The notes below the pieces were generated by a model that saw only the letters and a program-made list of their open reading frames with translations, searched no databases and was not told the DNA's origin. From Escherichia phage CL1: DNA of 64,000 nucleotides. The stretch lies in sequence record OK040806. One strand, given 5' to 3'. Both the position numbers and the translations under genes were made by a program. This document shows, one piece after another, positions 1-64,000 of the stretch; within the stretch, counting starts at the first letter, position 1, and every line of letters starts with the position of its first letter.

Positions 1-4651
<4,651 letters not shown>

Positions 4652-4653
4652 TA

Positions 4654-5802
4654 ATGGCAGTAGGTGAAATTCAAATCAGTGCCTTGCCTCAAGCAGCCTT
4701 ACCAATCGACCTTAGTGATATCTTCCATCTTAAGCAGGGTATCGAGGATAAGAGGTGTACTCTTGAGCAATTACTTGCTCCGCACTCAAGCTTAAAGAAT
4801 AACCCTCATGGTGTTACTAAAACACAAATTGGTTTAGATAACGTTATTAATGCTCTTCAGTTAGTTGCTGCAAATAACTTATCAGATATTGTTAATGTAG
4901 CTGAGGCAAGAGCAAATCTACAGATTATGTCTTCAGAAGAGGTCAATAGCCTTATTCAACAGCATATTAATGACAAGAGCAACCCACACAATACAACTAA
5001 GGCACAGGTTGGTTTAAGTAATGTCCAGAACTGGACAACATCTAACCTTTATAATGAAGATGCAGATAAGTATGCTACAGCAAGAGCAGTAAATAACTTG
5101 TACAAGGCTGTTCAGGCTTCTTATCCAGTAGGTACTATCCATCTCTCTATGAATCCTGCAAACCCCTCTACATATTTAATTTGTGGAGGTACTTGGGAGT
5201 TAGTCTCAAAAGGGAGAGCACTTGTAGGTTATGATAGTGATTCTAGGCCAGTTGGTTCAACGTTTGGTTCACAGACTACTGCACTGACGGTTAATAACAT
5301 CCCTGCACATACCCACTCAGTGTATGTCACTGGTGGTGGTCACACTCATGGTGCAACAGCCTCTATCAGTGCTTTTGATTATGGTACTAAAGGGACTACA
5401 ACGTTTGACTATGGAACCAAGACCGTATCTACTTACGACTATGGCAACAGAACAACAAGTGCTGCTGGCTTAACACAAACAACATTCATTAATCGTGGCT
5501 ATGCTGATGGTGGCTGGAGAGGTTTATCGGTTGAGGGGGCAAGCTATGACCCAAGAGCTACGTTGACAACAGCTAACAACCACACTCACTCTGTAGCAAT
5601 TGGTGCGCATAATCATACGGTTGGCATTGGTGCTCACAGCCATACTGTTGCAATTGGTTCCCACAACCACTCAGCAACAGTAACAGTAACCGGAGCAGGT
5701 GAGCATTCTCACTCTGGCACAACTGGTCCAACTGGTTCTGGTCAAGCATTTAGTGTTGAACAGCCATCCTTCGTACTGTATGTATGGCAGAGAACAGCTT
5801 AA
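4654..5802 (+). CDS. tail fibre protein with C-terminal His-x-His repeat domain
   Basis: 382 aa, Gly/Thr/Ser-rich; C-terminal HTHSV, GAHNHTV, GAHSHTV, GSHNHSA motifs and ...GSGQAFSV...YVWQRTA end shared with the next ORF. Confidence 0.55.
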   Translation: MAVGEIQISALPQAALPIDLSDIFHLKQGIEDKRCTLEQLLAPHSSLKNNPHGVTKTQIGLDNVINALQLVAANNLSDIVNVAEARANLQIMSSEEVNSLIQQHINDKSNPHNTTKAQVGLSNVQNWTTSNLYNEDADKYATARAVNNLYKAVQASYPVGTIHLSMNPANPSTYLICGGTWELVSKGRALVGYDSDSRPVGSTFGSQTTALTVNNIPAHTHSVYVTGGGHTHGATASISAFDYGTKGTTTFDYGTKTVSTYDYGNRTTSAAGLTQTTFINRGYADGGWRGLSVEGASYDPRATLTTANNHTHSVAIGAHNHTVGIGAHSHTVAIGSHNHSATVTVTGAGEHSHSGTTGPTGSGQAFSVEQPSFVLYVWQRTA

Positions 5803-5806
5803 TTTC

Positions 5807-5835
5807 TTTACAGGGGCTTTATAGCCCCTTTTAAG
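5807..5835 (+). promoter_or_regulatory. TTTACA followed by GGGGCTTT-AT-AGCCCC stem-loop and TTTT between the two tail-fibre genes
   Basis: hairpin 5813-5828 followed by TTTT; could be weak terminator or promoter with hairpin in spacer. Confidence 0.4.
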
Positions 5836-5848
5836 AGGAAAATTTATA

Positions 5849-8200
5849 ATGGCAGATTACAAGTTGAGTGAATTAAACTCAATCGACACAATCCGTTCAG
5901 ACGACCTTCTTCATGTCAGGGTTAAAAAGAGACCTGAAATGCTAGGTGATGAAGACCGTCGAATGACCTATCAAGACTTCTTAGCATCTTTTAAACTAGA
6001 AAGATTTGTCCAGATTGCTGGCAGTACTATGACGGGTGACTTAGGAATTGTCAAGTTACTTTATGGTGGTAAGGTAGTATTTGACCCTACAGGTTCTTCT
6101 GGGATTACTATGGGGGATGTTTTAAAGACTTTTAAAATCAATGCAAACGGTCTTAAACTCACTATTGCAGATGCTTCAAGGTCTGCAACTGTTTATCATA
6201 CTCTTAATAAGCCAAGTCCTAATGAACTTGGGATGAGAACTAATGAAGAGAATGATGCAAGATATGCAAGACTTGCTGTAAATAACACCTTTAGGGCCAC
6301 TCAAAATATTCTATCTGATAATGAAACTATTATCGTTAAGAATGTTACACAAGGGATGCCGCTGTATATTCGCGGTCAAGATGCAGATGGCTCTAACAGG
6401 TGGTATCTAGGCAATGATAACAAAGGTACAGACAATCTTGTTTTAAAAAATGTTAAATCTGGTGCATATGTAGCTATTTTGGATAGCTTAATCACTGTGA
6501 ACAAATCTATCCAGATTACTGGTCAAGTTCAGCCTTCTGACTTCTCTAACTTAGATGCTAGATACTTTACTCAGACAGCAGCTAATCAGAGGTTTGCGCA
6601 GCTAGTTGGTAATAACACCTTCAGAGGTATTAATAATTTTGTAGGTGAGTTCAATATTACCAGAGATAATGCTGTGCTGGTCATTAAGAATGCCACTGCT
6701 GCAACTGGGTTGTACTTGCTTGGTCAGAAAGCTGATGGGACAAACAAGTTCTACTTAGGGACTGATGACTCTGATTCTGTAGTCAACCTACATAACTACA
6801 CCACGAGTACAACTATCTCTTTGTCAAATGTGATTACCACTACTAAGACTGTGAAAATCACTGGTCAAGTTCAGCCTTCTGATTGGGCTAACATTGACTC
6901 TAGATACATCCCAGCAGGAACTTTGAGTAACCTTGCTAAGCTAAGTGATGCAAATACTTTCAGGTCTGCACAGATTATTAATCGGGATGGCTCATTGTTA
7001 CAGCTAAAGAATACTACACAAGATGGAGAGCTATACTTTGCTGGTCATAATGCTGATGGTGTTAGAAGGTGGTACATTGGGAATGGGGAATCATCCAACC
7101 CAGAAAGACTTATTATCCATAACGGCAGAACTGCAACTACGATTTATATGCAAGATGATTTCTTGTTGAACAAAACTGTTAGAATCATTGGTCAAGTTCA
7201 ACCTTCTGATTGGACTAACTTAGATGCTAGATACTACGTTCAATCTGCAACAGATGCGAAGTACATCTGGTCAGCAGTCAGGGAGACAGTAAGAGCGGAG
7301 GATGGTGGTGTAGCTTGGAATAAACCTTCCGGAATCTATCTTGAGACAGTGCAGGGTGGTGGGGCAAACCGTTTAGTCTCACACATGTTCGTTAATACGG
7401 GAGCATCAACACCTGCTGCACAATTGATGTTTGGTTATAGAAATGGTGGAATGTGGTACAGAACAGCCAGAGATAGGGCTGGTTTTGAGGAGGATTGGTC
7501 TAAGGTTTACACAGAGGCTCAGAAACCAACCCCTTCAGAGATTGGTGCATACACTAAAACTGAAACTGACCAGAAGATTGCACAGGCAGTAAGTGACTCT
7601 ACAGACCTTAATAAAATCTATCCAGTGGGTATTGTGACATGGTTTAACAGTAATGTTGACCCTAATACAGCACTGCCTGGTCTAACTTGGACGTACCTCA
7701 ATAATGGTGTTGGTAGAACTATCAGAATTGCAGCAGCAAACGGTTCAGATGTTGCTACAACTGGTGGTTCAGACTCTGTGACGTTAGCTGTTGGGAACTT
7801 GCCTTCACACACTCACAGATTTTCTGCTACCACTTCATCTTTTGACTACGGAACAAAAAACACTAACACAACTGGTGCTCACACTCACTCTGTAAGTGGC
7901 TCTACTTCATCTGCTGGTAACCACAACCACTCCATTTCGTGGATTGGTCAGAACTCACAGCACTATTCTGGTGGTGGTGGTGCATACGTTGGTTCAGGGC
8001 CGGGTTACACCGATGCTAACGGTGCTCACACCCACACAATCTCTGGTACTGCTGCTTCTGCTGGTAACCATGCTCACTCAGTTGGTATTGGTGCTCACAG
8101 CCATACAGTAAGTGGTAACACTGGGGGTACAGGTTCTGGTTCAGCGTTTAGTGTTACTAACCAGTTCTACAAGTTAATGGCTTGGGTAAGAACTGCTTAA
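5849..8200 (+). CDS. tail fibre protein (internal tandem repeats, C-terminal HxH domain)
   Basis: 783 aa; three ~120-aa internal repeats each containing I[TI]GQVQPSD[FW]xN[LI]D[AS]RY; C-terminus HTHSV...GAHSHTV...GSGSAFSV...WVRTA parallels the upstream fibre. Confidence 0.6.
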
Positions 8201-8279
8201 TCCCTTGTTGACTGATTGTTAAGATGGTGTTAATATTCTTTATGGGTATTCTCACCATCTTGGCTGATGAGGTGATTAA

Positions 8280-8477
8280 ATGCCTACAATCCTAGCAATT
8301 CTTCTAAAAAATCTAGGTAGCTTCTTCTGGAAACTCGTTTTATCCCTTCTAAGTGAATACATGATTGAGAAAGTGTTCTTTAGGCTTGCAAGATATCTTG
8401 CAAGTAAGACAGACACACCTATTGATGATGAGTTCGTAGATAACTTAGAAAAAGCTTTTAAGGGGGAGAATAAATGA
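8280..8477 (+). CDS. hypothetical small hydrophobic protein
   Basis: 65 aa; coupled to next ORF (ATGA overlap). Confidence 0.3.
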   Translation: MPTILAILLKNLGSFFWKLVLSLLSEYMIEKVFFRLARYLASKTDTPIDDEFVDNLEKAFKGENK

Positions 8478-8845
8478 AGTGGCTAGAGGAAGCTTTTAAA
8501 AATAATATTGGTGCAATTGTAGTTGGTATTTTTAGTGTTATTGGTATGTATACCACCATGCAAGTCTCGGATGGTAAGCAAGAAGTATCTATCACAACAA
8601 AGTTACAGCAGCTAGATAATTATTCCAAAAGTAATTATTCAGCTATTCGTGATTTACAGTCTGATATGAGGCTGCTTCAGCTAGGGATGGAGAACCAGAA
8701 AGTCCAGTTAGAGAATGTTAAGGGAGAGAACGCAAAACTTACTAAGACTCTTGACAAATTCTCTGATAGTGTGAACAATCTGGCTCAATCAGTATCAGCC
8801 CTCCAAGCTATTACTGAAAAGAACACAAAGAATACTGAAAAGTAA
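8474..8845 (+). CDS. hypothetical membrane-anchored coiled-coil protein
   Basis: 123 aa; N-terminal hydrophobic helix (IGAIVVGIFSVIGMY) then heptad-like region; last gene before terminator. Confidence 0.35.
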   Translation: MKWLEEAFKNNIGAIVVGIFSVIGMYTTMQVSDGKQEVSITTKLQQLDNYSKSNYSAIRDLQSDMRLLQLGMENQKVQLENVKGENAKLTKTLDKFSDSVNNLAQSVSALQAITEKNTKNTEK

Positions 8846-8852
8846 AGTTTAA

Positions 8853-8879
8853 GGCTCCTTTTTACGGGAGCCTTTTTTT
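8853..8879 (+). terminator. intrinsic terminator ending the structural block
   Basis: GGCTCC-loop-GGAGCC stem followed by TTTTTTT, between convergent genes. Confidence 0.7.
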
Positions 8880-8882
8880 GTT

Positions 8883-9782
8883 TTATTTACCTACTGACAA
8901 AGGCGCTTCAATCTTTCCTGCATGTTGGTAGTTGTTAATACCACCGATAAAGTCACTTGCAGTGAGGTGTTTTAAGTCACTTAAAGTGTTAAGTGGTAGG
9001 CCAATCTCAAAAGTTGGTGCATGGAACTCTTCATTGTTCATCAGTTCATAAACCTGCTTCATATGGTTCTGATAAATCTGAGTATCTCCAAAGACACCTA
9101 TCAAGTACCGTGGAGTGTATCCGGTCATCTTGCAAAGAACTTCCAGAATAAAACCATAAGACGCAATATTAAACGGAAGTCCTAAGAAGGTGTCTACTGA
9201 ACGCTGATACCATTGTAAATCAACTTCACCCTCGTTAGTGATATAAATCTGAAACAGGACATGACAAGGTGCTAAAGCCATTGAGTTTGCTGCAATATCT
9301 GCTGCATTCCAAGCATTAACAAGCATGTAACGGTCTGTGATATCACCCTTCATCTTTGCTACTAAGGTCTCTAGTTGGTCTACAACGCAACCGTTATGAC
9401 CTTCGAAGTTTCTCCACTGAACCCCGTAGATTCTCCCACCTGCATCTTCTAACCAATCTTGTTCAGAAGAATAATTAGAGCTTAACCAACGTTTAAAATC
9501 ATCTGACCAGATAGTCCAACGTTCTCCGTCATTTTCACCCCAAGTACGGTAACGAAGTTCACCCAGCTTATTCTCACCATTCAGGAACCATAAAGCTTCC
9601 CCAATAACTTGCCGCGTAAACACCTGTTTAGAGGTTAAGAGTGGGAAACCAGTTCTCATATCAAAACGAAACTGTGGTGGAGCAAATGCAGAGATAACAT
9701 CTCCAGTTCGTGTAGTACGTAGTTCACCAACGGATAAAACATGGTTCAGGATATTTTTGTAACTCAAATCAGCTTGTGACAT
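8883..9782 (-). CDS. thyA: thymidylate synthase (ThyA family; pyrimidine hydroxymethylase homolog not excluded)
   Basis: 299 aa with RTGxxxxSxF, FPLLTSK, EALWFL, ALAPCH (catalytic Cys) and GLPFNIASY motifs; adjacent to DHFR as in T4 frd-td. Confidence 0.8.
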   Translation of the reverse strand: MSQADLSYKNILNHVLSVGELRTTRTGDVISAFAPPQFRFDMRTGFPLLTSKQVFTRQVIGEALWFLNGENKLGELRYRTWGENDGERWTIWSDDFKRWLSSNYSSEQDWLEDAGGRIYGVQWRNFEGHNGCVVDQLETLVAKMKGDITDRYMLVNAWNAADIAANSMALAPCHVLFQIYITNEGEVDLQWYQRSVDTFLGLPFNIASYGFILEVLCKMTGYTPRYLIGVFGDTQIYQNHMKQVYELMNNEEFHAPTFEIGLPLNTLSDLKHLTASDFIGGINNYQHAGKIEAPLSVGK

Positions 9783-9783
9783 A

Positions 9784-10329
9784 TCAAAATTGCCCTTTTA
9801 CTTGTGGAACATAAATTTCAAAAGTTGCTTTACCATCCTCTGATGGTTTTGACTGTACCTTTGTAAATACTCGGTTATCATACAACTTCTCAAAGAAGTT
9901 TTCAAAAGGTAAATGTACAGTGGCCTCTTCAGTAACTTTATGGAAAACTGTATGGAACACTACATCAGCATACGGTAAAGCATCGACAAGGACACCTGCA
10001 CCACCAATTACAAAGACATCTTCATCAATAGAACTATCAAGATACTTCAAAAATGCCCCAAAGGATTCTTTGCTGGCTTTAGCATACATTACCTCATCTT
10101 TGCCAAAGTCTATGCCTAAGTATGGTACAGAATTTGTTAAGATTAGGTTTGCACGTTCTGGTAAAGGTTTACTCCCCAGAGTCTTGAAAGTCTCGTTACC
10201 CATCACTACTAAGTTGTTTTTAGTGAGTCTCTTAAACTCTTGCATGTCCTGTTTATGTCGAGGCCACGGCATACCAGTTGGAGTACCAAACTCACCATTT
10301 TCACCACTTGCAAAGATTAATTTAATCAT
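9784..10329 (-). CDS. folA: dihydrofolate reductase
   Basis: 181 aa; N-terminal IFASGENGEFGTPTGMPW matches the DHFR G-x-x-G...LPW signature. Confidence 0.7.
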   Translation of the reverse strand: MIKLIFASGENGEFGTPTGMPWPRHKQDMQEFKRLTKNNLVVMGNETFKTLGSKPLPERANLILTNSVPYLGIDFGKDEVMYAKASKESFGAFLKYLDSSIDEDVFVIGGAGVLVDALPYADVVFHTVFHKVTEEATVHLPFENFFEKLYDNRVFTKVQSKPSEDGKATFEIYVPQVKGQF

Positions 10330-10586
10330 TTTGTAAATCCTTTCTTAATGAACCAGTTGATAACATTCTTCACAGCTTTATTGCTATGATAGATTAAGTG
10401 TGGTGTAGGTTGATATGAGCCATAGGCCCAGAAAGCAATGATTTCACTACACCCTGTACACCTTGTACTCTCTTCAGCAATATGACCGTTGACTATTTCA
10501 CTCACCTCACCCTGTAAGTCTGTACATCCACAATGTGGACAACGGATAGGTGTTCCATCAGACTCATAGCAGTGCTCAATTTTCAT
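10326..10586 (-). CDS. hypothetical Cys-rich (zinc-ribbon-like) protein
   Basis: 86 aa; CPHCGC ... CTGC pairs. Confidence 0.4.
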   Translation of the reverse strand: MKIEHCYESDGTPIRCPHCGCTDLQGEVSEIVNGHIAEESTRCTGCSEIIAFWAYGSYQPTPHLIYHSNKAVKNVINWFIKKGFTK

Positions 10587-11102
10587 TTATTTAACCTCAA
10601 AAACTGGTTCAAGAACCAATATAAAGTCTACACAGTCATCTTCTTCATCCAGAATACCATCAAAGTTCTTAGGAACGAAGTCGAAGAGGCTCATAACAAA
10701 GCAGTCAGAAGTAACCCTAATAGTGCCTCCCATATTCTCTACAGTTAGTACTGTACGACTCTCTTTTACCTCTCTCAGAAGATTACTCACAAAGTCATCT
10801 AAGAAGTACTTCATCAACGACTTAAAACCTTTAGGGTAATCTGTACCAGAGTATGTTTCAATCTGAGGTACAAGCTTAACATTTATACTAGTCTTTGTTA
10901 AGAACGTATTAGAGAACATACTATCAGGTAACTTACAAACAATCTTTCCAGTACCTTCATGCTCAATCTCAACAAAACCAGCTTCATCGCCACATGTGAC
11001 TATTTTAAAAGATGCTTCATTCTCACACTGTGAAGCCATAAACTTTTTAAACATCACTTTAAGGAAATCTGCATGAGCATCTTGTAAGAAGATATCAATC
11101 AT
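10587..11102 (-). CDS. hypothetical protein
   Basis: 171-aa ORF co-oriented in minus block. Confidence 0.4.
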   Translation of the reverse strand: MIDIFLQDAHADFLKVMFKKFMASQCENEASFKIVTCGDEAGFVEIEHEGTGKIVCKLPDSMFSNTFLTKTSINVKLVPQIETYSGTDYPKGFKSLMKYFLDDFVSNLLREVKESRTVLTVENMGGTIRVTSDCFVMSLFDFVPKNFDGILDEEDDCVDFILVLEPVFEVK

Positions 11103-11115
11103 AGTTAATCACCTA

Positions 11116-11475
11116 TTATGGGAACAGACACTTAATGTCGTCATTTTTGAAAACGAAACTTGTGTAGTTGTGACCGTCAACATCCAACCAAACAGCCTGA
11201 ATATCTACACCATCAAGATTGTGGTAAAGCTCTTTGATGAAGTGGTCTTTTACAATCTGACTGCTAGTGGTCTCCAGCTTAATGTTTGAGATTGCTGAAC
11301 CTACAGCCATATAGCCCATGACACGTTTTTTCTCAGTATGCTTAATCTTACCATCTTTGTAAGCCATAATGAGATTGGAAAGAATCTTTACACCATAATA
11401 CTTTTCAAGGTGAGTCGGTACACCATAAAAGCCTAATGCGAAGTTTTCAGAGTGGATAATGTTTTCACGTTTCAT
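11116..11475 (-). CDS. hypothetical protein
   Basis: 119-aa ORF. Confidence 0.4.
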   Translation of the reverse strand: MKRENIIHSENFALGFYGVPTHLEKYYGVKILSNLIMAYKDGKIKHTEKKRVMGYMAVGSAISNIKLETTSSQIVKDHFIKELYHNLDGVDIQAVWLDVDGHNYTSFVFKNDDIKCLFP

Positions 11476-11476
11476 A

Positions 11477-11776
11477 TTAATCTGCCAGCCTTAAATTAAA
11501 ATTAACACCAAATTTTTCGCATACTTCCAACATAAACTCAAGAGAGACATTACCAGTGAGATTGATTATGTTGGATACACGAGCCTGAGAGATACCACAA
11601 ATTTTAGCAACTTGCTCTTGAGAAAGACCTCTGGATTTAATCTCTCTCTTAAAACGATGTGCAACGAAATCTCTCATTTCGTCTACATCCATTGGACAAA
11701 TATAACTCTCCATTTCAGCTTCTCTGTCAGCCTCCCAATCATCTTGTGGAGCATAAGGGTCAAAAACCTCATTCAT
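11477..11776 (-). CDS. helix-turn-helix DNA-binding protein
   Basis: HTH-like segment LSQEQVAKICGISQARVSNI; start moved to internal ATG (MNEVF) giving 8-nt overlap with upstream gene. Confidence 0.4.
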   Translation of the reverse strand: MNEVFDPYAPQDDWEADREAEMESYICPMDVDEMRDFVAHRFKREIKSRGLSQEQVAKICGISQARVSNIINLTGNVSLEFMLEVCEKFGVNFNLRLAD

Positions 11777-11981
11777 CTTTCTTCTTCCGTTTTCGTGAAG
11801 TGTCAATCAATGAATCTATGTTTGTAGCCCTAACCTTTTCACGTTCATCGTTAAGATAATCGTCAAGAGCCTTTTCAATCTGTGAATCATCTTGACAGAT
11901 AACTGTAAAGACTGTAAAGCCATCTGTATCATCAATTATCTTACCATAACCGCTTCTGGGATGTAACTTTTTAAGAGCCAT
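11769..11981 (-). CDS. hypothetical protein
   Basis: 70-aa ORF. Confidence 0.35.
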   Translation of the reverse strand: MALKKLHPRSGYGKIIDDTDGFTVFTVICQDDSQIEKALDDYLNDEREKVRATNIDSLIDTSRKRKKKDE

Positions 11982-11982
11982 A

Positions 11983-12366
11983 TCAAATACCTGTGCAGCT
12001 TCTGTTTTCTAAGAAATACTCAACACCATACATAGCTTTTTGCATCAAATCTTCTTTAAACTGAATACGATGATTGAGCATAGCTTGTACGTCAATATCC
12101 TCATGGTGTTTCTCTTTAATGTTTGCAGATTGCAGGAAATACTCTGCAAGAACACGATACTGATAGTCAGTTACCTTATCAGTCATCTCTGTCAAAGACT
12201 CTTCAGAGATTGGTTTAAGTAGCTCGCCATTAGCCAGAGCAACACCTTTAACAATCTGGCAAGTGTCTTCTGGAACACCTGATAAGTCCACATTTGGGAG
12301 TTCTGTTGCATTGACTGGTAAATTCATTGCCATAACCATTGCAGCAGCTAAGAAAATCTTTTTCAT
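11983..12366 (-). CDS. secreted protein of unknown function
   Basis: 127 aa with N-terminal signal peptide MKKIFLAAAMVMAMNLPVNA; own promoter-like element upstream. Confidence 0.4.
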   Translation of the reverse strand: MKKIFLAAAMVMAMNLPVNATELPNVDLSGVPEDTCQIVKGVALANGELLKPISEESLTEMTDKVTDYQYRVLAEYFLQSANIKEKHHEDIDVQAMLNHRIQFKEDLMQKAMYGVEYFLENRSCTGI

Positions 12367-12410
12367 AATGACCTCAAAGTTATATTAAATTTTGTATTAC
12401 ATTGAGTATA

Positions 12411-12439
12411 AAAATAAGCTATAACACCTGACTTGTCAA
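12411..12439 (-). promoter_or_regulatory. sigma70-like promoter candidate for the secreted-protein gene
   Basis: minus-strand TTGACA (plus 12434-12439), 17-bp spacer, TATTTT (TATACT just downstream). Confidence 0.35.
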
Positions 12440-12710
12440 CAGATTTTATAGCTTATCTGGCAGATTTTTTATAAGGCTACTGCCATCCTTCCATACCAAA
12501 CCATACAAGACATAGCCATACCCGACCGTACATCACCTCACAACACTTAAAAACCCTTTTTAGAAGACTCTTAAGTGGTGTAAGTCTCATTTTTATGTAG
12601 CTGAGACTAACTACCCATACTATACCGGACCGAACCTCACCCTACCGGACCAGACACTACCATACAACACCTCACCATACCTCATTAAAAGACCCTCTTA
12701 AAGACCTTTT

Positions 12711-12733
12711 AAAAAGGAGCCTCCGAAGAGGCT
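12711..12733 (-). terminator. intrinsic terminator after gene 12745..13185
   Basis: minus-strand AGCCTC-TTCG-GAGGCT stem followed by U-run (plus-strand A5 at 12711-12715). Confidence 0.6.
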
Positions 12734-12744
12734 ACCTAGTCAAC

Positions 12745-13185
12745 TTAGAAAGGTTTTCTACGTTGCTTGTTAATGTTAGCTTTCATAGCAGCTAAATGGT
12801 TTTGCTGTTCAATCAGTCGTGAACGTTCTTGATGGCTAAGTGCCATAGTGTTCACATTCTCAATCGCTTGAGTAGCTTGCTTTAAAGCTCGACCAATCTT
12901 GCCAGACATTTTACGTTTTGCAATAGTTGCTTGATGCTTAGGTTCAACCACACGATAACCAACACCCATTGAAGCAACCAGATAAATCTTCTCTTCTTTA
13001 AGAAGCTTCTCAATAAACTTCTCAAGTCGGTTTAGGCGTGTAAGCGCATAAGCCTTCATTTCATCTTCGTACTTAACAATGTCACCTTGATAAGTTGGCT
13101 TCACAATACCTAAGAAGGTGTCCATCTCAGAATGTGATACAGTGTCACCGTAACTAAACTTTGCTGCTAATGCTTTTGTATTCAT
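12745..13185 (-). CDS. hypothetical protein
   Basis: 146-aa ORF followed by a minus-strand intrinsic terminator. Confidence 0.4.
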   Translation of the reverse strand: MNTKALAAKFSYGDTVSHSEMDTFLGIVKPTYQGDIVKYEDEMKAYALTRLNRLEKFIEKLLKEEKIYLVASMGVGYRVVEPKHQATIAKRKMSGKIGRALKQATQAIENVNTMALSHQERSRLIEQQNHLAAMKANINKQRRKPF

Positions 13186-13187
13186 AA

Positions 13188-13796
<609 letters not shown>

Positions 13797-13820
<24 letters not shown>

Positions 13821-14221
13821 GAACCCTCAACAGAAGACTCTTTAGAAACTTGGTAGATTTTTAACGTGGCTACTACCATCCACCCAGACTTTACTATACC
13901 TCACCAGACCATACCTGACCTGGCCGCGCCTTGCCTTGCCAAACATCACTTAAAAACCCTATGAGATACTTTATCGAGTATAATTTAAAGACTCTTAAGT
14001 GATGTAATCGAATTTTAATGTAGCTCCGATTAACTACCCATACCCTGCTTTACCTTACCGTACCGTACTTTACCCGACCGTACCGGACAATACTTAACCC
14101 TACCTCACCCGACCGGACATCACTTAAAAACCCTTTTAAAAGACTCTTAAGTGATGCTGGTGAGTACCCGTTGGTTTATGCTGCTCAGTATACTCACCAA
14201 ATTTTCTATGTCAACAACTTT
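13797..14221 (-). repeat. ORF-free element Q: two copies of inverted repeat CATCACTTAA...TTAAGTGATG with GGT-rich tracts
   Basis: IR copies 13944-14004 (41-nt loop) and 14118-14156 (19-nt loop); CCGACCGTACC motifs; promoter at 14187-14214 points into it. Confidence 0.5.
14187..14214 (-). promoter_or_regulatory. sigma70-like promoter TTGACA-16-TATACT directed into the ORF-free element downstream of ligase
   Basis: minus-strand TTGACA (plus 14209-14214) and TATACT (plus 14187-14192), 8 bp after the ligase stop. Confidence 0.5.
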
Positions 14222-15325
14222 TTATTCATAATCTCGTATAACTAGCCCAACAGGGAACTGTAAAGAACCCTTACGAGTCATCTTCTGGAACTGAACCGTT
14301 AAAGGTTTCCCAATAAACTCTTCAGGATGCTCAGCAAGATACTGTTTCTTCTCATGAGTAGTCTTCCATGAAACATCTACAAAGACGTTAGGAAGAGTCT
14401 CTACAACGAACTTACCATGACCCCGCTTATCGGTCTTGATACCAGTCACTTTAAACTCTTCAGTGTGCATCTTCTTGTGCTTAATCAAGAAGTATGAACG
14501 GTGACAACACTCATAGAAGGAGTCTTCAGAGATTGAACGGTACATTGCACCTTCAAACTTAGCTTCAACCCACTTATCATGAGCTTCATCAAACTCTTCC
14601 CAAGAATTTACACGACGAGACTTAACAGGAACAACTTTACAGCCGTCTCTGAAGTCATTCAATGGTGAAGTCTCAATAATATCTCTACGCTCAGGCCACG
14701 TCTTAGTACTGTCACAGATATCGTACCAGTAAAACTTGAGCAAGTGTCTGTCAGGATTGTCTTCATTTTTAATCATGGAGACGATATCTTCTAAGTCCCA
14801 CCCATGAGCATAAATCTCTCCATCAAATTCATCAACATCTTTGTGGAGCCTTAACATTGCCATAATGTCAGGTATTAGTTCAGTAGGGATTTTATAAACA
14901 GTATTCTCACGAGAGTATGCTGTAAATACGCTACCAATGCTTAAGTGTCTTGAAATTCTACAACGTACACCATCAAGCTTCGGTTGAGCATCAGCAGGGA
15001 ATTTCAAATACTTTGCATGACTAACCTTTGCAGCATCATGAGCAAGCTGTACACCTACCTTCTCAGTGTTCTGTGCAGACTCTTTTGTGTAAGCATAACC
15101 TTTGCGGTCAACTTGCTTTTTATACTTAGCAGCAACTTCAAAGAGAGCTTGCTGTTCAGCGTTACGCTCATTCTTTTTACCGATGTTTTTAGGTTCTGCT
15201 GTATACTCTTCAAACATCATCTTGCCATTTTCTTTGCCATACGTGGTAACAACTTTGTCACCTACAGCGACACATGACCAGACGTTAAAAGAGCCATCTT
15301 TATTTTGTTTGTACAGTGTTGTCAT
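14222..15325 (-). CDS. ATP-dependent DNA ligase
   Basis: 367 aa with adenylation motif I (PKLDGVR) in a T7-ligase-like context. Confidence 0.75.
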   Translation of the reverse strand: MTTLYKQNKDGSFNVWSCVAVGDKVVTTYGKENGKMMFEEYTAEPKNIGKKNERNAEQQALFEVAAKYKKQVDRKGYAYTKESAQNTEKVGVQLAHDAAKVSHAKYLKFPADAQPKLDGVRCRISRHLSIGSVFTAYSRENTVYKIPTELIPDIMAMLRLHKDVDEFDGEIYAHGWDLEDIVSMIKNEDNPDRHLLKFYWYDICDSTKTWPERRDIIETSPLNDFRDGCKVVPVKSRRVNSWEEFDEAHDKWVEAKFEGAMYRSISEDSFYECCHRSYFLIKHKKMHTEEFKVTGIKTDKRGHGKFVVETLPNVFVDVSWKTTHEKKQYLAEHPEEFIGKPLTVQFQKMTRKGSLQFPVGLVIRDYE

Positions 15326-15326
15326 T

Positions 15327-15857
15327 TTATTCCTCTAGCATATGTTTTCTAACAGGAATCTTCATACCATTCTCTGCAAGTGCTTCACCAAAAACTGTGA
15401 AGTACTTTTCAGGCCAGTAGATAGGTTCTCTATCATAGAGAGCGATGAAGTCACCCTCTTCAGTCTTATAAGCAATCCTTCCAGATATCTTAAACTGGTA
15501 CAGCTTTAAAGAACCATCATGGTATTTTACACAGGCTTTAAACCGTTCCTTGAAAGCATACTTAGCAAACCTTTCATAAAGGTCACTTAGTAGTACTTCA
15601 ACATTATCTACTTGTGGGATGCTTAAGTTATCACAAATATTTTTGTATTCTTTATCAAAATCTGTACAGTTAAATGGTGTAGCTCCAGTTTCATACCAAA
15701 ACTGTAGTATAGCTCGCTTTTTGGGTTGCTTATCTGAATACTCAGCCTTTTTTATCTTGTACCAAGCTCTACGAAGATTGTTGTCATCCATTCTCAAACA
15801 TCTGCATCTGAAGTTATGTTCTGCAACATATTCATCAATACTTTTGACATATTTCAT
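15327..15857 (-). CDS. hypothetical protein
   Basis: start moved to MKYVKS (GAGGAG SD; 4-nt overlap with upstream stop). Confidence 0.35.
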   Translation of the reverse strand: MKYVKSIDEYVAEHNFRCRCLRMDDNNLRRAWYKIKKAEYSDKQPKKRAILQFWYETGATPFNCTDFDKEYKNICDNLSIPQVDNVEVLLSDLYERFAKYAFKERFKACVKYHDGSLKLYQFKISGRIAYKTEEGDFIALYDREPIYWPEKYFTVFGEALAENGMKIPVRKHMLEE

Positions 15858-16051
15858 GATTTCTCCTCTGTATGATACCAAATGCCACAAACGTTACAGG
15901 CATAGAGATTTAAGTCACTCTTGTCAGGTTTATGAAAACAGTTTGACCCGCAACGACACCGGAATAGCTTACCATCAACACGAAGAATGAATGTTTCAAG
16001 CTCACCATCTTCTGTAAGAACTGCGTTCTTAAATTTATCTTCTGCAGTCAT
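15854..16051 (-). CDS. hypothetical zinc-finger protein
   Basis: 65 aa; CRCGSNC...CNVCG Cys cluster. Confidence 0.35.
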   Translation of the reverse strand: MTAEDKFKNAVLTEDGELETFILRVDGKLFRCRCGSNCFHKPDKSDLNLYACNVCGIWYHTEEKS

Positions 16052-16254
16052 TTTCTCTTACCACCAATCTCTACGTCGATAACCTGAACATCACCAGCAA
16101 CATCAAACTTATGAATGATACTTTCCACAGTGTAAGTCCAACCCTCGATTCGAACCAACTCACCTTCTCGTGGGACGATTGGGTTACGTTGAGCTACGGT
16201 TGTAGTGGAGTGAACAACATCATAACAGTAGATATAGTTTACTAGGACTTCCAT
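16048..16254 (-). CDS. hypothetical protein (start uncertain)
   Basis: ORF open to 16353 but overlaps the lipoprotein gene; ATG at 16254 avoids overlap. Confidence 0.3.
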   Translation of the reverse strand: MEVLVNYIYCYDVVHSTTTVAQRNPIVPREGELVRIEGWTYTVESIIHKFDVAGDVQVIDVEIGGKRK

Positions 16255-16264
16255 CTTGAAAACC

Positions 16265-16501
16265 TCACTCAATAACAGTAGTGTGTGATTGACCATTTTT
16301 GCCATAGCTATAAGATGTTGTTGTTTGAGAGTTTGGACATCTGACAACAACAATATCTCTGCTTATGGCATCACCATGTAACTTATAGACTTTGCAATCT
16401 TGCATCTCTGGTGGGAGGCTATAAGAAGCATTTTTATCCTCATAAGAAGGGTTGCAGCCAGCTAGAAAAATAACACCAAGTGCAATTACTGCTTTCCACA
16501 T
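16265..16501 (-). CDS. small lipoprotein
   Basis: 78 aa; signal peptide with canonical lipobox (VIFLAGC), short mature domain. Confidence 0.45.
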   Translation of the reverse strand: MWKAVIALGVIFLAGCNPSYEDKNASYSLPPEMQDCKVYKLHGDAISRDIVVVRCPNSQTTTSYSYGKNGQSHTTVIE

Positions 16502-16689
16502 AACACATCTCCTGTTTTATTGTTCACGATGTTCTACTTCTCTGTATGTACGCCGGTAGTTTATGATGAGTTGTGCTAATTCGTTGCTTTTAACATCTGA
16601 ACGTAGCAGTTGCCAATCAAAACCTTTACCGACTCTTCCATATAAGCTAAAGAATTTTACTTTGCGTTTCATTTTGGTGTCCCCAATAC

Positions 16690-16902
16690 TCAGAGGTCAA
16701 TACTAATACGTTCACCCTTAAGGACTCCTGTGCGGTCTCTTGCAATCTTACCATCAACAATAAGAATATGCGCAGACCTTAAAGTGTCCTGATTAAAACC
16801 TTTTACGAACTTACTAGGCATCACCACAATAAGCATCTCTTGAATCAACTCTGGAGTGTAGCAGTTGTCGTGAAGTTGCTGAATAACGTCTGCAAGTGTC
16901 AT
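16690..16902 (-). CDS. hypothetical protein
   Basis: ORF-track start is TTG; first ATG (MTLADV) has GGAGA SD and a 4-nt overlap with upstream gene. Confidence 0.3.
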   Translation of the reverse strand: MTLADVIQQLHDNCYTPELIQEMLIVVMPSKFVKGFNQDTLRSAHILIVDGKIARDRTGVLKGERISIDL

Positions 16903-17108
16903 TTTTGATGTCTCCAATATTCAATATCAATAAGCTCTTGTGCAATGCTTTTCAGATTACCTTTCAAGAAAACCTTCTCAGAACCTGAAAGAGATGAATT
17001 GTCAATTAACCTGTTCATCCTCTCAAACAACTTCTGCTTACGATTTTTGATAGTTTCCTTTGAAGCACCTTTCATCATCGCTGCATGGGTTCTCCCACGG
17101 TGGCTCAT
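16899..17108 (-). CDS. hypothetical basic protein
   Basis: 69-aa Lys/Arg-rich ORF. Confidence 0.3.
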   Translation of the reverse strand: MSHRGRTHAAMMKGASKETIKNRKQKLFERMNRLIDNSSLSGSEKVFLKGNLKSIAQELIDIEYWRHQK

Positions 17109-17169
17109 AAGCCCTCCTATATAAGATATTGTATAAGGTACTCTTCCATGAGCACCTTGTCAATACTAA

Positions 17170-19866
17170 TTAGTGTACTTCAAGCCAGCTTTTACCAACC
17201 TTACCAGTACCTGTTACAAGTGTTTCTTTCTTAAGACCTAAGTTCTTAGAAGCTTGTCCATAATACCAGTCAGTAACTGCTTTCACTTCTGCCGTCATAC
17301 TCTCTGGACATTCCCAACTTGTTTCATCGTGATATGCGCAGAGCAAACGAGCACCAATAGCTGGTTGACGACCATTCAACTTCATCAACCCTTCGTCAAT
17401 CATACGACGACAAGCAAGGTTAATTGCCTCATTTTGAATCTGGGCCTCTGAACCCATCAGATAGTTCAACAGTTTGTGTGGAGATTTACACCACAACCAA
17501 GCTCCAGCAACCTTTACAAATCCCCCTTTAGAGATTGCAGCGGTCTTACCAAACACCTCTTCAAGTGCCTTTTTAGTTGCTTTGTAGTCAGCTTCCAAGT
17601 CATCTAGCAGCTTCTTAATTTTAGGCAAACGAATAAAGTAAGTCTGCTTAGTCAGTGCACCTTCCTGAGTAGTTGCAGCTTTAATTGTCTTAGCAAACTT
17701 CTCATCACCTGCACCGAACAGCAGTGCATAGATACCATTCTTAGCTTTCTTACGACCCTTGCTAATCTCATGAAGAAGGTTCTCATCCTGAGTAGCTCGA
17801 CAAGTTAAGATATCCTGCTCATCATTCAAGCTAAAGTAAATGCTGTTCAATGTGTGTGCATCAGTCCCTGAATAGACAACGTACAGGTCATTCTCAGAGT
17901 CATAGCGAAGGTACTTATCAATCTCTGGGTTGAGGTACTCATCAAAGTGTTTGCAGTAATAGCGCCCATCTTCTTGACGAATAAACTCAATTTCTTCTTT
18001 GCCTTGCGTTACCGCTTTGGTGAAGTCTTTGTCGCCCATAAAGTTACAAAGGAGAACTAGCTGGGCTGAGTTCATGTCGACAGAGACAACGTTAGTACCT
18101 TCTTCACAAATCCACACTGCCCTCATTGGTTCCCCATAGACAGCAGCACCAGACGGTACGTTTACAATACCATATTGTGTCATACGTCCAGTTGAAGTAC
18201 CAAATACCATTGCACCAGCACTAAGGCGACCATCAGGACGAATCTGGTTCAACCAGCCTTTTTCATCATCCTTTGAGTTCTCAATAGTTCTGCGTCGGTG
18301 CATCAAAGTGTAGTACTTAGCAATCTTCTGTCCAAGCTCACCTTCAATCGTATCGTAAGATGATTCAGTAAGTTTTGGTGAAGTACGGATTAAGCAAGGT
18401 TCAAGCAAGTCTGTGTATTTCTTCACAGACCAGTTATGCTCAATGTACTGGACACCTTCGTGTTCAACATAACTCAACCCACACCGTTCAACCATCTCCT
18501 GCCACTTAGGATGCTTTGTAATCATCTTTTTGTTGTCTTTGAAACGACAAACTTTGACAGGACGACCATCTGAGTCTTTCTTGTAGTTCCAGTCATCTGG
18601 AATCCAACCAACTGACTTCAAGTAGTCTTTAACAACTGCCACCTGAGTCATGCGAGAAACTTCGAACTCAATTGGTGTATATGGTGCATCAATTAACCCT
18701 GTGTAGCGACTTGACTCCAGTTCAAAGTGGTTAACAACATGGCTGTTATAGTACTTCACAGTCTTGACTGTTTTTACTGGCTTCCAGTCTTTGCATTTCT
18801 TACCAATCTTTGCATTCAACTCATTGCAAATTGCACGAGCATCCTTCATTGCTACAAAACCTTCCTTGTACTCTTCACCAGTTATGGAGTTGGTTGGTGT
18901 ATAGCAATTTCTCTTTTCAATGTTAAAAATCTTTGTAGTTGGCTTACCAAATGGCTTGATTTCATATGTCTGCATCTCACCGTTACGTACCTGCTGACGG
19001 TACTTCGTCTTAGGATACTTGGTAATCCTCTTCAGTCCATCTGCATGACCAAATGCTTCAACATACTCATTCCAAGCTTTTGCAAACTCTTCTCCAGTGA
19101 CTTTACCTTTGGTCTTAATAGTTGGAGGAAGGTGTGGTTCAACTTCCGAAGCAAGCTCATTAGTCAACTTGTCAAGCTCCTTTACATGGAACTCCATAAG
19201 CTCTTTATCAGCTTTCCAACCATTGATAGCTTGTTGACTCATCCAGAAAGATGTTTCTTTAGCTCGCATATAGGTTTCATAAGTGTCTATACCACACTTC
19301 TTTAACTTCAGGTATTCATTATCCAGTGCACGTTTAGTTTTGGCGTTAATACGGATATCTTCCACAACACGAGTGAAGATTTCTGCATTCCACACACCCC
19401 AATGTTCAATCTCTGGTTTACGTACACCAACACGAGCACCCCATGCAGCCAAGCCATGAGCACCTTTATAGCCTTTTGGAGTTGGTCTATCCATCCACTG
19501 AACACGAGACTGGATAAGAGAGTCCTGAAAGAAATTACTCCACGGTTTACACTTTGGATTATCAAAGTTCCACAAATCAGGTGCGATGTGATTGAAAACC
19601 CACCAGTCATATCCCAGACCATTATGGATGCAAAGTCGTTTTGCCTTTAACGCAAACTCAACACCTTCACGCAAGCCACCCTTAATGTACTTGGTATACT
19701 TGTGACCGAGGATAGGCTCATCTGTAAAGACCCATACAGGTGGCTCTTCATTGTCAGATTTATAGTCTGCGAAAGCCATTACGTGCACTTTAGTGAACTC
19801 AAGGAGTAAACCATCAGTTTCTGTATCACCAACTAAGTGTAAGTTTTTAAAATCTACGTTTTCCAT
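17170..19866 (-). CDS. DNA polymerase, family A, with N-terminal 3'-5' exonuclease domain
   Basis: Exo I-like GDTETDGL near N-terminus; motif A-like DMNSAQL, motif B-like K..K.NG.YALLFGAG, motif C YHDE; start at ATG with GAGGGAG SD. Confidence 0.85.
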   Translation of the reverse strand: MENVDFKNLHLVGDTETDGLLLEFTKVHVMAFADYKSDNEEPPVWVFTDEPILGHKYTKYIKGGLREGVEFALKAKRLCIHNGLGYDWWVFNHIAPDLWNFDNPKCKPWSNFFQDSLIQSRVQWMDRPTPKGYKGAHGLAAWGARVGVRKPEIEHWGVWNAEIFTRVVEDIRINAKTKRALDNEYLKLKKCGIDTYETYMRAKETSFWMSQQAINGWKADKELMEFHVKELDKLTNELASEVEPHLPPTIKTKGKVTGEEFAKAWNEYVEAFGHADGLKRITKYPKTKYRQQVRNGEMQTYEIKPFGKPTTKIFNIEKRNCYTPTNSITGEEYKEGFVAMKDARAICNELNAKIGKKCKDWKPVKTVKTVKYYNSHVVNHFELESSRYTGLIDAPYTPIEFEVSRMTQVAVVKDYLKSVGWIPDDWNYKKDSDGRPVKVCRFKDNKKMITKHPKWQEMVERCGLSYVEHEGVQYIEHNWSVKKYTDLLEPCLIRTSPKLTESSYDTIEGELGQKIAKYYTLMHRRRTIENSKDDEKGWLNQIRPDGRLSAGAMVFGTSTGRMTQYGIVNVPSGAAVYGEPMRAVWICEEGTNVVSVDMNSAQLVLLCNFMGDKDFTKAVTQGKEEIEFIRQEDGRYYCKHFDEYLNPEIDKYLRYDSENDLYVVYSGTDAHTLNSIYFSLNDEQDILTCRATQDENLLHEISKGRKKAKNGIYALLFGAGDEKFAKTIKAATTQEGALTKQTYFIRLPKIKKLLDDLEADYKATKKALEEVFGKTAAISKGGFVKVAGAWLWCKSPHKLLNYLMGSEAQIQNEAINLACRRMIDEGLMKLNGRQPAIGARLLCAYHDETSWECPESMTAEVKAVTDWYYGQASKNLGLKKETLVTGTGKVGKSWLEVH

Positions 19867-20123
19867 TTTTACTCCCTCTAAAATCATTAACCTCATACAT
19901 TACTGCAAAAAATTATAAAAAGCAAGTTGACAATGTACTTGACAAGGTGTTAATCTTTGCGAAGTGGGTTTTTACTTAAAAGGTTACTTAACAGTTTAAC
20001 TATACAGATACTTTAAAACTCTTAAAAGATTATTTAATAGCTTTTAAAAAGCTTTAAAGTATAACGTATAGAATACGTTAAGATAAAAGATTAAAACTTA
20101 ATAGTTACTTAAAAGAGGCTTAC

Positions 20124-20546
20124 ATGCAGAAAATGTTTGTTCACCCAGACATAGCTGACTTTGTTAGGGCTTTGCAGAAGTTGGAAGAACTTGACATTGC
20201 TGCTCAACGGGAATATGCTCACCATCACAGGAGAATGGTTGATATACAACATGAAATAGAGTTATCTGAAAACTATGAAGATGACTTAAAATGCTCTGTA
20301 TTTGAGCATATGAAAGATGTTGCTACAGCTAGACGTAAAGCTAAAGACACAGTTGCTTTACTAGATTCTCTTAAAAAGAGGTTGCAAAGTGGTACAGACC
20401 TGTGTAATCTAGCATCACTGATTAATGATGTTGAAACTTCTTGGGATAGACATTACTATCCACGTTCTGAAAAGACACTTGACTTTTCTTCATCCGAAAA
20501 CTTAAAATGTTCTAGAAAGAAACTTAACCAACTGAGAGAGAAATAA
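20124..20546 (+). CDS. hypothetical protein
   Basis: 140 aa; first gene of plus-strand block after divergent control region. Confidence 0.4.
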   Translation: MQKMFVHPDIADFVRALQKLEELDIAAQREYAHHHRRMVDIQHEIELSENYEDDLKCSVFEHMKDVATARRKAKDTVALLDSLKKRLQSGTDLCNLASLINDVETSWDRHYYPRSEKTLDFSSSENLKCSRKKLNQLREK

Positions 20547-20547
20547 T

Positions 20548-21360
20548 ATGAATATCAATGTAGAACAAATGCTTGAAGAAAAAGGTATTGACGAAGCATT
20601 CTTAATCAATGCCGTAGAAAGCATGGCTATGATTCTTCGTGGAAACAACTACACAGAACAGTTTATGCCTGCAAGCTATAACCTGCCTAAAGACAAGTCT
20701 GATAACGGTGCTTTTGCAGAACAGGTCAACATGATGCTTTGCGACAAAACACTTGCTTTAGCATCTATCGTTGTAGGTGTTGATGCTCTTGCAGAGTTCA
20801 TTTTTTATGAAATGCAGAAAAATGACTATATTGCTATGACTTCTGAAGAAAAAGACTCGCTACTGCTCTTAGATAATAATGAGCTAATTGACCTGTTAAT
20901 TTCGTCAACGAGTGCTGTTATGGCTGCTCTTGAGAAGCGTATGGAAGAAAAGCTTTCACGATATGAAAAACTTGATTGGGGTGTAGAAGAGTTAAACCCA
21001 CGAATCAAAGAGATTATCCAGCAAACCAAAGAATCTTTGGAAGAAGCTGTAAAAAATGATTCTGTAGCTGATATAGAACCACTTCAGGTGAAAGTTGCAT
21101 TGATGATTCCAGCTATCTCCACGATGATGAATATCACTGCACTAATCCAACTTTCACAGATGATGGGTACAAGCATTGAGTTCATTGAGAGCATGACTGG
21201 TGGTGTGAGTATGCAAGCAATCAATGATGTTTTGGTAAACATTGGTGCTTCAATCATTGAAGAGAAGCTTCGCATTAACTTTGGTGATGATTTTGTGAAG
21301 CAAGTCTCAGCTATGGCTGAAAAAGAGTATTCACAGATTAGTACTGACCAACTGCACTAA
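20548..21360 (+). CDS. hypothetical protein
   Basis: 270-aa ORF followed by terminator. Confidence 0.4.
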   Translation: MNINVEQMLEEKGIDEAFLINAVESMAMILRGNNYTEQFMPASYNLPKDKSDNGAFAEQVNMMLCDKTLALASIVVGVDALAEFIFYEMQKNDYIAMTSEEKDSLLLLDNNELIDLLISSTSAVMAALEKRMEEKLSRYEKLDWGVEELNPRIKEIIQQTKESLEEAVKNDSVADIEPLQVKVALMIPAISTMMNITALIQLSQMMGTSIEFIESMTGGVSMQAINDVLVNIGASIIEEKLRINFGDDFVKQVSAMAEKEYSQISTDQLH

Positions 21361-21377
21361 GTCTTTATAAACCTTAC

Positions 21378-21402
21378 AAGCCTCCTTAGTTGGGGGCTTT
21401 TT
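21378..21402 (+). terminator. intrinsic terminator
   Basis: AAGCCTCC-loop-GGGGGCTT stem (one G-U) followed by TTTTT. Confidence 0.6.
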
Positions 21403-21421
21403 AGTAATGAAGGGAGATAGA

Positions 21422-22165
21422 ATGAGTAGTATTATCGCATTTACTGGAAAGGCACGTTCTGGAAAGGATACCTCATGTTCGATTGTTAAGAATATCCTAG
21501 AAGATGAGTATGGCTACAATGTTGCAGTAATGGCCTATGCAGACAACCTTAAACTCTCCGCATCAAAGATATTTGACTTGACTTGGAATGACCTGTACGG
21601 TGAAACTAAAGAAACTCCACAGGTTTTTGATTTATCATACCCTGAACTGATGTTCAAAGTCACAGAAGCTATGGAGTTTACCTTCAGAGGTGAACGTTAT
21701 CATACGGACTTTAAACTCATGTCAGAGTTAACCGGACGATTAATTATGGAATTAAAGAAGGTTGCTAAACCGACTCTATTGACACGTCTGGGGTTTAGTA
21801 AAAAGTATAAATTTTCATCAAGACAAATTCAACAGATTTGGGGAACTGAAGTTATCCGTAAAGTTATGGGTGACAAATTCTGGGCTAAAGACCTCGAAAA
21901 ACGAATGGCAAATTTCTTTGACGTTTGCTCACTTAGGAATCAAGAAGGTGTTGTTTTAATCAGCGACTTAAGGTTTGACTCTGAAGCTGAGTGGTTGAGC
22001 AGATTTGCACACCAAACTATTGAAGTAAAAAGAGACAATGTGGACAAGGTTTCATCACATGTTTCAGAAAATGGAATTTCTACCAAATATGCGCGTGACA
22101 TTATCCACAATAATGGTACTCTTGAAGACCTTGAAAGCAAGCTAAGAGCTATCCTGAAAATTTAA
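21422..22165 (+). CDS. deoxynucleoside monophosphate kinase (T4 gp1-like)
   Basis: N-terminal P-loop FTGKARSGKDT comparable to T4 gp1; start set at ATG with AGGGAG SD. Confidence 0.5.
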   Translation: MSSIIAFTGKARSGKDTSCSIVKNILEDEYGYNVAVMAYADNLKLSASKIFDLTWNDLYGETKETPQVFDLSYPELMFKVTEAMEFTFRGERYHTDFKLMSELTGRLIMELKKVAKPTLLTRLGFSKKYKFSSRQIQQIWGTEVIRKVMGDKFWAKDLEKRMANFFDVCSLRNQEGVVLISDLRFDSEAEWLSRFAHQTIEVKRDNVDKVSSHVSENGISTKYARDIIHNNGTLEDLESKLRAILKI

Positions 22166-22173
22166 AAGAGAGA

Positions 22174-22374
22174 ATGAAGATGAGAGTAAAAGATAATTTT
22201 AAAGTTATTGACCATCGTTTAGTGGAACTCTCATCTCTTTCCAATGAGGTAATGATTGAACGTCTTAAGAGAGTTGAATCACGAAGGAAAGAGATTGCAG
22301 ATGAAATTCATGAACTGGACAAGATTGAAAATGGATTGAAGGCAGAACTACAACGAAGAGGTGCTAATGTCTAA
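22174..22374 (+). CDS. hypothetical coiled-coil protein
   Basis: 66-aa ORF upstream of primase-helicase. Confidence 0.3.
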   Translation: MKMRVKDNFKVIDHRLVELSSLSNEVMIERLKRVESRRKEIADEIHELDKIENGLKAELQRRGANV

Positions 22375-24352
22375 AGGTCGTAAATTGAAAGAGGCTGGTC
22401 AGTTTATTGGTCATTGTGCATGTCCACGTTGTGGTTCATCAGATGCTGGTTCAATCTACCATCATGACGATGATTCTTATTCGATGACTTGCTTTAGCTG
22501 TAACAAAGGTTTCCCAGAGTGGGATTTTGATAAAGGACAAATCGTGAGCACTTATTCTACTGGTTCAGACAATAAAAACCGTACTTTCCGTGGAATGGAT
22601 TTAGACGATGTAAAAGAAAACCTAGAAGCAATGGACTTGAAAGACAGGAAGATTCCTGCAAAAGTCCTTGAACGTTTAGGTATCAAGGTTGACATTGATA
22701 GTGACGGTGAAATTGATGCACATTTCTATCCGACATACAAACGTAATGAAGATGGTAAGCTAGAACATGTCGGCTACCGTGTTCGTCACCGTTACCCAGA
22801 AGACCATCCAAAAGAACACCTACGTGGTAAGCTAAAAGACTTTTCAGGCGGTGTTGGAGACATTAAAGGTGAACTGGCAATGTTCGGTTCATGGATTGCT
22901 CCAGAAGGTGGTAATCGTCTGTTCATCTGGGAAGGTGAGATGGAATGCGCTACAGCAATCTACATGACTTCTTTGGCGATTAAAGATAAGTCTCGTCGTA
23001 AGAATTACTGTCACGTATCTGTTCCATCAGGTGCAAACATTAAATCTATCAAAGACAACTACCAGTACATCACATCATTTGATGAGATTTACTTATGCTT
23101 TGATAATGATGAAGCAGGTGCTAAAGCTACCAAAGAGGCTGCTGGTATCCTTCCGATTGAGAAGGTTCGCTTATTCCAGTATCCAGAGGGTGTAAAAGAC
23201 CTTAACGAATGGTGGACAAAGTTCTATAAAGAGAAAGATACAGTTCTGGAAGGATTTAAGCAGCGTATCTACAATGCACCTCGTTACTGCCCTGCTGGTA
23301 TCAAGAACTTTGCAGATGGTTTTGAGGCAATGAAGAATCGTGGTCAGATTCCATTGATTCCTTTCCCAGAATCTTTCGGGGATTTGAACAGACTGACTTA
23401 CGGTGGTTATGGGTTAGGTGAGATTACAACTTTGGCAGCACCATCTTCAGTAGGTAAATCGGCATACACCCGTGAAATGATTTACACTGCTTGGAAAGAA
23501 ACTGACTATAATATTGGTGTAATTCCGGTAGAAGATACCTATGAAGAGTTGATGGAGATGCTCTGTGCAATCCACCTTAGCAAGCAGATTTCTGAGATTC
23601 CTTATGATGAACGAGATTGGGATGAATTAAAGGAAGCACACGCAGAACTATCTAAAGGTCGTCGTATCCACATCGTAGACCATCAAGGGGCAATTGACCA
23701 AGATAACCTGCTTGAGTTTGTTGACTATCTTGTTAATAGTTTAGACTGTAAGATTATCATTCTTGACCCTATTACGTTGGCTCTGTCACGTTCAGATACG
23801 GATGAGGAGGAAGTTTTGTCTGAGCTATTGCGTCGTTGCAAACGCTACCAGTATGCACAGGTAAACGTCTGTCACGTTCGTAAGAGTGCAGGTGGTCAGA
23901 AAGCTAACTCTGAAGGTGGAGATATCTCTGAAGAGGACATTAAAGGCTCTGGTGCGTATTTCCAGATTTCCATGAACAACATCCTGTTAATGCGTAACAA
24001 GGTTGACCCAGACCCTGTTAAGAAAAACTTGACAAAAATCAAGTTAACTAAGTGTCGTCGTCATGGTAAGTCAACAGGTATTGCTGGTCATACTTGGTAC
24101 AATCCAGACACAGGGCGTCTTATCAAAGCTTCTGGGTGTGGTGTTGACATTGATGGTGCAGCAGAAAATATCCGTCAGCAGTTTGGCATTGGTGAAGCTG
24201 AAGACCATTATGACGACTCTTTACCTCATTATGATGATGAAGTATTTGACCGTGAGACTGGTGAAGTTTATACTGAAGAACAGCGTCAAAGCTCAACGAT
24301 TCCACCTGTATTAAGTGAGGATGCAGATGACTGCCCATTCGAAACTGAATGA
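22367..24352 (+). CDS. DNA primase-helicase (T7 gp4-like)
   Basis: N-terminal Cys4 zinc motif (CPRCGSS...CFSCNKG), central TOPRIM-like region, C-terminal DnaB-type Walker A (PSSVGKSAYT) and Walker B (IIILDP); track start is GTG, moved to ATG. Confidence 0.75.
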   Translation: MSKGRKLKEAGQFIGHCACPRCGSSDAGSIYHHDDDSYSMTCFSCNKGFPEWDFDKGQIVSTYSTGSDNKNRTFRGMDLDDVKENLEAMDLKDRKIPAKVLERLGIKVDIDSDGEIDAHFYPTYKRNEDGKLEHVGYRVRHRYPEDHPKEHLRGKLKDFSGGVGDIKGELAMFGSWIAPEGGNRLFIWEGEMECATAIYMTSLAIKDKSRRKNYCHVSVPSGANIKSIKDNYQYITSFDEIYLCFDNDEAGAKATKEAAGILPIEKVRLFQYPEGVKDLNEWWTKFYKEKDTVLEGFKQRIYNAPRYCPAGIKNFADGFEAMKNRGQIPLIPFPESFGDLNRLTYGGYGLGEITTLAAPSSVGKSAYTREMIYTAWKETDYNIGVIPVEDTYEELMEMLCAIHLSKQISEIPYDERDWDELKEAHAELSKGRRIHIVDHQGAIDQDNLLEFVDYLVNSLDCKIIILDPITLALSRSDTDEEEVLSELLRRCKRYQYAQVNVCHVRKSAGGQKANSEGGDISEEDIKGSGAYFQISMNNILLMRNKVDPDPVKKNLTKIKLTKCRRHGKSTGIAGHTWYNPDTGRLIKASGCGVDIDGAAENIRQQFGIGEAEDHYDDSLPHYDDEVFDRETGEVYTEEQRQSSTIPPVLSEDADDCPFETE

Positions 24353-24422
24353 TAGTTATAAAAGAGAGGGGTTCATACCCTTCTTTGAAGAAAAAAGTTT
24401 AAATGAATTTCAGGAAGAGTGT

Positions 24423-24451
24423 TTGACAAAGGTTGATAGGTTCTATAGAAT
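24423..24451 (+). promoter_or_regulatory. sigma70-like promoter TTGACA-17-TAGAAT
   Basis: consensus -35 at 24423-24428, 17-bp spacer, TAGAAT 24446-24451; ~150-nt leader before small ORF 24605. Confidence 0.55.
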
Positions 24452-24604
24452 GCTCTACATGAAATGTGATGGAGGCGTTGAGGTAGAAGAAAAGTTCCAT
24501 CACAGTATGATAACAGTCACTATTACTATACCTCGACATAATATTGGTTGGCTGTTTATAATTAAAGAAAATGTGTTTGAATATCAAGTATATCGGAGAA
24601 TATC

Positions 24605-24751
24605 ATGAAACACTCTAAAGCATTTGAACAAGTTTTTGGGGATTCCTTAAAAGCCACTGCTGGTAAACCAGCAAAATACTATGAAGAGAAGCGTGTAAGA
24701 ACTGGAAAAACTGCACGTAAAGCAGCTTCTAAAGATAAGCACAACTTCCAG
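24605..24751 (+). CDS. hypothetical small basic protein (below ORF-track cutoff)
   Basis: 48-aa ORF MKHSKAFEQVFGDSL... with GGAG SD, lying between two consensus promoters. Confidence 0.3.
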
Positions 24752-24761
24752 TAATTAATGT

Positions 24762-24790
24762 TTGACAATAGAGTATCAACAAATTAGAAT
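24762..24790 (+). promoter_or_regulatory. sigma70-like promoter TTGACA-17-TAGAAT upstream of SSB-like gene
   Basis: TTGACA 24762-24767, 17-bp spacer, TAGAAT 24785-24790; SD GAGG and ATG at 24827. Confidence 0.6.
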
Positions 24791-24826
24791 TGGTACTCTT
24801 CATAAATTGAGATAGAGGTTTAAATA

Positions 24827-25684
24827 ATGTCTAAAGTTGTTAAAATGAAAGCTCCGGTAGAGAAGTACAATGGTACTGAACGTCAAACTCTGCGTTACCT
24901 GCTGAAAGATGTTTGGTTTTATTACCTGAACACTTCACCACGTCCGGGAAAAGGTAAATCCATTGATAAGAAATTCCCAGGCAAAGACTGCAACTACAGT
25001 GTTTCAATTCTGGCAGAAGATGGTAACAAGCTGTTTAAAGAGTTTACTAAGTCTAAGAAAAACCCAGAAGGTTGGGATAAAGTTACTACTGAAGCAGTTG
25101 ATGCAGATGACTTCGAAGAGAAGTTTGGTTGCAAACCACCATTTGAAGCAGACACTTACTACATCCTGAAAGTAAGTCGTGCAGCAGCTTATAAAGATGG
25201 CGCTGTGTGGACAGCTAAACAGTCATTCCCTGTAATGCTGATTGAAGAAGTGAATGGTAAGCGTGTAGCTGTTAAACAGCCGATGAAGAAAATCAAAGCT
25301 CAAGCATCTGACAAACATGAAGATGACAAGAACTATGATGTAATTCATCCAGATATTGCAGTTGGGAACGGTTCTTTTGGTAGTGTGATTCTTTCTACTC
25401 ACTTCTACACTTTTGAGAACAATGTTCTGACAAAACCTATTCAGGAACAGTTTATCATTGATACTCTCGTACCTTACACTGGTGGTAACGGTGCTAACGG
25501 TGAACCTGAACTGGATGAAGACGAACTGGCTATGCTTGGTCTTGACGGTGTTGAAGATAACGGTGAAATCACTGAAGAAGACGCAAAAGACCACAAACCT
25601 TCGAATGATTCTGATGATGGTGACGATGAAGACTTGCCAGACCCAGATGACGAAGAAGATGAAGACTTCGATACAGAAGACTAA
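24827..25684 (+). CDS. single-stranded DNA-binding protein-like (acidic C-terminal tail)
   Basis: 285 aa ending in Asp/Glu-rich tail (...DDEDLPDPDDEEDEDFDTED), as in T7 gp2.5/T4 gp32-type SSBs; sits in replication block. Confidence 0.5.
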   Translation: MSKVVKMKAPVEKYNGTERQTLRYLLKDVWFYYLNTSPRPGKGKSIDKKFPGKDCNYSVSILAEDGNKLFKEFTKSKKNPEGWDKVTTEAVDADDFEEKFGCKPPFEADTYYILKVSRAAAYKDGAVWTAKQSFPVMLIEEVNGKRVAVKQPMKKIKAQASDKHEDDKNYDVIHPDIAVGNGSFGSVILSTHFYTFENNVLTKPIQEQFIIDTLVPYTGGNGANGEPELDEDELAMLGLDGVEDNGEITEEDAKDHKPSNDSDDGDDEDLPDPDDEEDEDFDTED

Positions 25685-25702
25685 TCTCTAAAAGTTACTT
25701 TA

Positions 25703-25730
25703 AAGCCCTGTACTTAGTATGGGGCTTTTT
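25703..25730 (+). terminator. intrinsic terminator after SSB-like gene
   Basis: AAGCCCT-loop-GGGGCTT stem followed by TTTTT. Confidence 0.55.
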
Positions 25731-25746
25731 CATATGGAGAGTCATA

Positions 25747-26787
25747 ATGGAGCAGTATACGCTAACAAAACTTCCAGATTCAGTTACACATGTCTTTATT
25801 GACTCTGACAGTATTGCCTATAAAGGTGCTTGTGTAGTTGAGAAAGCAAAATATAAATATGTCAATAAACTCACAGCAGAAGAATCTGAACCATTTGATA
25901 ATGCAAAAGATGCTGCAAGATGGTTAGCAGACCAGAGAATCCTTGTAGAAGAGCTTGGCCTAACATTTGATGAAGATGAATGGGAAAGACAGACTTGGAA
26001 AGAAGCTAAGAGTGAAAAAGAAGCTATCATGGCTACTCAGCAGGTTCTTCAGGAATGGCTTAAGATTGTTGGTAAAGAAAGAACTTGGGTAGGTTACTTA
26101 ACAGAAAAGGGTGTACATAAACATAAAGACATTAAAGGTCTTGAGCACCAATATCAAGGTAACCGTAAGGATGCTGTCACACCAACACACTTAGTTGCTT
26201 GTCGTGAATATCTTCTGTCAAGACCAGAGTTTAAGCTTCTCCGTGGGGGATTTGAAGCCGATTCCATCGTAATTGCTAAAGCTGAAAAGATGGGTAAGAA
26301 GGCTGCTCTTATGAGTATTGACAAAGACCTTCGACAAGCTGAGGGGACTTATTGTATTGATATGACTTATGAAAAGTCACCACTAATTTTTATTGCTGAT
26401 AATAATGTTGGTGATATCTGGGATTGTCCTATCAAATCAAAACCAAAAGCTGCAAAAACAGTTGGTGTAGGTTTTAAATTCTTGTGTTATCAGGCTGTTG
26501 CTGGAGATAATGCAGACAACTACTTCGGCCTTAAAGGTGCTGGAAAGGTAGCTGTGATGAATGCTTTAGATGGTAAAGAGACATATAAAGAGTGTCTTGA
26601 TGCTATCTATGAACTCTATGCTAAAAAAGAGTCTTACACCTATGTATCATGGGATGGACAGACTGTCACAAAGACACCATTAGAGTTAATGGAACAGCAT
26701 TTCTGGATAGCATATCAAGAGAGAAGTCCAAAAGATAATTTCTCTTTTAAGAAATATAATTGGGAGCCGTGTATGAATGAAGATTAA
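25747..26787 (+). CDS. 5'-3' exonuclease / flap endonuclease (RNase H-like)
   Basis: 346 aa; N-terminal acidic cluster (VFIDSDSIAYKGA) and later SIDKDL resemble the FEN/PIN active site of T4 RNase H and T5 D15. Confidence 0.55.
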   Translation: MEQYTLTKLPDSVTHVFIDSDSIAYKGACVVEKAKYKYVNKLTAEESEPFDNAKDAARWLADQRILVEELGLTFDEDEWERQTWKEAKSEKEAIMATQQVLQEWLKIVGKERTWVGYLTEKGVHKHKDIKGLEHQYQGNRKDAVTPTHLVACREYLLSRPEFKLLRGGFEADSIVIAKAEKMGKKAALMSIDKDLRQAEGTYCIDMTYEKSPLIFIADNNVGDIWDCPIKSKPKAAKTVGVGFKFLCYQAVAGDNADNYFGLKGAGKVAVMNALDGKETYKECLDAIYELYAKKESYTYVSWDGQTVTKTPLELMEQHFWIAYQERSPKDNFSFKKYNWEPCMNED

Positions 26788-27274
26788 AGGATTTGGCAAT
26801 TGTCCCACCTATGGACATTGGGTGTCTTTATGTGGGGAAGTTGACCCCACTAAACATTTTGGTTTTGTCTATTTAGTACACTGTAAGAAAACCGGACAAT
26901 ATTACATCGGAAAGAAACAGCTTAATAGTGTGACCAAAAGAAAAGTTGCTGGCAAGACTCGGAAGAAGGTAGTCACTAAGGAAAGTGATTGGATGACTTA
27001 TGAGACTTCTTCTGAGTATATTAAAAAAGATATTGAGAGTTTTGGGAAAGAATTTTTTGACTTTTACATTATCCAAACCTACTACACGAAAGGTGGCCTA
27101 GTTTATGGTGAAGCAAATCTCCAACATAAATTCGATGTAATGACAAAAAGGATTGACTCTAAGCTCAGACTCTTCTACAATGCCAATATTGCAGCAATTA
27201 AGTTTATTACTAAAGAAACTTATGAAGATGCTGAAAAAAGAATCCATAAGGTAATGAAAGCGAATTGTGCTTGA
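26777..27274 (+). CDS. GIY-YIG-like nuclease domain protein (possible homing endonuclease)
   Basis: FVYLVHCKKTGQYYIGKK has the GIY...YIG spacing; free-standing between RNase H and nrd genes. Confidence 0.3.
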   Translation: MKIKGFGNCPTYGHWVSLCGEVDPTKHFGFVYLVHCKKTGQYYIGKKQLNSVTKRKVAGKTRKKVVTKESDWMTYETSSEYIKKDIESFGKEFFDFYIIQTYYTKGGLVYGEANLQHKFDVMTKRIDSKLRLFYNANIAAIKFITKETYEDAEKRIHKVMKANCA

Positions 27275-27295
27275 TAACTATTGAGAGAGAATAAA

Positions 27296-27544
27296 ATGTT
27301 TAACAAAAGTAAAGCTGTGAGTCATGTAGCAAAAGTTGACAGCAAGATTGAAGAACTTGAGCGCATTCTTGCAAATGCCAGAGAGTCAATCATTAAAGAA
27401 GTTGAAGCTGTTGAATCTCAAATGCAGCACCTAATGCTTAAACGTCAAGAGCTACGTGAGCATCTGGAATATATTGAAACGCGAGAGCTAAAGGTTAACA
27501 AATATTTTAAGGAGTCAGAATGTTTAACTCAAGAGAATCAGTAA
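27296..27544 (+). CDS. hypothetical coiled-coil protein
   Basis: track start is TTG; ATG (MFNKSK) preceded by GAGAGAGA. Confidence 0.3.
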   Translation: MFNKSKAVSHVAKVDSKIEELERILANARESIIKEVEAVESQMQHLMLKRQELREHLEYIETRELKVNKYFKESECLTQENQ

Positions 27545-28275
27545 AAAACTGGAACCTTCGTTGTGGAAACACCCAAAAGCAACCTTACAGTGACGAGTAT
27601 TGGGAATCTTTAAAGTCTCAATCTCTATGTATGCTTGAAGAAGCAAAAGAGCTTGTGAAGGCAATTGAAGAGAAAGACCCAATTGAGACACTGGATGCTC
27701 AGGCAGATTTGCAATATGTTCTTGACGGTTTGATTTACCTGTCACAACATGACCATAACGGTGCTATGAAAGCTGTTTGCCATAATAATGACCTGAAGTA
27801 CACAGATGACTATGAAGAAGCTTTAAAACGTCTTGCAGATATTGAGAAGCGTACTGGTCAAGAGTGTATCATCAGAATGTCAGTAGTTGATGGTAAAGAG
27901 TGGTATGCAATTGTTCGTGCATCCGATGGGAAGATTATGAAACAGTCTAATCTCCCTAAAGTTCAGCTTGGTGAATACATTGTAGAACTTGAAAGCCAAG
28001 AACTTTTTGTGGTAGTATCTGACACATGCGTTATCTGCAAAGGTATTGTAGGTAGCTTAAAGGATTTGGGTGTAGATGGTTTTGTAGAAGTTAATCCAAT
28101 TACCTCTAAAGCAGATAAAGATTTCTGTAAAGAGAATGGACTATGGATTGCAGATATTATCTACTATGATGGTGAGCAGTTCCATGTAACCTCATACCCG
28201 AAACTGAATTATGATGCTAATAACCTGAAGTGCTGGTTAAAAGGGGTTGGTTATAATGGATTCACAGAACATTAA
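27520..28275 (+). CDS. MazG-like nucleotide pyrophosphohydrolase domain protein
   Basis: EEAKELVKAIEEKD...DAQADLQYVL resembles the MazG E-x-x-E...E/D motif pair; motif-level only. Confidence 0.3.
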   Translation: MFNSRESVKNWNLRCGNTQKQPYSDEYWESLKSQSLCMLEEAKELVKAIEEKDPIETLDAQADLQYVLDGLIYLSQHDHNGAMKAVCHNNDLKYTDDYEEALKRLADIEKRTGQECIIRMSVVDGKEWYAIVRASDGKIMKQSNLPKVQLGEYIVELESQELFVVVSDTCVICKGIVGSLKDLGVDGFVEVNPITSKADKDFCKENGLWIADIIYYDGEQFHVTSYPKLNYDANNLKCWLKGVGYNGFTEH

Positions 28276-28579
28276 TAAAGAAGGTGTGGCTCAGAAGAGC
28301 CACTTCTCAAACTACAATATCTCTATGACGGTGTTTATGAATGACCCGTTACTTGAGAAGTATGGTGAGACTCCAGATACACTTCTGGATAATGAACAAG
28401 TTTTAAAAGCAGTTCTGTACAAATACGGGATTGATATTGAGAAAGAGTATTCTTTTGAAATCTGTCAACACAGGAATACTTTTGGTAAAGTTGTAATGGC
28501 TCCACTCTTCATGGGTGTAGAAAGAACTGACTATGGTTGGTTATATCTAAAAAGAAACTTGGAGAAATACCGTGTCTAA
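28256..28579 (+). CDS. hypothetical protein
   Basis: track start is TTG; ATG at 28256 with AAGGGG SD. Confidence 0.3.
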   Translation: MDSQNINKEGVAQKSHFSNYNISMTVFMNDPLLEKYGETPDTLLDNEQVLKAVLYKYGIDIEKEYSFEICQHRNTFGKVVMAPLFMGVERTDYGWLYLKRNLEKYRV

Positions 28580-28907
28580 AGCAAAAAAGCTGTCTTATGA
28601 TGACATTATCTCAGGTGCTAAATTAGGTGTTGATAGTATCGGACAAGATGTTAAGCACGGGGACACAGTTATGTACTGTGACGACCGAAGAGGCAGAAGT
28701 GCAATCTTGTTTGGAAGAATTGTTTGCAAAATGCGAGGCAATTACGTTGTTGCAGACATGGATGTGAATGTCACACAAAAACTCGAAACAATTATGGATG
28801 CTAGTACACCATCATGGTTCCTGAATTGTATGCACACCTCTTCAGTCACAAAGGTAAGCGATAAGTTTTACGATATGTGGCAGAATGAGCAAATTTTCAA
28901 GATTTAA
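28572..28907 (+). CDS. hypothetical protein (GTG start)
   Basis: 111-aa ORF; GTG preceded by GGAG; followed by terminator. Confidence 0.3.
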   Translation: MSKAKKLSYDDIISGAKLGVDSIGQDVKHGDTVMYCDDRRGRSAILFGRIVCKMRGNYVVADMDVNVTQKLETIMDASTPSWFLNCMHTSSVTKVSDKFYDMWQNEQIFKI

Positions 28908-28913
28908 ACTAGG

Positions 28914-28935
28914 GAGCCTCTTCGGAGGCTCTTTT
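28914..28935 (+). terminator. intrinsic terminator upstream of nrdA
   Basis: GAGCCTC-TTCG-GAGGCTC stem followed by TTTT. Confidence 0.7.
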
Positions 28936-28953
28936 CATCTGTAGGATTCAAAA

Positions 28954-31188
28954 ATGATTAAGACAATTAAAAAATCAAACGGTACAGTAGTAAGCTTTGA
29001 CCCAGAAAGATTGAATAAGTGGGCATCATGGGCAGACAAGCGTGGAATTATCTGGTCAGAAGTCACTATGGAAGCCATGAAGCGCGTCTATGAAGGTTGC
29101 ACTACAAAAGAGATGCACCAAGCCATGATTGATGTTTGTGTTGATAAACAAACTCAAGAGTACTCAGACATGGCTGGACGGCTACTTCTGGGGATTATCT
29201 ACAAAGAAGCCTTTGGAGGCTTTACTAAGGTTCCTACGCTGGTTACCTTCGTTAAAAATATGGAGAGAGCAGGACTTTGGGAGAAGATGGACTATTCTCA
29301 GGAAGAGCTTGAATACCTGCAAGGGTACATTGTGCACTCAAAAGATATCTCTTACGGCTATGCAGTGTTGAAACAGTTCAGAGACAAATATGGTATCCGT
29401 GATATTAAAACTGGAAGACTTTTTGAGTCACCACAATTTATGTTTATGGGTATGGCTATGAAAGCCTTTGAGAAGCAACCAAAGCACCGTAGACTGCAAG
29501 ATGTTATTAAGCTGTACACTTACCTATCTGACCTGAAGATTAATGCTCCTACGCCTTATCTGAATGGTTTAAGAGCCACTAAGTCAGGTTATGCGTCATG
29601 TTGTTTGATTAAGGCAAATGATACTGCTGAGTCACTTGGTATTGCTGCAAAGGTTGCTTATGATATGACTACAAAGCAAGCTGGTATTGGTATGCTGATG
29701 GAGACTCGCACTATTGGTGATGGTATTCGTCAAAACACTATCGAACACATGGGTAAGCTACCTTATTACAAGCTTGTACGTTCATCTGTAGAGGCAAATA
29801 AACAGAAGAGTCGTGGTGGTTCAGCTAACAACTTCTACACTGCTCTAGACCCGCAGATTGAAGATTTACTGCGTTTGAAGCACCCTACAACGGTTCCTTC
29901 TAAACGTATTAACGAGATGGACTACTCATTTGGTACAAATGACTATTTCTGGCAGTGTGTTCAATATGATACAGACTGGTTGTTATTCTCTTATAAGGAT
30001 GCACCAAAACTTTATGATATGTTCTACACCGCATCTGCTGATGAGTTTGCTATGGCAGTTGGTCACGCAGTACATTCTGGTGTTAAACACAGACGAGTAA
30101 AGGCTCGTGAAATTGCTAAACTATTTATCCAGCAGCGTTACGCAACAGGTCGTGTGTACCCATTCTTCACAAATAATGCAAACACACATACACCATTTAA
30201 AGAGCCTTTGAAGATGTCAAACCTTTGTATGGAAATTGTGTTGCCAGTATACGGTTTTGAGAAGGAGACAGACCTTTACAGAGATGATGCTGTGAAAGAG
30301 GATGGTGAGGTAGCTCTTTGCTTCCTAGCTAGTTTGGTTGCAGGGAGAATTTCAGAAGATGAATACGCTGACGTTGCTTATTATGCTCTTGCAATGGTTG
30401 ACTCCGTTATTGACCTTATGGATTATCCGTATCCGTCGATGCGTAACCATGTTCAGAAGCGTCGTTCTGTTGGTATTGGCCTTACAAATGTGGCTCATTA
30501 CCTTGCGAAAAACTACGTGAACTATTCTTCAAGAGCAGGTAAGACAAAGCTTCATGAGCTTGCTGAAATGCACTCTTACTACTTACATGAAGCCTCTTTA
30601 AGACTTGCTAAAGAGCGCGGTGTACCTGAATACATGAAGTTCACTAAGTATCCTGAAGGGTGGGTTCCTCCAAAGACAGCTAACAAGAAGATTGATGAGA
30701 AGCATGATGCAAAACTAAGATATGATTGGGATGACTTAGCACAACGTATTAAAGAAAATGGTGGAATCCGTAACTCTGTATTAGAAGCTTACATGCCTAA
30801 TGAGAGTTCTTCACTGGCAACTAATACGACAAATGGCTTGTACCCAATTCGTGACTTTATTTTAACTAAAAAGTCTGCAACTGGTAACGTACTGTTTATT
30901 GTTCCAGATTATGAAGAGTTGAAGTATGTCTATGAAATTGCTTGGGATATTGACACCTTTGACCTGATTGATTGTTATGCAATTGTTCAAAAGTTCACTG
31001 GTCAAGCTATCTCTTCAGATTTCTATGTTGACTACGCAAAAGCTAAGAAGGTATCATTGGCTCAAGCTTTGAAGTACATGATTTATGCCAACTCAGTAGG
31101 TATGAAAACCATGTACTACCTTAACAGTCGCATCGGTGTAGGTAAGTCTGCACTGCAAGATGCTTATTGCGAGGGTTGTGGTGTTTAG
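28954..31188 (+). CDS. nrdA: ribonucleoside-diphosphate reductase large subunit
   Basis: 744 aa; N-terminal ATP-cone-like segment, active-site SNLCMEI, C-terminal Cys pair (CEGCGV); directly upstream of nrdB. Confidence 0.9.
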   Translation: MIKTIKKSNGTVVSFDPERLNKWASWADKRGIIWSEVTMEAMKRVYEGCTTKEMHQAMIDVCVDKQTQEYSDMAGRLLLGIIYKEAFGGFTKVPTLVTFVKNMERAGLWEKMDYSQEELEYLQGYIVHSKDISYGYAVLKQFRDKYGIRDIKTGRLFESPQFMFMGMAMKAFEKQPKHRRLQDVIKLYTYLSDLKINAPTPYLNGLRATKSGYASCCLIKANDTAESLGIAAKVAYDMTTKQAGIGMLMETRTIGDGIRQNTIEHMGKLPYYKLVRSSVEANKQKSRGGSANNFYTALDPQIEDLLRLKHPTTVPSKRINEMDYSFGTNDYFWQCVQYDTDWLLFSYKDAPKLYDMFYTASADEFAMAVGHAVHSGVKHRRVKAREIAKLFIQQRYATGRVYPFFTNNANTHTPFKEPLKMSNLCMEIVLPVYGFEKETDLYRDDAVKEDGEVALCFLASLVAGRISEDEYADVAYYALAMVDSVIDLMDYPYPSMRNHVQKRRSVGIGLTNVAHYLAKNYVNYSSRAGKTKLHELAEMHSYYLHEASLRLAKERGVPEYMKFTKYPEGWVPPKTANKKIDEKHDAKLRYDWDDLAQRIKENGGIRNSVLEAYMPNESSSLATNTTNGLYPIRDFILTKKSATGNVLFIVPDYEELKYVYEIAWDIDTFDLIDCYAIVQKFTGQAISSDFYVDYAKAKKVSLAQALKYMIYANSVGMKTMYYLNSRIGVGKSALQDAYCEGCGV

Positions 31189-31243
31189 TTTTAATAACTA
31201 TGAGGGTCGTAAAAGACCCTCTAAAAATAACTTTGGAGAAACT

Positions 31244-31501
31244 ATGAAAGACTTAATAGCAAATCACGAATGGCCCATATACTTGCTCCACAAACCTCGG
31301 AAAACGCTGTACTATGTGAGTAGCACAGATATGATGATAAAACAGAAGGATGACTCATGGGTCGCTGGTGTCTCTTACATCTCTACAGCAGATGGTAAAA
31401 TCTATGCAAGACCTTATGACATGTTTAATAAAGAAAATTGGGAAGTTTTAGACAGAAAACAAGCCTTAGAGATGATAAAGAAAGGAGAAATCACACTATG
31501 A
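31244..31501 (+). CDS. hypothetical protein
   Basis: 85 aa from ATG with GGAG SD; ATGA overlap with nrdB start. Confidence 0.3.
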   Translation: MKDLIANHEWPIYLLHKPRKTLYYVSSTDMMIKQKDDSWVAGVSYISTADGKIYARPYDMFNKENWEVLDRKQALEMIKKGEITL

Positions 31502-32571
31502 CTAACCAACACCCAATCTTTTTAGGTGGTGAGAGAAAGACATTTGACTCACTTAATAAACACTACCCAAAAATCTTTGAACTATACAAACAACAAAAAG
31601 CACAAGATTGGTCAGAAGATGAGTTCCCTTTTGAACAATCACGTCTTGACTTTGAAAGCGTACCAGCATCAATGTCAGGTGTAATGCTTGAGATTCTTAA
31701 GTGGCAGTGGGAAGCAGATACCCAAGTTGCTAAGAGTTTAGCGTTTGCTTTTGCACCATTCATCTCTGATGACATTTATGCAACTGCAATTATGAAGCAG
31801 TCTGAGATTGAAAACTTACATGCTCTGACTTACTCGGAAATTGTAAGACAATGTATTAAAAATCCTGAAACAATCTTAGATGAGATTAACCAGAACATTG
31901 CTGTACAAGACCGATTAAAAACTGTGAATCGTGTTCTTGAAGAATTACTGGATGAAGGTATAAACTATCGACTGAGTTATGTCCGTGACTCACTTCTGGA
32001 CAAAGACCCTTTGCACTTCCATAAAGTGATTCTAAAAGGTCTATTTGCAGTGACTGCACTGGAAGGTATATCCTTTATGGCATCCTTTGCATGTACTTTT
32101 GCACTTGATGCTCAAGATAAATTTCAGGGTATTGCTCAAGCTGTACAGAAAATTATGCTTGATGAAATCCTTCACACTAAAATTGATATTGAAGTTTTAA
32201 AAGAAACTTTAAGAGATGATGAGTGGCAAAAAGCTTTCCAACAAATTCTTCCAGAGATTAAAGTAATCTTAGATGAAGTAGTTGAAAGCGAAGAAAAATG
32301 GTCGTATTATATCTTCTCCGAAGGACGTGCTGTAGTTGGGTTAAATACAAAGCTTCTTCATGAGTGGGTTTACTATAATGCTGCCCCACTGTATGATATG
32401 TTTGGCATTCCTAGAGATTTTGTAGCTCCTAAAGAACCACCTTTGAAGTATATGATTAAGAAGATGGAAATTGATAAAGAGCAGAATGCTAATCAGGAGC
32501 AACAGAACGGTGCGTATTTATTGAATACTGTTGTAGATGATTTGAATAGTGGATTTTTAGAGGTTCCTTAA
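31498..32571 (+). CDS. nrdB: ribonucleoside-diphosphate reductase small subunit
   Basis: 357 aa from ATG with AAAGGAG SD; helical di-iron-protein-like sequence immediately after nrdA. Confidence 0.85.
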   Translation: MTNQHPIFLGGERKTFDSLNKHYPKIFELYKQQKAQDWSEDEFPFEQSRLDFESVPASMSGVMLEILKWQWEADTQVAKSLAFAFAPFISDDIYATAIMKQSEIENLHALTYSEIVRQCIKNPETILDEINQNIAVQDRLKTVNRVLEELLDEGINYRLSYVRDSLLDKDPLHFHKVILKGLFAVTALEGISFMASFACTFALDAQDKFQGIAQAVQKIMLDEILHTKIDIEVLKETLRDDEWQKAFQQILPEIKVILDEVVESEEKWSYYIFSEGRAVVGLNTKLLHEWVYYNAAPLYDMFGIPRDFVAPKEPPLKYMIKKMEIDKEQNANQEQQNGAYLLNTVVDDLNSGFLEVP

Positions 32572-32813
32572 TGACTTATGTAATTTACTCCAAAACTGGA
32601 TGCCCTCAGTGTGAGACTGCAAAGAATTTTGCAAAAGCTCGTGGTGTTGACCATGTTGTGAGAATGTTAGGGCAGGATTATGAACTGTCAGACCTGATAG
32701 ATATTGCACAGATGCCAGTTCGCCAGATGCCATTCATCATGAAAACGGATGGTCAAAATCTAAAGCCTGTCGGAACACTACAGAATTTTATGGCAGAGGT
32801 GAATAATGCTTAA
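32571..32813 (+). CDS. glutaredoxin-like protein (NrdH/NrdC-type)
   Basis: 80 aa with CPQC redox motif near N-terminus; ATGA-coupled to nrdB. Confidence 0.65.
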   Translation: MTYVIYSKTGCPQCETAKNFAKARGVDHVVRMLGQDYELSDLIDIAQMPVRQMPFIMKTDGQNLKPVGTLQNFMAEVNNA

Positions 32814-33012
32814 ACGCCTTTGGGAAGGCTTGGTTGTTGATGCACCAGCCATTGTGATTGGTATGCTTGTTGTTAACCTATTTACTGATTTTGAACAAGG
32901 TTCATTGTTTGGAGCCATGTTACTATGGGTTATCATTGAAATATTAGAGATACAGCTAGGCATCACTAAAAAACTAAGAAAACTCATTTCAAAGTTTTCT
33001 AAAAAGATTTAA
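32806..33012 (+). CDS. small membrane protein
   Basis: 68 aa, two hydrophobic segments. Confidence 0.3.
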   Translation: MLKRLWEGLVVDAPAIVIGMLVVNLFTDFEQGSLFGAMLLWVIIEILEIQLGITKKLRKLISKFSKKI

Positions 33013-33020
33013 AATGAAAG

Positions 33021-33041
33021 GGTCTCTTCGGAGACCTTTTT
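33021..33041 (+). terminator. intrinsic terminator upstream of nrdD
   Basis: GGTCTC-TTCG-GAGACC stem followed by TTTTT. Confidence 0.7.
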
Positions 33042-33060
33042 AGCATGTAAAGGGGCAATA

Positions 33061-35205
33061 ATGAACAAAGTACAGATTATTAAAAAGAATGGCTCACTTG
33101 AAGAACCTGATATCAAAAAAGTTTTAGCAGCAGTAACTAAGTCAGCTAACAGGGTTGGGTATAAAGAACTTCCACCAGATGTTACCCAAGCTCTTGAGTC
33201 AGCATTTATGAGGATTCTGGTAAAGTCCACTAAGCAGAATAATTTGCTCATCTCGGTAAATGATATTCACAGTATTGTTGAGGGTGCTTTGGCAGAAGTT
33301 AATCACGAGATTTATGAGTCCTACTCAACATATAGAAATTACCGTAAAGAGGTTGCTCAAAATTGGGACGAGCTTTACCAAAAGACTAGAGATACACTCT
33401 TCTTAGGTGACCGTGAAAATGCTAACTTTGACAGCAGTTTAATTTCTACAAAAGGTTCAATTATTCGTGGTTATCTGACTAAAGAAATCTTTAAACAGTA
33501 CCATTTAACACCAGAGGAACTTGAAGCCATTGAAAAAGGGTTTATCTACATCCATGACTTAAGAGACCTAATTTTTGGTGGTATCAACTGTTGCCTGTTC
33601 GACATTGGTAAAGTACTGAAAGGTGGCTTTGAAATGTCTGGAATTGAATACTGTGAACCGAAGTCTGTGCTGTCAGCCTTACAGGTTATTGGTGATGTAG
33701 TTCTTTCAGCAACTGCACAGCAATTTGGTGGCTTTACTTTAGCAGAGATTGACAAGGTACTTGTACCGTATGCTAAAAAATCTTTAGTGTACCACTCAGA
33801 GAAAGCTGAAGAGTACGGAATACCTAAAGAGCAACACTATAATTACGTAATGGAGCAATTACAGAATGAGTTAACACAAGGTTTCCAATCTCTTGAAATG
33901 AAACTTAACACTGTTCCTTGCAGTCGCGGTGATTTTGCATTTACTACTCTGACATTTGGCCTGTTGGAACCAGATATGCACAATGAAGATAACCGTCTTC
34001 AGTTTATGATTGCCAATACAATCCTTAATGTAAGGATGAACGGGCAAGGAAAAAGCAAAAAACCTGTTGTGTTTCCTAAACTTGTGTATATCTATGAAGA
34101 GACAAGACATAAACTTGATGTGTGCCAAGCAAGGTTGTTTGAAAAAGCTATTGAGTGTTGCTCTAAAGCGATGTATCCAGATTTCTTAAGTGTATCTGGT
34201 CATGGTGCTGTAGCAGATGCTTTTAAGCGTTCTGGTAAGGTGATTTCACCGATGGGTTGCAGAGCTTTCTTATCTCCATATCTTAACGAGAATGGGGAAG
34301 AGTTCTATGTAGGTCGTGCTAACATTGGTGCTGTATCTTTGAACTTGCCAATGATTTACCAGTATTCTAAAGATAATGGTTTAGATTTCTGGAAAGAGCT
34401 TGATAAGTACCTAGAGATGATTCGCAGCTTCCACAAGAAACGCTATGAAATGATTGCTAACATGCCAGCAAGCTCTAACCCTCTTGCGTTCACACAAGGT
34501 GGTCTGTACAAAGGGACTAAGAAGCCTACTGATAAGGTTGGTTGGGATATCGTGAAGTCCTTCACAGCTTCTTTTGGGGTTACTGCGCTTGATGAGTTAT
34601 CTGTTCTCGCTGAAGGTAAACGACTTCATGAAGTTGGTAGCTATAGTTTTGCATACGATGTTCTGGCATACATCAACATGAAAACTGAAGAGTTTAAAAA
34701 TGAAGATGGTTTCTTATATGCTGTCTATGGCACTCCAGCAGAATCACTTTGTGGAACTCAACTAAAACAGTTCAGAGAAATGTTTGGTGTTATCAAAGGT
34801 GTTTCTGACAAGGAATACTTTACAAATAGTTTCCATATGAATGTTGCAGCAGACATCTCACCATTTGAGAAGCAGGACTTAGAAGAGCCATTCTTCCATA
34901 TCTGTAGAGGTGGCAGAATCCAGTATGTCAGGGTAGCTAACCCAGAAAACTTAACAGCACTTAAGAGTTGTATTACAAGAGGGATGTTGAAAGGTTTTTA
35001 TCAGGGACTTAACTTTGACCTAGCAATTTGTGAGCATTGTGGTAGCAGACCAAAGGCCGATGTTGAAGAATGTGAGGTTTGCCATTCACATGATATCTCT
35101 GTGATTAACAGGGTGTGTGGGTATCTTGGGTGGACTAAGATTAAAGGTGAATCCCGAATGAACGATGCAAAAATTGCTGAGATTCGTGATAGAGTCTCTA
35201 TGTAA
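33061..35205 (+). CDS. nrdD: anaerobic ribonucleoside-triphosphate reductase
   Basis: 714 aa; C-terminal Cys cluster (CEHCGS...CEVCHSHD) and glycyl-radical motif RVCGYLG. Confidence 0.9.
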   Translation: MNKVQIIKKNGSLEEPDIKKVLAAVTKSANRVGYKELPPDVTQALESAFMRILVKSTKQNNLLISVNDIHSIVEGALAEVNHEIYESYSTYRNYRKEVAQNWDELYQKTRDTLFLGDRENANFDSSLISTKGSIIRGYLTKEIFKQYHLTPEELEAIEKGFIYIHDLRDLIFGGINCCLFDIGKVLKGGFEMSGIEYCEPKSVLSALQVIGDVVLSATAQQFGGFTLAEIDKVLVPYAKKSLVYHSEKAEEYGIPKEQHYNYVMEQLQNELTQGFQSLEMKLNTVPCSRGDFAFTTLTFGLLEPDMHNEDNRLQFMIANTILNVRMNGQGKSKKPVVFPKLVYIYEETRHKLDVCQARLFEKAIECCSKAMYPDFLSVSGHGAVADAFKRSGKVISPMGCRAFLSPYLNENGEEFYVGRANIGAVSLNLPMIYQYSKDNGLDFWKELDKYLEMIRSFHKKRYEMIANMPASSNPLAFTQGGLYKGTKKPTDKVGWDIVKSFTASFGVTALDELSVLAEGKRLHEVGSYSFAYDVLAYINMKTEEFKNEDGFLYAVYGTPAESLCGTQLKQFREMFGVIKGVSDKEYFTNSFHMNVAADISPFEKQDLEEPFFHICRGGRIQYVRVANPENLTALKSCITRGMLKGFYQGLNFDLAICEHCGSRPKADVEECEVCHSHDISVINRVCGYLGWTKIKGESRMNDAKIAEIRDRVSM

Positions 35206-35213
35206 AACTTGAC

Positions 35214-35253
35214 AAGGTGGTGTGAGTCTTGATAGGCTTACATCACCTTTTTT
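35214..35253 (+). terminator. candidate terminator after nrdD
   Basis: AAGGTG...CACCTT inverted repeat with long loop followed by TTTTTT; TTGACA at 35209. Confidence 0.35.
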
Positions 35254-35556
35254 ATTGGATGTTAGATATGGCAGAGAGTATTATTGGGTTGTTCATAGGT
35301 TCTGTCTTACTAGGGTTCTTTTTAGGACTCTCCTATTGTGAGTTGAGAGATAAGCTAAAATGTTTAAAATACCAAAAACGTTGATATACATACTCCACAT
35401 ACTAATCTTCTTCTTTGGGGTTAGTGTTATGGTATGGGGTTTTTCAGACCCACAATGGAGTTTCGCATATCATGGTTAGATGGATTTATGGTCATGCTTC
35501 AAACCATTTTTAGGGTTAGCTATAGCATTCAGTGCATTGCCAACTAAGGTGAAATT

Positions 35557-35952
35557 ATGATTAAGTTGAACAAAAAACAGTTAGAGTGGATTAAAGATTA
35601 CGCCTCAGAGTGTGGCTCTTGCGAAAAGAGTCACGTAAGATATTCAATATTCCATATAACCTTCACATTGTATATCAGTGACAACGTTCTGAGTGATTCC
35701 GTAGAAGACGGTGTAGCATTAACTAATGAGTTACTTGATAAACTAGCTGTAGTCACTGGAACTTGGTCTGAAGAAGACGGTCATGAATTATCTGACAATG
35801 TTGTCTTCTACACCATTGAAAACATTATGAACCCAGAGTATATTGCACTCATGACTTGTGCACAAGACTGTGTGCTCTTACAAGACTTCATTAAAGAGCA
35901 CTGTGAAGAGTTTATTACTAAATATGTTCCTTGTCAGGTAGTGTTTGAATAA
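35557..35952 (+). CDS. hypothetical protein
   Basis: 131-aa ORF with AAGGTGA SD. Confidence 0.35.
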   Translation: MIKLNKKQLEWIKDYASECGSCEKSHVRYSIFHITFTLYISDNVLSDSVEDGVALTNELLDKLAVVTGTWSEEDGHELSDNVVFYTIENIMNPEYIALMTCAQDCVLLQDFIKEHCEEFITKYVPCQVVFE

Positions 35953-36011
35953 GCAAAACAATTCGAAGAGAAGGTTTAAATAATATTTATATGTATTGGT
36001 GAGGTAACTAG

Positions 36012-36498
36012 ATGAATTACATGGAGATTAGGCCATTTGACACAGCTAATGGTGAAGGGGTTCGTGTAAGCCTCTTTGTAGCTGGTTGTAAGCATCACTG
36101 TGAAGGCTGCTTTAACAGGGAGTCTTGGAAGTTTAATGCTGGTAAAGAGTTTACTTATGCAAACCTCTACGGCATCATTAAGTTAATGGATGATGAGGCC
36201 ATCAGTGGGTTGTCAATACTCGGTGGAGAGCCTCTGGATGACAGAAATATTCAAGAGGTTACCAACATATGCAAACGTATTAAAACAGTTTACCCAGAAA
36301 AGTCTATATGGCTCTGGACAGGTTTTCAGTTACACGAAAAAAATTCACTTAGATGTGATGAAATATGTTGACGTGGTGATTGATGGTAAGTATGATTCAT
36401 CTAAACCAACAGTTAAACCTTATCGTGGCTCTGATAACCAAAACCTCTGGAGAAAAGAGTATGGGTGGCAAGGTGATTGTCAATGGCGAGCAGAATAA
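36012..36498 (+). CDS. nrdG: anaerobic RNR activating protein NrdG (radical SAM), reading frame interrupted at an A7 run
   Basis: N-terminal part (36012..36371) has C-x3-C-x2-C (CKHHCEGC); C-terminal part continues in the +1 frame (36337..36498, ...KKIHLDVMKYVDVVIDGKYD...); frames meet at AAAAAAA 36337-36343. Confidence 0.6.
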
Positions 36499-36580
36499 AT
36501 TTAAACATTGGTGGCAATGTTGTTGGTGTCACTGAAGAAGAACCTAAAACATTTTGTGAAAAGATTGAGAGAGATATGAA

Positions 36581-36838
36581 ATGGGAATCTGGAACAGTTT
36601 TAAATCAAAAGTAAAAGCAGCACTGGCATCACTAGGTATGCTCACTGGTGTTGATGTGACTCATCTCATGCAGCACTTCAAGATGGATGAGAAACTAGCT
36701 AATGAGATTATGAAAAGTATCTATGTAGGTCGTGGTAAAGGTGGTAAAAAACAAGCACATCGACCAACTGGTGCAGCAGCTATTAAACGGGCAGCTAAGA
36801 AAGCTCGTAACCGTAAACGTAACAAGAAGGCTAAATAA
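36581..36838 (+). CDS. hypothetical protein with highly basic C-terminus
   Basis: 85 aa; C-terminal ...KRAAKKARNRKRNKKAK. Confidence 0.35.
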   Translation: MGIWNSFKSKVKAALASLGMLTGVDVTHLMQHFKMDEKLANEIMKSIYVGRGKGGKKQAHRPTGAAAIKRAAKKARNRKRNKKAK

Positions 36839-36840
36839 TC

Positions 36841-37161
36841 ATGAGCAAAGTTTATAACACTCGTAAATTACAGATTTTCGTACTGTGCCAGTTTATGGCT
36901 AAAGAGTATAACTACTACTACTGCGGTACAGGGTTCATTAGTGATGATGACGGCTCATATCTACCATTCAAAGAGGCTGTAAAACTCTTCAATGAAGAGG
37001 AAAGCTCTAAGAAAGATATTGAAAAGGTTAAGCTAACCTACAGCAAGAAAGATAAGAAGATTATCTGCCTAGATAACTTTGTAAAAGTTACTGGAGAAGC
37101 GAAAGAGTTTATGGATGAGAGTGAGATTTCATTCACAAGCATCTTGAAAGTAGCTCAGTAA
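36841..37161 (+). CDS. hypothetical protein
   Basis: 106-aa ORF followed by terminator. Confidence 0.35.
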   Translation: MSKVYNTRKLQIFVLCQFMAKEYNYYYCGTGFISDDDGSYLPFKEAVKLFNEEESSKKDIEKVKLTYSKKDKKIICLDNFVKVTGEAKEFMDESEISFTSILKVAQ

Positions 37162-37172
37162 ACAGATACTAT

Positions 37173-37203
37173 AAGGGGACTGTAAAGGTTCCCTTTTTAT
37201 TTT
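37173..37203 (+). terminator. intrinsic terminator
   Basis: AAGGGGA-loop-TTCCCTT stem followed by TTTATTTT. Confidence 0.5.
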
Positions 37204-37212
37204 GGAGATAAC

Positions 37213-37728
37213 ATGTATCTGTCAAACCTGAAACGTTCGGCTGCAATGTCAGTTCTAAGACTCAGTTTTGAGGAACGTCAAGAGTTCATTGACTCCCACC
37301 AATACGACCCTTCTAACTCAAATCACATGATTCTCTGGAATCGTGAGAGTACTCGTGAAAGAGCACTATTCCGCTATTACCCACACTACACTATAGATAA
37401 CTTGTATGAATGTTTTGTTGTGAAGAACACCATTGCAGTGCTCAATAAGCTTTGCAGATACACAGGTAACAAGTCCTTCACATTAGGTCACCACAAACCT
37501 GTTACAAAAGGTGGTGAACATCACTGCGCAAACTGGTTTATCCAAACTAAAGCTGATAACCAGAAGCAAGGAGATAGACTCCTAAGCATCCCTAAGATGA
37601 CCTATGAAGAGCAAGAGAAATATATCAAAAATAATATGCCAGATGTGCTTGACAACAACTATACAGATTTGGCAATATCTCTCCTGTTGAAGTTCGAGAC
37701 AGTTTATAGGGCAACTTACAATGGCTAG
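37213..37728 (+). CDS. HNH endonuclease (putative homing endonuclease)
   Basis: GHHKPVTKGGEHHCANWFIQTKADNQ matches HNH (H-H...GG...N...N) core. Confidence 0.5.
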   Translation: MYLSNLKRSAAMSVLRLSFEERQEFIDSHQYDPSNSNHMILWNRESTRERALFRYYPHYTIDNLYECFVVKNTIAVLNKLCRYTGNKSFTLGHHKPVTKGGEHHCANWFIQTKADNQKQGDRLLSIPKMTYEEQEKYIKNNMPDVLDNNYTDLAISLLLKFETVYRATYNG

Positions 37729-37999
37729 AACAGATTGGGAAGTAAAAGAACTTGTAAGTGATGCTGGAAATGGCTGTGAGATGTATATGATTCGTGGTCA
37801 TGTACCAGACCCATTAGCTATTGAGATGATTGACCATCACACAAGTGGATTCTACAAAGAACTCGGTGAACCAAGTATTGAAAGAACTTGGACAAAACCA
37901 GTTCCAGATAGCACAGGTAACTGCTCAGTAATCTATCACATTGTGAATCCACAAAAATGCAAAACAGCTATGGCTGTGACATTCGTAACTTTTGATTGA
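37721..37999 (+). CDS. hypothetical protein
   Basis: 92-aa ORF, ATGGCT overlap with HNH gene end. Confidence 0.3.
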   Translation: MARTDWEVKELVSDAGNGCEMYMIRGHVPDPLAIEMIDHHTSGFYKELGEPSIERTWTKPVPDSTGNCSVIYHIVNPQKCKTAMAVTFVTFD

Positions 38000-38010
38000 G
38001 AGGGAAAACT

Positions 38011-38892
38011 ATGAAAACATCTATCCGTGTTACAGTTCATTCACCAACTAAAGGTACTCATGAAGAAGAGTTTAACATCATCCAATTTCCTTCTGGTGAG
38101 ATTGGTGGACACTTTTCACAAGAGCTTGTTGATTTCACTGCTTATGCAGCATCATCCATCAACAATGTGATTATGATTGTAAAAGGTTATGATAAAGACA
38201 CATTGTTTGCTGTGGCACTTGCTAAAGAAGCAATTGATGATTTAGTCCCTCATGATTATGCTTTAAAGACTGTCATCTTTTACTACTTACCAAATGCACG
38301 ATACGACCGTCACATGTTTAAAGGTGATGCAGCAGCTTTAAAGGTTTTTGCTAAGCAGGTCAATGCAATGGGGTTTGGCGCAGTCTGTGCAGTTGACCCT
38401 CACAGTTATGTACCAGATAACCTGTTTAACTGCTTCCAGAGTATTCCTCAAAAGGAAATTGCAGTCCACTATGCAAATGACCCACTGGTTGATTACTTAG
38501 TAGCCCCAGATGCAGGTGCTTCTAAGAAGATTGCAGAGACTGCTAAAGAGGTGGATAAACCATATGTCACAATGTCTAAAGTACGTAACCTTAAGACTGG
38601 TGAAATTACTGGTATGCGAATCCTTGATGATGTTGATTTGACAGATAAAACCGTCATGATTCTGGATGATATTTGCGATGGTGGTCGAACCTTCATAGAG
38701 GCAGCTAAACATCTTCGTGAAGCAGGTGCAAGACGTGTGGAACTCTATGTAACTCATGGCATTTTCTCTAAAGGTGTTGAAAACTTGCTTGACAACGGCA
38801 TTGACCACATCTACACTACAAACTCTTTAGGGGAAGCTAAAGACCGTGGCTTAACACATTATGGTCAAGTTACTGTAGCAAACCTTGATTAA
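38011..38892 (+). CDS. prs: ribose-phosphate pyrophosphokinase (Prs) family protein; possible ADP-ribose pyrophosphokinase
   Basis: Prs-like blocks: YYLPNARYDR, AVDPHSY, LVAPDAGASKKIA, PRPP-binding loop VMILDDICDGGRTF...ARRVELYVTHGIFSKG; start at ATG with GAGGGA SD. Confidence 0.7.
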   Translation: MKTSIRVTVHSPTKGTHEEEFNIIQFPSGEIGGHFSQELVDFTAYAASSINNVIMIVKGYDKDTLFAVALAKEAIDDLVPHDYALKTVIFYYLPNARYDRHMFKGDAAALKVFAKQVNAMGFGAVCAVDPHSYVPDNLFNCFQSIPQKEIAVHYANDPLVDYLVAPDAGASKKIAETAKEVDKPYVTMSKVRNLKTGEITGMRILDDVDLTDKTVMILDDICDGGRTFIEAAKHLREAGARRVELYVTHGIFSKGVENLLDNGIDHIYTTNSLGEAKDRGLTHYGQVTVANLD

Positions 38893-38901
38893 AACTTTAT
38901 A

Positions 38902-38923
38902 GGGGCTTACAAGCCCCATTTTG
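38902..38923 (+). promoter_or_regulatory. GGGGCTT-ACA-AGCCCC stem-loop between the Prs-like and NAMPT-like genes
   Basis: hairpin 38902-38917 followed by ATTTTG (partial U-tract); same stem sequence family as the cassette hairpins. Confidence 0.45.
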
Positions 38924-38937
38924 AGAGAGATTAAAAG

Positions 38938-40719
38938 ATGACTAACTCACTTTATGCAGTACCAGCAGGTTTAAACGCAGATGCTTACAAATCTGGCCAT
39001 ATTTATCAGTATCCTAGTGTAACAGAGCATCTAATGTTCAACCTGACACCACGTAGTGATAAATGGTTTAACAGCCCTTTAGCAATTGATGGTGTAGTAG
39101 CTTTTGGTATTCAACGTTTTGTTAAAGATTACTTGATAGACCACTGGAATGCCACCTTCTTTGAACGTGACAAAAAAGAAGCAATTGACGAAATCTTGGA
39201 AGTCATGAACGGTGTTCTGGGTAAAGATGCTATTGGTCGAGAACATTGGGAAGCACTTCACGACTTAGGTTATCTACCAGTTGAAGTATACGCTGTAGAA
39301 GAAGGTACAGTTGTCCCTATGCGTGTTCCAATGATTGTATTCCAGAACACTGTTTCAGGTTTCCATTGGGTAGCAGGGTATCTAGAAGATGCTTTCTCTG
39401 CTGAGATTTGGAAGGCTTGTACCATTGCAACTATTGCATTGCACTACAAACGTATCTGTAAGAAGTGGTCTGACCTTACTTGTGACAATGACTTACATTT
39501 ACCTTATCAGTGCCATGATTTTGCTATGCGTGGTATGTCCGGCTTTACTGATGACGCATTTAACGCTGTAGGTCACTTGACTAGCTTTAAAGGAACTGAT
39601 AGCTTCCCTGCTGTGTATACAGCTAAACGCACCTATGGACAGTCCTACCCAATCTCTGATATCGGTGGTTCTGTACCAGCCACTGAGCATTCTGTAATGT
39701 GTGCAAACATTGCTTGGGAAGGTGGTAATGAGTTGATTGAAGAAGAAAGACGCTTTAAAGGTGAGTTACAAACCTTTCGTCGTTTCTTAACAGAAACTTA
39801 CCCAACTGGTATTGCAAGTGTTGTTTCAGATACTTATAACTTCTGGAGAACTGTGTCAGAAATCTTACCAGCACTTCGCAAAGAGATTATGGAACGTGAT
39901 GGTAAACTGGTGATTCGTCCTGACTCTGGAGACCCTGTACATATTGTCACAGGATATAAAGCAATCCACTTAGAGTGTGCTAAAAAGGCTTATTATGAAC
40001 ACCTAAGCAAGCTGGAAGCCAGTGACACAATGCTGAATGCTGTTCTGAACATGAAGCTTGAGAACATCAACTATGGTATTGCTGGGTGGCTACTGTCAGA
40101 AGGCTACGAAATGGTTGTTGACAGAGAAGACTTTGAAGTTGCCGATACAGTAATGTTGAAAAATGCTTATATGGTTGGTTCTGCAAACGTTGTAACGCGT
40201 CCTGTAGCGGAGATTGATGGAGCTATCAAGACACTGTATAACATCTTTGGAGGAACTATCAACTCTAAAGGTTTTAAAGTACTGGATGAGCACATCGGGC
40301 TTATTTATGGCGACTCTATCACGTTGGAACGTGCAAACGAAATACTGAAGCGTTTGTATGAAATGGGTTTTGCAAGCTCTAACGTAGTGTTTGGTGTAGG
40401 TTCTTACACTTACCAGTACATGACTCGTGACACCTTTGCATTTGCTGTCAAAGCAACTCTTGCAAGCATTGGTGGTAAAGAGATTATGCTTGCAAAAGAC
40501 CCTAAAACAGATAGTGGTGTTAAGAAGTCTGCTTTTGGTGGAGTAGCACCTATGTGGGATGGTGAAAATCTGAAAGCTGTAGATGGCTATGGGTTCCAGA
40601 GCTTTGCAGATGCACTTGAACACCCAGCTTGTGCTTTACGTTTAGTCTTTAGCGACTCTGAGCAGTTCGGCTACACGACTCTTGGTGATATTCGAAATAA
40701 TATTGACAAGCAGCTTTAA
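38938..40719 (+). CDS. nadV: nicotinamide phosphoribosyltransferase (NadV/NAMPT) family protein; possible nicotinamide ADP-ribose transferase
   Basis: 593-aa NAPRTase-family-like sequence immediately downstream of the Prs-like gene; longer than typical bacterial NadV. Confidence 0.7.
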   Translation: MTNSLYAVPAGLNADAYKSGHIYQYPSVTEHLMFNLTPRSDKWFNSPLAIDGVVAFGIQRFVKDYLIDHWNATFFERDKKEAIDEILEVMNGVLGKDAIGREHWEALHDLGYLPVEVYAVEEGTVVPMRVPMIVFQNTVSGFHWVAGYLEDAFSAEIWKACTIATIALHYKRICKKWSDLTCDNDLHLPYQCHDFAMRGMSGFTDDAFNAVGHLTSFKGTDSFPAVYTAKRTYGQSYPISDIGGSVPATEHSVMCANIAWEGGNELIEEERRFKGELQTFRRFLTETYPTGIASVVSDTYNFWRTVSEILPALRKEIMERDGKLVIRPDSGDPVHIVTGYKAIHLECAKKAYYEHLSKLEASDTMLNAVLNMKLENINYGIAGWLLSEGYEMVVDREDFEVADTVMLKNAYMVGSANVVTRPVAEIDGAIKTLYNIFGGTINSKGFKVLDEHIGLIYGDSITLERANEILKRLYEMGFASSNVVFGVGSYTYQYMTRDTFAFAVKATLASIGGKEIMLAKDPKTDSGVKKSAFGGVAPMWDGENLKAVDGYGFQSFADALEHPACALRLVFSDSEQFGYTTLGDIRNNIDKQL

Positions 40720-40734
40720 AAGTATATGATAAAA

Positions 40735-40755
40735 GGCTCCTACGGGAGCCTTTTT
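40735..40755 (+). terminator. intrinsic terminator after NAMPT-like gene
   Basis: GGCTCC-TACG-GGAGCC stem followed by TTTTT. Confidence 0.7.
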
Positions 40756-40772
40756 AATTTCTGGAGAATGCT

Positions 40773-41117
40773 ATGGACAACCTTTCCATATGGTTTAACA
40801 AGAAACCTGTGCAACCAAAATACTTACAAGTTGCATATACAGACATCCTTGAAGTTCTCGGTAAAGAAAAGTTTGAAAAGTTTTGTGAAGGTATCTACAA
40901 TCACCACTGCCAATTTGCTACAAAAGAAGGTATGTTTGTCATAGAACAGTTCTTTGGCAGAGACCCAGATGACTACGAAGAGATTAGCTTTGTAATGAAA
41001 TACATGATAGAGTATATTGAAAATCGTGGATTCGAAGTTAATCCTGAATTTTATGAACATGAGGGTGTGCCTTTAGTAAAAGGTTTTGATGGCATACTCG
41101 TTAACTGGACTTGGTGA
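40773..41117 (+). CDS. hypothetical protein
   Basis: 114-aa ORF with GGAG SD. Confidence 0.35.
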   Translation: MDNLSIWFNKKPVQPKYLQVAYTDILEVLGKEKFEKFCEGIYNHHCQFATKEGMFVIEQFFGRDPDDYEEISFVMKYMIEYIENRGFEVNPEFYEHEGVPLVKGFDGILVNWTW

Positions 41118-41122
41118 AAATT

Positions 41123-41458
41123 ATGAAAATCAAAGAAATGAACATCAATATTGTCTTAGAAGAGCGTTGGGAGAACATCAAGAAGCATGAGAGTGGTCAT
41201 AAGTTCCTTAACAAAATCTTAGTAGCAGCCAAAGAAGAACTGACTGGCAAGGTTGCAGCAGCAATTACAATAAAGGTCTGTGTAAAAGGTCTTCCAGACA
41301 ATCACCAATTTGCACTTGACGAGTTTAAAGAAAGCTTCTACAATCCAAACAAACAGATGCTTGAAAGTAACTTTGCAGTGTCTACAAGTATTGTTCATGA
41401 CAGAAGTTTTATCCTTTACAAGAATATGAGAGGTGAGTCATGCAAGCATATTGGATAG
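41123..41458 (+). CDS. hypothetical protein
   Basis: track start TTG; first ATG (MKIKEM) used. Confidence 0.35.
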   Translation: MKIKEMNINIVLEERWENIKKHESGHKFLNKILVAAKEELTGKVAAAITIKVCVKGLPDNHQFALDEFKESFYNPNKQMLESNFAVSTSIVHDRSFILYKNMRGESCKHIG

Positions 41459-41616
41459 AAATTTTACTGTCACTTGGTAGTGTAGCAGTGTTTGTTTACC
41501 TTCTTTGCAAGTACTATGCAGAGCACAAAAAATGTGACTACTGTAATGGGGAAGGTTATACAAGAGCAGGTTGTTGCCCTATGTGTGGCGGTTCTGGTAA
41601 AATGTTTAATAAGTAA
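41440..41616 (+). CDS. small membrane protein with C-terminal CxxCxGxG zinc finger (below track cutoff)
   Basis: 58-aa ORF; hydrophobic helix then CDYCNGEG...CPMCGGSG; GAGGTGA SD. Confidence 0.35.
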   Translation: MQAYWIEILLSLGSVAVFVYLLCKYYAEHKKCDYCNGEGYTRAGCCPMCGGSGKMFNK

Positions 41617-41644
41617 CTTAACAGTAAACTAAGAGGAAAGTATT

Positions 41645-44011
41645 ATGCGCATGGTAAACGACCACGCAGAAGTGATTAAGAGTTCAACTTCTTTAGAGAC
41701 GTCTCAAGCACAGATTACAATGACACCTGAAATGTTCAGCCTTTTGAGTTCTGGTGTATACACCTTTAAAGAAAGGGCAGTGATTCGTGAGCTGTCATGT
41801 AACGCAGTAGATGCTCAGAAAGAAGCTGGAAAAGAGAACATCCCGTTCCATGTGCATTTGCCTACTCGTTTTGAGCCTTACTTTGAAGTTCGTGATTTTG
41901 GAACTGGATTAACTCATGATAAAGTTATGAGTTTGTACCTAAACTACGGGGCTTCTACGAAGAATGACTCTAATGACTACATTGGTGCAATGGGTATCGG
42001 CTCGAAATCCCCATTTGCAATTGCTCAGTCATTCACAGTGTCCAGTTATGTTGATGGTGTTGTTAATAAGTACTCTGTTTATCTTGAGAATGGTATCCCT
42101 CAAGTGACTAAACTTACTACTAACCCAACAAAAGAGCCAAATGGCTTAGCTGTACGTGTAGCAGTTGCTGACCATCGTATCTCAAAGTTCTTTGAAGAAG
42201 CTGGTCACGTATACTCATACTTTGCTGTAAAACCGGAAAGTAATATCGAGTATGACGATGTACTAGCAGATATGAACGTCATTGCCCGTGAAGAAGGTGT
42301 TTACGATGCTATGATTCATAAGCAAAGCTGGCGTTCTGGTGCTAATAGGACAGAGTTTAATGTGGTGATGGGTAACATTGCATACCCTGTTAATATGGAA
42401 GCATTACTTGGTGATGATTTCTTCAAAGTCTTGCCAGAATTTTTCCGTAGGAGCGTAGACCTTGTAAACATCTACATGCCTATTGGTTCAGTTGCTATTG
42501 CAGCTTCTCGTGAAGCATTGCAGATGAATGACACGACAAAAAATGTTATCATTGAGGCTACTAAAAAGATAACCGAAGCAATTACAAAGGATGTTATCAA
42601 GAAAGTTAATAACCAACCTACACTCATGGATGCTGCACAGGCTTATGCTGAGTTACGTTTGAACTCACGAGAGATGTTTAATGCTGTGTGTCCAAAGCTA
42701 GAGTGGGGTGGTGTTAAGCTTGATTCTCTGGAAGAAGAATTACTAAACATTCGTCGTGGAATTATCTACGCAGAAGACGGCTCAGTCATTTATGAACGTG
42801 ACGGTAAAGGTAATATTAAGGTTGATAGGAACGGGAACAATATCCCTAAAGTAGATTATCTTTATGACCCAGTTGCTTATGTCAAGTTCAACTCTTTAGA
42901 GAGTAAGATTCGTGCAACATCGCTTTCCTACACTCAAGAGGCAAGTATGTTCAATATCTTTGGCGCAATGCGTAAAAGCCAAATTGAACAGTTTTTGTTT
43001 GTTATCAATGACCGTCGCAATAAAAATGGTACTGAGAAGACTGTAGGACGCAATCAAATCTTGCGTGGTGCATGTCGAGACTATGCCAGTGAGTCAAATC
43101 TGTTTCACAGATACAACGGTATTGTCTTTGTATTCTCTACTGAGAAAGAGTTAGACGACTTAATCAATCTGCACAAACTTGATAAAAGCTTGTTAAAGAT
43201 TGTGAAGATGTCTGATAAGGAACACCATTATCAGCGTAAAGAAGCTGTAAGAGGTGTTGTAAAACTCTGGAAAGCTGTTCCAGCAGAAGGTGTAGCTTCA
43301 TACACAGAGGTGTCAGAAGACTTAGACACAATTGAAGAGCCTCAACTTTATATCAAGGCAGTAGGTGATACTGTTGATGGTGAATGTTTTTGCTCATCTC
43401 CAGATGATGTAGCTAAGTCAGTTGCCAATGTCATTGGAAAGACAGTCTATGTTTTCCGAAAAGCAAATTGGAAAAAGATACCAGAAGACTGGATTGAAGT
43501 AGATGAGAAGCTCTTGAACGACAGCTTAACTGATGTTCACTGGATTAACCATAACAGATATATGACACGTATCTACATGAATGGTGTCCTTGACCTCACA
43601 AGCAGTTGGATTATTGCCAGAAACTTTACGTTCAATAACAAGAAGATTTCTCGTGGCTATTGCTATTCACGAGACACAAACAAAACTATCTTCTTAGAAG
43701 GTAATGAAGATGCTGTTGAGGCAATGTTTGGTAAAATCCAATACGTTGCTGCACCGTTTGCATACACTTACACTATTAGCGTGTTGCAAGATTTGAAAAG
43801 TTGTCTTGATAATGATACAAAGCTTTACAAGAAAATTAAGAAAGCTGGTGACCGCATGGTCATTAAGGTGACAAACTACCTTTCAAAAAGAAAACAAGAA
43901 AACTTCTTGCTTTCTCATTTAGATTGGAATAAAGTGTCACCCATCGAAGTGAGTAAGTTCTTAGGCTTTGATGTGAAGTGTGTTCCAGAAGGGACTACAA
44001 TTTACGATTAA
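41645..44011 (+). CDS. rIIA: rIIA-like protein (GHKL ATPase-like N-terminus)
   Basis: 788 aa; N-terminal ELSCNAVDA...DFGTGL...GAMGIGSKS resembles GHKL-type ATPase motifs as in T4 rIIA; followed by rIIB-like gene. Confidence 0.55.
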   Translation: MRMVNDHAEVIKSSTSLETSQAQITMTPEMFSLLSSGVYTFKERAVIRELSCNAVDAQKEAGKENIPFHVHLPTRFEPYFEVRDFGTGLTHDKVMSLYLNYGASTKNDSNDYIGAMGIGSKSPFAIAQSFTVSSYVDGVVNKYSVYLENGIPQVTKLTTNPTKEPNGLAVRVAVADHRISKFFEEAGHVYSYFAVKPESNIEYDDVLADMNVIAREEGVYDAMIHKQSWRSGANRTEFNVVMGNIAYPVNMEALLGDDFFKVLPEFFRRSVDLVNIYMPIGSVAIAASREALQMNDTTKNVIIEATKKITEAITKDVIKKVNNQPTLMDAAQAYAELRLNSREMFNAVCPKLEWGGVKLDSLEEELLNIRRGIIYAEDGSVIYERDGKGNIKVDRNGNNIPKVDYLYDPVAYVKFNSLESKIRATSLSYTQEASMFNIFGAMRKSQIEQFLFVINDRRNKNGTEKTVGRNQILRGACRDYASESNLFHRYNGIVFVFSTEKELDDLINLHKLDKSLLKIVKMSDKEHHYQRKEAVRGVVKLWKAVPAEGVASYTEVSEDLDTIEEPQLYIKAVGDTVDGECFCSSPDDVAKSVANVIGKTVYVFRKANWKKIPEDWIEVDEKLLNDSLTDVHWINHNRYMTRIYMNGVLDLTSSWIIARNFTFNNKKISRGYCYSRDTNKTIFLEGNEDAVEAMFGKIQYVAAPFAYTYTISVLQDLKSCLDNDTKLYKKIKKAGDRMVIKVTNYLSKRKQENFLLSHLDWNKVSPIEVSKFLGFDVKCVPEGTTIYD

Positions 44012-44015
44012 AGTG

Positions 44016-44045
44016 TTTGACAAGGGGCTTCAAAGCCCCTTAGAA
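44016..44045 (+). promoter_or_regulatory. sigma70-like promoter (TTGACA-18-TAGAAT) with GGGGCTT-CA-AAGCCCC hairpin inside the spacer, upstream of rIIB-like gene
   Basis: TTGACA 44016-44021, hairpin 44023-44038, TAGAAT 44040-44045. Confidence 0.5.
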
Positions 44046-44090
44046 TAGCCTTACAAAATGATTTATTAACTAACAAGAGAGAGTAATAAG

Positions 44091-45200
44091 ATGACTACTA
44101 AAACTAAAGCACAGATTGACGCAGAAATTTACGAACTGGTTAAAGAAGGTAAGCTGACTAAAACAGCTATTGCACAGAAGTTCAATACTTCAACCCGTTC
44201 AGTTGGTCGTGCTGTAGAGCGTCATGAAGCAACCTTAAAAGGTAAGAAGAAGGCGACTTCTACACCAGCTAAAAAGACCCTAAAGCAAGTTGCTAAGTCA
44301 GTTAAAAAGAAAGCTGACAAACCAGTTGAAAAGGCCGTTAAAGACGCTGTACAGAAAGCTCCAGTAAATAAACTGCATGAAGCTATGCAGAAAGATGACA
44401 AGATTGAGTACATGATTACTGGTGACTCTGTAATTATGACTTACGGTTCAGAATCTGAAATTGTTGAGTCTACTCATCCGAACTATCAAGAGATTGTAGT
44501 TCATGTTGTGAAAGGTGAGTTCAAGAAAGCATTTGAACTGATGAACATTCGTAAGTCTATCGAAAACTTCACTCAGGGTGCTATCACAATCAAAGGTGAC
44601 AAGCTCTTCTACGGTGCTGTTGAGATGCGTTCTACTCTGGTTGACCGTATTCTTCATATGATGAAAACTGGTGATAAAGGTTTTGAACGACTTGTAATGT
44701 TCTTCGAAAAACTGATGGAAAACCCATCTAAAGATTCTGTAGAACAACTTTGGGGATTTGTATCACACCTTGATGTTGAAATTGATGAAGAAGGCTACAT
44801 CATTGGTTGGAAGAAAGTCTCTACTCGTGAAGGCAAGCTGGTTGACTCTCACACCTACAAAGTGCCTAATGATTTGGGTAACATTGTAGAGATGCCACGT
44901 TGGATGGTTGATAACAACCGTAACGTAACTTGCTCTCAAGGTCTTCATGTTGGTGCTTGGGATTATGTTCGTTGCTTCTCAGGTGATACCATCCTGAAGG
45001 TTCGTGTCCATCCACGAGATGTTGTATCTGTTCCGACTGATTACAACGATATGAAGATGCGCTCCTCTCGTTATGAAGTTGCAGCAATCGTTGATAATCA
45101 ACGTAAAGTGCTGAAAGCATGGGATGGTAAGACTGAAGCTTTGCATGTCATTGTTGGCACTGCTGGTGAACTCATCTCTCAACGTAAACGTGAAATCTAA
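44091..45200 (+). CDS. rIIB: rIIB-like protein
   Basis: 369 aa; C-terminal ...GLHVGAWDYV...VHPRDVVSVPTDYNDMKMR resembles the conserved rIIB C-terminus (from memory); adjacent to rIIA-like gene. Confidence 0.55.
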   Translation: MTTKTKAQIDAEIYELVKEGKLTKTAIAQKFNTSTRSVGRAVERHEATLKGKKKATSTPAKKTLKQVAKSVKKKADKPVEKAVKDAVQKAPVNKLHEAMQKDDKIEYMITGDSVIMTYGSESEIVESTHPNYQEIVVHVVKGEFKKAFELMNIRKSIENFTQGAITIKGDKLFYGAVEMRSTLVDRILHMMKTGDKGFERLVMFFEKLMENPSKDSVEQLWGFVSHLDVEIDEEGYIIGWKKVSTREGKLVDSHTYKVPNDLGNIVEMPRWMVDNNRNVTCSQGLHVGAWDYVRCFSGDTILKVRVHPRDVVSVPTDYNDMKMRSSRYEVAAIVDNQRKVLKAWDGKTEALHVIVGTAGELISQRKREI

Positions 45201-45216
45201 TAAGTAATTTCTTAAA

Positions 45217-45241
45217 AGGCTGCTTCGGCGGCCTTTTTTTA
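45217..45241 (+). terminator. intrinsic terminator after rIIB-like gene
   Basis: AGGCTGC-TTCG-GCGGCCT stem followed by TTTTTTT. Confidence 0.7.
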
Positions 45242-45301
45242 TTTGTATTTTGTGCAGAGTGCTGTATAATTGTTGTCACGATAAACTAAACAGGAGAACC
45301 A

Positions 45302-45850
45302 ATGAAGAAATTGATTCTAGGCTTGTGCTTAATGTTTACAGCACAATTATCTTATGCAGTTGACTGCCCAGAGCTATCAATTAGCCAAAAAGTTAACATG
45401 TTAAAAGCTTACCAGTATGGTGAGAATAATATGGGGAAAGGCTGGGGTATTACTCTAGCAGCTATAGCCTTACAAGAGTCAGAGTTAGGTCTGAAGGTAG
45501 AGAATAAAAAGACCCACGACTATGGTATTTTCCAGAATCACTTGAAGACTGTTGTAAAGCGTAACAAAATTAGTCCTAATGTGGCTAAAAAGAAACTCTT
45601 AAAAGATTTTGACTATGCAGCAAAAGAGACACATAAAGAGCTTGAGTTTTGGACTAAGGTGCATGGCCACCCGAAGTCAAAGAAGACTTTACAAAAAGTT
45701 TTAGCATCATATAATGCTGGGTATTCGTACAAAATCCCTAAAGCTAAGAAATACTCTCAAGACGTCTATAACAATATGAAAGTTATCGCTCAATGTGAAT
45801 TTGCAACAAACATTTCTAAGGTAAATCATGAAAAAATTAAGAAAGTCTGA
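45302..45850 (+). CDS. secreted lytic-transglycosylase-like protein
   Basis: signal peptide MKKLILGLCLMFTAQLSYA; AAIALQESELG resembles the SLT catalytic E-S motif. Confidence 0.35.
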   Translation: MKKLILGLCLMFTAQLSYAVDCPELSISQKVNMLKAYQYGENNMGKGWGITLAAIALQESELGLKVENKKTHDYGIFQNHLKTVVKRNKISPNVAKKKLLKDFDYAAKETHKELEFWTKVHGHPKSKKTLQKVLASYNAGYSYKIPKAKKYSQDVYNNMKVIAQCEFATNISKVNHEKIKKV

Positions 45851-46523
45851 TGAAGTACTGTGCCATGCTTACGACTTGCATCCTCATGAGTTAGGTCTTG
45901 ATTCCTGTGTATGGACTCCAGAACAGTGCAGAGATTTTGAAGATACTGCAAGAGAAGTTGTATGTTCACTTGAAGAGTTCCACACATCACAACCAATTGT
46001 GAACGTTGTGGATAAAGAGACGGGGCAATCTATAGGTGTAAGACGTGACAGTTTAGTCATAGTCAATAAAGACCTTGTAGAAAAAGGTAACCTCATCTTA
46101 GCAGATATTGATGGTGTTCTTACAAATTTTAATCACGAAGATTGCTCAACGGAATTGACTGATGGGTCATTCTCACAGTACACTAATCTTCTTGACTCTG
46201 TAAGAGCAAAACCAACGTATGTTTTTAGTATTATTGATGCAATCGCTAATCATGCTGCCATTGGACTCTTGACAGCAAGAGGTGAATCTCAGAGAATACC
46301 TACTGAGATGTTTTTAAGGCATAACATAGAGCATGATTACATGCTTTTTATGCGTGGTTTTGGAACTAACTCTATAAGTGCAGAAAGTTTGAAAGTCAGG
46401 ATGATTCAGTCTTGCATTCTACCTTACTTTAATATAGTATGCTTTATAGAAGATACAGAGAAGAATGTTCAGAAGGTAAACAGAGTCCTTCCACACATTA
46501 AAACCATGTTAGTTAAACATTGA
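45828..46523 (+). CDS. HAD-superfamily hydrolase-like protein
   Basis: LILADIDGVLTNF matches HAD motif I (DxDG[TV]); LLTARGE as candidate motif II. Confidence 0.35.
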   Translation: MKKLRKSDEVLCHAYDLHPHELGLDSCVWTPEQCRDFEDTAREVVCSLEEFHTSQPIVNVVDKETGQSIGVRRDSLVIVNKDLVEKGNLILADIDGVLTNFNHEDCSTELTDGSFSQYTNLLDSVRAKPTYVFSIIDAIANHAAIGLLTARGESQRIPTEMFLRHNIEHDYMLFMRGFGTNSISAESLKVRMIQSCILPYFNIVCFIEDTEKNVQKVNRVLPHIKTMLVKH

Positions 46524-46534
46524 GAGAAAAACTT

Positions 46535-46999
46535 ATGAACAATATCATTACGGTAGCACTGGACGATACGGCAAACAAATCTGAAGTAGTTCGTAAAATG
46601 ATTCAAGGTAACTTTGAAGGTAAAATTTTCCGTGCTGTTAATGTAAAAGCTGATGGCAGCATTCGTGAATATCGTGCATTGTTGAATGTTAAAAAGCACG
46701 TGAAAGGTGCTGGTTCAACAACTGCACACAAAGAAAACCTGATGACTATCTATGATATGGGTAAGGCTTCAGAGTTAGGTGCTGAAGGTATCGTTAAAGA
46801 AGGTGCTCCGTATCGCTCTTTCAATCTGGAAACTACTCTTATGCTTTCCTTTACAAGTGGTTCTAAAACAATCACTTACCTCTTTACTGATGCTGCAACG
46901 GTATCTGCTATTAAGGATAGCACTGTCAAAGCTGGCGTAGTTGCTGCTGCAAAAGCTTCTTCGATGGCTGCGAATATCCTTGCTAAAGTCCTCGGTTAA
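46535..46999 (+). CDS. hypothetical protein
   Basis: track start TTG; ATG (MNNIITV) with GAGAGA SD; followed by strong terminator. Confidence 0.4.
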   Translation: MNNIITVALDDTANKSEVVRKMIQGNFEGKIFRAVNVKADGSIREYRALLNVKKHVKGAGSTTAHKENLMTIYDMGKASELGAEGIVKEGAPYRSFNLETTLMLSFTSGSKTITYLFTDAATVSAIKDSTVKAGVVAAAKASSMAANILAKVLG

Positions 47000-47010
47000 G
47001 GTTAAGATAC

Positions 47011-47031
47011 AGGCTCCTTCGGGAGCCTTTT
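47011..47031 (+). terminator. intrinsic terminator
   Basis: GGCTCC-TTCG-GGAGCC stem followed by TTTTT. Confidence 0.7.
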
Positions 47032-47051
47032 TCATTTCAGGAGATTGTTAA

Positions 47052-47399
47052 ATGACATTTAAAGAGTTCTGTCAAGCTACTTTCATAATTGTTTTCTTAG
47101 TTGGGGCAGGTGTCTGGGGAGGATACTCTTACAGAGACTACCAAGTTGCTGAAGCTGAGCTAAATAATGAGAAACTAATAAGTGTTGCCAAAGATGCTTA
47201 TCAGGAAGGTTTAGCCACACTCAGCACCAATTACAAAAATGATTTGAAAGATGTGCTTGCTAAGAATAAGCATACAAAAGAGGTACTAACATATGAAAAA
47301 ACTAAGCCAGAGTTTTATAATGTTTGTGTTACTGATAACTATGTCAGGGTGTTCAACGAACAAAGTGAACAGTACATTCAAAAACTCCCAAGTAAGTGA
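47052..47399 (+). CDS. i-spanin-like protein (N-terminal TM, periplasmic coiled coil)
   Basis: 115 aa; TM helix FIIVFLVGAGVWGGY then helical region; its 3' end overlaps a lipoprotein ORF in another frame. Confidence 0.3.
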   Translation: MTFKEFCQATFIIVFLVGAGVWGGYSYRDYQVAEAELNNEKLISVAKDAYQEGLATLSTNYKNDLKDVLAKNKHTKEVLTYEKTKPEFYNVCVTDNYVRVFNEQSEQYIQKLPSK

Positions 47400-47562
47400 G
47401 AGTGATAAGTACACACAAGAAGAATCAAGATTCACCGTCAAAGGTAATACTGGTAGTGATGTGGCAGCAGCCCTTGAGTTTTATCGTGATGGTTTTTATC
47501 AGTGCACAATAAAAGCTAATAACCTTATTGACATGATTTTATTAGGGAATAAACAGCAATGA
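47293..47562 (+). CDS. o-spanin-like outer-membrane lipoprotein
   Basis: 89 aa; signal peptide with lipobox-like ITMSGC; starts inside preceding ORF in +1 frame (Rz/Rz1-like overlap); not Pro-rich. Confidence 0.3.
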   Translation: MKKLSQSFIMFVLLITMSGCSTNKVNSTFKNSQVSESDKYTQEESRFTVKGNTGSDVAAALEFYRDGFYQCTIKANNLIDMILLGNKQQ

Positions 47563-47828
47563 CAGAGAATGAAGATACTTTCTATGTAGAAGGGTACTTA
47601 CTGCTACCACGACCAAAAGAAACTTATGTGCGGGTTGATTTCTCACCAACCATTATGGATAACGTGATGTGTCATATCTTTATGCAAGGTGTCACAGCAC
47701 AGCTTAAGCATGTTGGAAAAGAGTGCAAAATAAAGGTTGACACTCATCCAGAAATCAAAGAGAATCACTACACATGGTTCTTACCAGACTCTAAAGAAAT
47801 CTTAGCAGTTCTTAAAACGAGGAAATGA
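47559..47828 (+). CDS. hypothetical protein
   Basis: 89-aa ORF, ATGA-coupled. Confidence 0.35.
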   Translation: MTENEDTFYVEGYLLLPRPKETYVRVDFSPTIMDNVMCHIFMQGVTAQLKHVGKECKIKVDTHPEIKENHYTWFLPDSKEILAVLKTRK

Positions 47829-48136
47829 TTATGCAATTCCAGCCAACCAATCGTGGATTTTCTTATGCAGAATTTAAAGATGCTAAAGGGGAAATTTGTA
47901 CTTTACAGGAGAGTTCATCATATGAACCATGTATTTGGTTAGGTGCTAAAGAGGTCTCTGTTCAGTACCTAGATGGTGGCTGGAAAACACTTGATATCCC
48001 ATCATTAGTAGGCAAAGATTTTGTAGGTAACCAAAGAATGAAACTCAACCAAGAACAGGTGAAAGAGTTATTGCCGTACCTTCAGTACTTTGCTGAAAAT
48101 GGTGAATTACCAACAGAGGAACTTACAAATGGGTGA
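47825..48136 (+). CDS. hypothetical protein
   Basis: 103-aa ORF, ATGA-coupled. Confidence 0.35.
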   Translation: MIMQFQPTNRGFSYAEFKDAKGEICTLQESSSYEPCIWLGAKEVSVQYLDGGWKTLDIPSLVGKDFVGNQRMKLNQEQVKELLPYLQYFAENGELPTEELTNG

Positions 48137-48533
48137 CTGTGCAGATGATGCAGACCGTTGGGCTGAACTTCAAGACTTAAGAGCAGAGTTTAGAGACCTC
48201 TTAGTGAGGTCTTCTAAAACAAATGTAGAGTACACACAAAAGGATTTTCCAAAGGTTCCTTTATATGTTATACACCAAAATAATCTAATGAACTCTGGAT
48301 TAAGTTTGCAACAAAGGATGGAAATTTGCCTAGCAAGGTATTACATTAATGTTGACGCCAAAGTTGGTGAATTGATTAAGTGTCCGTGCTGTAATCTTGA
48401 ATTTAAGAAGAAGTCATACCAACAAAAGTTTTGTGGAGTTAAAAAGAGAGGTCGCTCTAACTGTAAAGACTTCTTCTTTAATTTCACTGACTTAAAAAGA
48501 AATAACAGAGCTAAGTTCTTTATTGTGGGGTGA
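48129..48533 (+). CDS. hypothetical zinc-ribbon protein
   Basis: start moved to ATG (MGDCADD) with GAGGA SD; CPCCN...C...C cluster. Confidence 0.35.
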   Translation: MGDCADDADRWAELQDLRAEFRDLLVRSSKTNVEYTQKDFPKVPLYVIHQNNLMNSGLSLQQRMEICLARYYINVDAKVGELIKCPCCNLEFKKKSYQQKFCGVKKRGRSNCKDFFFNFTDLKRNNRAKFFIVG

Positions 48534-48535
48534 TT

Positions 48536-48862
48536 ATGGAAGTGAACGGTAAAACCATTGTAGCTGTCATCCAAGATAGTGAAAAAGATATTGGTGTAGC
48601 ACAAGTCACATATGGTAACGGCAAGTTCCTATATGGTGTTGTGGCAATGGTAGGAACAAGAAGTGATACAAAAACTTTTAAAGATTGTGTTGACCTTCTT
48701 GAAGAATCCATCCACAATCATTGGTGTCTGATATGGATGACTGACAACGAAGTGATAGAACGCTTCAAAAAGATTGATATCAACATTGATAGTATTGAGC
48801 ATGTTGATTTATATGAGCTAACTGAGAAGGTAAACTATGAAAGTAATACTAGCCAGAGATAA
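48536..48862 (+). CDS. hypothetical protein
   Basis: track start GTG; ATG (MEVNGK) used. Confidence 0.35.
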   Translation: MEVNGKTIVAVIQDSEKDIGVAQVTYGNGKFLYGVVAMVGTRSDTKTFKDCVDLLEESIHNHWCLIWMTDNEVIERFKKIDINIDSIEHVDLYELTEKVNYESNTSQR

Positions 48863-49070
48863 AAAGACCCGCAAGATTGTACGTTCAGCAGTATTCATAG
48901 GGAGAGATGAAGTCGTTCCGTTTGCAGGGGAAGATGTGTTAACTTATAAGAAAGGTTTAAAACGTAAATTCAGTGACCGTTTACGTGGCTTCATATCTGA
49001 ACCATTAGAAGATTTTAAAAGTCGCTGTGGTAAAGGCATCATCACTCAAGAGGCAATTATTCATGGCTGA
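48837..49070 (+). CDS. hypothetical protein
   Basis: 77-aa ORF with GAGAAGG SD. Confidence 0.3.
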   Translation: MKVILARDKKTRKIVRSAVFIGRDEVVPFAGEDVLTYKKGLKRKFSDRLRGFISEPLEDFKSRCGKGIITQEAIIHG

Positions 49071-49263
49071 TTTCTGCAAAGATTGTGCTATCGAAATGTT
49101 CGGACGTGATACAGGTGACTTAAAAGGTCTTATCACTGAAGATGACTTTAAAGCTGGCTATGCAATGCCAGTAATCTGTGAAGGTTGTGGATGTATCTGG
49201 GTAGACCACGAAGGGCAACGTGTAAAACCTTCAGAAGATAAAGAATCTTGGGAGAGATGTTAA
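49063..49263 (+). CDS. hypothetical Cys-rich protein
   Basis: start at MADFCKDC with GAGG SD; CKDC...CEGCGC. Confidence 0.3.
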   Translation: MADFCKDCAIEMFGRDTGDLKGLITEDDFKAGYAMPVICEGCGCIWVDHEGQRVKPSEDKESWERC

Positions 49264-50049
49264 ATGGGTATTGTGAAAATCATCAATGGTGATATCTTTG
49301 CAGCATTTGATAAAGGTAAGTTTGATGTCATCGGTCACGGTTGCAACTGTATGAACTTAATGGGTGCAGGTATCGCTGACAAGATTTCTAAACTTTACCC
49401 AAAAGCATATGAGACTGATACAGAAGTTTATCTGTATGCAGGTGGCATAGGCCACAAGCCCTGTGAGAATTTACTAGGCAATTTCTCTGTAGCACGTTTA
49501 AAACAAGGTCGTATAGCTAACCTTTACACTCAGCTTAAGACTGGTAAAGATGCCCGATACAGTGCTTTAGAGTCATCTTTGAAACAACTTAACAGATACT
49601 GTGAAGTAAATCAGTTGAAGAAAGTTGGCTTGCCTATGATTGGTGCAGGTATCGGTGGGCTAGACCCTCAAGCCGTCACAGTTATCATTAATCAGGTGAT
49701 GAAGAGTGTAGATGTGTATCTGTATGTCTACGAGACAAAGATGTACAACGAGTTACACTCAGGTTGGAAGAACTACTGCGAACCAGAATACTTTGCAGGT
49801 GTAGTAACGTTCACAGACAATACAGTTACCCTCTTCAGACGAAGAAAAGGTAAGATACATCAAAGTAACCCTCCGGTTGAGAAGATGTCTCTAAGTAACG
49901 CTCTAGTTACCCACCTGTCGAAGAGCAATCACAGGATAGCTGTAACATTTGGTAGTGATGCAGATACATATATCTATGCAAGAACTGATGAGGATATCGA
50001 GACGGTCTTCTCTTCACCAGAAGTTACCTTTTTAGGCGCAAAGAACTAA
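49264..50049 (+). CDS. macro-domain-like protein (ADP-ribose binding/processing fold) with C-terminal extension
   Basis: N-terminal INGDIF...DVIGHGCNCMNLMGAGIA and later GLPMIGAGIGGLDP resemble the two Gly-rich macro-domain motifs; ~100-aa unknown extension. Confidence 0.45.
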   Translation: MGIVKIINGDIFAAFDKGKFDVIGHGCNCMNLMGAGIADKISKLYPKAYETDTEVYLYAGGIGHKPCENLLGNFSVARLKQGRIANLYTQLKTGKDARYSALESSLKQLNRYCEVNQLKKVGLPMIGAGIGGLDPQAVTVIINQVMKSVDVYLYVYETKMYNELHSGWKNYCEPEYFAGVVTFTDNTVTLFRRRKGKIHQSNPPVEKMSLSNALVTHLSKSNHRIAVTFGSDADTYIYARTDEDIETVFSSPEVTFLGAKN

Positions 50050-50080
50050 GAAAATCTGTATAATATTCACAATAGACTAA

Positions 50081-50126
50081 GCCTTTCTTATCTGGTAAAT
50101 TTTTTCAGGTAAGGAGGGCTTTTTTT
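50081..50126 (+). terminator. long-stem intrinsic terminator after macro-domain gene
   Basis: GCCTTTCTTATCTG / CAGGTAAGGAGGGC 14-bp stem (three G-U) followed by TTTTTTT. Confidence 0.55.
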
Positions 50127-50320
50127 ATTTCAAGATTGTGCAGGTAGAGTTCTGTAGAGAAATCTGTAGAGAGAATTTTGAACTCCAAAGAGAAAATTCA
50201 TTTTCAAACTGTGCAGGTAATCTCCAAAGAGCTTTTTCATTTTCAAAACGTGCAGACCCCGCTCAGGTCGGGCAAGAAAAATCATTTTAGAATTGTGCAG
50301 GTAGGTGGGTGCAGGTGGGA
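50127..50320. repeat. four direct repeats of ~20 bp (consensus ATTTTCAAANTGTGCAGGTA), two inside tandem 40-bp units
   Basis: copies near 50127, 50199, 50238, 50283 plus GTGGGTGCAGGTGGG; tandem 40-bp units 50181-50220 and 50221-50260. Confidence 0.6.
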
Positions 50321-50479
50321 ATGTCGCCATTTCTCACAAGGCTACCACATCTGGAAATAAAAGTCAACAGAAAAATTTGTAGCGGATTGAAAAATAATTC
50401 TTGATTGTAGTTCTGTTTTGTGGTAGTCGCGCGCACCCGTTTCATTACAATTTTGCAAAAAATATTTTTAAAATTCCTA

Positions 50480-50508
50480 TTGACTCTTTGAGTATGGTTA
50501 TCTAATAT
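50480..50508 (+). promoter_or_regulatory. sigma70-like promoter TTGACT-17-TAATAT heading the small-gene array
   Basis: TTGACT 50480-50485, 17-bp spacer, TAATAT 50503-50508; ~45-nt leader with GGAG SD before ATG 50559. Confidence 0.6.
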
Positions 50509-50558
50509 TTGCATCAGACGGGCAAGCCAGCCCACTTCCTAAACTGGAGAATCTAAAA

Positions 50559-50765
50559 ATGCTTTACAGTCGCGAATTGATGGTTACAACTAACGTTAAC
50601 ACAGGTGTAAAACGTTTCTACATGCAAATCTGCGGCGTATGGTCCAGAATATCAGAAGATGACTATTGCAACTATGTAGGAACGGCTATTAATTCTAATT
50701 GCTATCTGACAAGAAACACTAAGAAATTTACAAGGCAGACAGCGATTTACTACTACGACAAATAA
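50559..50765 (+). CDS. hypothetical small Cys-containing protein (array gene 1)
   Basis: 68 aa; consensus promoter at 50480 and AGGAG-type SD upstream. Confidence 0.4.
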   Translation: MLYSRELMVTTNVNTGVKRFYMQICGVWSRISEDDYCNYVGTAINSNCYLTRNTKKFTRQTAIYYYDK

Positions 50766-50822
50766 AGTACTTTACAGGGGGCTTAAAAGCTGATATCTTA
50801 AGCCCCAGATAAAGAGCTTTAC
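50763..50822 (+). promoter_or_regulatory. cassette A copy 1: TAAAGTACTTTA palindrome, -35 TTTACA, inverted repeat GGGGGCTTAA-N11-TTAAGCCCC enclosing -10 (TATCTT), then ATAAAGAGCTTTAC
   Basis: TTTACA 50771-50776, 17-bp spacer, TATCTT 50794-50799; IR 50777-50806. Confidence 0.5.
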
Positions 50823-50853
50823 TAAATTAACCCTTAAACTAGGAGATTCAAAA

Positions 50854-51234
50854 ATGGCTTATCGTGCACCGAAATTCATCAACAAAGACAACTTCCGCAA
50901 CGCACTGGAGAAGTCACTTGATGAAAAATTTAACGGCAAATTGATTGTTGTTCACGCATTCAATTTTAAGTATGATATTAACGGGAATAAAATCAACCAT
51001 TACACGGCAACCATGTTAGATGGTACGCTATCAAGTGAAAAAGCCGTACTGAATGCACTTGCAGGACGTGGTAAAAACCTGATAAGATGCGATAAGAGAC
51101 GTTATCAGGGTGGCGCATATGGTTATGATGATGCTGTTTATCATCTTGAAAATATGGGCTATTCAGTGGAAAAAGCTGGAGTGTCTCAAATAATCGGCAG
51201 TGATGGTTATGTAACAATCTTCAAAATTAACTAA
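50854..51234 (+). CDS. hypothetical protein (array gene 2)
   Basis: 126 aa; preceded by cassette A and conserved GGAGATTCAAAAATG initiation region. Confidence 0.45.
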   Translation: MAYRAPKFINKDNFRNALEKSLDEKFNGKLIVVHAFNFKYDINGNKINHYTATMLDGTLSSEKAVLNALAGRGKNLIRCDKRRYQGGAYGYDDAVYHLENMGYSVEKAGVSQIIGSDGYVTIFKIN

Positions 51235-51294
51235 TAAAGTACTTTACAAGGGGCTTATAGTTCGATAAAGTAAGCCCCAGATAAAGAGCTTTAC
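51235..51294 (+). promoter_or_regulatory. cassette A copy 2 (GGGGCTTA-N13-TAAGCCCC; -10 TAAAGT)
   Basis: palindrome 51235-51246, TTTACA 51243-51248, TAAAGT 51266-51271, IR 51250-51278. Confidence 0.5.
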
Positions 51295-51322
51295 CACTAA
51301 ATCCTAAATTGGAGATTCAAAA

Positions 51323-51580
51323 ATGGCTATCATCAAAAACGTTGTAATTACTGCAAAGACTCGTGATGACGCTCGCATCATGGCGAAAAAGTTAGGCGGG
51401 AAAGTGGTTGACAACGGAAAACAATCTGCTGTAAGATGGGGCGTGAAGGCTGATAAAAAGTTAACCTTAAAACGCAGTTCAAATAACCTCTTTAAAGGTG
51501 TAAAATCACTCGGTAAAGTGAACGTGTTTACTAAACAAGGTTACAAAATGCACTTATCATTAACTGGCAATTTAATCTGA
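51323..51580 (+). CDS. hypothetical basic protein (array gene 3)
   Basis: 85 aa; cassette A upstream. Confidence 0.45.
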   Translation: MAIIKNVVITAKTRDDARIMAKKLGGKVVDNGKQSAVRWGVKADKKLTLKRSSNNLFKGVKSLGKVNVFTKQGYKMHLSLTGNLI

Positions 51581-51640
51581 TAAAGTACTTTACAAGGGGC
51601 TTATAGTTCGATAAAGTAAGCCCCAGATAAAGAGCTTTAC
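51581..51640 (+). promoter_or_regulatory. cassette A copy 3 (identical core to copy 2)
   Basis: palindrome 51581-51592, TTTACA 51589-51594, TAAAGT 51612-51617, IR 51596-51624. Confidence 0.5.
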
Positions 51641-51669
51641 TAACTAAATCCTAAACTGGAGATTCTAAA

Positions 51670-52182
51670 ATGAAAACTGTAGACGCTACCTTTGAAGTTG
51701 TAAAAGAAAAATTCACCATTATTTATGAAGCTGTCAATTGCTTTGAAGCAAGCCATAATCTTGATAATTGGAAGTTTACAGATGACCATCAAGGCGGCGT
51801 GACGATTAAAAATCCTAACTGTCAGAGTAATGAATTTAAATATGCAATCCCTTTGCATTACAGCCTTAAGCAGCTTTCAAGTGACTATGCAAAACAAGGC
51901 CGTGAGAATCCATCGAAAGAGGCTTACACGAGCTTACAGAAAGAACTAGAAAGGGATTTAGAGGCTTCAGAGTATAACATTGCCGCGAAAGTTGTAGATG
52001 CAAACGGTAGCACGGTTTTAGAGAGTTTTTATATTGGTTATGCTTTCGATTGGTGCTACAGTGACGGCGATGATTTAGATGACAGACTAAAAGAGGAAGT
52101 GAACAACGCAGACGCAGAATCTGAAGTATTAGAACGCTTGGAAGCATTAAAAGATTCAGTGATGAATATCTTTAAGAACTAA
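51670..52182 (+). CDS. hypothetical acidic protein (array gene 4)
   Basis: 170 aa; cassette A upstream. Confidence 0.45.
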   Translation: MKTVDATFEVVKEKFTIIYEAVNCFEASHNLDNWKFTDDHQGGVTIKNPNCQSNEFKYAIPLHYSLKQLSSDYAKQGRENPSKEAYTSLQKELERDLEASEYNIAAKVVDANGSTVLESFYIGYAFDWCYSDGDDLDDRLKEEVNNADAESEVLERLEALKDSVMNIFKN

Positions 52183-52184
52183 AT

Positions 52185-52242
52185 AGATTTCTTTACACGG
52201 GGCTAACAAGCGGATATGATAGCCCCAGATAAAGAGCTTTAC
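52185..52242 (+). promoter_or_regulatory. cassette A copy 4 (variant IR GGGGCTA-N14-TAGCCCC; -10 TATGAT)
   Basis: TTTACA 52192-52197, TATGAT 52215-52220, IR 52199-52226 with compensatory stem change. Confidence 0.5.
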
Positions 52243-52270
52243 TACTAAATCCTAAACTGGAGACTCTAAA

Positions 52271-52567
52271 ATGAAATTATCGAATAAAGTTCGTGAAAAC
52301 CTTAGTAAATTACTCAACAAAATTGATTTTATCGAGACATCAAGAAATAATCATGATGTTATGGAATGGTTGCACGGCAAAATAAAAGGCCGTCGCGTAG
52401 TGATTTGCTTATGGAATAGTTGCAGGGAGTATAAAAAGCCTGTATTGCAAATTAATGTTTATGATGATACTTTTAAAAGTCCTGTAAAGTCTAAAAGCGA
52501 TTTATTAGAATCCTATGAGATAACTGTAAATGGCAAAGTATCACGTAAAGAGGAAACACCATGTTAA
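52271..52567 (+). CDS. hypothetical protein (array gene 5)
   Basis: 98 aa; cassette A variant upstream. Confidence 0.45.
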   Translation: MKLSNKVRENLSKLLNKIDFIETSRNNHDVMEWLHGKIKGRRVVICLWNSCREYKKPVLQINVYDDTFKSPVKSKSDLLESYEITVNGKVSRKEETPC

Positions 52568-52893
52568 TGACTGGTATCACTGCAATCATTGCCATTTTCG
52601 CGCTATATAAGGCATATAAAGCCTATAATCTAGCAAATAAGGCAATCACACAGCAAGTTAGTAATAACCTTGTAGAGAGCTTTCTAGGGCGTTTAAGTGA
52701 TGAGCAAATAAAGCGGCTAGAGATGAGCTTCAGATATAAAGCGAAAACCTATCAGATAAGTGACATCTTCAAAGAGGATTTTCAGCTTGTCGATGATTAT
52801 AACTCACTGATAAATGCTTTAAATATCAGTGACTTAAAAGATTATTACGCTGTAATTGTCCAAGAACTGAACAAACGAAAACAAAACTGTTGA
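52561..52893 (+). CDS. hypothetical membrane-anchored protein (array gene 6)
   Basis: 110 aa; N-terminal TM helix (MLMTGITAIIAIFALY); overlaps previous gene (ATGTTAATG); no cassette of its own. Confidence 0.4.
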   Translation: MLMTGITAIIAIFALYKAYKAYNLANKAITQQVSNNLVESFLGRLSDEQIKRLEMSFRYKAKTYQISDIFKEDFQLVDDYNSLINALNISDLKDYYAVIVQELNKRKQNC

Positions 52894-52945
52894 CACTGAT
52901 TTTTAGATAACCTAAATTACTAATCAACGGGAGGGATGACCTCCC
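52890..52945 (+). promoter_or_regulatory. cassette B copy 1: promoter TTGACA-17-TAAATT plus 5' leader stem-loop GGGAGG-GATGA-CCTCCC
   Basis: TTGACA 52890-52895 (overlaps upstream stop), TAAATT 52913-52918, hairpin 52929-52945, conserved leader to ATG 52980. Confidence 0.55.
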
Positions 52946-52979
52946 ACTAAACAAAGTCCTTAAACTAGGAGATTCAAAA

Positions 52980-53252
52980 ATGTATACTACTAATAACGGT
53001 CGTACTCTAAATGTAACTTTGCGCCACTATGTTAACGGCGTGATGCACTTTGAAGATTTACAAGCTGAACAACATATCTTAGATTGGCAACTTGCAGGAC
53101 TACAAAAAACTGCTACAGGATACGGGAAAAAGATTCCAACTAGTTGGAAAGTATACTATGAAGGGCGTTTGCGCAGAATTTATCAAGATGTATACAGCAA
53201 TAGCGCAACAAGTTACATCATGGTAAAAGGTAAAAAATTACACTTAGTATAA
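52980..53252 (+). CDS. hypothetical protein (array gene 7)
   Basis: 90 aa; cassette B upstream. Confidence 0.45.
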   Translation: MYTTNNGRTLNVTLRHYVNGVMHFEDLQAEQHILDWQLAGLQKTATGYGKKIPTSWKVYYEGRLRRIYQDVYSNSATSYIMVKGKKLHLV

Positions 53253-53309
53253 AGTACTTTACAAGGGGCTTATAGTTCGATAGAGTAAGCCCCAGATAAA
53301 GAGCTTTAC
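53250..53309 (+). promoter_or_regulatory. cassette A copy 5 (-10 TAGAGT)
   Basis: palindrome 53250-53261, TTTACA 53258-53263, TAGAGT 53281-53286, IR 53265-53293. Confidence 0.5.
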
Positions 53310-53338
53310 TACTCAATCCTAAATTGGAGAACTTAAAA

Positions 53339-53743
53339 ATGGCTATTAATAACCGTGAGTTATCAATCTTAAAAGCACGTTTGACCGTTAACCGGATTAA
53401 TGTTATTACGTCATCAGCACCGGACGAAACATTACACAACATTATTGGGAAGATTCAAAGTGTTATCTTAGACGTTGAAAGCGTAAAAAACTCATTGGCT
53501 GACGTTGCAGCAGGTATCACGCTAGACGGTGCACAATATGAAATGGCTGACATGTTAGGCAAATCAAAGGTAATGAATAAAGAGCTTGATTTAAAAATGT
53601 TCCGTTTTGCCGTGAAAGTGTGGCTATCTGTCGAGTATGACGCAAATTTTGCAATCGCTGACTTTTTCGCAACATGGTTGCAACGTAATTTAACAAATTA
53701 TGATTTTCGTGATATCTGTGACGCAATTTACGCAGAACTCTAA
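53339..53743 (+). CDS. hypothetical protein (array gene 8)
   Basis: track start is TTG; ATG at 53339 sits at the conserved distance from the cassette A SD. Confidence 0.45.
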   Translation: MAINNRELSILKARLTVNRINVITSSAPDETLHNIIGKIQSVILDVESVKNSLADVAAGITLDGAQYEMADMLGKSKVMNKELDLKMFRFAVKVWLSVEYDANFAIADFFATWLQRNLTNYDFRDICDAIYAEL

Positions 53744-53752
53744 AAAATTTTA

Positions 53753-53808
53753 TTGACACTGATTTTTAAAACAAGTAAATTACTAATCAACGGGAGGGAT
53801 GACCTCCC
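53753..53808 (+). promoter_or_regulatory. cassette B copy 2
   Basis: TTGACA 53753-53758, TAAATT 53776-53781, hairpin GGGAGG/CCTCCC 53792-53808. Confidence 0.55.
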
Positions 53809-53842
53809 CACTAAGTAAAGTCCTTAAACTAGGAGATTCAAA

Positions 53843-54043
53843 ATGGCTATTATCAACGGTTTAAACATTGAAACTACTCATATCAAAGATATCAAAGTTG
53901 GCGATGTAGTCCTTTCCCACGGCGTAGAAAAAACTGTCACTGCAAAGGATATTAAAGAGGATTCTTTCATGGGTAGGACTCTCTTCGGTGATTCTTATTG
54001 CTTAGGTTATCTTGCAGTTTTAAAAGTTGTCAAAAATAACTGA
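53843..54043 (+). CDS. hypothetical protein (array gene 9)
   Basis: 66 aa; cassette B upstream. Confidence 0.4.
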   Translation: MAIINGLNIETTHIKDIKVGDVVLSHGVEKTVTAKDIKEDSFMGRTLFGDSYCLGYLAVLKVVKNN

Positions 54044-54103
54044 TAAAGTACTTTACAAGGGGCTTATAGTTCGATAAAGTAAGCCCCAGATAAAGAGCTT
54101 TAC
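54044..54103 (+). promoter_or_regulatory. cassette A copy 6 (-10 TAAAGT)
   Basis: palindrome 54044-54055, TTTACA 54052-54057, TAAAGT 54075-54080, IR 54059-54087. Confidence 0.5.
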
Positions 54104-54138
54104 CACTAAATCAAGTCCTTAAACTAGGAGATTCAAAA

Positions 54139-54702
54139 ATGAAATGCTATCACGGAACTACACTCAAAAACTTTGTAAACCTGCTGAATGGTGGCGATAA
54201 GCCTGAAGGTATCTGGAACTGTTCCTACATGGACGATTGTTTCTATGTTTACCCAATGAATAAGGTTATCAAAATGGGATGTCTGGAAGATGAAGAAGAT
54301 TCTTACATCCGTGAACGCTGCATTCAAAGTGCCTTAGAGTCGGGGCTTATTACGGCTGCTTTCCAAATGGAAACGCAGGACGTGATTGTTATTGAAATGG
54401 ATATCCCAGAGGAAGAACTAGAGGACGATTATTCTTGTGACAACATGAGCGAAATTGCCAGCTTTACCGGATACTTTGATAAAAATTGGATTGTTAGCAT
54501 CCACTCAACGAAATTTAGTGCGATGTATGCACCTTTCTTTGTACCTGATACGAAAAACCGCAACTTGGGATATGTTGACGATGATTTGTTGAGTATTGCA
54601 AAAATTGTACAGAATAGCGGTGATAGTTCCGTGTTTTGTGACCTACTGGATAAAATCACGGAAAACCTCACAGAACGCAATTTAAAGGACTTTTTAGGAT
54701 AA
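54139..54702 (+). CDS. hypothetical protein with ADP-ribosyltransferase-like N-terminal motif (array gene 10)
   Basis: 187 aa; N-terminus MKCYHGTTLKNFVNLLNGG resembles the [FY]HGT NAD-binding strand of H-Y-E-class ARTs, Tyr cluster SYMDDCFYVY follows; motif-level only. Confidence 0.35.
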   Translation: MKCYHGTTLKNFVNLLNGGDKPEGIWNCSYMDDCFYVYPMNKVIKMGCLEDEEDSYIRERCIQSALESGLITAAFQMETQDVIVIEMDIPEEELEDDYSCDNMSEIASFTGYFDKNWIVSIHSTKFSAMYAPFFVPDTKNRNLGYVDDDLLSIAKIVQNSGDSSVFCDLLDKITENLTERNLKDFLG

Positions 54703-54765
54703 GCAGTACAAAGACACCAACTTTTAACTTAAGGCCCACACAGGGCCATTTAGAGGGCTTCAAAC

Positions 54766-54999
54766 ATGCTTACAACCGTTTATCTTATCCTTTCTATTTG
54801 TAATGGTCATTCATGTGATTTTAAAGGGCTTGAGGAGTTTACAGGAAGTAAAGAAAATGCCGTTCAGGTCTGTCAGATAGCAAGACAAGACTACCCCGCC
54901 AGTGATGATATACAATGTTACTTTAAGACAGAAGATGAAGAGGGTATCTATTTCGATAGTGTAGACGGGCAATATGAAATTATCATTGAAAAAGACTAG
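54766..54999 (+). CDS. hypothetical protein (array gene 11)
   Basis: 77 aa; hydrophobic N-terminus; no cassette, short hairpin upstream. Confidence 0.35.
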   Translation: MLTTVYLILSICNGHSCDFKGLEEFTGSKENAVQVCQIARQDYPASDDIQCYFKTEDEEGIYFDSVDGQYEIIIEKD

Positions 55000-55053
55000 A
55001 CAAGCCTGATAAAAGTCTGTAAATTGTCAATCAACGGGAGGCGATAACCTCCC
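54997..55053 (+). promoter_or_regulatory. cassette B copy 3 (-35 TAGACA; loop CGATAA)
   Basis: TAGACA 54997-55002, TAAATT 55020-55025, hairpin 55036-55053. Confidence 0.5.
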
Positions 55054-55088
55054 AACTAAACAAAGTCCTTAAACTAGGAGATTCAAAA

Positions 55089-55430
55089 ATGGCTTATGTA
55101 ACCGTAATTACCAATAAAGAAGATTCATCTTGGTCAACTCAAGTAAGCGATAAGATGTCACCTATGCAGTGCCTAAAATACTTTGAGCAATGGAACAAAG
55201 GCGAGGATACCAGCCCCTTTCAAGTGATGCAGATTATCCATACAGATAACGAAGGGAATAAAACTGTTTTGAATAGTGAGTACTATGCAACCAGATTCGA
55301 AACGAGAAGTAAAGCAATGAAGCTCTTACGTGAATCCGGTTATTCTCATATTGCCGCGCTAATCTGGGATGACCTGCTAAAAAATCAGCGTATCAGCTAC
55401 GTAAAACCTGAAAAAATATTCATCAGTTAA
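55089..55430 (+). CDS. hypothetical protein (array gene 12)
   Basis: 113 aa; cassette B upstream. Confidence 0.45.
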   Translation: MAYVTVITNKEDSSWSTQVSDKMSPMQCLKYFEQWNKGEDTSPFQVMQIIHTDNEGNKTVLNSEYYATRFETRSKAMKLLRESGYSHIAALIWDDLLKNQRISYVKPEKIFIS

Positions 55431-55559
55431 TCAATAACTTACAAAAAACTTTTAAAAAAGTGTTGACAATACCCCTTGACATTGGTAACTTTGTTCGAGG
55501 GGGTTTATCTAAAAGGGATTAACTTAAAAGATTCTTTATAGATAAACTTAAAAAATTGC

Positions 55560-55621
55560 TTGCAATCAGATATCAAAACAAGTAAATTACTAATCAACGG
55601 TGAGGGAATGAACTTCCTCAC
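55560..55621 (+). promoter_or_regulatory. cassette B copy 4 (-35 TTGCAA; compensatory stem GTGAGGGA/TTCCTCAC)
   Basis: TTGCAA 55560-55565, TAAATT 55583-55588, hairpin 55600-55621; extra TTGACA boxes at 55463 and 55476. Confidence 0.5.
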
Positions 55622-55653
55622 TAAATAAAGTCCTTAAACTAGGAGATTCAAAA

Positions 55654-56184
55654 ATGAACAAATTTCAAGCTATCAACTACATTCGCTCAAATGCTGTAAT
55701 GTCTAAGCCTGTTAAAGATACCTATGAATTTCGCTGCAATGGGGTACACTTTGCAACCATTACCAAATCAGAAAACGGGGTTTATTACATTCATCGCCGT
55801 AATGTTTATACTGTTGTAGTCTCTCACTTTATGAAAGCTGTAGCGGAATTATTACCGTTATTCTTAGAGATTTACTTGGATGAGTGTAAAAACGTTCATA
55901 GCCACGTTAAAAACCTTTTAAATAGCTATAAAATGGCTTATGAACGTTCAATCAAGTCCTTAAACAAGTTCTATAAAGCCCCTGTAAATACTGTTTCAAT
56001 GGCCTACGCTGCAAATGGTGAAAGAGTAAGACTATCCGATGTGGAAGATATCGAGCTTTACGACCATCGCCCTAACGGTTACTCTCAGACCCTCGGTGAA
56101 GGTTTAACGTTCAATATCAAGAACTTAGAAAAAACTTTAAAAGATATTGAAAAAGATATTGACGAGACAATCAAAAATCTGTAA
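55654..56184 (+). CDS. hypothetical protein (array gene 13)
   Basis: 176 aa; cassette B upstream after a 223-bp spacer. Confidence 0.45.
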   Translation: MNKFQAINYIRSNAVMSKPVKDTYEFRCNGVHFATITKSENGVYYIHRRNVYTVVVSHFMKAVAELLPLFLEIYLDECKNVHSHVKNLLNSYKMAYERSIKSLNKFYKAPVNTVSMAYAANGERVRLSDVEDIELYDHRPNGYSQTLGEGLTFNIKNLEKTLKDIEKDIDETIKNL

Positions 56185-56214
56185 ATTATCAATCAACGGG
56201 AGGGATAACCTCCC
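56159..56214 (+). promoter_or_regulatory. cassette B copy 5 (-35 TTGACG, inside 3' end of upstream gene)
   Basis: TTGACG 56159-56164, TAAATT 56182-56187, hairpin GGGAGG-GATAA-CCTCCC 56198-56214. Confidence 0.5.
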
Positions 56215-56249
56215 TACTAAGCAAAGTCCTTAAACTAGGAGTTATCAAG

Positions 56250-56522
56250 ATGGAACACGTCGAACTGACCACACTTTTACAAATTGCAACCGACAAAGAG
56301 GATGTAGCATTATTCCACCGCATCGAAAGTGATTTATTCAATGGTGAAATCATTAAAGAATCTTACGAAGTTGTCGGATTCAAAGACGGTAAAGCGTTCG
56401 GATTCTTTGACCTCGACAAAGGCAAAGCGGTTACAAAATATGATGTTTTATCTTGTGAGATTCTTACAAAATACAACGAAAAAAAGGCTTGCAACATACG
56501 CCAACATGCAGTAAATTACTAA
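56250..56522 (+). CDS. hypothetical protein (array gene 14)
   Basis: 90 aa; cassette B promoter embedded in 3' end of previous gene. Confidence 0.45.
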   Translation: MEHVELTTLLQIATDKEDVALFHRIESDLFNGEIIKESYEVVGFKDGKAFGFFDLDKGKAVTKYDVLSCEILTKYNEKKACNIRQHAVNY

Positions 56523-56544
56523 TCAACGGGAGGGATAACCTCCC
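56489..56544 (+). promoter_or_regulatory. cassette B copy 6 (-35 TTGCAA, inside 3' end of upstream gene)
   Basis: TTGCAA 56489-56494, TAAATT 56512-56517, hairpin 56528-56544. Confidence 0.5.
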
Positions 56545-56579
56545 TACTGAATAAAGTCCTTAAACTAGGAGATTCTAAA

Positions 56580-56828
56580 ATGGCAACTATCCGCGCAACT
56601 ATCAATGCTTATGGCTGTTATACTCTGGACGTTAAATTTGATATTGGTGGAACTGATGAATGCTTTTCATTAGTGAAGACAGTTATCAAGCAAGTTATCC
56701 CAGATTATAACCCTACTGATGACTTCTGGAAAGATGCTGTAAAAGAGGCATTAAACGATGAGCATCACTATCATTACTGGGGTGACTTGATTGTCTCCCT
56801 GTACTACAATAAACAAGGTTACAACTAA
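56580..56828 (+). CDS. hypothetical protein (array gene 15)
   Basis: 82 aa; cassette B upstream; followed by terminator. Confidence 0.45.
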   Translation: MATIRATINAYGCYTLDVKFDIGGTDECFSLVKTVIKQVIPDYNPTDDFWKDAVKEALNDEHHYHYWGDLIVSLYYNKQGYN

Positions 56829-56838
56829 TCGACGCAGC

Positions 56839-56888
56839 GGGGCTAAATAGCCCCAGATACCTTTACAGCCCCTTAAATGGGCTTTTTT
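56839..56888 (+). terminator. array-terminal hairpin pair: GGGGCT-AAAT-AGCCCC then intrinsic terminator
   Basis: hairpin 56839-56854; second stem AGCCC-loop-GGGCT 56867-56883 followed by TTTTTT. Confidence 0.6.
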
Positions 56889-58470
56889 ACGTCTTATTAA
56901 ATCCTTTCCCTTTCCTTTCCAGAATCTTACTAGACCTTAAAAGCAATAACTCTATAGTCTACTCTATAGCCTTTTATCAAATCAACTTAAATATAAGCCC
57001 ATAACCCGAAAGGGAAGGGCAACCATTTAAACGCTCTATAAAGCCCTATAACAGCCTTATCAACCTAACTTAAGGGATTGCATTACTCCACGCTTAAAAG
57101 CTCTTTATAAAGCTTCTCAGAGCCTTAAAAGAATCTTATAAGGGTGTAAGCTTTATCATCTCGTTAGTATCTTGTGAATAACTAAAAAGGGCTTGTTAGT
57201 GTCTTAAAAGTATGTTATAGGGGCTATAAAGTTGCTTAAAAGTTGCTATAAAGTTACGTAAATGCTAGCCCCCTTAACATTTTCTTAACAAATTTTTAAC
57301 AATCCCTACATAGTTATGCTTTTAAGGCACTTGTTAACAACTTGTTAGCCCCTTGTTAAATCTCTGTTAAGACCACGTAAAAGCCTTGTAAGAGTCTTTG
57401 ACATAGCCTTAAAAGCTCCTGTAAAGCCCTATAAAGAGCTTTCTATATAGTTGGGGTGCAATTACTAGGGAGAGGCTTAAAAGAGCTTACAAAGAGCTAT
57501 AGAGAGCTTTTAAGAGGGCTATTTAAAGGGTCACTAAGAGGGAAAGGGAACTATAGACCAAGAGATAGTGACCATGTTAATAGCTTGTTAAAAAGATTAA
57601 ACACTTGTTAGGAACTTGTTAATTATCTTAACAAAATAACTCTTAAAAATTAACTTGTTAGCTCTTGTTAGTCATCTGTTAAGACTCTGTAAAGCCTACG
57701 TATCAACTGTTAAAAAACTGTTAAGCTCTTGTTAGTTCTGTTAAGAATCTGTTAAGACCTCTGAAGAGATGTTAAGAAGATGTAGCAACTGTTAAGAGAT
57801 TGTTAATGATATTTTAAAATTTTGCAAAGGGGATGTTACAGGGATGTTAAGGGCTACCAAGCAGATATATATCTTCTACAGATATTTTTGAGTTCCTTCA
57901 AAGACCCTAAAAAATGACTTGATAGCTCTATTTTATAAAAATTTTAAAATTCTGAATAATTACCTAGACAGTCTTTTAAAAATACAGGTAGAAACAGGCT
58001 TATAAGATACCTTGTTAGTACCGTGTTAGACCTTGTGAGATAAGGTCTGTAAAGATATTCCTGTTAAGTTTGCTAAAACAGTCTATATAGAGGCTTAGTA
58101 TTTCCTAGTGAACACCTATAGAGAGTGTCATAGCTGACATAGAGATTAAGAGGTGTATAGGAGCTTCTAAGAGGGTATAGAGGGATGGTTAAGGTGATTG
58201 TATAGGTTGTTAAGAAGGCTTGTTAGAAGAGTGTTTAAAGGGCTTGTTAGAGGGTTATTTAGAAGGCTTATACAGAGGGGCTATTAAGACCACTAGATAG
58301 TGACTAAGATACTATATAGTACTATATAACTATATAGAGAGTAAGATTAAGAAGGTTGTTAAGAAGGGTAGATATTTTATTCACATATGATGGTGACCCA
58401 GAGGTTGGGACAACCGATGAAATTTTATAAAAATTAAAAAGCCCCCAATTAAGGAGGCTCTTAAGATATT
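56889..58470. repeat. 1.6-kb ORF-free region dense in short degenerate repeats
   Basis: no ORF of 60 aa or more on either strand; >30 copies of YTGTTAR often phased ~11 bp (57330-57830); CTTAAAAG/CTATAAAG family (56930-57300); ACTATATA x3 (58308-58340); lies between convergent blocks. Confidence 0.7.
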
Positions 58471-59019
58471 TTAAATCAGTGTTTCCAGAACTGTCTTCAG
58501 TGATGACTTGGTTGTCTGATAAAAATGAGCAAATCCATTGTTACTATCGAATATCTGCATCATGATATCATCTCCCTTGATTGGGTACACTCGGATATCA
58601 TAGTGGAACCCATTAAAGACAGCAGAACCATTACAGAATGAACTAAAGTCATCCACTGAGATATACTCTTCATGACCTGTGATTTTTATACAAACACCTT
58701 TACTCGGTCTCTTAGGGTTGATATCTTCCATCACAGACATATTCTGTCCACCAAGAGACACCATAGTGACCACTTTACGGTTCTTCTGTCTAAAGTACAT
58801 CTTAACTTTCTGCAAAGTGTCTTCATAGAACGGATAAGACCTTTCTACAAAGATTCCTTCAAGTGGCTCTTTACCATTTTCAACTTCTCGGTTATGCCGT
58901 ACTGCAAAGATAATCTGTTCGAACCAGTCAAGATTTTCTTCGGAGAGTGCTTCCCGAATATCACTCCAATCAAGGACTAGATAGTTACCTTCAACTTCTT
59001 TTAAGTTATCTTTTTCCAT
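58471..59019 (-). CDS. hypothetical protein
   Basis: track start is TTG; first ATG (MEKDNL) used; first gene after the 1.6-kb ORF-free region. Confidence 0.35.
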   Translation of the reverse strand: MEKDNLKEVEGNYLVLDWSDIREALSEENLDWFEQIIFAVRHNREVENGKEPLEGIFVERSYPFYEDTLQKVKMYFRQKNRKVVTMVSLGGQNMSVMEDINPKRPSKGVCIKITGHEEYISVDDFSSFCNGSAVFNGFHYDIRVYPIKGDDIMMQIFDSNNGFAHFYQTTKSSLKTVLETLI

Positions 59020-59032
59020 ATCTATCACACCA

Positions 59033-59497
59033 TTATCGTAAAACTTGGTAAGCTGGAACTGCAAACTTGTTGCCGTTGTTCTTAATGAGGTCTTCTTCTG
59101 TTACTAAGAATGTAATCCCACATAAGTGTGTGTAGTGGCTATCATACTCAAATATTTTAAGTAAGTATTTACCATCGTGATAAACAGATTCTACTACACC
59201 TTTTGCAACAATCTTTCCAGTCTTGAAATCTTTAAGATGGTATACATTTCCAACTTTAGGAACTGTTTTCATCTCAGGTTCTTTTAGTTTCTCACCAGCT
59301 TCTACATCACCTAGTAAGTGAGAACTTTCAAAAGCTACATGTCTCATATAAGCTTCTGAGCATTCCAAGATAAAGCAATGCACAAGAGCCTTAGCAGCAT
59401 GTCTTGAACAATTCAACTTATCACAAATCTCTTTGTACATTTTATCTTTAGTTGAATTGTTAAGCATTGCTTTTTGAACTACTACTTTAACTTTCAT
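59033..59497 (-). CDS. hypothetical protein
   Basis: 154-aa ORF. Confidence 0.4.
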   Translation of the reverse strand: MKVKVVVQKAMLNNSTKDKMYKEICDKLNCSRHAAKALVHCFILECSEAYMRHVAFESSHLLGDVEAGEKLKEPEMKTVPKVGNVYHLKDFKTGKIVAKGVVESVYHDGKYLLKIFEYDSHYTHLCGITFLVTEEDLIKNNGNKFAVPAYQVLR

Positions 59498-59550
59498 TTC
59501 GCTACCTTCTAAGTTTCTACAAAGGGGCTATCAAGTAACCCCTCAAGCTA

Positions 59551-59775
59551 CTACTCAGACTTTTCAGTTTTCTTTTCAGATTTCTTACTAGTCTTCTTCT
59601 CAGCTTTCTGCTCAGGTTCCTTCTCAGAAGTTGCCTTGATAACCATATCAAGAAGCTCTGATAAGTCACTCTTCAGCAAAGTAACAGGCTGCTCATTGTA
59701 GAAGTTTTTGTCAAGATAAACTTTGAACTCTTCTATAGAAGGAAATCCAAAAATTGGTACAGGTGTCTTAATCAT
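59551..59775 (-). CDS. hypothetical protein with Lys/Glu-rich tail
   Basis: 74-aa ORF. Confidence 0.35.
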   Translation of the reverse strand: MIKTPVPIFGFPSIEEFKVYLDKNFYNEQPVTLLKSDLSELLDMVIKATSEKEPEQKAEKKTSKKSEKKTEKSE

Positions 59776-59851
59776 TACTTAGTTTCTCCATAGGCATCTT
59801 TTAAGATTGCCTTGTTAATCATTTCAGCGATTGCAAAACGAACACATACAG

Positions 59852-60355
59852 CTATAATTGTAGGTTGCATTCTTTACTTACCTCTTCAAGTTTAACCTCA
59901 GAGTCCTTGAGTCGTTTCTTATGAACTCTGAATCTCATTAGTGAGATGATGATACCAGCTAAAGGAACAGCATACAAGTACCAGACATCATATACCTTTG
60001 CGGTAATCTGTGTAATGGTCAAGTCTTGAGCTATTGAACTAATTGCTGACACTGCCAGTAATGTTGCTAGGAAAAATGCCAGTACCATTACCGTACTTAA
60101 ACAACCTCTGGCATGGTGTTCATGCTTAATGCACTTATTCTTTTCGTCAACAACCCTGTTGTAGTCATTTGTAAAGTCTCTGTAGAAAGCTTTCAAGTAT
60201 TCTTTATTGTAACCTTCAAAGCAACCTGTGCCATACCAATAGTCACCACCAAAATGTGCTATGATGCCAGTATCCCCATTTGGTTTGGTTACTCTCAAAG
60301 AAGTGTGATGACGAGTATCCTGATAATCTATCTTATATCTCTCTTCGTAAATCAT
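59852..60355 (-). CDS. membrane protein (two C-terminal TM helices, charged tail); holin-like candidate
   Basis: track start is GTG; ATG (MIYEER) has GAGAGAGG SD and ATGA overlap; TM segments VMVLAFFLATLLAVSAI and YLYAVPLAGIIISLM then basic tail. Confidence 0.3.
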   Translation of the reverse strand: MIYEERYKIDYQDTRHHTSLRVTKPNGDTGIIAHFGGDYWYGTGCFEGYNKEYLKAFYRDFTNDYNRVVDEKNKCIKHEHHARGCLSTVMVLAFFLATLLAVSAISSIAQDLTITQITAKVYDVWYLYAVPLAGIIISLMRFRVHKKRLKDSEVKLEEVSKECNLQL

Positions 60356-60570
60356 TTTCCAACCTCTCTCAATCGTTTGTTCCACTCAAGGTCAACAAGT
60401 CTTTGCAGGACTTTCCCTCTAGGTGTTACACCTTTTAAATCTGCATCGTAGCAACGGTAAAAGTCACCTTCAGCGTGTTTACCATAGCATTTTCTGATAT
60501 TCTGACTTCTACGATATTGTTCTAGTAGAGACAGCTTGTAGTAATCTTCAACTGTAGTTAGCTTTTTCAT
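60352..60570 (-). CDS. hypothetical protein
   Basis: ORF open to 60585; start choice between 60585 and 60570 uncertain. Confidence 0.3.
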   Translation of the reverse strand: MKKLTTVEDYYKLSLLEQYRRSQNIRKCYGKHAEGDFYRCYDADLKGVTPRGKVLQRLVDLEWNKRLREVGK

Positions 60571-60643
60571 TCTTTCACCACACATCTTCTTCAGAAACTA
60601 AAAAGGGAACTACCTCTCAATAGCTCCCATTATAGTTAATATT

Positions 60644-61234
60644 TTATACTCGGCAAGAGTATTTCTTAGGCATTAATGCACTACGTTTGCTACTCTCTTC
60701 ACTCAACAATGCGATAAAGTCATCACCTTTTCCTTTCCACGGGCTGAATGAAGGGATATGCTCACGAATAGCTTCAATCACTGTCTTCAGTGCTGTATTT
60801 TTCATCCACCAGTCAGAATCTGCTGATGCTACAACATAGTAACCGCCATCATCAGTTAAAATTGGCTCTGAGATACATGGCGAAATCATGGTGGTGATAA
60901 TTGAGCCATTATTCATATAGTATGTACGCTTCATAACCTTTTCAAGAAGCTTGTGAAGGTCACCAAACAGTGTTACAAGTTCTTTATGGTCAATGTCTTT
61001 TTCGAGGCTTGCTCGATACTTCAAAAGTGCAGCATCAACCTCTCTGTCATTAAACTTGAAGTACTGGACTTCATCAACAAGGCAGACACTAATGTTATTA
61101 ACATTCATAGTCAACTTGCAAACTTTTGCAGGGGAATTGATACTTGGTTGAAAAAGTGCAACACACCCTTCAATGTTTCCAAAATGTTGAACCAGTGTTA
61201 CTTGTGGGATAATATCCTGTTGCTCTTCAGACAT
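60644..61234 (-). CDS. hypothetical protein
   Basis: 196-aa ORF. Confidence 0.4.
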   Translation of the reverse strand: MSEEQQDIIPQVTLVQHFGNIEGCVALFQPSINSPAKVCKLTMNVNNISVCLVDEVQYFKFNDREVDAALLKYRASLEKDIDHKELVTLFGDLHKLLEKVMKRTYYMNNGSIITTMISPCISEPILTDDGGYYVVASADSDWWMKNTALKTVIEAIREHIPSFSPWKGKGDDFIALLSEESSKRSALMPKKYSCRV

Positions 61235-61578
61235 TACAGTTTCCTCATTAAATACTTTTTAAGTTGTGTGTTAGGTTTCTCAAAAACTTCTATAGAAGAT
61301 ATCTTAACAGCTTCACCACGCATACCTGTATGTTTGAATATATAGTACTCTAGCATTCCTATGTACTTTGCTGGTAAGTCGTGTTTAACATACACCGTTA
61401 CAGAATCTTCAAATTCGACAACCTTTGTACCATCTTTGTAGTTGAACTCTTTAGGGTGGTTGTAGTTGTCGATATCATACATTAAAAAGAGCCTTTTCCG
61501 TTGCATGTCAAGCTTATTAGTTAAAGACTCTTTGATATCTGAGAAGTTTTTGTACACTGTGACATGGAGCTTACTCAT
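61234..61578 (-). CDS. hypothetical protein
   Basis: 114-aa ORF, coupled overlaps on both sides. Confidence 0.4.
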   Translation of the reverse strand: MSKLHVTVYKNFSDIKESLTNKLDMQRKRLFLMYDIDNYNHPKEFNYKDGTKVVEFEDSVTVYVKHDLPAKYIGMLEYYIFKHTGMRGEAVKISSIEVFEKPNTQLKKYLMRKL

Positions 61579-61864
61579 CGTTAAACTCTCTGACGAAGAA
61601 ATAGTTGACTTTATTATTACCTACCATAAGGTCAAAGCAGGTATTCTCAAAAGGTTTGTTGTAAGCATCGTATGAAGTGTACGTATCAGCTACTTGTTTA
61701 GTGTTAAGCTTTTTACTTGATGGATTTAAGAGGCCACCATACAGTTTCTTGATAGCCTCTTCTACAACAGACCAGATAATTTCGTCAGTAATTTCTTCGT
61801 ACAGGTCGAGTTCACGTTCTAGTGAGAAGTCACAAATTGGGAAAATAACCTGTACTTTACTCAT
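61571..61864 (-). CDS. hypothetical protein
   Basis: 97-aa ORF. Confidence 0.4.
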   Translation of the reverse strand: MSKVQVIFPICDFSLERELDLYEEITDEIIWSVVEEAIKKLYGGLLNPSSKKLNTKQVADTYTSYDAYNKPFENTCFDLMVGNNKVNYFFVREFNDE

Positions 61865-62253
61865 TAACGAATAACCTGTGTTACCTGAATAGCTTCAGTT
61901 ACTGACAAATCACCAACCGTTTCTTCTTTGACGAAGGTGAATGTGAGTTCAACAGGCTCTTGCTCTTCTTGCTCAACCGGAATGCCGTTAAGTTCATCAC
62001 GGATTGATTGGGTTGTCCAGTCTTCGCCACCATCTGGGTAGTGGATTGCGTAAAGAGGGAACTCTATGTCAAACCAACCAAATACAGGGCAGCCATCTTC
62101 ATCATCTCGCACCCTACGTAGTGTGCTACCTGAGTCTATAAAACGAAGGCTGATATTCCCATTACACTCAAAAATTACTGCGTCGGCAAAACCAATGTCT
62201 TCTCGACCATCATGACCAAATGTGTCAACTTTTACTTGAATCTCTTTATTCAT
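61864..62253 (-). CDS. hypothetical protein
   Basis: 129-aa ORF. Confidence 0.4.
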   Translation of the reverse strand: MNKEIQVKVDTFGHDGREDIGFADAVIFECNGNISLRFIDSGSTLRRVRDDEDGCPVFGWFDIEFPLYAIHYPDGGEDWTTQSIRDELNGIPVEQEEQEPVELTFTFVKEETVGDLSVTEAIQVTQVIR

Positions 62254-62644
62254 AAAAACCTCTCTCTGCTTGTTCGATTTTTGCTCTTAGAACTTCACAC
62301 CGTTCAATGTGGTATCTGGCTTCATTCTCATGTGTTGCCAAAGTTCTTTCAAGAATGGTTTTATAGTAACCTGCAAGCTGCTCTCTTGTCAATGGGTTCT
62401 CTGAAATAATATCGAGACCACTTTCACCTAGAGTATTAAACTGCCCATGTTCATTTACATGGTAAGTTTCAAACTTGAATAGGCCATTATTAGCAGACTC
62501 AATAGGTGATAGCTCAACCAGCTCAACAGTAAACCTTGTATGTACCCTATCCCCAACTGTAACAACGTTACTTCCAATGATACGTACAAGTGAACCATTA
62601 CGGGTGTACTTAAAAGTCCCAAAGTCACTAGCCCAAAGCTTCAT
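62246..62644 (-). CDS. hypothetical protein
   Basis: start moved to ATG (MKLWASDF) with AAGGAG SD just downstream of the endolysin terminator; track N-terminal extension overlaps the endolysin gene. Confidence 0.4.
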   Translation of the reverse strand: MKLWASDFGTFKYTRNGSLVRIIGSNVVTVGDRVHTRFTVELVELSPIESANNGLFKFETYHVNEHGQFNTLGESGLDIISENPLTREQLAGYYKTILERTLATHENEARYHIERCEVLRAKIEQAERGFYE

Positions 62645-62663
62645 AGTTTTCTCCTTAGAAAAT

Positions 62664-62686
62664 AAAAAAAGGCTCCCGAAGGAGCC
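62664..62686 (-). terminator. intrinsic terminator after endolysin gene
   Basis: minus-strand GGCTCC-TTCG-GGAGCC stem followed by U7 (plus-strand A7 at 62664-62670). Confidence 0.65.
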
Positions 62687-62696
62687 TATGAAGATA

Positions 62697-63161
62697 TTAC
62701 TTTGGATATACACTGTCAAGATAAATGTCAGCTTCCATTCTTCGTCTATTTTTAAGACCGTTTGAAGTGACCTTCTGACCTTTGACTGTGACCTTGTTCC
62801 ACCACTGCATAGCTTCTGCACAACCCACCTTATTACCAGCATTGTGACGCTTGATAAATGTAGAATCCTGCATAGCTGTGATACCGATGTTGTATGTTTC
62901 ACTTACAAGTGCATCGAACTCATTCTGAGAAGTTGGAGCCTTGATAGCTTTATTCACTGCTGCAACAAACTTCTCAACATCTGCGAGAAGATACTGTTCG
63001 GCTTGTTCAGCAGTAATTTTCATACCCATCTTAACAGGTTTTCCGTCAATACGGATTGTACCATACCCGATTGTTGGGATTCCGGCAGAGTCTTTATAAG
63101 CCTCTAACTTCAGACCTTCAAAGAACTTAATGGCTTCTAAACCTTTTCTTGAGAGTTGCAT
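62697..63161 (-). CDS. endolysin (T4-lysozyme-like muramidase)
   Basis: 154 aa; N-terminal FFEGLKLEAYKDSAGIPTIGYG parallels the T4 lysozyme catalytic Glu/Asp region. Confidence 0.8.
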   Translation of the reverse strand: MQLSRKGLEAIKFFEGLKLEAYKDSAGIPTIGYGTIRIDGKPVKMGMKITAEQAEQYLLADVEKFVAAVNKAIKAPTSQNEFDALVSETYNIGITAMQDSTFIKRHNAGNKVGCAEAMQWWNKVTVKGQKVTSNGLKNRRRMEADIYLDSVYPK

Positions 63162-63997
63162 TATGCCTCCCCTGCTGGGTTAACTGTAACTGTTGCCGCA
63201 TTAGATGTTACAGAGCCACCCGCACCAGTCACTACGCAAGTGTAGCTTCCTGCATCAGCAGCAGTTGCACCTTCTTTGGTGTAAGTTGCAGTCGTTGCGT
63301 CTGGGATGTTTTCCTCACCCTTCTTCCACTGGTAACCTGTCGCACCTGTTGCCACAACGTTGAGTGTCAATGTCTCACCTTCAGTGATTTCTTGATTAGT
63401 TGGCTGTTGAGTGATTACCGGAAGTGCTTTAACAGTTACTGTTGCAGGGATAGAAGTAACGGAACCACCTGCACCTGTTACAACGCAAGTATATGAACCT
63501 GCATCTGCTGGTAGTGCGCCAGACTTGCTATAAGTAGCGTTTGTAGCTGAAGGAATATTAGAGCCATCTTTCTTCCACTGATAGCCCGTTGCACCTGTGG
63601 CAGTCACTTCCAAGCTAATGTTGCCACCCTCGTTGATGGTCTGGCTAGAAGGTTGCTTGGTAATAACAGGTAGTGCGTTAACAGTAACTGTTGCTGCATC
63701 TGAGGTGACACTTGTCCCACCCTCTCCAGACACAACGCAAGTGTATGAGCCAGCATCAGAAGGAGCTACCGACTGTTTTGTGTAAGTTGCAGAAGTGGCA
63801 CTTGAGATATCCTCACCATCCTTCTTCCATTGATACCCAGTGGCATTAGTTGCGAGAACACTTAGGGTAAGTGCTCCACCTTCATTGACTGTTTGGTTTG
63901 TTGGCTGCTGAGTAATTACTGGTGGCTTAATGGCATCCTTCAACTTAGCATTCAACATTGAGAACGGCTTAACTCTTGCCAACCATTCACAATACAC
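63161..63997 (-). CDS. Ig-like domain repeat protein (Hoc-like decoration/adhesin candidate); 5' end may lie beyond the window
   Basis: three ~90-aa tandem repeats each containing TGATGYQWKK...DAGSYTCVV (I-set-type pattern); track start is GTG 3 nt from window edge. Confidence 0.5.
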   Translation of the reverse strand: MYCEWLARVKPFSMLNAKLKDAIKPPVITQQPTNQTVNEGGALTLSVLATNATGYQWKKDGEDISSATSATYTKQSVAPSDAGSYTCVVSGEGGTSVTSDAATVTVNALPVITKQPSSQTINEGGNISLEVTATGATGYQWKKDGSNIPSATNATYSKSGALPADAGSYTCVVTGAGGSVTSIPATVTVKALPVITQQPTNQEITEGETLTLNVVATGATGYQWKKGEENIPDATTATYTKEGATAADAGSYTCVVTGAGGSVTSNAATVTVNPAGEA

Positions 63998-64000
63998 TGT

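What the first reader, a model, noticed from the sequence alone, without database searches (positions are those of the whole stretch)
50763..54103. Cassette A: promoter whose spacer and -10 lie inside a conserved inverted repeat, flanked by TAAAG-NN-CTTTA sites
Six copies of: perfect palindrome TAAAGTACTTTA overlapping a -35-like TTTACA; inverted repeat GGGGCTTA-N13-TAAGCCCC; then ATAAAGAGCTTTAC. Seventeen bp after TTTACA there is always a -10-like hexamer (TAAAGT, TATCTT, TATGAT, TAGAGT) inside the variable loop. Variant copies keep the stem by compensatory change (GGGGCTA/TAGCCCC). The element could be an RNA hairpin ending the upstream transcript, a promoter for the downstream gene, or an operator for a dimeric regulator. 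The same TTTACA-18-TAAAGT pair occurs on the minus strand at 13791-13820.
Basis: seen in the sequence. Interest (0 to 1): 0.7.

Follow-up and report, generated by a model that had tools for sequence, protein, structure and literature searches.

The report
Promoter-plus-hairpin cassettes between phage early genes
A 60-base unit repeated six times between small early genes of a Felix O1-like phage most likely acts as a host-type promoter in the DNA and as one long hairpin in read-through RNA, and it marks the joints where related phages gain and lose genes; this matches the "PeSL" cassettes already described in T4-like phages.

Summary
Six same-strand copies lie at 50762-54103, each between a stop codon and a conserved leader, Shine-Dalgarno site and ATG. 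The window is a Felixounavirus, 100% identical to Escherichia phage C600M2 over the query.

Across 152 distinct copies from four Ounavirinae genera, TTTACA is followed at 17-18 bp by TAnnnT. The T, A and T are fixed, the three middle bases vary freely, and half the copies carry TGn. This is the signature of a sigma-70 promoter.

The two "TAAAG-NN-CTTTA sites" are not separate operators. They pair with each other. G-to-T upstream goes with C-to-A downstream, which breaks each local palindrome but keeps the cross-pairing. The cassette is therefore one roughly 60-nt hairpin: a lower stem of 11-13 bp, a 3x3 internal loop and an upper stem of 8-9 bp, with the -10 in the apical loop. There are 147 G.U cells against 7 A.C cells, which points to the plus-strand RNA.

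The hairpin has no U-tract, so it is not a canonical terminator. Gene-sized indels between related phages join exactly at the cassettes.

Best reading: a PeSL-type composite cassette in a new phage group. The role of the hairpin is inferred, not shown. The minus-strand site at 13791-13820 is at chance level.

The parts
50762..50822 (+). Cassette A copy 1. Lower-stem 5' strand 50762-50774; -35 TTTACA 50771-50776; upper stem 50778-50785 and 50799-50806; TGn plus -10 TATCTT 50794-50799; predicted start near A50807; lower-stem 3' strand 50810-50822. Followed by the leader and ATG at 50854.
51234..51294 (+). Cassette A copy 2. -35 at 51243-51248; upper stem 51250-51257 and 51271-51278; -10 TAAAGT 51266-51271; lower-stem 3' strand 51282-51294; ATG at 51323. 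Together with the ORF 51323-51580 it forms an indel unit that is absent from contig L028.
51580..51640 (+). Cassette A copy 3. -35 at 51589-51594; -10 TAAAGT 51612-51617; ATG at 51670. The ORF 51670-51182... that follows it (51670-52182) is absent from contig L043.
52183..52242 (+). Cassette A copy 4, a variant and chimera. The upstream arm is ATAGATTTCTTTA (AGATTTC class); -35 at 52192-52197; 7-bp upper stem GGGGCTA 52199-52205 and TAGCCCC 52220-52226; -10 TATGAT 52215-52220; the downstream arm 52230-52242 is of the common GAGCTTTAC class; ATG at 52271.
53249..53309 (+). Cassette A copy 5. -35 at 53258-53263; -10 TAGAGT 53281-53286; ATG at 53339.
54043..54103 (+). Cassette A copy 6. -35 at 54052-54057; -10 TAAAGT 54075-54080; ATG at 54139. 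Contigs L001 and L026 carry an extra ORF plus a second cassette at this joint.
50823..50853 (+). Conserved leader (…TAAAyTrGGAGAttCAAAA-ATG) that follows every cassette A and cassette B copy. This is the example after copy 1. It is part of the repeated unit and of the recombination target.
50480..50508 (+). Promoter-like site TTGACT-17-TAATAT at the head of the array. It would supply the read-through RNA in which the copy 1 hairpin can form.
   Evidence: sequence match only
56867..56892 (+). Canonical hairpin-plus-U-tract terminator that closes the array of small early ORFs. It contrasts with the cassette hairpins, which have no U-tract.

Best explanation
Cassette A is a composite regulatory and recombination cassette of the PeSL type. 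It works at three levels.

1. **Promoter in the DNA.** It is a host sigma-70 early promoter: -35 TTTACA, a 17-bp spacer, often TGn, then -10 TAnnnT. The predicted start is at the conserved C/A just 3' of the upper stem. The mRNA has a 5' UTR of about 45 nt, predicted to be unstructured, ahead of the next small ORF.
2. **Hairpin in read-through RNA.** When RNA polymerase arrives from an upstream promoter, the same 60 nt folds in the plus-sense RNA, directly after the upstream stop codon. The fold is one long hairpin: a lower stem of 11-13 bp, a 3x3 internal loop, an upper stem of 8-9 bp, and an apical loop of 11-13 nt that carries the -10. This hairpin marks off each gene's RNA. The most likely roles are a processing site of RNase III type, a 3'-end stabiliser, or an attenuator. 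It is not a classical intrinsic terminator.
3. **Recombination target.** The roughly 90-bp repeat (cassette plus leader) supplies the homology at which small ORFs of unknown function are inserted, deleted and swapped between related phages.

**Shown here:** the sequence anatomy, the conservation pattern, the covariation, the strand polarity and the indel joints.
**Inferred:** promoter activity, the start site, and what the hairpin does.
For: - **Promoter.** Among 82 aligned distinct copies, the -10 T and A carry 2.0 bits each and the final T 1.9 bits. The three middle positions carry 0.1-0.4 bits. G at -14 is present in 71 of 82. Of 152 distinct copies, 148 keep TAnnnT at 17 bp (142) or 18 bp (6), using 14 different hexamers. 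75 have TGn. 150 are followed by an SD and a start codon, and 151 are preceded by a stop codon within 16 nt. One-base length changes fall outside the spacer. Felix O1 ORFs 16 and 20, which follow that phage's two copies, are maximally expressed at 5 min (PMC3185647).
- **Hairpin.** The 64-nt RNA folds at -21.6 kcal/mol with z = -5.2, and every variant class gives the same fold. 97.4% of cells are paired. The covariation score is 0.090 against 0.060 in shuffles (0 of 500 reach it). Slid registers give 31-57% pairing. Double changes occur at lower-stem pair 6-56 (G-C 62, U-A 11), upper-stem pair 19-43 (G-C 78, U-A 3, the latter in Erwinia phages), pair 2-60, and upper-stem positions 7 and 8 (T-A 74 / A-T 22; A-T 71 / T-A 17). 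G.U cells number 147 against 7 A.C cells. The U.G pair of the lower stem becomes C-G or U-A in several copies.
- **Shuffling.** L028, L043 and L045 lack one or two window ORFs, with a single cassette left at the joint. L001 has an extra ORF flanked by cassettes. 75 of 99 homology-block ends fall in the intergenic cassette zones, against 25% expected. All flanked ORFs are of unknown function.
- **Match to PeSL.** The architecture fits the published PeSL description (PMC2839356).
Against: - There are no transcript-end data for any Felix O1-like phage in the searchable literature. Promoter activity and the start site are therefore inferred.
- The -10 hexamers match TATAAT at only 4-5 of 6 positions, and the -35 lacks the consensus G.
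- The last T of the -10 is also a stem base, and TTTA of the -35 lies in the lower stem. Part of their conservation could therefore come from the structure.
- CTTTAyA followed by a short GGGGCT…AGCCCC hairpin also occurs with no -10 at 5806-5828 and 38895-38917. CTTTACA is thus not always part of a promoter.
- Many copies were found with a pattern that fixed TTTACA and AGATAAAGAGCTTTA, which inflates the apparent invariance of those segments.
- Copies are related by descent and recombination. Shuffle statistics and the binomial test therefore overstate independence.
- The G.U polarity fits a hairpin in the non-template DNA strand as well as one in RNA.
Confidence: 0.7

Rival explanations
1. 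The cassette is an RNA-only element. The 60-nt hairpin is a processing, stabilising or attenuating signal in one long early transcript, like the RNase III sites between T7 early genes. The promoter-like hexamers would then be incidental, or conserved for recognition of the loop.
For: Covariation and G.U polarity support a plus-strand hairpin. Its geometry, with two stems around an internal loop and about 20-22 bp in all, resembles the five T7 early RNase III sites folded. A promoter at 50480-50508 could drive the whole array. CTTTAyA plus a short hairpin occurs without a -10 elsewhere in the window.
Against: An RNA loop has no known reason to fix exactly T, A and T in a TAnnnT frame, held 17-18 bp from TTTACA, with TGn in half the copies. 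Other intergenic units in the same array keep -35/-10 pairs but place the hairpin elsewhere: cassette B, and the 44017-44046 site. The T7 site coordinates come from memory, and the large 11-13-nt apical loop differs from the 4-5-nt loops in T7.
Confidence: 0.12
2. The cassette is an operator array. A dimeric phage or host regulator binds the two TAAAG-NN-CTTTA palindromes, and perhaps GGGGCTTA/TAAGCCCC, to switch the early promoters off.
For: The sequences are palindromic and flank the -35 and the start region, which are classic repressor positions. CTTTA, TAAAG and the unpaired AGA are invariant beyond what pairing alone requires.
Against: The AAATTGC and AGATTTC classes, which go with GAGATTTAT, break each local palindrome while keeping the pairing between the upstream and downstream elements. 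The two sites lie 47 bp apart, on opposite faces of the helix. The motif occurs only inside cassettes in this 64 kb. The asymmetry between G.U and A.C cells is not expected for a symmetric DNA site.
Confidence: 0.05
3. The cassette is a DNA-level structure. The 60-bp inverted repeat extrudes as a cruciform or single-strand hairpin that a phage recombination or junction-cutting enzyme targets. Its main role would then be to promote cassette exchange.
For: Indel joints coincide with cassettes. The PeSL authors speculated that GGGG…CCCC might be a target for a recombination protein (PMC2839356).
Against: The complementary strand would carry an A.C mismatch in nearly every copy. A 13-nt central spacer disfavours extrusion (general knowledge). 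Plain homologous recombination between 90-bp repeats already explains the joints, and it does not explain the TAnnnT pattern.
Confidence: 0.08
4. The cassettes are passive repeat remnants with no function, spread by duplication.
For: Copies within one genome are nearly identical.
Against: The cassette is retained in four genera, including Erwinia phages, with compensatory stem changes, a position-specific conservation pattern, and a fixed placement between stop codon and SD-ATG.
Confidence: 0.03

Closest known systems
PeSL (promoter-early stem-loop) cassettes of T4-like phages RB49/phi1, PST and nt-1 (Arbiol et al. 2010, PMC2839356; Comeau et al. 2014, PMC4122927)
   Same: - The layout is the same: an upstream stop codon in an AT-rich stretch, sigma-70-like -35/-10, a stem-loop with a G-run and a C-run lying between the boxes or over the -10, G-T pairs in the stem, then SD and ATG.
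- Both are clustered among small ORFs of unknown function.
- In both, gene-sized indels between close relatives join at the cassettes (searches compared).
   Different: - The host phages belong to a different subfamily (Ounavirinae), and the cassettes share no sequence with published PeSLs.
- The pairing extends into a second, lower stem. This stem covers part of the -35 and positions of about +4 to +16, giving a hairpin of roughly 60 nt with covariation in both stems.
- The hexamers are further from consensus.
- Promoter activity, terminator activity and mini-circles were shown experimentally for PeSLs and not here.
RNase III processing sites between phage T7 early genes (R0.3, R0.5, R1, R1.1, R1.3)
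   Same: - Both are intergenic hairpins between successive early genes, with an upper stem of about 9-10 bp, an internal loop and a lower stem of 5-9 bp.
- The T7 RefSeq record places the minor E. coli promoter C at 3113, inside the R1 hairpin region. A host promoter overlapping such a hairpin therefore has a precedent.
   Different: - There is no sequence similarity to the T7 consensus (…AAGGUC…GGCCUUUAUGAU).
- The apical loop is 11-13 nt against 4-5 nt in T7, and the internal loop is symmetric (3x3).
- Cleavage was not tested.
- The T7 site positions were taken from memory of Dunn & Studier 1983.
The 57-bp direct repeat listed in the Felix O1 genome paper (Whichard et al. 2010, PMC3185647)
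   Same: It is the same element: CTTTACATGGGGCTTAAAAGTCTGTAAAGTAAGCCCCAGATAAAGAGCTTTACCACT, between genes 15/16 and 19/20.
   Different: The paper reported it only as a direct repeat. It was not listed among the promoters or terminators, and no structure or function was proposed. Public records that annotate regulatory sites in this region do not mark it either.
Intrinsic (Rho-independent) terminators
   Same: Both have a G+C-rich stem-loop just after a stop codon.
   Different: The tail after the stem is AGAUAAAG, or CACUAAAUCC after the full hairpin. There is no U-tract, and the terminator scan does not report it. True terminators with U-tracts sit at both ends of the array.

Membership tests
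PeSL-type composite cassette | Sigma-70-like -35 and -10 hexamers 16-18 bp apart | tested here: met
   TTTACA, then 17 bp (142 copies) or 18 bp (6 copies), then TAnnnT, in 148 of 152 distinct copies. TGn is present in 75. This is sequence evidence only.
PeSL-type composite cassette | Stem-loop with a G-run and a C-run overlapping the promoter, between the boxes or over the -10 | tested here: met
   GGGG(C/T)TTA and TAAGCCCC flank the -10. The fold is stable and the stem covaries.
PeSL-type composite cassette | Begins at the upstream gene's stop codon in an AT-rich stretch and ends with SD and start codon | tested here: met
   151 of 152 copies have a stop codon within 16 nt upstream. 150 of 152 are followed by SD and a start codon.
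PeSL-type composite cassette | Clustered in a variable region of small ORFs of unknown function, with indels between relatives joining at the cassettes | tested here: met
   No Pfam hits, and only PHROGs families of unknown function. The joints are shown. 75 of 99 block ends fall in cassette zones.
PeSL-type composite cassette | Demonstrated promoter activity and attenuator/terminator activity, and mini-circle formation | not testable with these tools
   This needs reporter fusions, end mapping and inverse PCR.
PeSL-type composite cassette | Found in T4-like myoviruses (the original scope of the term) | tested here: not met
   The window and all related loci are Ounavirinae: Felixounavirus, Mooglevirus, Suspvirus and Kolesnikvirus. 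This limits the label, not the mechanism.
Intrinsic terminator | G+C-rich hairpin followed directly by a U-tract | tested here: not met
   The tail is AGAUAAAG, and the scan does not list it.
RNase III processing site (T7 early type) | About 20 bp of double-stranded RNA, commonly two stems around an internal loop | tested here: met
   A lower stem of 11-13 bp, a 3x3 loop and an upper stem of 8-9 bp. The shape is comparable to the folded T7 sites.
RNase III processing site (T7 early type) | Cleavage by RNase III, and dependence of the RNA ends on the host rnc gene | not testable with these tools
   This needs in vitro cleavage or end mapping in an rnc mutant host.
Palindromic operator for a dimeric regulator | Each palindrome conserved as a self-symmetric unit, usually with further sites in the regulon | tested here: not met
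   Variant classes break each local palindrome but keep the pairing between the upstream and downstream elements. No site lies outside the cassettes in the 64 kb.
Any curated RNA family (Rfam 15) | Match to a covariance model | tested here: not met
   No match at E <= 1 over 49500-57500 on either strand.

The most novel reading that the evidence does not exclude
The cassette may be a dual-route module that gives every small early gene the same mRNA 5' end by two paths. One path is initiation at the embedded promoter. The other is cleavage of read-through RNA in the conserved AGA internal loop of the long hairpin, for example by host RNase III, which would also leave the upstream gene's RNA capped by a protective 3' hairpin. 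Each inserted gene would then be expressed and insulated in the same way wherever recombination places it. A related reading is also not excluded: the hairpin forms in the non-template DNA strand and couples promoter firing to upstream transcription.
Probability: 0.2. Interest if true: 0.65.

Novelty: new member of a known kind. Interest (0 to 1): 0.4.

Why it matters
Transcription control in Felix O1-like phages is poorly understood. These phages are widely used for Salmonella typing and biocontrol. The Felix O1 genome paper states that how transcription passes the many terminators, and how it is timed, is not known.

Recognising these repeats as promoter-plus-hairpin cassettes has three consequences:

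- It supplies candidate early promoters for a block of unannotated genes.
- It explains why this block differs between otherwise near-identical phages.
- It shows that the PeSL design, so far described in the papers read here only for T4-like phages, recurs in a separate myovirus subfamily.

The covarying lower stem is a concrete, testable addition to that model. The cassette is also a compact part of about 90 bp that could be used to insert genes into these phages.

Tried and rejected
- **Intrinsic terminator:** rejected. There is no U-tract and the terminator scan does not list the hairpin.
- **Two independent palindromic operators:** rejected on the cross-compensating variants, and because the motif is absent elsewhere in the window.
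- **T4 MotA-box reading:** GCTTTA in the downstream element, followed by TAAAyT 11-13 bp later, was considered from memory. It was dropped because that -10 would start the transcript inside or after the SD. In addition, the Felix O1 paper reports no T4-type proteins that change RNA polymerase promoter specificity (PMC3185647).
- **Host-derived repeat (REP-like):** no match in 5,426 complete E. coli genomes.
- **Known RNA family:** none.
- **Minus-strand site at 13791-13820 as a seventh member:** rejected as a chance match.
- **Literature:** no transcript-end study of a Felix O1-like phage was found, and no paper links PeSLs to these phages. The wV8 genome paper does not mention promoters or repeats. 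The phiEa21-4 genome paper could not be read.
- **Metagenome scan for more divergent stems:** it returned the same family plus two unrelated matches, L059 and L060.
- **Protein-level tools** (homology search, structure prediction) were not used, because the element is non-coding.

Full report
**Identity of the window.** The stretch 50500-54400 is 100% identical to Escherichia phage C600M2 (Ounavirinae, Felixounavirus). It is 88-94% identical to many other Felix O1-like phages. In that record the cassette region lies downstream of rIIA/rIIB and a macro-domain gene. It sits in a run of fifteen small genes annotated as hypothetical. Ten of their products have no Pfam match and fall only in PHROGs families of unknown function.

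**The observation.**
- Six plus-strand copies are present.
- Five are near-identical. They carry TAAAGTACTTTA, TTTACA, GGGGCTTA-N13-TAAGCCCC and AGATAAAGAGCTTTAC.
- The copy at 52183-52242 has ATAGATTTCTTTA upstream and a 7-bp stem GGGGCTA/TAGCCCC.
- The component motifs are far above chance: 5 found against 0.00 expected for the stem pattern, and 11 against 0.11 for TAAAGNNCTTTA.
- Every copy starts at or over the stop codon of the upstream ORF. Each is followed by a conserved leader, a GGAG Shine-Dalgarno site and ATG.

**Wider family.**
- An exact-pattern scan of viral contigs, followed by a profile search, gave 178 copies, 152 of them distinct.
- Blast shows the cassette in 288 phage records. 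These include Suspvirus, Mooglevirus (Citrobacter phages Mordin and Moogle) and Kolesnikvirus (Erwinia phages, Hafnia phage).
- Copies were read from Mordin, Ea_Tu10, phiEa21-4 and M7.
- The cassette is absent from 5,426 complete E. coli genomes and matches no Rfam family.

**Promoter evidence.**
- In an alignment of 82 distinct copies, the apical-loop columns are variable except for two invariant columns, T33 and A34. Three near-random columns follow (0.22, 0.10 and 0.37 bits), then T38 at 1.9 bits. This is TAnnnT.
- G at -14 is present in 71 of 82 copies and T at -15 in 47 of 82.
- Over all 152 copies, 148 keep TAnnnT at 17 bp (142) or 18 bp (6) from TTTACA. They use 14 different hexamers, and 75 carry TGn.
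- The class that is one base shorter has lost the base 3' of the -10, not in the spacer.
- TTTACA is also the -35 of the lac promoter (my own knowledge).
- A start 7-8 nt after the -10 falls on the conserved C/A step at the 3' foot of the upper stem. It gives a 5' UTR of 42-48 nt that is predicted to be unstructured. The start site is inferred.
- The only experimental hint comes from Felix O1. ORFs 16 and 20, which directly follow that phage's two copies, are among the ORFs maximally expressed at 5 min (PMC3185647).

**One long hairpin, not three separate symmetries.**
- The 64-nt RNA folds into a lower stem of 6+5 bp, a 3x3 internal loop, an upper stem of 9 bp and an 11-nt loop. The energy is -21.6 kcal/mol and z = -5.2.
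- The two 'TAAAG-NN-CTTTA sites' are the two strands of the lower stem.
- The decisive evidence comes from variant classes. Upstream AAATTGC or AGATTTC goes with downstream GAGATTTAT. Upstream position 6 changes G to T, and downstream position 8 changes C to A.
- Each local palindrome is thereby broken, but the cross-pair is kept: G-C in 75 distinct copies and U-A in 12, or 62 and 11 in the tool count.
- The pure AGATTTC/GAGATTTAT class has an unbroken 13-bp lower stem, at -27.6 kcal/mol and z = -7.9.
- Window copy 4 joins an upstream arm of that class to a downstream arm of the common class. This is what recombination inside cassettes would produce.
- In the upper stem, Erwinia phages have GGTGTTTA/TAAGCACC (G-C changed to U-A at position 3). 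Another class has GGGGTTAT/ATAGCCCC, with positions 7 and 8 swapped.
- On the whole structure, 97.4% of cells pair. The covariation score is 0.090 against 0.060 in shuffles (0 of 500 reach it). Slid registers give 31-57% pairing.
- These statistics overstate independence, because the copies are related.

**Strand.** Within the helices there are 147 G.U cells against 7 A.C cells. The near-universal U.G pair in the lower stem is converted to C-G (4 copies) or U-A (5 copies) in some copies. The structure is therefore selected on the plus strand. That strand is the sense of the mRNAs and also the non-template DNA strand.

The 5' strand of the lower stem lies upstream of the predicted start. The full hairpin can therefore exist only in RNA that reads through from an upstream promoter, where it forms the 3' UTR of the preceding ORF. 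A promoter-like site at 50480-50508 heads the array.

**What the hairpin does is not settled.**
- It is not a canonical terminator, because its tail is AGAUAAAG. Terminators with U-tracts stand at both ends of the array, at about 50080-50130 and at 56867-56883.
- Its size and two-stem shape resemble the RNase III sites between T7 early genes, which I folded for comparison (site positions from memory).
- The T7 RefSeq record places E. coli promoter C at 3113, inside the R1 hairpin region. A host promoter overlapping such a hairpin therefore has a precedent.
- I rank processing, 3'-end protection or partial attenuation above full termination. This ranking is inference.

**Recombination joints.**
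- Contig L028 lacks the ORF 51323-51580, L043 lacks 51670-52182, and L045 lacks two ORFs. In each case a single cassette remains at the joint.
- L001 and L026 carry an extra ORF and a second cassette at copy 6.
- Across all related loci, 75 of 99 homology-block ends fall within the intergenic cassette zones, against 25% expected. The events are not independent.

**Comparison with what is known.**
- The layout is stop codon in AT-rich DNA, sigma-70 boxes, a GGGG…CCCC stem-loop over the -10 with G-T pairs, then SD and ATG. The setting is an ORFan-rich variable region with indels at the cassettes. Together this is the published definition of PeSLs in T4-like phages (PMC2839356; PMC4122927).
- The same window also holds other arrangements. 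One is a hairpin inside the spacer of TTGACA-18-TAGAAT, between rIIA and rIIB (44017-44046). Another is cassette B, whose hairpin begins just after the predicted start. This mirrors the PeSL subclasses.
- The Felix O1 genome paper printed this 57-bp repeat only as a direct repeat. No paper in the searchable library connects PeSLs with Felix O1-like phages. Annotated records do not mark it.
- What differs from published PeSLs is the phage group, the covarying lower stem that spans part of the -35 and the first transcribed bases, and the weaker hexamers.

**Verdict.** The feature is real and functionally constrained. It is best filed as a new member of the PeSL kind, with an extended hairpin. 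Its interest is moderate.

Noticed in passing
window 50050-50558: A 509-bp non-coding stretch precedes the cassette array. It starts with a strong terminator-like hairpin plus T-run (about 50080-50130). It then holds 3-4 direct repeats of about 21-34 nt ending in TGTGCAGGTA, spaced 39-84 bp apart, and it ends with TTGACT-17-TAATAT at 50480-50508. It could be iterons, an origin, or a regulatory region.
   Followed up: partly
window 52890-52979, 53753-53842, 54997-55088, about 55590-55653; partial copies at 56185-56249 and 56523-56579: A second repeated intergenic unit, 'cassette B'. It consists of TTGACA-17-TAAATT, then ACTAATCAAC, then a GGGAGG-GAUGA-CCUCCC hairpin that begins a few bases after the predicted start, then the same leader, SD and ATG. 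Two downstream copies keep only the hairpin and leader. The AYO145A record annotates this unit as a promoter. Felix O1 lists it as a 39-bp repeat.
   Followed up: partly
window 44017-44046: Between rIIA and rIIB lies TAAAGTGTTTGACA-A-GGGGCTTCAAAGCCCC-T-TAGAAT. This is a near-consensus promoter (11 of 12 matches) whose 18-bp spacer is almost entirely a GGGGCUU/AAGCCCC hairpin with the same arms as cassette A.
   Followed up: partly
window 5806-5828 and 38895-38917: Short GGGGCT-loop-AGCCCC hairpins directly preceded by CTTTACA or CTTTATA, with no -10 hexamer at promoter distance. One lies between the two tail-fibre genes. The other lies between the ribose-phosphate pyrophosphokinase and nicotinamide phosphoribosyltransferase genes. 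Each is followed by a weak T-rich tail. They may be decayed cassettes or attenuators within operons.
   Followed up: no
window 56839-56892: At the end of the array the sequence reads GGGGCTAAATAGCCCC-AGATACCTTTAC-AGCCCCTTAAATGGGCT-TTTTTT. This is a short cassette-like hairpin with the CCCCAGATA junction and a TTTACA, fused to a canonical terminator.
   Followed up: no
L047 1105-1225 (Citrobacter phage Mordin): Two cassette A copies lie in direct tandem with no ORF between them. The second starts at CTTTACA, right after the first copy's …GAGCTTTACCAA. This may be the footprint of a gene loss that did not collapse to a single cassette.
   Followed up: no
L048 11424-11470 and 12078-12120 (Erwinia phage Ea_Tu10): Further promoter/hairpin composites with unrelated stems. 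In one, GGGGC-TTTACA-GCCCC plus a T-run holds the -35 in the loop of a true terminator, with TATACT 17 bp downstream. In the other, TTGACA-18-TAAAAT has the -10 in the loop of GGGGG/CCCCC.
   Followed up: no
L053 (phage T7) 2703-2749: The T7 RefSeq record puts the minor E. coli promoter C (record position 3113) inside the hairpin that I folded as RNase III site R1. This is a precedent for overlap of a host promoter with a processing hairpin.
   Followed up: partly
window 4654-5802 compared with L052 4650-5798: ORF coordinates in the left part of the window are shifted by 4 nt relative to the C600M2 record when the offset from the 50500-54400 match is applied. The window and that record must therefore differ by a small indel somewhere between about 5.8 kb and 50.5 kb.
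   Followed up: no
L059 about 11051-11098 and L060 about 3887-3934 (metagenome contigs): Two related contigs match CTTTACA…CCAGATAAAGAG but have no stem between the two parts and sit in a different context. These are probably chance matches.
   Followed up: no

Follow-up and report, generated by a model that had tools for sequence, protein, structure and literature searches.

The window (the whole 64-kb stretch analysed here) belongs to a Felixounavirus (Ounavirinae) and shows 99.7% identity to Escherichia phage C600M2. Most of its small early genes carry a ready-made unit composed of a host-type promoter, a short G/C hairpin and a standard ribosome-binding leader. Within the 64 kb, these cassettes are confined to 50.5-56.6 kb. 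The repeat referred to as cassette B occurs, as the sequence-only reading had claimed, in six copies at 52890-56579, which is far above chance. A diverged seventh copy, B0, lies outside the coordinates given by that reading.

50480..50558, plus strand: diverged seventh copy B0; TTGACT-17-TAATAT, then TTGCATCAGAC, hairpin, leader CCTAAACTGGAG, ATG 50559
50520-50533, plus strand: B0 hairpin, GGGC-AAGCCA-GCCC
50771..54138, plus strand: sister cassette A, six copies; TTTACA starts 50771, 51243, 51589, 52192, 53258, 54052
52890..52979, plus strand: cassette B1; -35 TTGACA 52890-52895, -10 TAAATT 52913-52918, SD GGAG 52968-52971, ATG 52980 (90-aa ORFan)
52929-52945, plus strand: B1 hairpin, GGGAGG-GATGA-CCTCCC
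53753..53842, plus strand: cassette B2; -35 TTGACA 53753-53758, -10 TAAATT 53776-53781, SD GGAG 53832-53835, ATG 53843 (66-aa ORFan)
53792-53808, plus strand: B2 hairpin, GGGAGG-GATGA-CCTCCC
54997..55088, plus strand: cassette B3; -35 TAGACA 54997-55002, -10 TAAATT 55020-55025, SD 55077-55080, ATG 55089
55036-55053, plus strand: B3 hairpin, GGGAGG-CGATAA-CCTCCC
55560..55653, plus strand: cassette B4; -35 TTGCAA 55560-55565, -10 TAAATT 55583-55588, SD 55642-55645, ATG 55654
55599-55622, plus strand: B4 hairpin, re-registered, 9 bp, GGTGAGGGA-ATGAAC-TTCCTCACT, two G·U pairs
56159..56249, plus strand: cassette B5; -35 TTGACG 56159-56164, -10 TAAATT 56182-56187, SD 56238-56241, ATG 56250
56198-56214, plus strand: B5 hairpin, GGGAGG-GATAA-CCTCCC
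56489..56579, plus strand: cassette B6; -35 TTGCAA 56489-56494, -10 TAAATT 56512-56517, SD 56568-56571, ATG 56580
56528-56544, plus strand: B6 hairpin, GGGAGG-GATAA-CCTCCC
56867..56889, plus strand: canonical intrinsic terminator, AGCCCC-TTAAATG-GGGCT then TTTTTT, found by the terminator scan; closes the early gene cluster

Cassette B is composed, in order, of a -35 hexamer, 17 nt, TAAATT, 10 nt ending in TCAAC, the G-run/C-run hairpin and a near-invariant leader of ~35 nt. The sequence AATCAACGG has 6 exact matches in the 64-kb window (at 52922, 53785, 55029, 55592, 56191 and 56521) against 0.26 expected by chance, and none of 100 shuffles reached 6. The leader AAGTCCTTAAACTAGGAG is present in seven exact copies, plus one with 3 mismatches, where 0.09 are expected. 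The 10-nt block before the stem had been given as a single sequence; this holds for four of the six copies (ACTAATCAAC), the other two reading GTCAATCAAC and ATCAATCAAC. From TAAATT to the first G of the stem the distance is exactly 10 nt in all six copies and 11 nt in B0, and TCAAC directly adjoins the G-run in the listed Felixounavirus instances except two, which read TCAACAGGG. This constant spacing may be inherited instead of selected. Every copy has an SD (AGGAG or TGGAG) 8-9 nt before the ATG, with which a CCU/UCC motif of the leader could pair weakly. Several promoters reach into the preceding gene: the -35 of B1 overlaps the stop codon of ORF 52561-52893 and that of B3 the stop codon of ORF 54766-54999, the -35 of B5 lies inside ORF 55654-56184 whose stop codon is overlapped by the B5 -10, and both boxes of B6 lie inside ORF 56250-56522. 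B0 is the first promoter of the early cluster; after the equivalent promoter, relatives carry an ordinary GGGGAGGG/CCTTCCCC hairpin.

The promoters are of the sigma-70 type, as initially proposed. Their -35 hexamers are TTGACA (twice), TAGACA, TTGCAA (twice) and TTGACG, always 17 nt from TAAATT, and four of the six copies passed a consensus promoter scan. The 25 nt upstream are 68-84% AT, versus 61% for the window. Orthologous sites in ~20 genomes retain both hexamers and their 17-nt distance with either of two unrelated spacer sequences, the spacer differing among sites and genomes. The site orthologous to B2 is annotated as a promoter in AYO145A. The same region of Felix O1 contains ORFs 16 and 20-22, which reach their peak at 5 min post-infection (PMC3185647). 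From the promoter geometry, transcription is predicted to begin at the CA of TCAAC, 1-3 unpaired nt before the stem. A search of the accessible literature retrieved neither mapped transcript ends (5' or 3') nor mRNA half-lives for any Felix O1-like phage.

The stem reads GGGAGG/CCTCCC in five of the six copies, with the loops GATGA (twice), CGATAA and GATAA (twice), and in the sixth (B4) GGTGAGGGA/TTCCTCACT encloses ATGAAC, all as previously described. The 3' arm of the B4 hairpin takes ACT from the conserved flank. The stems of cassette B are 6-9 bp long and fold independently of their surroundings in longer folds; the stem-loop alone reaches about -11.5 to -13 kcal/mol and the six whole leaders -15 to -18 kcal/mol (z = -1.8 to -3.4 versus shuffles). 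Relatives yielded 125 hairpin instances, comprising 38 unique variants, and every variant folds, with energies from -7.5 to -16.6 kcal/mol. Stability is greater on the sense strand in 24 variants and on the antisense strand in 13. Because of G·U pairs, the commonest variant folds at -15.2 on the sense strand versus -11.8 on the opposite one, where such pairs become A·C mismatches (the commonest variant has one on its bottom strand). Compared with random mutants carrying as many edits, the natural variants had the greater stability in 30 of 36 cases, averaging -12.4 against -10.2.

The stems of Mooglevirus and Suspvirus differ from those of Felixounavirus but occupy the equivalent position; Michonne and SUSP2 carry GGGGC/GCCCC, GGGC/GCCC, GGGA/UCCC, GGGGAAG/CUUCCCC and GGGGAGG-GAAA-CUUCCCC there. 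Structure is thus kept while sequence changes, the stem at this position differing among three genera and again at 50520 in the window. Paired cells make up 98.2% of a model-fitted alignment that mixes stem registers. Felixounavirus stems hardly vary in sequence (GGGAGG or GGGGAGGG), so that most of the 125 instances are non-independent, and the covariation rests on a handful of stem designs. Homogenisation of variants within genomes was non-significant (p about 0.07). The compensatory changes put forward by the sequence-only reading are limited, in the window, to the single copy B4, a re-registered stem and no simple pair swap; real covariation emerges once relatives are added. On these comparative grounds, the hairpin is a selected structure of the sense strand, most simply of RNA since the G·U pairs make the strands unequal. 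The proposal of a functional RNA structure near the 5' end can be retained for the conserved sense-strand stem-loop (G·U wobbles, retained stability, cross-genus covariation), its 5' position being a prediction from promoter geometry.

Other RNA classes were considered. None of the six B hairpins was called as an intrinsic terminator by the scan that does find the one at 56867, which is its only intergenic plus-strand match (hairpin plus T tract) in the early cluster; the other plus-strand match (54518-54532) sits inside ORF 54139-54702. The B stems are followed by ACTAAAYAAAG, with no T/U tract directly after the stem, and the hairpin was rejected as a Rho-independent terminator. RNase III sites consist of a double-stranded stem of about two helical turns (roughly 20 bp). 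The 6-9 bp stems of cassette B led to the rejection of this class too, the ~20-bp interrupted stem belonging to cassette A. Rfam covariance models gave no relevant match in 50000-58000 at E<=1, the sole match being a chance mir-708 (57423-57523).

Sister cassette A is organised as TTTACA-17-TAAAGT-like, with a three-tier ~20-bp interrupted hairpin across the spacer and the -10 box whose inner stem is GGGGCTTA/TAAGCCCC. The 3' leader is common to cassettes A and B, and either leader type is found on A copies. Ahead of one and the same gene, A and B cassettes swap between relatives, and variants of the stem and of the leader have been shuffled from site to site. Single ORFan genes are flanked by the cassettes, and the gene segments gained or lost between relatives (~20 genomes) start and stop inside them. 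Single modules or pairs of modules are precisely deleted: L026 and L041 lack the 330-nt MEHVEL module, and L011 lacks both this and the MNKF module while preserving the spacing. Insertions comprise MYTKTQL in wV8, MFCAGDK in L029 and MLYSREL in the window. Ten downstream ORFs were tested; their PHROGs matches are all of 'unknown function' and none of the ten has a Pfam match. Cassettes A and B are two interchangeable intergenic cassettes with a common leader that bound single-gene modules. This interchangeability and module-bounding role had escaped the sequence-only reading, as had the position of the hairpin over the -10 box in cassette A and in Kolesnikvirus.

Repeats of this kind are known from the T4-like phages RB49/phi1, T4/PST and KVP40/nt-1 as PeSLs (promoter-early stem-loops; Arbiol et al. 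2010, PMC2839356; Comeau et al. 2014, PMC4122927). Their definition includes a subclass in which the stem-loop follows the -10 box. The sequence-level features of PeSLs are found in cassette B, in Ounavirinae. Both are repeated intergenic AT-rich stretches with sigma-70-like -35/N17/-10 boxes, a G-run/C-run stem-loop with G·T pairs and, at the 3' end, the SD and start codon of a small downstream ORFan. Both cluster in an early region that is variable and made up of small genes without known function, and the ends of insertions, deletions and replacements between close relatives fall in them. In both, the stem-loop has no fixed position relative to the promoter: it lies between the boxes or over them (like that of cassette A) or downstream of the -10 (like that of cassette B). 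PeSL carriers are T4-like myoviruses whereas the present phage is a Felixounavirus, a taxonomic limit of the original description and not a mechanistic feature. Cassette B, however, does not resemble the published PeSL consensus in sequence, its stem follows the predicted start site and would lie inside its own mRNA, and it has a standardised leader as well, with about 35 nearly invariant nt down to the ATG. For RB49, strong promoter activity, terminator activity and mini-circles were shown experimentally.

The second point of comparison is the stabilising effect of 5' structure via RppH and RNase E, established for instance with the ompA and papA 5' untranslated regions (review PMC3997798). 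Cassette B likewise has a short stable hairpin within a few nt of the predicted 5' end, conserved across genera in structure instead of sequence, in phages whose hosts are E. coli or Salmonella. In these bacteria, both RppH and RNase E require single-stranded 5' ends. Further 5'-terminal stabilising stem-loops are those of the T7 phi10 and T4 gene 32 leaders. The cassette hairpin differs in preceding most genes of a cluster and not one, in having a 5' end that is predicted only, and in that related cassettes have their hairpin upstream of the start site.

Host RNA polymerase would start at the CA in TCAAC, so that a monocistronic early mRNA would begin about pppA-A-C with the hairpin directly after. 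With its 5' terminus occupied by this hairpin, the mRNA would be protected from decay that depends on the 5' end, as both RppH and RNase E require that end to be single-stranded. When transcription reads through from upstream cassettes, the hairpin would lie between cistrons as a barrier (3'-exonuclease block or attenuator). The roughly 65-nt identical cassettes would supply homology for recombination deleting, inserting or swapping gene modules. For the hairpin itself we infer a role in 5' protection or as a barrier or attenuator for read-through transcripts. The hairpin is downstream of the -10 in B, but encloses the -10 box in Kolesnikvirus cassettes and covers it in A. As these last two lie upstream of their own start site, a 5'-leader structure is not the whole explanation, and a function shared by all hairpins would need read-through RNA or DNA as its target, and not the 5' end.

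The hairpin could act on read-through transcripts only, as an attenuator or terminator or as a 3'-5' exonuclease block stabilising the upstream cistron, its location at its own 5' end being incidental. This is the sole role that fits every hairpin position observed in the subfamily, and each cassette sits between a stop codon and the next SD. An attenuator/terminator role was proposed and partly tested for PeSL stem-loops, one from RB49 lowering downstream lacZ about as much as rrnB T1 (PMC2839356). Yet the stems are short, have ACTAAAYAAAG in place of a T/U tract and are ignored by the terminator scan, and the promoter immediately upstream would re-supply transcription anyway; we consider this explanation possible but rather unlikely. 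Still less probable is an inverted repeat devoid of RNA function that would act in DNA, as a recombination hot spot or single-stranded hairpin, promoting cassette exchange and mini-circle formation. In RB49, the cross-over of a mini-circle was located in the loop of the PeSL stem-loop (PMC2839356), and module-deletion junctions lie inside cassettes whose variants are shuffled, but homology would suffice for recombination without any hairpin, the hairpins have stayed more stable than neutrally expected and the G·U pairs leave the strands unequal.

The arms had also been read as an SD paired to an anti-SD-like sequence. This is no conserved property, the homologous GGGC/GCCC, GGGGC/GCCCC and GGGA/UCCC stems having no GGAGG; since other genera carry different stems at the equivalent position, the resemblance is incidental. 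More broadly, a sequestered GGAGG/CCUCC controlling ribosome loading, or an operator or RNA tag by which a phage regulator would shut off early genes together, would suit arms almost invariant within Felixounavirus, loops resembling rAUrA and the same tag ahead of many genes. We regard such a sequence-specific element as very improbable: GGAGG/CCUCC is missing from the Mooglevirus, Suspvirus and 50520 stems, whose loops are unrelated (GAAA, AAGCAA, AAGAUAAA, AACA), both stem and loop vary in length, and G·U pairs spoil the dyad symmetry required by a dimeric DNA-binding protein. In addition, in silico removal of the 5' arm did not consistently produce pairing of CCUCC with the real SD.

In Felix O1-like phages, cassette B thus probably serves as a modular unit for expressing early genes, like the PeSL cassettes of T4-like phages. 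Direct repeats of 39 bp and 57 bp were reported in Felix O1, whose list of putative promoters omits them (PMC3185647). Of these, the shorter (TTGACACTGGTTTTTAGATAGATTAAATTACACATCAAC) coincides with the promoter half of cassette B and the longer with cassette A; features DR_1 to DR_9 of the wV8 record EU877232 are the same sequences. These records give repeats only, with no promoter, hairpin or cassette interpretation. What is new is a PeSL-like system in Ounavirinae, where these repeats were previously recorded merely as "direct repeats".

The repeats that make up cassette B (copies B1-B6, plus strand, 52890-56579) are real and non-random. The sequence AATCAACGG occurs six times in the 64 kb against 0.26 copies expected, a number reached in none of 100 shuffles, and the leader AAGTCCTTAAACTAGGAG occurs in seven exact copies and one with mismatches against 0.09 expected. 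In every copy a -35-like hexamer (TTGACA and TTGCAA twice each, TAGACA and TTGACG) lies exactly 17 nt from TAAATT, and the 25 nt 5' of the -35 box are 68-84% AT, compared with 61% window-wide. TAAATT and the hairpin are separated in each copy by exactly 10 nt (typically A-C-T-A-A-T-C-A-A-C), the last five being TCAAC. The hairpin is GGGAGG/CCUCCC with loops of 5-6 nt in five of the six copies and GGUGAGGGA/UUCCUCACU in B4, and is followed by a leader of 34-37 nt that is near-invariant as far as the ATG. The six-copy arrangement of promoter, spacer, hairpin and leader proposed in the sequence-only reading is thus borne out by the counts and the constant 17-nt spacer, as are its five identical stems and differing sixth. 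The B leaders fold at -15 to -18 kcal/mol (z = -1.8 to -3.4), and when 50 nt of upstream sequence are added the hairpin stands alone, in no larger structure. At the cluster's first promoter is a diverged seventh copy (50480-50558), composed of TTGACT-17-TAATAT, TTGCATCAGAC and GGGC-AAGCCA-GCCC. Cassette B looks functional but represents an already known kind of element.

The 4.1 kb around the cassettes are 99.7% identical to Escherichia phage C600M2 (Ounavirinae, Felixounavirus) and match 245 phage records, chiefly Felix O1-like phages of E. coli, Salmonella, Shigella and Citrobacter. The cassettes sit in a plus-strand cluster of small ORFs, one before nearly each gene; the exceptions in the window are ORFs 52561-52893 and 54766-54999. 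Ten cluster ORFs were tested, with no Pfam match and PHROGs only of unknown function. The cluster and its second type of cassette, the sister unit cassette A, are delimited as follows.

49264-50049: macro-domain gene; the early cluster starts after this gene and its terminator
50740-54138, plus strand: cassette A copies, with TTTACA at 50771, 51243, 51589, 52192, 53258 and 54052
56867-56883: canonical terminator, end of the early cluster

A gap of ~350 nt extends from the macro-domain terminator (about 50080-50125) to the first early promoter (50480) and holds, at 50130-50330, three or four TGTGCAGGT-containing repeats ~40 nt apart. At the other end, ~1.5 kb without convincing ORFs (56890-58430) separates the early cluster from minus-strand genes and contains repeated TGTTAAGAC-type motifs at 57354-57768. 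An Rfam scan of 50-58 kb returned no relevant family and none for the cassette B hairpin; the sole match near the ORF-poor stretch, mir-708 (57423-57523, E = 0.03), is far under the gathering score and looks like chance. ARAGORN found no tRNA genes in the entire window. The whole-window repeat scan also detected five 67-nt copies with a short ACC/TACC periodicity (12494-14147) and three tandem copies of ~206 nt at ~250 nt spacing (63216-63922).

What is conserved in cassette B is a G-first, sense-strand hairpin. A flank-anchored, unbiased pattern (TCAAC ... CCTTAAACTAGGAG) retrieved 39 IMG/VR loci, which combined with the GenBank loci gave 125 B-type instances and 38 distinct hairpin sequences. 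All 38 fold (-7.5 to -16.6 kcal/mol). Half of these variants use at least one G·U pair. As a result, folding favours the sense strand in 24 variants and the other strand in 13; the commonest variant, with 43 instances, reaches -15.2 kcal/mol on the sense strand against -11.8 on the opposite one. Stability exceeded that of random mutants with equal numbers of edits in 30 of 36 observed variants (means -12.4 vs -10.2, Wilcoxon p about 1e-6), under a crude mutation model and with variants that are phylogenetically non-independent. Felixounavirus stems are nearly fixed in two main designs, GGGAGG/CCUCCC and GGGGAGGG/CCUUCCCC, and true covariation within the genus is consequently thin. The decisive evidence for a conserved structure is found in other genera. 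Citrobacter phage Michonne (Mooglevirus) carries GGGGAGG-GAAA-CUUCCCC, GGGGC-AAGAUAAA-GCCCC and GGGA-AACA-UCCC, and Escherichia phage SUSP2 (Suspvirus) GGGC-AAGCAA-GCCC and GGGGAAG-AAAUCA-CUUCCCC, all at the position of the B hairpin, right after TCAAC, TCAGAC or ATCGA and 9-11 nt past the -10 box. Pair changes across genera include A-U to C-G and G·U to A-U. The earlier claim of compensatory change thus stands between genera but not for B4, which is no simple pair swap: its 5' arm has a U insertion and its 3' arm extends into the conserved ACU flank. In a covariance-model alignment of 129 hits, itself fitted to the structure, 98.2% of cells are paired; counts of both-side changes were left unused because the alignment mixes short and long stem registers, which inflates them. 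Together, the use of G·U pairs, the kept stability and the cross-genus stem changes uphold the proposed structure as a conserved sense-strand hairpin.

Cassette A, present in six copies, has a TTTACA-17-TAAAGT-like promoter. Its hairpin is three-tiered, with an interrupted stem of ~20 bp (-24 to -27 kcal/mol, z -3 to -4.7), and buries the spacer and the -10 box. The 3' leader is common to A and B and exists in two types, CCTAAAYTGGAG and CCTTAAACTAGGAG, every combination of cassette and leader type being present. The inner stem of A covaries in Mooglevirus, Suspvirus and Kolesnikvirus with a -10-like hexamer always kept in the loop, and its pairs across genera (GGGGCUUA/UAAGCCCC vs GGUGUUUA/UAAGCACC and GGGGUUUA/UAAGCCCC) show sense-strand wobbles. 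A-type stems look like sense-strand RNA structures that would be possible only in read-through transcripts. In length and internal loops the A hairpin resembles an RNase III site. The homologous cassettes of Erwinia phage SunLIRen (Kolesnikvirus) have, like cassette A, a hairpin enclosing the -10 box, e.g. TTGACA-N18-[GAGGGG-T TAAAAT-CCCCTC]-ATCAAC, with the predicted start just 3' of the hairpin. Between ORF 55089-55430 and cassette B4 is a further conserved non-coding element (55431-55545), in which overlapping TTGACA hexamers (TTGACAATACCCCTTGACA) precede a hairpin CCCCUUGACA/UGUUCGAGGGG with the -10-like TAACTT inside and, in the 3' part, a ~16-bp hairpin (UUUAUCUAAAAGGGAUU...AUUCUUUAUAGAUAA). 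Nearly identical in Michonne and SUSP2, it is too conserved for covariation; one possibility is a strong promoter with either a small RNA or a regulatory site.

The arms of the B stem had also been likened to a Shine-Dalgarno (SD) sequence paired with an anti-SD. GGAGG/CCUCC is not conserved, the stems of relatives lacking GGAGG, and the likeness is therefore incidental. A corresponding switch was rejected, as deletion of the 5' arm in silico yields no consistent CCUCC-SD pairing; in these foldings SD accessibility is set by a small UCCU/AGGA hairpin, whether the 5' stem is present or absent. Nearly all cassettes of the four genera examined have a CCU/UCC motif 6-9 nt upstream of the SD and able to pair with it, about 22-9 nt before the ATG (e.g. 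52957-52970; also in the relatives L043, L044, which is SUSP2, and L045). Its forms are UCCU-UAAACU-AGGA, UCC-UAAAYU-GGA and, in Kolesnikvirus, CCUU-AUA-AAGG. This leader hairpin is weak (-1 to -4.6 kcal/mol), with the SD G residues predicted to be paired in all six window copies, and the two types of leader are set apart by a matched indel of U and A. The GAUAA and GAUGA loops of the B hairpin raised the possibility of a boxB/nut-like antitermination site, which was discarded given no boxA, copies before most cluster genes and loops unconserved across genera. An operator for a dimeric protein is likewise out, with G·U asymmetry and variable arm and loop lengths.

When about 20 genomes were arranged by cassette and downstream gene, gene content was found to vary by entire modules with junctions falling inside cassettes. 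The 330-nt MEHVEL module (window 56250-56522) is absent in the relatives L026 and L041, where the promoter half of B5 is joined to the gene of B6. L011 is without the MNKF and MEHVEL modules, with spacing otherwise unchanged, and L028 is without the MAIING module, so that a B cassette fronts a gene that follows A elsewhere. Extra modules are MYTKTQL in wV8, MFCAGDK in L029 and MLYSREL in the window and L011. Leader types and stem designs are shuffled among orthologous sites; in a test for concerted evolution within genomes, concordance, assessed by shuffling within ortholog groups, was not significant for stem design (p = 0.07) or leader type (p = 0.08). SUSP2 (8504-8551 and 8894-9094) and L037 contain degraded half-cassettes, either a 3' arm and leader without 5' arm or a hairpin with truncated leader.

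This organization recalls the promoter-early stem-loops (PeSLs) of T4-like phages such as RB49. PeSLs are repeated intergenic composites comprising, in order, an AT-rich region, a sigma-70 promoter, a G(n)-loop-C(n) stem-loop with G·T pairs, an SD and an ATG; the stem-loop occupies five positions defining subclasses, one of them 'downstream of the -10' (Arbiol et al. 2010 PMC2839356; Comeau et al. 2014 PMC4122927). They concentrate among ORFans in hyperplastic regions and are associated with indels and mini-circles (PMC2839356, PMC4122927). The B/A system shows every sequence-level PeSL feature but belongs to a Felixounavirus rather than a T4-like phage, and the half-cassettes of SUSP2 and L037 parallel the '1/2 PeSLs' of the latter. 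Judged by sequence, the cassettes are PeSL-type units of early-gene expression and shuffling in the Ounavirinae. The PeSL concept is already published for T4-like phages; placing it in the Ounavirinae is the addition. The Felix O1 paper records the same sequences as 39-bp and 57-bp direct repeats only (PMC3185647). They are annotated as DR_1 to DR_9 in the wV8 record, whose paper does not mention the repeats, and the AYO145A record has a promoter annotation at one copy. The literature covered by our search, to which the phiEa21-4 genome paper did not belong, contained no link between Felix O1-like phages and PeSLs and no description of the cassettes.

Transcription usually starts 7-8 nt past the -10 hexamer. 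Because of this geometry, the B start is predicted at the CA of TCAAC, and the RNA would begin with about 1-3 unpaired nt followed by the stem. The hairpin had been placed near the transcript 5' end by the sequence-only reading; this agrees with the predicted distance in B, whereas the hairpins of Kolesnikvirus and cassette A precede the predicted start. For Felix O1-like phages, a literature search found no mapped transcripts, the only expression data found being the RT-PCR peak at 5 min of Felix O1 ORFs 13, 16 and 20-22 (PMC3185647). Because both RppH and RNase E require an unpaired 5' end, secondary structure there has a stabilising effect, which has long been known (review PMC3997798). The B hairpin would provide 5'-terminal protection for the cassette's own mRNA and, in read-through RNA, would also act as a barrier between cistrons. 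A PeSL-type cassette whose B hairpin has this double role is the likeliest explanation, and we hold it to be probable.

The main rival, with most of the residual probability, is a B hairpin that acts only in read-through transcripts, as a barrier or attenuator. Hairpin placement relative to the promoter varies in Kolesnikvirus and cassette A, as in PeSLs, which keeps a read-through role in play for B. Intrinsic termination was rejected for the B hairpin, which has no T tract and is not called by the terminator scan. It is unlikely that hairpin and leader serve as a common RNA tag combined with integron-like cassette exchange in the Ounavirinae. There, the 5'-terminal hairpin and the SD-pairing CCU motif of the invariant leader may form the tag, allowing a factor of the phage or the host to stabilise, and afterwards silence, all accessory early genes together, and single genes could excise and re-insert as mini-circles via the cassettes, in a system evolved independently of the T4-like PeSLs.

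Reading the repeats as cassettes accounts for sequences left uninterpreted in genome papers and provides a rule by which early promoters and the borders of modules can be annotated in >240 sequenced Felix O1-like genomes. The cassettes are compact, naturally insulated expression units for phage engineering. In this widely used phage group they offer a clean natural system for tests of hairpin function, the A-type versus B-type placement being a natural test of 5' versus intercistronic hairpin effects on phage mRNA. Overall, the PeSL principle, by which accessory early genes are carried in standard promoter-hairpin-RBS cassettes also serving for recombination, is extended to Felix O1, wV8 and their relatives, therapeutic and diagnostic phages of an unrelated subfamily. 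This suggests that its use is convergent or widespread.

Follow-up and report, generated by a model that had tools for sequence, protein, structure and literature searches.

The locus considered here raises the question of what a stretch of about 1.6 kb without genes does in the genome of Escherichia phage CL1. The window, i.e., the whole stretch of DNA that was analysed, comprises 64,000 nucleotides of sequence record OK040806. The phage is a Felixounavirus, and the window shares 99.9% identity with phage C600M2. Between positions 56889 and 58470 (1582 bp), not a single ORF of at least 60 aa was found, the longest being 51 and 31 aa. The plus-strand gene block stops at 56828 and the minus-strand block at 58471, so both converge on the gene-free region. 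Both blocks are closed by terminator-like hairpins that face inward:

56839–56883, plus strand: two hairpins closing the plus-strand gene block (terminator scan and reading of the sequence)
58437–58462, minus strand: terminator hairpin closing the minus-strand gene block (terminator scan)

The plus-strand hairpins are GGGGCTAAATAGCCCC at 56839–56854 and AGCCCCTTAAATGGGCT, followed by a T-run, at 56867–56883. Terminators are annotated at the homologous sites, on both the plus and the minus side, in the records of AYO145A and Moogle. The region is also AT-rich in places, as two of the four, and three of the ten, 80-bp windows of lowest GC in the 64 kb fall within it. An ORF-free region between converging transcription blocks had been proposed earlier from the letters of this DNA (the sequence-only reading), and this description was borne out. 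The same reading had named conserved genes in related phages as counter-evidence; these were absent from all 15 relatives that we compared, which represent four groups of Ounavirinae-type phages. Each of the 15 has an ORF-free junction of 1.4–1.8 kb with 18–28 TGTTAR motifs, in which the longest stop-free run does not exceed 90 codons. Hidden genes were therefore rejected, as no ORF was present here in the window or in any of these relatives. The flanking genes had no match in Pfam or NCBIfam and belong to PHROG families without assigned function; a PDB sequence search returned nothing usable.

The region is dominated by short motifs. TGTTAR occurs 28 times on the plus strand of the 1582 bp, compared to 57 times in the remaining 62 kb, and its TGTTA core 30 times, compared to 2.9 ± 1.7 (maximum 9) in 300 dinucleotide shuffles. 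The enrichment over the rest of the window was 93-fold for CTTGTTA and 142-fold for TTGTTAG. The earlier count of more than 30 copies of YTGTTAR was slightly high, since the strict motif is found 24 times in forward and 4 times in reverse orientation; the TGTTA core is found 30 times forward and 6 times reverse. The spacing of the motifs by about one helical turn was confirmed: 13 of the 29 distances between successive TGTTA cores were 10–11 bp (in 20,000 trials with random placement, the mean was 1.2 and the maximum 7). The best long-range period, derived from spacings of 20, 31, 42 and 62 bp, was 10.3 bp, and the sites therefore lie on one face of the helix. The further repeat families reported before were also recovered, namely CTTAAAAG (seven copies), CTATAAAG (four), CTGTAAAG (three) and three tandem units of ACTATATAG at 58310–58338.

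The location of the region was explained by comparison with relatives, about 200 of which span it completely. In the record of Ro111lw, the first 613 bp are 100% identical to the last 613 bp, and in that of CRP22 the first 579 bp are 100% identical to the last 579 bp. These exact terminal duplications, both from congeneric phages, align to positions 57268–57858 of the window, with the records beginning at the equivalent of 57268 and finishing at the equivalent of 57858. In UAB_Phi87, a direct terminal repeat (DTR) of 608 bp was mapped by Bal31 digestion and run-off Sanger sequencing (Bardina et al. 2016, PMC4837284, Fig. S1). The evidence for fixed ends in that phage consists of Bal31-sensitive SpeI fragments and sequencing run-off. 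The published DTR sequence aligns to ~57276–57860 with ~88% identity, and the flanking genes, the convergent layout and the boundary blocks are common to UAB_Phi87 and CL1. The GenBank record of UAB_Phi87 was rejected as direct proof because it is not opened at the ends; the DTR sequence given in the supplement was used. For Pr103Blw, PhageTerm assigned DTR packaging with 581-bp repeats (PMC8303462). The DTRs of these four phages are the same element as the one described here. Several other records open at or near the left end, those of NBEco004 at 57268, ECOH1 within ~5 nt and BPS15Q2 at 57254 (14 nt off), and the record of Erwinia phage Prophecy opens at the homologous point. According to Bardina et al. 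(PMC4837284), the TerL proteins of Felix O1-type phages form their own DTR cluster. Against these data stands one recent paper, in which PhageTerm indicated headful packaging for Felixounavirus SEP1. The records of KMM2 and NJ12 both break inside the DTR; their "terminal repeats" (64 and 127 bp) look like assembly overlaps and were rejected as true DTRs.

Because the exact DTRs of the relatives and the experimentally mapped DTR of UAB_Phi87 fall inside the region, the region is shown, by homology to experimentally mapped relatives, to be the physical genome terminus, or concatemer junction. The option of a genome terminus or packaging region, one of several in the sequence-only reading, thus gained support. 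The virion DNA of CL1 would start with GCCCCCTTAACA, directly after GCTA, and finish with TGTTAAGGGCTACC. One sequence at both ends of the virion DNA is seen in the close relatives Ro111lw and CRP22 and follows here by homology: the DTR would be present once per junction in concatemers and once at each end of the virion DNA. We infer the ends of CL1 itself from relatives that are 88–91% identical across the DTR and its flank. The earlier experimental mapping of the ends in a sister phage thus accounts for where the region lies, and attention turns to what the motifs may do. The features on which the following analysis is based are:

56889–57267, no strand: sub-region A, non-coding flank before the DTR (repeat and motif scans)
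57253–57301, no strand: left-terminus block, GTTACGTAAATGCTA before and GCCCCCTTAACATTTTCTTAACAAATTTTTAACA after the end (records and run-off mapping)
57268–57858 (± 8 bp), no strand: sub-region B, predicted DTR equivalent of 591 bp (aligned DTRs of relatives)
57332–57370, plus strand: TGTTAR array 1, four copies at intervals of exactly 11 bp (repeat and motif scans)
57403–57520, plus strand: cluster of CTTAAAAG, CTGTAAAG, CTATAAAG and GCTTACAAAG motifs within the DTR, with a period of 10–11 bp (repeat and motif scans)
57529–57573, no strand: central inverted repeat, GGTCACTA and TAGTGACC, near the midpoint of the DTR (repeat scan, fold and alignment)
57575–57851, plus strand: TGTTAR arrays 2–4, 17 copies and one TGTTAC (repeat and motif scans)
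57838–57875, no strand: right-terminus block, ATGTTAAGGGCTACC before and AAGCAGATATA after the end (records and run-off mapping)
57859–58436 (to 58470 with the terminator), no strand: sub-region C, non-coding flank after the DTR (repeat and GC scans)

Within the DTR, array 1 is paired, in inverted orientation, with three YTAACA motifs at 57274–57301 that follow one another at 11 bp. The central inverted repeat had a conservation of 0.98, and positions 57549–57588 are the best-conserved block in Suspvirus and Mooglevirus sequences. Arrays 2–4, with spacings of 9–11, 20, 31, 33 and 39 bp, extend as far as the right DTR end, and homologous arrays are present in Prophecy at 270–416. Sub-region A precedes the terminal repeat and is therefore the unique DNA beside the right-end copy in the virion. 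Its top strand is C-rich and carries CTTAAAAG, CTATAAAG and CTCTATAG-type motifs, often 10–11 bp apart. Sub-region C follows the terminal repeat and is therefore the unique DNA beside the left-end copy. It is 93–94% identical to Felixounavirus relatives and contains an AT-rich stretch at 57907–57986 (GC 0.20), TGTTAG motifs at 58013–58067, and G-rich repeats with a 24-bp period at 58208–58269, as well as the ACTATATAG units.

Both boundaries of the DTR lie in near-invariant blocks. Across 14 aligned Felix/Susp/Moogle-type sequences (window included), the left block has two variable columns and the right block, which is partly conserved in Prophecy, has one. The left end was placed at 57268 by the records and at ~57276 by run-off sequencing, a disagreement of 8 bp, and the right end at 57858 and ~57860, respectively. 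A composite site, TGTTAAGGG(GG)CTA, is found three times in the 64 kb, always inside the region. Two of the copies, TGTTAAGGGGGCTA on the minus strand at 57266–57279 and TGTTAAGGGCTA on the plus strand at 57845–57856, mark the two DTR boundaries and are inverted, pointing outward; the third is located at 57213–57226. The boundaries of this DTR therefore carry a conserved cut-site sequence, made up of the near-invariant blocks and a site unique to the region. The mapped ends differ by 2–4 nt in their position relative to the two composite-site copies, and the cut geometry may therefore not be identical at the two boundaries. The arrays reach within 6–7 bp of both mapped ends, with 5–6 bases between. 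A tendency of the cut sites to form hairpins, as proposed in the hairpin model of T7, was rejected because the boundary regions fold no better than shuffled sequences.

We estimate at about 0.7 the probability that this terminus consists of a ~591-bp DTR with flanks A and C, is cut at the DTR boundaries, and carries its arrays as a one-face platform for an end-cutting or packaging protein. The arrays most likely serve the packaging and end-cutting machinery in this way. A pathway of three steps can be proposed. Recombination or annealing between DTRs would first produce concatemers with one DTR per junction, as in T7-type phages. The terminase complex would then recognise the junction and cut at both boundaries, marked by the outward-pointing inverted TGTTAAGGG(GG)CTA sites, and the DTR would finally be duplicated through DNA synthesis. 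The TGTTAR motifs in the DTR, with their 10.3-bp phase, and the CTWWAAAG-type arrays in the flanks and at 57403–57520 of the DTR could together form the multi-site platform. A sequence-specific phage protein might assemble cooperatively on the arrays, thereby bending or wrapping the DNA and setting where it is cut; the best guess for this protein is the small subunit of the terminase or else an accessory protein of end recognition. No array-binding protein was identified, and the flanking genes are without recognisable domains. Similarly, no terminase gene was recognised within 5 kb, and no terminase family matched any of the ten ORFs scanned, which cover most of 3 kb on each side of the region; the TerL gene therefore probably lies outside the 64-kb window.

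The conservation check that had been suggested earlier was run, and the layout recurred in every phage compared. The region is conserved as well as the neighbouring genes across genera, or better, and motif cores are better conserved than the spacers. Indels between relatives occur solely in units of 11, 22 or 33 bp (flank A) or 24 bp (flank C), and the architecture is retained in Prophecy at only ~40% identity. The core-versus-spacer difference and the unit-sized indels are soft evidence of selection on phasing, because slippage alone yields unit indels and aligners favour motif-to-motif matches. The proposal that helical phasing reflects cooperative protein binding on one face of the DNA was reasonable as an inference and remains one; it gains weight from the 10.3-bp long-range period, the whole-unit indels and the cross-genus architecture. 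These data also bear on the idea that only the two cut sites act in a sequence-specific manner, the repeats being slippage filler or decayed genes in a silent end region. Copy numbers that differ between relatives by whole repeat units, as from slippage, and the short hypothetical ORFs annotated here in some GenBank records are in its favour. However, slippage alone is not expected to give long-range phase coherence at 10.3 bp, decayed genes are at odds with the absence of more than 90 stop-free codons from every relative, and the conservation of the region, of its motif cores and of its architecture in Prophecy argues against filler. We regard this explanation as very improbable.

Even less credible is the suggestion of one or more structured non-coding RNAs encoded here. 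In its favour, the non-coding stretch is long and conserved, and its central inverted repeat folds better as DNA than shuffled sequences (z = −2.7), but the folds of the boundary regions are no better than those of shuffles. No Rfam family reached threshold (all hits were far below it, the best being chance-level eukaryotic families), and no tRNAs were detected in the region. Moreover, the region has no credible promoter, and the terminators point inward from both sides.

A replication origin deserved closer consideration. The termini could be located here while the phased arrays act as iterons, to which an initiator would bind at TGTTAR and open the AT-rich segment at 57907–57986, so that origin and packaging signals would share the region. 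Iteron origins and plasmid centromeres with 11-bp repeats are exemplified by lambda ori and R1 parC, respectively. The many direct repeats, about one turn apart, beside a segment with a GC content of 0.20 resemble this layout, although the same features suit a packaging site. In contrast to lambda ori and R1 parC, the repeats here have no initiator or partition gene beside them and extend to the mapped genome ends; arrays that end 6–7 bp from both ends suit end recognition better. In T7, the promoters phiOL and phiOR, which are secondary-origin promoters, flank the junction. Inverted TGTGTTAA arrays with 11 bp spacing were also seen in unrelated viral contigs, directly upstream of MCM-helicase genes, in an origin-like arrangement. 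When IMG/VR was scanned for triplets of TTAACA at 11-bp spacing, most hits were unrelated contigs, and they added no evidence on termini. On the other side, the proteins flanking the region gave no family match, and the replication genes in the window are of T7 type (Toprim-DnaB primase-helicase, family A polymerase and ATP-dependent ligase) and include no origin-binding protein. A T7-type replisome speaks against iterons, as T7 initiates by transcription and not by iteron binding. No convincing promoter was found in the region, where the sigma-70 matches were weak and numbered 11, compared to 7.3 expected. Two DnaA-like boxes, TTATTCACA, are lost in most relatives. A DnaA-dependent origin was rejected: these two boxes fit TTATNCACA, but the total in the window equals chance expectation and the boxes are not conserved. 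With no nearby initiator gene, no conserved DnaA-like boxes and a T7-like replisome, the replication origin listed in the sequence-only reading found no positive support, and we consider an iteron origin unlikely.

T7 provides the closest analogue of the end-recognition platform proposed here, a parallel to which the T7-like replisome of CL1 also belongs. Its junction is non-coding and, as here, holds a short exact terminal repeat (160 bp). The T7 motif CCTAAAG is present in three copies in the repeat (17, 41 and 60), in at least eight phased copies just beside it (175–340), and in a few copies before the right-end repeat. The arrangement of motifs both inside and beside the terminal repeat is shared by CL1, with TGTTAR/YTAACA in the DTR and CTWWAAAG-type motifs and TGTTAG in the flanks. 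The differences are that CCTAAAG is spaced at 13 bp, whereas TGTTAR is spaced at 11 bp with 10.3-bp long-range phasing; that the DTR here is four times longer, in a junction of ~1.6 kb; that promoters and origins in T7 are directed inward from the left end, whereas the junction of CL1 is the meeting point of two converging gene blocks; and that CL1 is a myovirus and T7 a podovirus. No homology to the T7 arrays was visible by eye, which makes the element an analogue and not a family member. The T7 arrays reportedly received the names SRL and SRR in Dunn and Studier 1983, and their function is, to our knowledge, unsettled.

Packaging sites of other phages offer a second comparison. In lambda cosB (R-sites), P1 pac (hexamers) and SPP1 pac (pacL/pacR), repeats for the small terminase subunit flank the cleavage point with a phasing of about one turn. 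These sites span 100–200 bp, lie in or beside the terminase genes, and are used in packaging of the cos or headful type. The element described here is similar in that short, nearly one-turn-phased repeats flank the cut, consistent with wrapping round an oligomeric DNA-binding protein. It differs in its extent, with ~40 motifs over 1.6 kb, in having two precise cuts 591 bp apart, and in that no terminase gene was found among the ten flanking ORFs scanned.

The arrays could also act on the incoming or resident genome, as a pause or anchor site for DNA ejection (like the T5 injection stop signal), as an array for an end-protection protein, or as an array for a host nucleoid protein. The untranslated region of T5, which is rich in repeats and palindromes and lies in the terminal repeat, acts in cis on DNA entry (Davison, bioRxiv 10.1101/866236). 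The CL1 region resembles it as a large untranslated, repeat- and palindrome-dense stretch in or beside the terminal repeat that is conserved within the genus; moreover, whichever end enters first is non-coding, with the genes on both sides pointing outward. Unlike CL1, with its short non-coding repeat and non-conserved DnaA-like boxes, T5 has eight ordered DnaA boxes in a 10-kb repeat with pre-early genes. In the literature searched, two-step injection was not reported for Felix O1-type phages. TGTTAAG, a motif of the DTR, is common to Escherichia, Salmonella, Citrobacter and Erwinia phages, as expected of a conserved host-protein target, but neither an IHF consensus nor conserved DnaA boxes are present in the region. 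Furthermore, the motif of flank A shifts with the phage genus: Prophecy carries 11 TTCTAAR motifs in place of the CTWWAAAG type and keeps the TGTTAAG arrays in its DTR. Co-evolution with a phage protein fits this shift better than a host protein does, and a role in genome entry or host-protein binding appears improbable.

A more specific, and more tentative, version of the end-recognition platform is as follows. A candidate phage protein might polymerise along one face of the DTR and flanks, over the ~40 motifs, into a telomere-like filament that presents both TGTTAAGGG(GG)CTA sites to a nuclease and sets the 591-bp spacing of the cuts. A second candidate protein, of genus-dependent specificity, would recognise flank A through CTWWAAAG in the phages of E. 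coli, Salmonella and Citrobacter and through TTCTAAR in the Erwinia phage, and the same complex might additionally trigger replication or shield the ends. If true, this would represent a mechanism of end definition that has not been worked out for any DTR phage, T7 included.

Biologically, the element is of an expected and not of a new kind. Term searches of passages from the UAB_Phi87, Felix O1 and wV8 papers returned neither the phased TGTTAR/CTWWAAAG arrays nor the inverted boundary sites nor the conserved flanks. Repeats other than this region are listed in the Felix O1 and wV8 literature, and a knockout screen in Bas63 had only genes as targets, with 2–4 guide RNAs per gene. The finding accounts for the largest non-coding gap in the genomes of Felix O1-type phages, which find broad use in Salmonella and E. 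coli typing, biocontrol and therapy. The conserved boundary sites and the arrays offer concrete targets for work on the recognition and duplication of short exact terminal repeats, a step about which little is understood even for T7. A practical rule also follows for the orientation and annotation of Felix O1-type genomes: the sequence opens with GCCCCCTTAACA and closes with TGTTAAGGGCTACC, and the ~590 bp between them are duplicated. In most GenBank records, the region is unannotated or holds doubtful small ORFs, and most records are opened elsewhere.

Several independent GenBank records in the match listing of relatives begin or stop at one shared point inside the region 56889–58470, and this decisive lead was followed by retrieving and comparing the record ends. 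The records of Ro111lw and CRP22, both Felix O1-type relatives, carry an exact duplication at their two ends (613 bp and 579 bp, respectively), which starts with GCCCCCTTAACA at window position 57268 and finishes with ...GTTAAGGGCTACC at 57858. For the Felix O1-like phage UAB_Phi87, Bardina et al. (PMC4837284) report an exact 608-bp direct terminal repeat (DTR), which they mapped by time-limited Bal31 digestion plus sequencing run-off; in the sequence printed in Figure S1, the first bases are AACATTTTCTTAACAA and the last bases GATGTTAAGGGCTACCAA. This published DTR corresponds to window ~57276–57860, and the window shares 88% identity with the homologous segment of UAB_Phi87. PhageTerm assigned DTR packaging with 581-bp repeats to the Felixounavirus Pr103Blw (PMC8303462). 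Erwinia phage Prophecy is a far more distant relative, and its record starts at the homologous position (AGCCACTTTTACATTTCGTTAACAAC). By homology, the region in this phage is shown to be the genome terminus, or concatemer junction, with flank A at 56889–57267, the DTR (B) at 57268–57858 (±8 bp), and flank C at 57859–58470. A terminus had been among the candidate roles in the sequence-only reading, and the exact end repeats of Ro111lw and CRP22 and the mapped DTR of UAB_Phi87 all align inside the region. Headful packaging was asserted for another Felixounavirus in one 2026 paper, with PhageTerm as the sole basis; this carries less weight than wet-lab end mapping. The record end repeats of KMM2 (L010/L011) and NJ12 (L012/L013) are 64 and 127 bp long, and both assemblies break inside the DTR. 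They were rejected as true DTRs, which are ~590 bp long, because they look like assembly overlaps, and the "complete, DTR" flag in the KMM2 paper is thus based on an artefact.

The ORF scan found no ORF of ≥60 aa within 56889–58470, the longest being 51 and 31 aa. The + strand gene block stops at 56828 and the − strand block at 58471, each closed by a terminator-like hairpin facing the gap:

56867–56883, + strand, hairpin closing the + strand block
58462–58437, − strand, hairpin closing the − strand block

The 1.6-kb ORF-free gap between converging transcription blocks, as proposed beforehand, is therefore real. No function is given for it in the inspected annotations of relatives' records, which hold at most automatic repeat_region features, both flanking terminators, or short hypothetical ORFs. 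"Hypothetical proteins" of 25–50 aa are annotated inside the junction in several GenBank records (UAB_Phi87, L021 14525–15312; Sl26; SME50). Because relatives do not share any of them as a conserved ORF, these are probably annotation artefacts. A non-coding RNA encoded here is argued against by negative Rfam and promoter results for the region.

The + strand of the 1582-bp region has 28 copies of TGTTAR, compared to 57 in the other 62 kb of the window, and the TGTTA core was observed 30 times, compared to 2.9 ± 1.7 in dinucleotide shuffles. These counts are well above chance expectation. The earlier figure of more than 30 YTGTTAR copies was slightly high, as the strict count is 24 forward and 4 reverse. 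Successive TGTTA cores are 10–11 bp apart in 13 of 29 intervals, whereas 20,000 trials of random placement gave 1.2 such intervals on average and never more than 7. Spacings of 20, 31, 42, and 62 bp recur, and the best-fitting long-range period is 10.3 bp, which puts the motif sites on one helix face. The helical-turn phasing was thereby confirmed. Both the family of CTTAAAAG, CTATAAAG, and CTGTAAAG and the three units of ACTATATAG were found as described. The GC skew changes sign at ~57315, and from there on nearly every motif is oriented rightward.

Layout inside the DTR:

57274–57301, three YTAACA motifs, 11 bp apart, directly inside the left end
57332–57370, four TGTTAR motifs, next after the YTAACA triplet and opposite in orientation
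57403–57520, CTTAAAAG/CTGTAAAG/CTATAAAG cluster
57529–57573, conserved central inverted repeat GGTCACTA...TAGTGACC (fold z = −2.7)
Remainder of the DTR to its right end, 17 further TGTTAR and one TGTTAC

The heptamer TAGTGAC (or its complement) is present three times, at 57530–57536, 57566–57572, and 58298–58304. The first two copies make up the central inverted repeat, and the third lies in flank C, right before the ACTATATAG triplet; the heptamer may serve as an additional, distinct protein site. CT-N4-AG motifs of the same kind, at 11-bp spacing, also occur in other intergenic spots (5806–5835, 19975–20030, 50770–50800, and 55523–55545), e.g., CTTTACAG-GGG-CTTTATAG-CCC-CTTTTAAG around a terminator hairpin. 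Another example is the divergent promoter gap at ~20.0 kb, the lowest-GC spot of the window. These may be terminator stems sharing the motif by chance, or sites of the same protein.

Both DTR boundaries lie in near-invariant blocks: when the window was aligned with Felixounavirus, Suspvirus, and Mooglevirus relatives (14 sequences in total), only one or two columns varied. Across the 64 kb, the composite site TGTTA-N1-2-G3-5-CTA has just three copies, every one within the region.

Boundary features (slash, DTR edge):

Left boundary block, GTTACGTAAAWGCTA/GCCCCCTTAACATTTTCTTAACAA
Right boundary block, TGTTAAGGGCTACC/AAGCAGATATA
57266–57279, − strand, left boundary copy of the composite site
57845–57856, + strand, right boundary copy of the composite site

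The boundary copies are inverted relative to each other and point outward, and both are present in 12 of the 14 sequences. Since the mapped ends have the same position relative to the two copies only to within 2–4 nt, symmetric recognition of the boundaries is likely, and identical cut geometry is unproven.

The check in related phages was in agreement with the sequence-only reading: all 15 phages examined have an ORF-free junction of 1.4–1.8 kb with 18–28 TGTTAR copies and no conserved gene there. Conservation of sub-regions A, B, and C equals or exceeds that of the neighbouring protein genes. Identity in SUSP2 and Moogle is 79–83% for the sub-regions and 69–82% for the genes, which align over less length. 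Such conservation argues against non-functional filler. Conservation is higher in motif cores than in spacers (0.85 versus 0.73 in Suspvirus and Mooglevirus, 0.58 versus 0.37 in Prophecy), which is soft evidence, as aligners tend to pair repeats with repeats. In A and B, relatives differ in length by 11, 22, or 33 bp, and in C by 24 bp; indels of 5–10 bp are absent from the aligned junctions. These repeat-unit indels preserve phasing, and slippage could also give them. Prophecy has retained both the forward TGTTAAG arrays and, at its left end, the reverse TAACA/TTACA run (four copies at 11-bp spacing); its flank A has 11 TTCTAAR motifs where others have CTWWAAAG. As the architecture is unchanged while the flank motif varies by genus, sequence comparison points to co-evolution of the arrays with a putative phage-encoded binding protein, possibly two. 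Two presence/absence insertions of 24–25 bp, at the alignment columns of window 57873 and 58432 (ATGAGGTAGATTCTACCGAATCAA and TATAAATTTCGTAAATTTTACTCAA), are spread patchily over genera, which suggests recombination between lineages inside the junction.

As in other short-DTR phages, concatemers would carry one DTR per junction; terminase would cleave at both boundaries, and DNA synthesis would then duplicate the DTR. The phased motifs are proposed to form a one-face platform to which the packaging and end-recognition machinery binds cooperatively. As binder, the small subunit of terminase or an accessory protein is likeliest, and the complex would bend or wrap DNA so that the cuts are positioned at the inverted boundary sites. 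This proposal draws on the T7 junction, which has the same topology, and on the T7-type replisome encoded in the window by three genes:

22361–24352, primase-helicase (Toprim and DnaB_C)
17170–19896, − strand, family A polymerase
14222–15325, − strand, ATP-dependent ligase

Within the 160-bp repeat of T7, CCTAAAG heptamers lie at 17, 41, and 60; at least 8 copies form an array with 13-bp spacing at 175–340, and a few are found before the right-end repeat. In both systems, a short motif thus lies inside and beside the terminal repeat. Searches of Pfam and NCBIfam with the flanking gene products were negative, and the PHROG families to which these belong are without functional assignment. For the two proteins encoded right at the edges of the region, a PDB sequence search yielded nothing informative.

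The most serious rival is an iteron replication origin, as the phased repeats adjoin an AT-rich segment (57907–57986, GC 0.20) and unrelated viral contigs have origin-like, 11-bp-spaced TGTGTTAA arrays next to MCM-helicase genes. However, the flanking proteins match no initiator family (Pfam, NCBIfam), DnaA-like boxes are not conserved in relatives, the region has no credible promoter, and T7-type replisomes work without iteron initiators. Two identical DnaA-box-like nonamers (TTATTCACA) lie inverted on either side of the DTR, at 57173–57181 (−) and 58377–58385 (+); they are half of the TTATNCACA matches in the window and are missing in most relatives. The unrelated contigs, L042 (IMG/VR 3300013103_000024; 6700–6960) and L113 (12650–12890; GC 0.43), have two inverted TGTGTTAAT arrays, 11 bp apart, around a common TCGATAGCAGTAG element, directly upstream of MCM-family helicase genes (~720 aa). 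These arrays have the TGTTAA core and the 11-bp spacing in common with those of Felix O1, and they look like phage replication origins of an undescribed family. An ejection pause or end protection is a less likely possibility, by analogy to T5, where the injection-stop region is untranslated and repeat-rich (bioRxiv 10.1101/866236).

As a genome terminus, the region is a well-documented element of familiar type and not a new system, and the mechanistic question is modest. For this genus, both the terminus location and a DTR of ~600 bp have been published before. The retrieved passages on Felix O1, wV8, UAB_Phi87, Pr103Blw, and others contain no description of the phased arrays, the subfamily-wide conserved 1.6-kb junction architecture, the repeat-unit indels, or the unique inverted boundary sites. 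The window belongs to Felixounavirus and is 99.9% identical to Escherichia phage C600M2; ~200 phage records span the whole region at 82–92% identity, and Suspvirus and Mooglevirus phages at 73–77%. GATC is absent from the 64-kb window (0 observed, 182 ± 13 expected from dinucleotide shuffles), which indicates that sites of the Dam, MboI or DpnII type, or MutH targets, are very strongly selected against.
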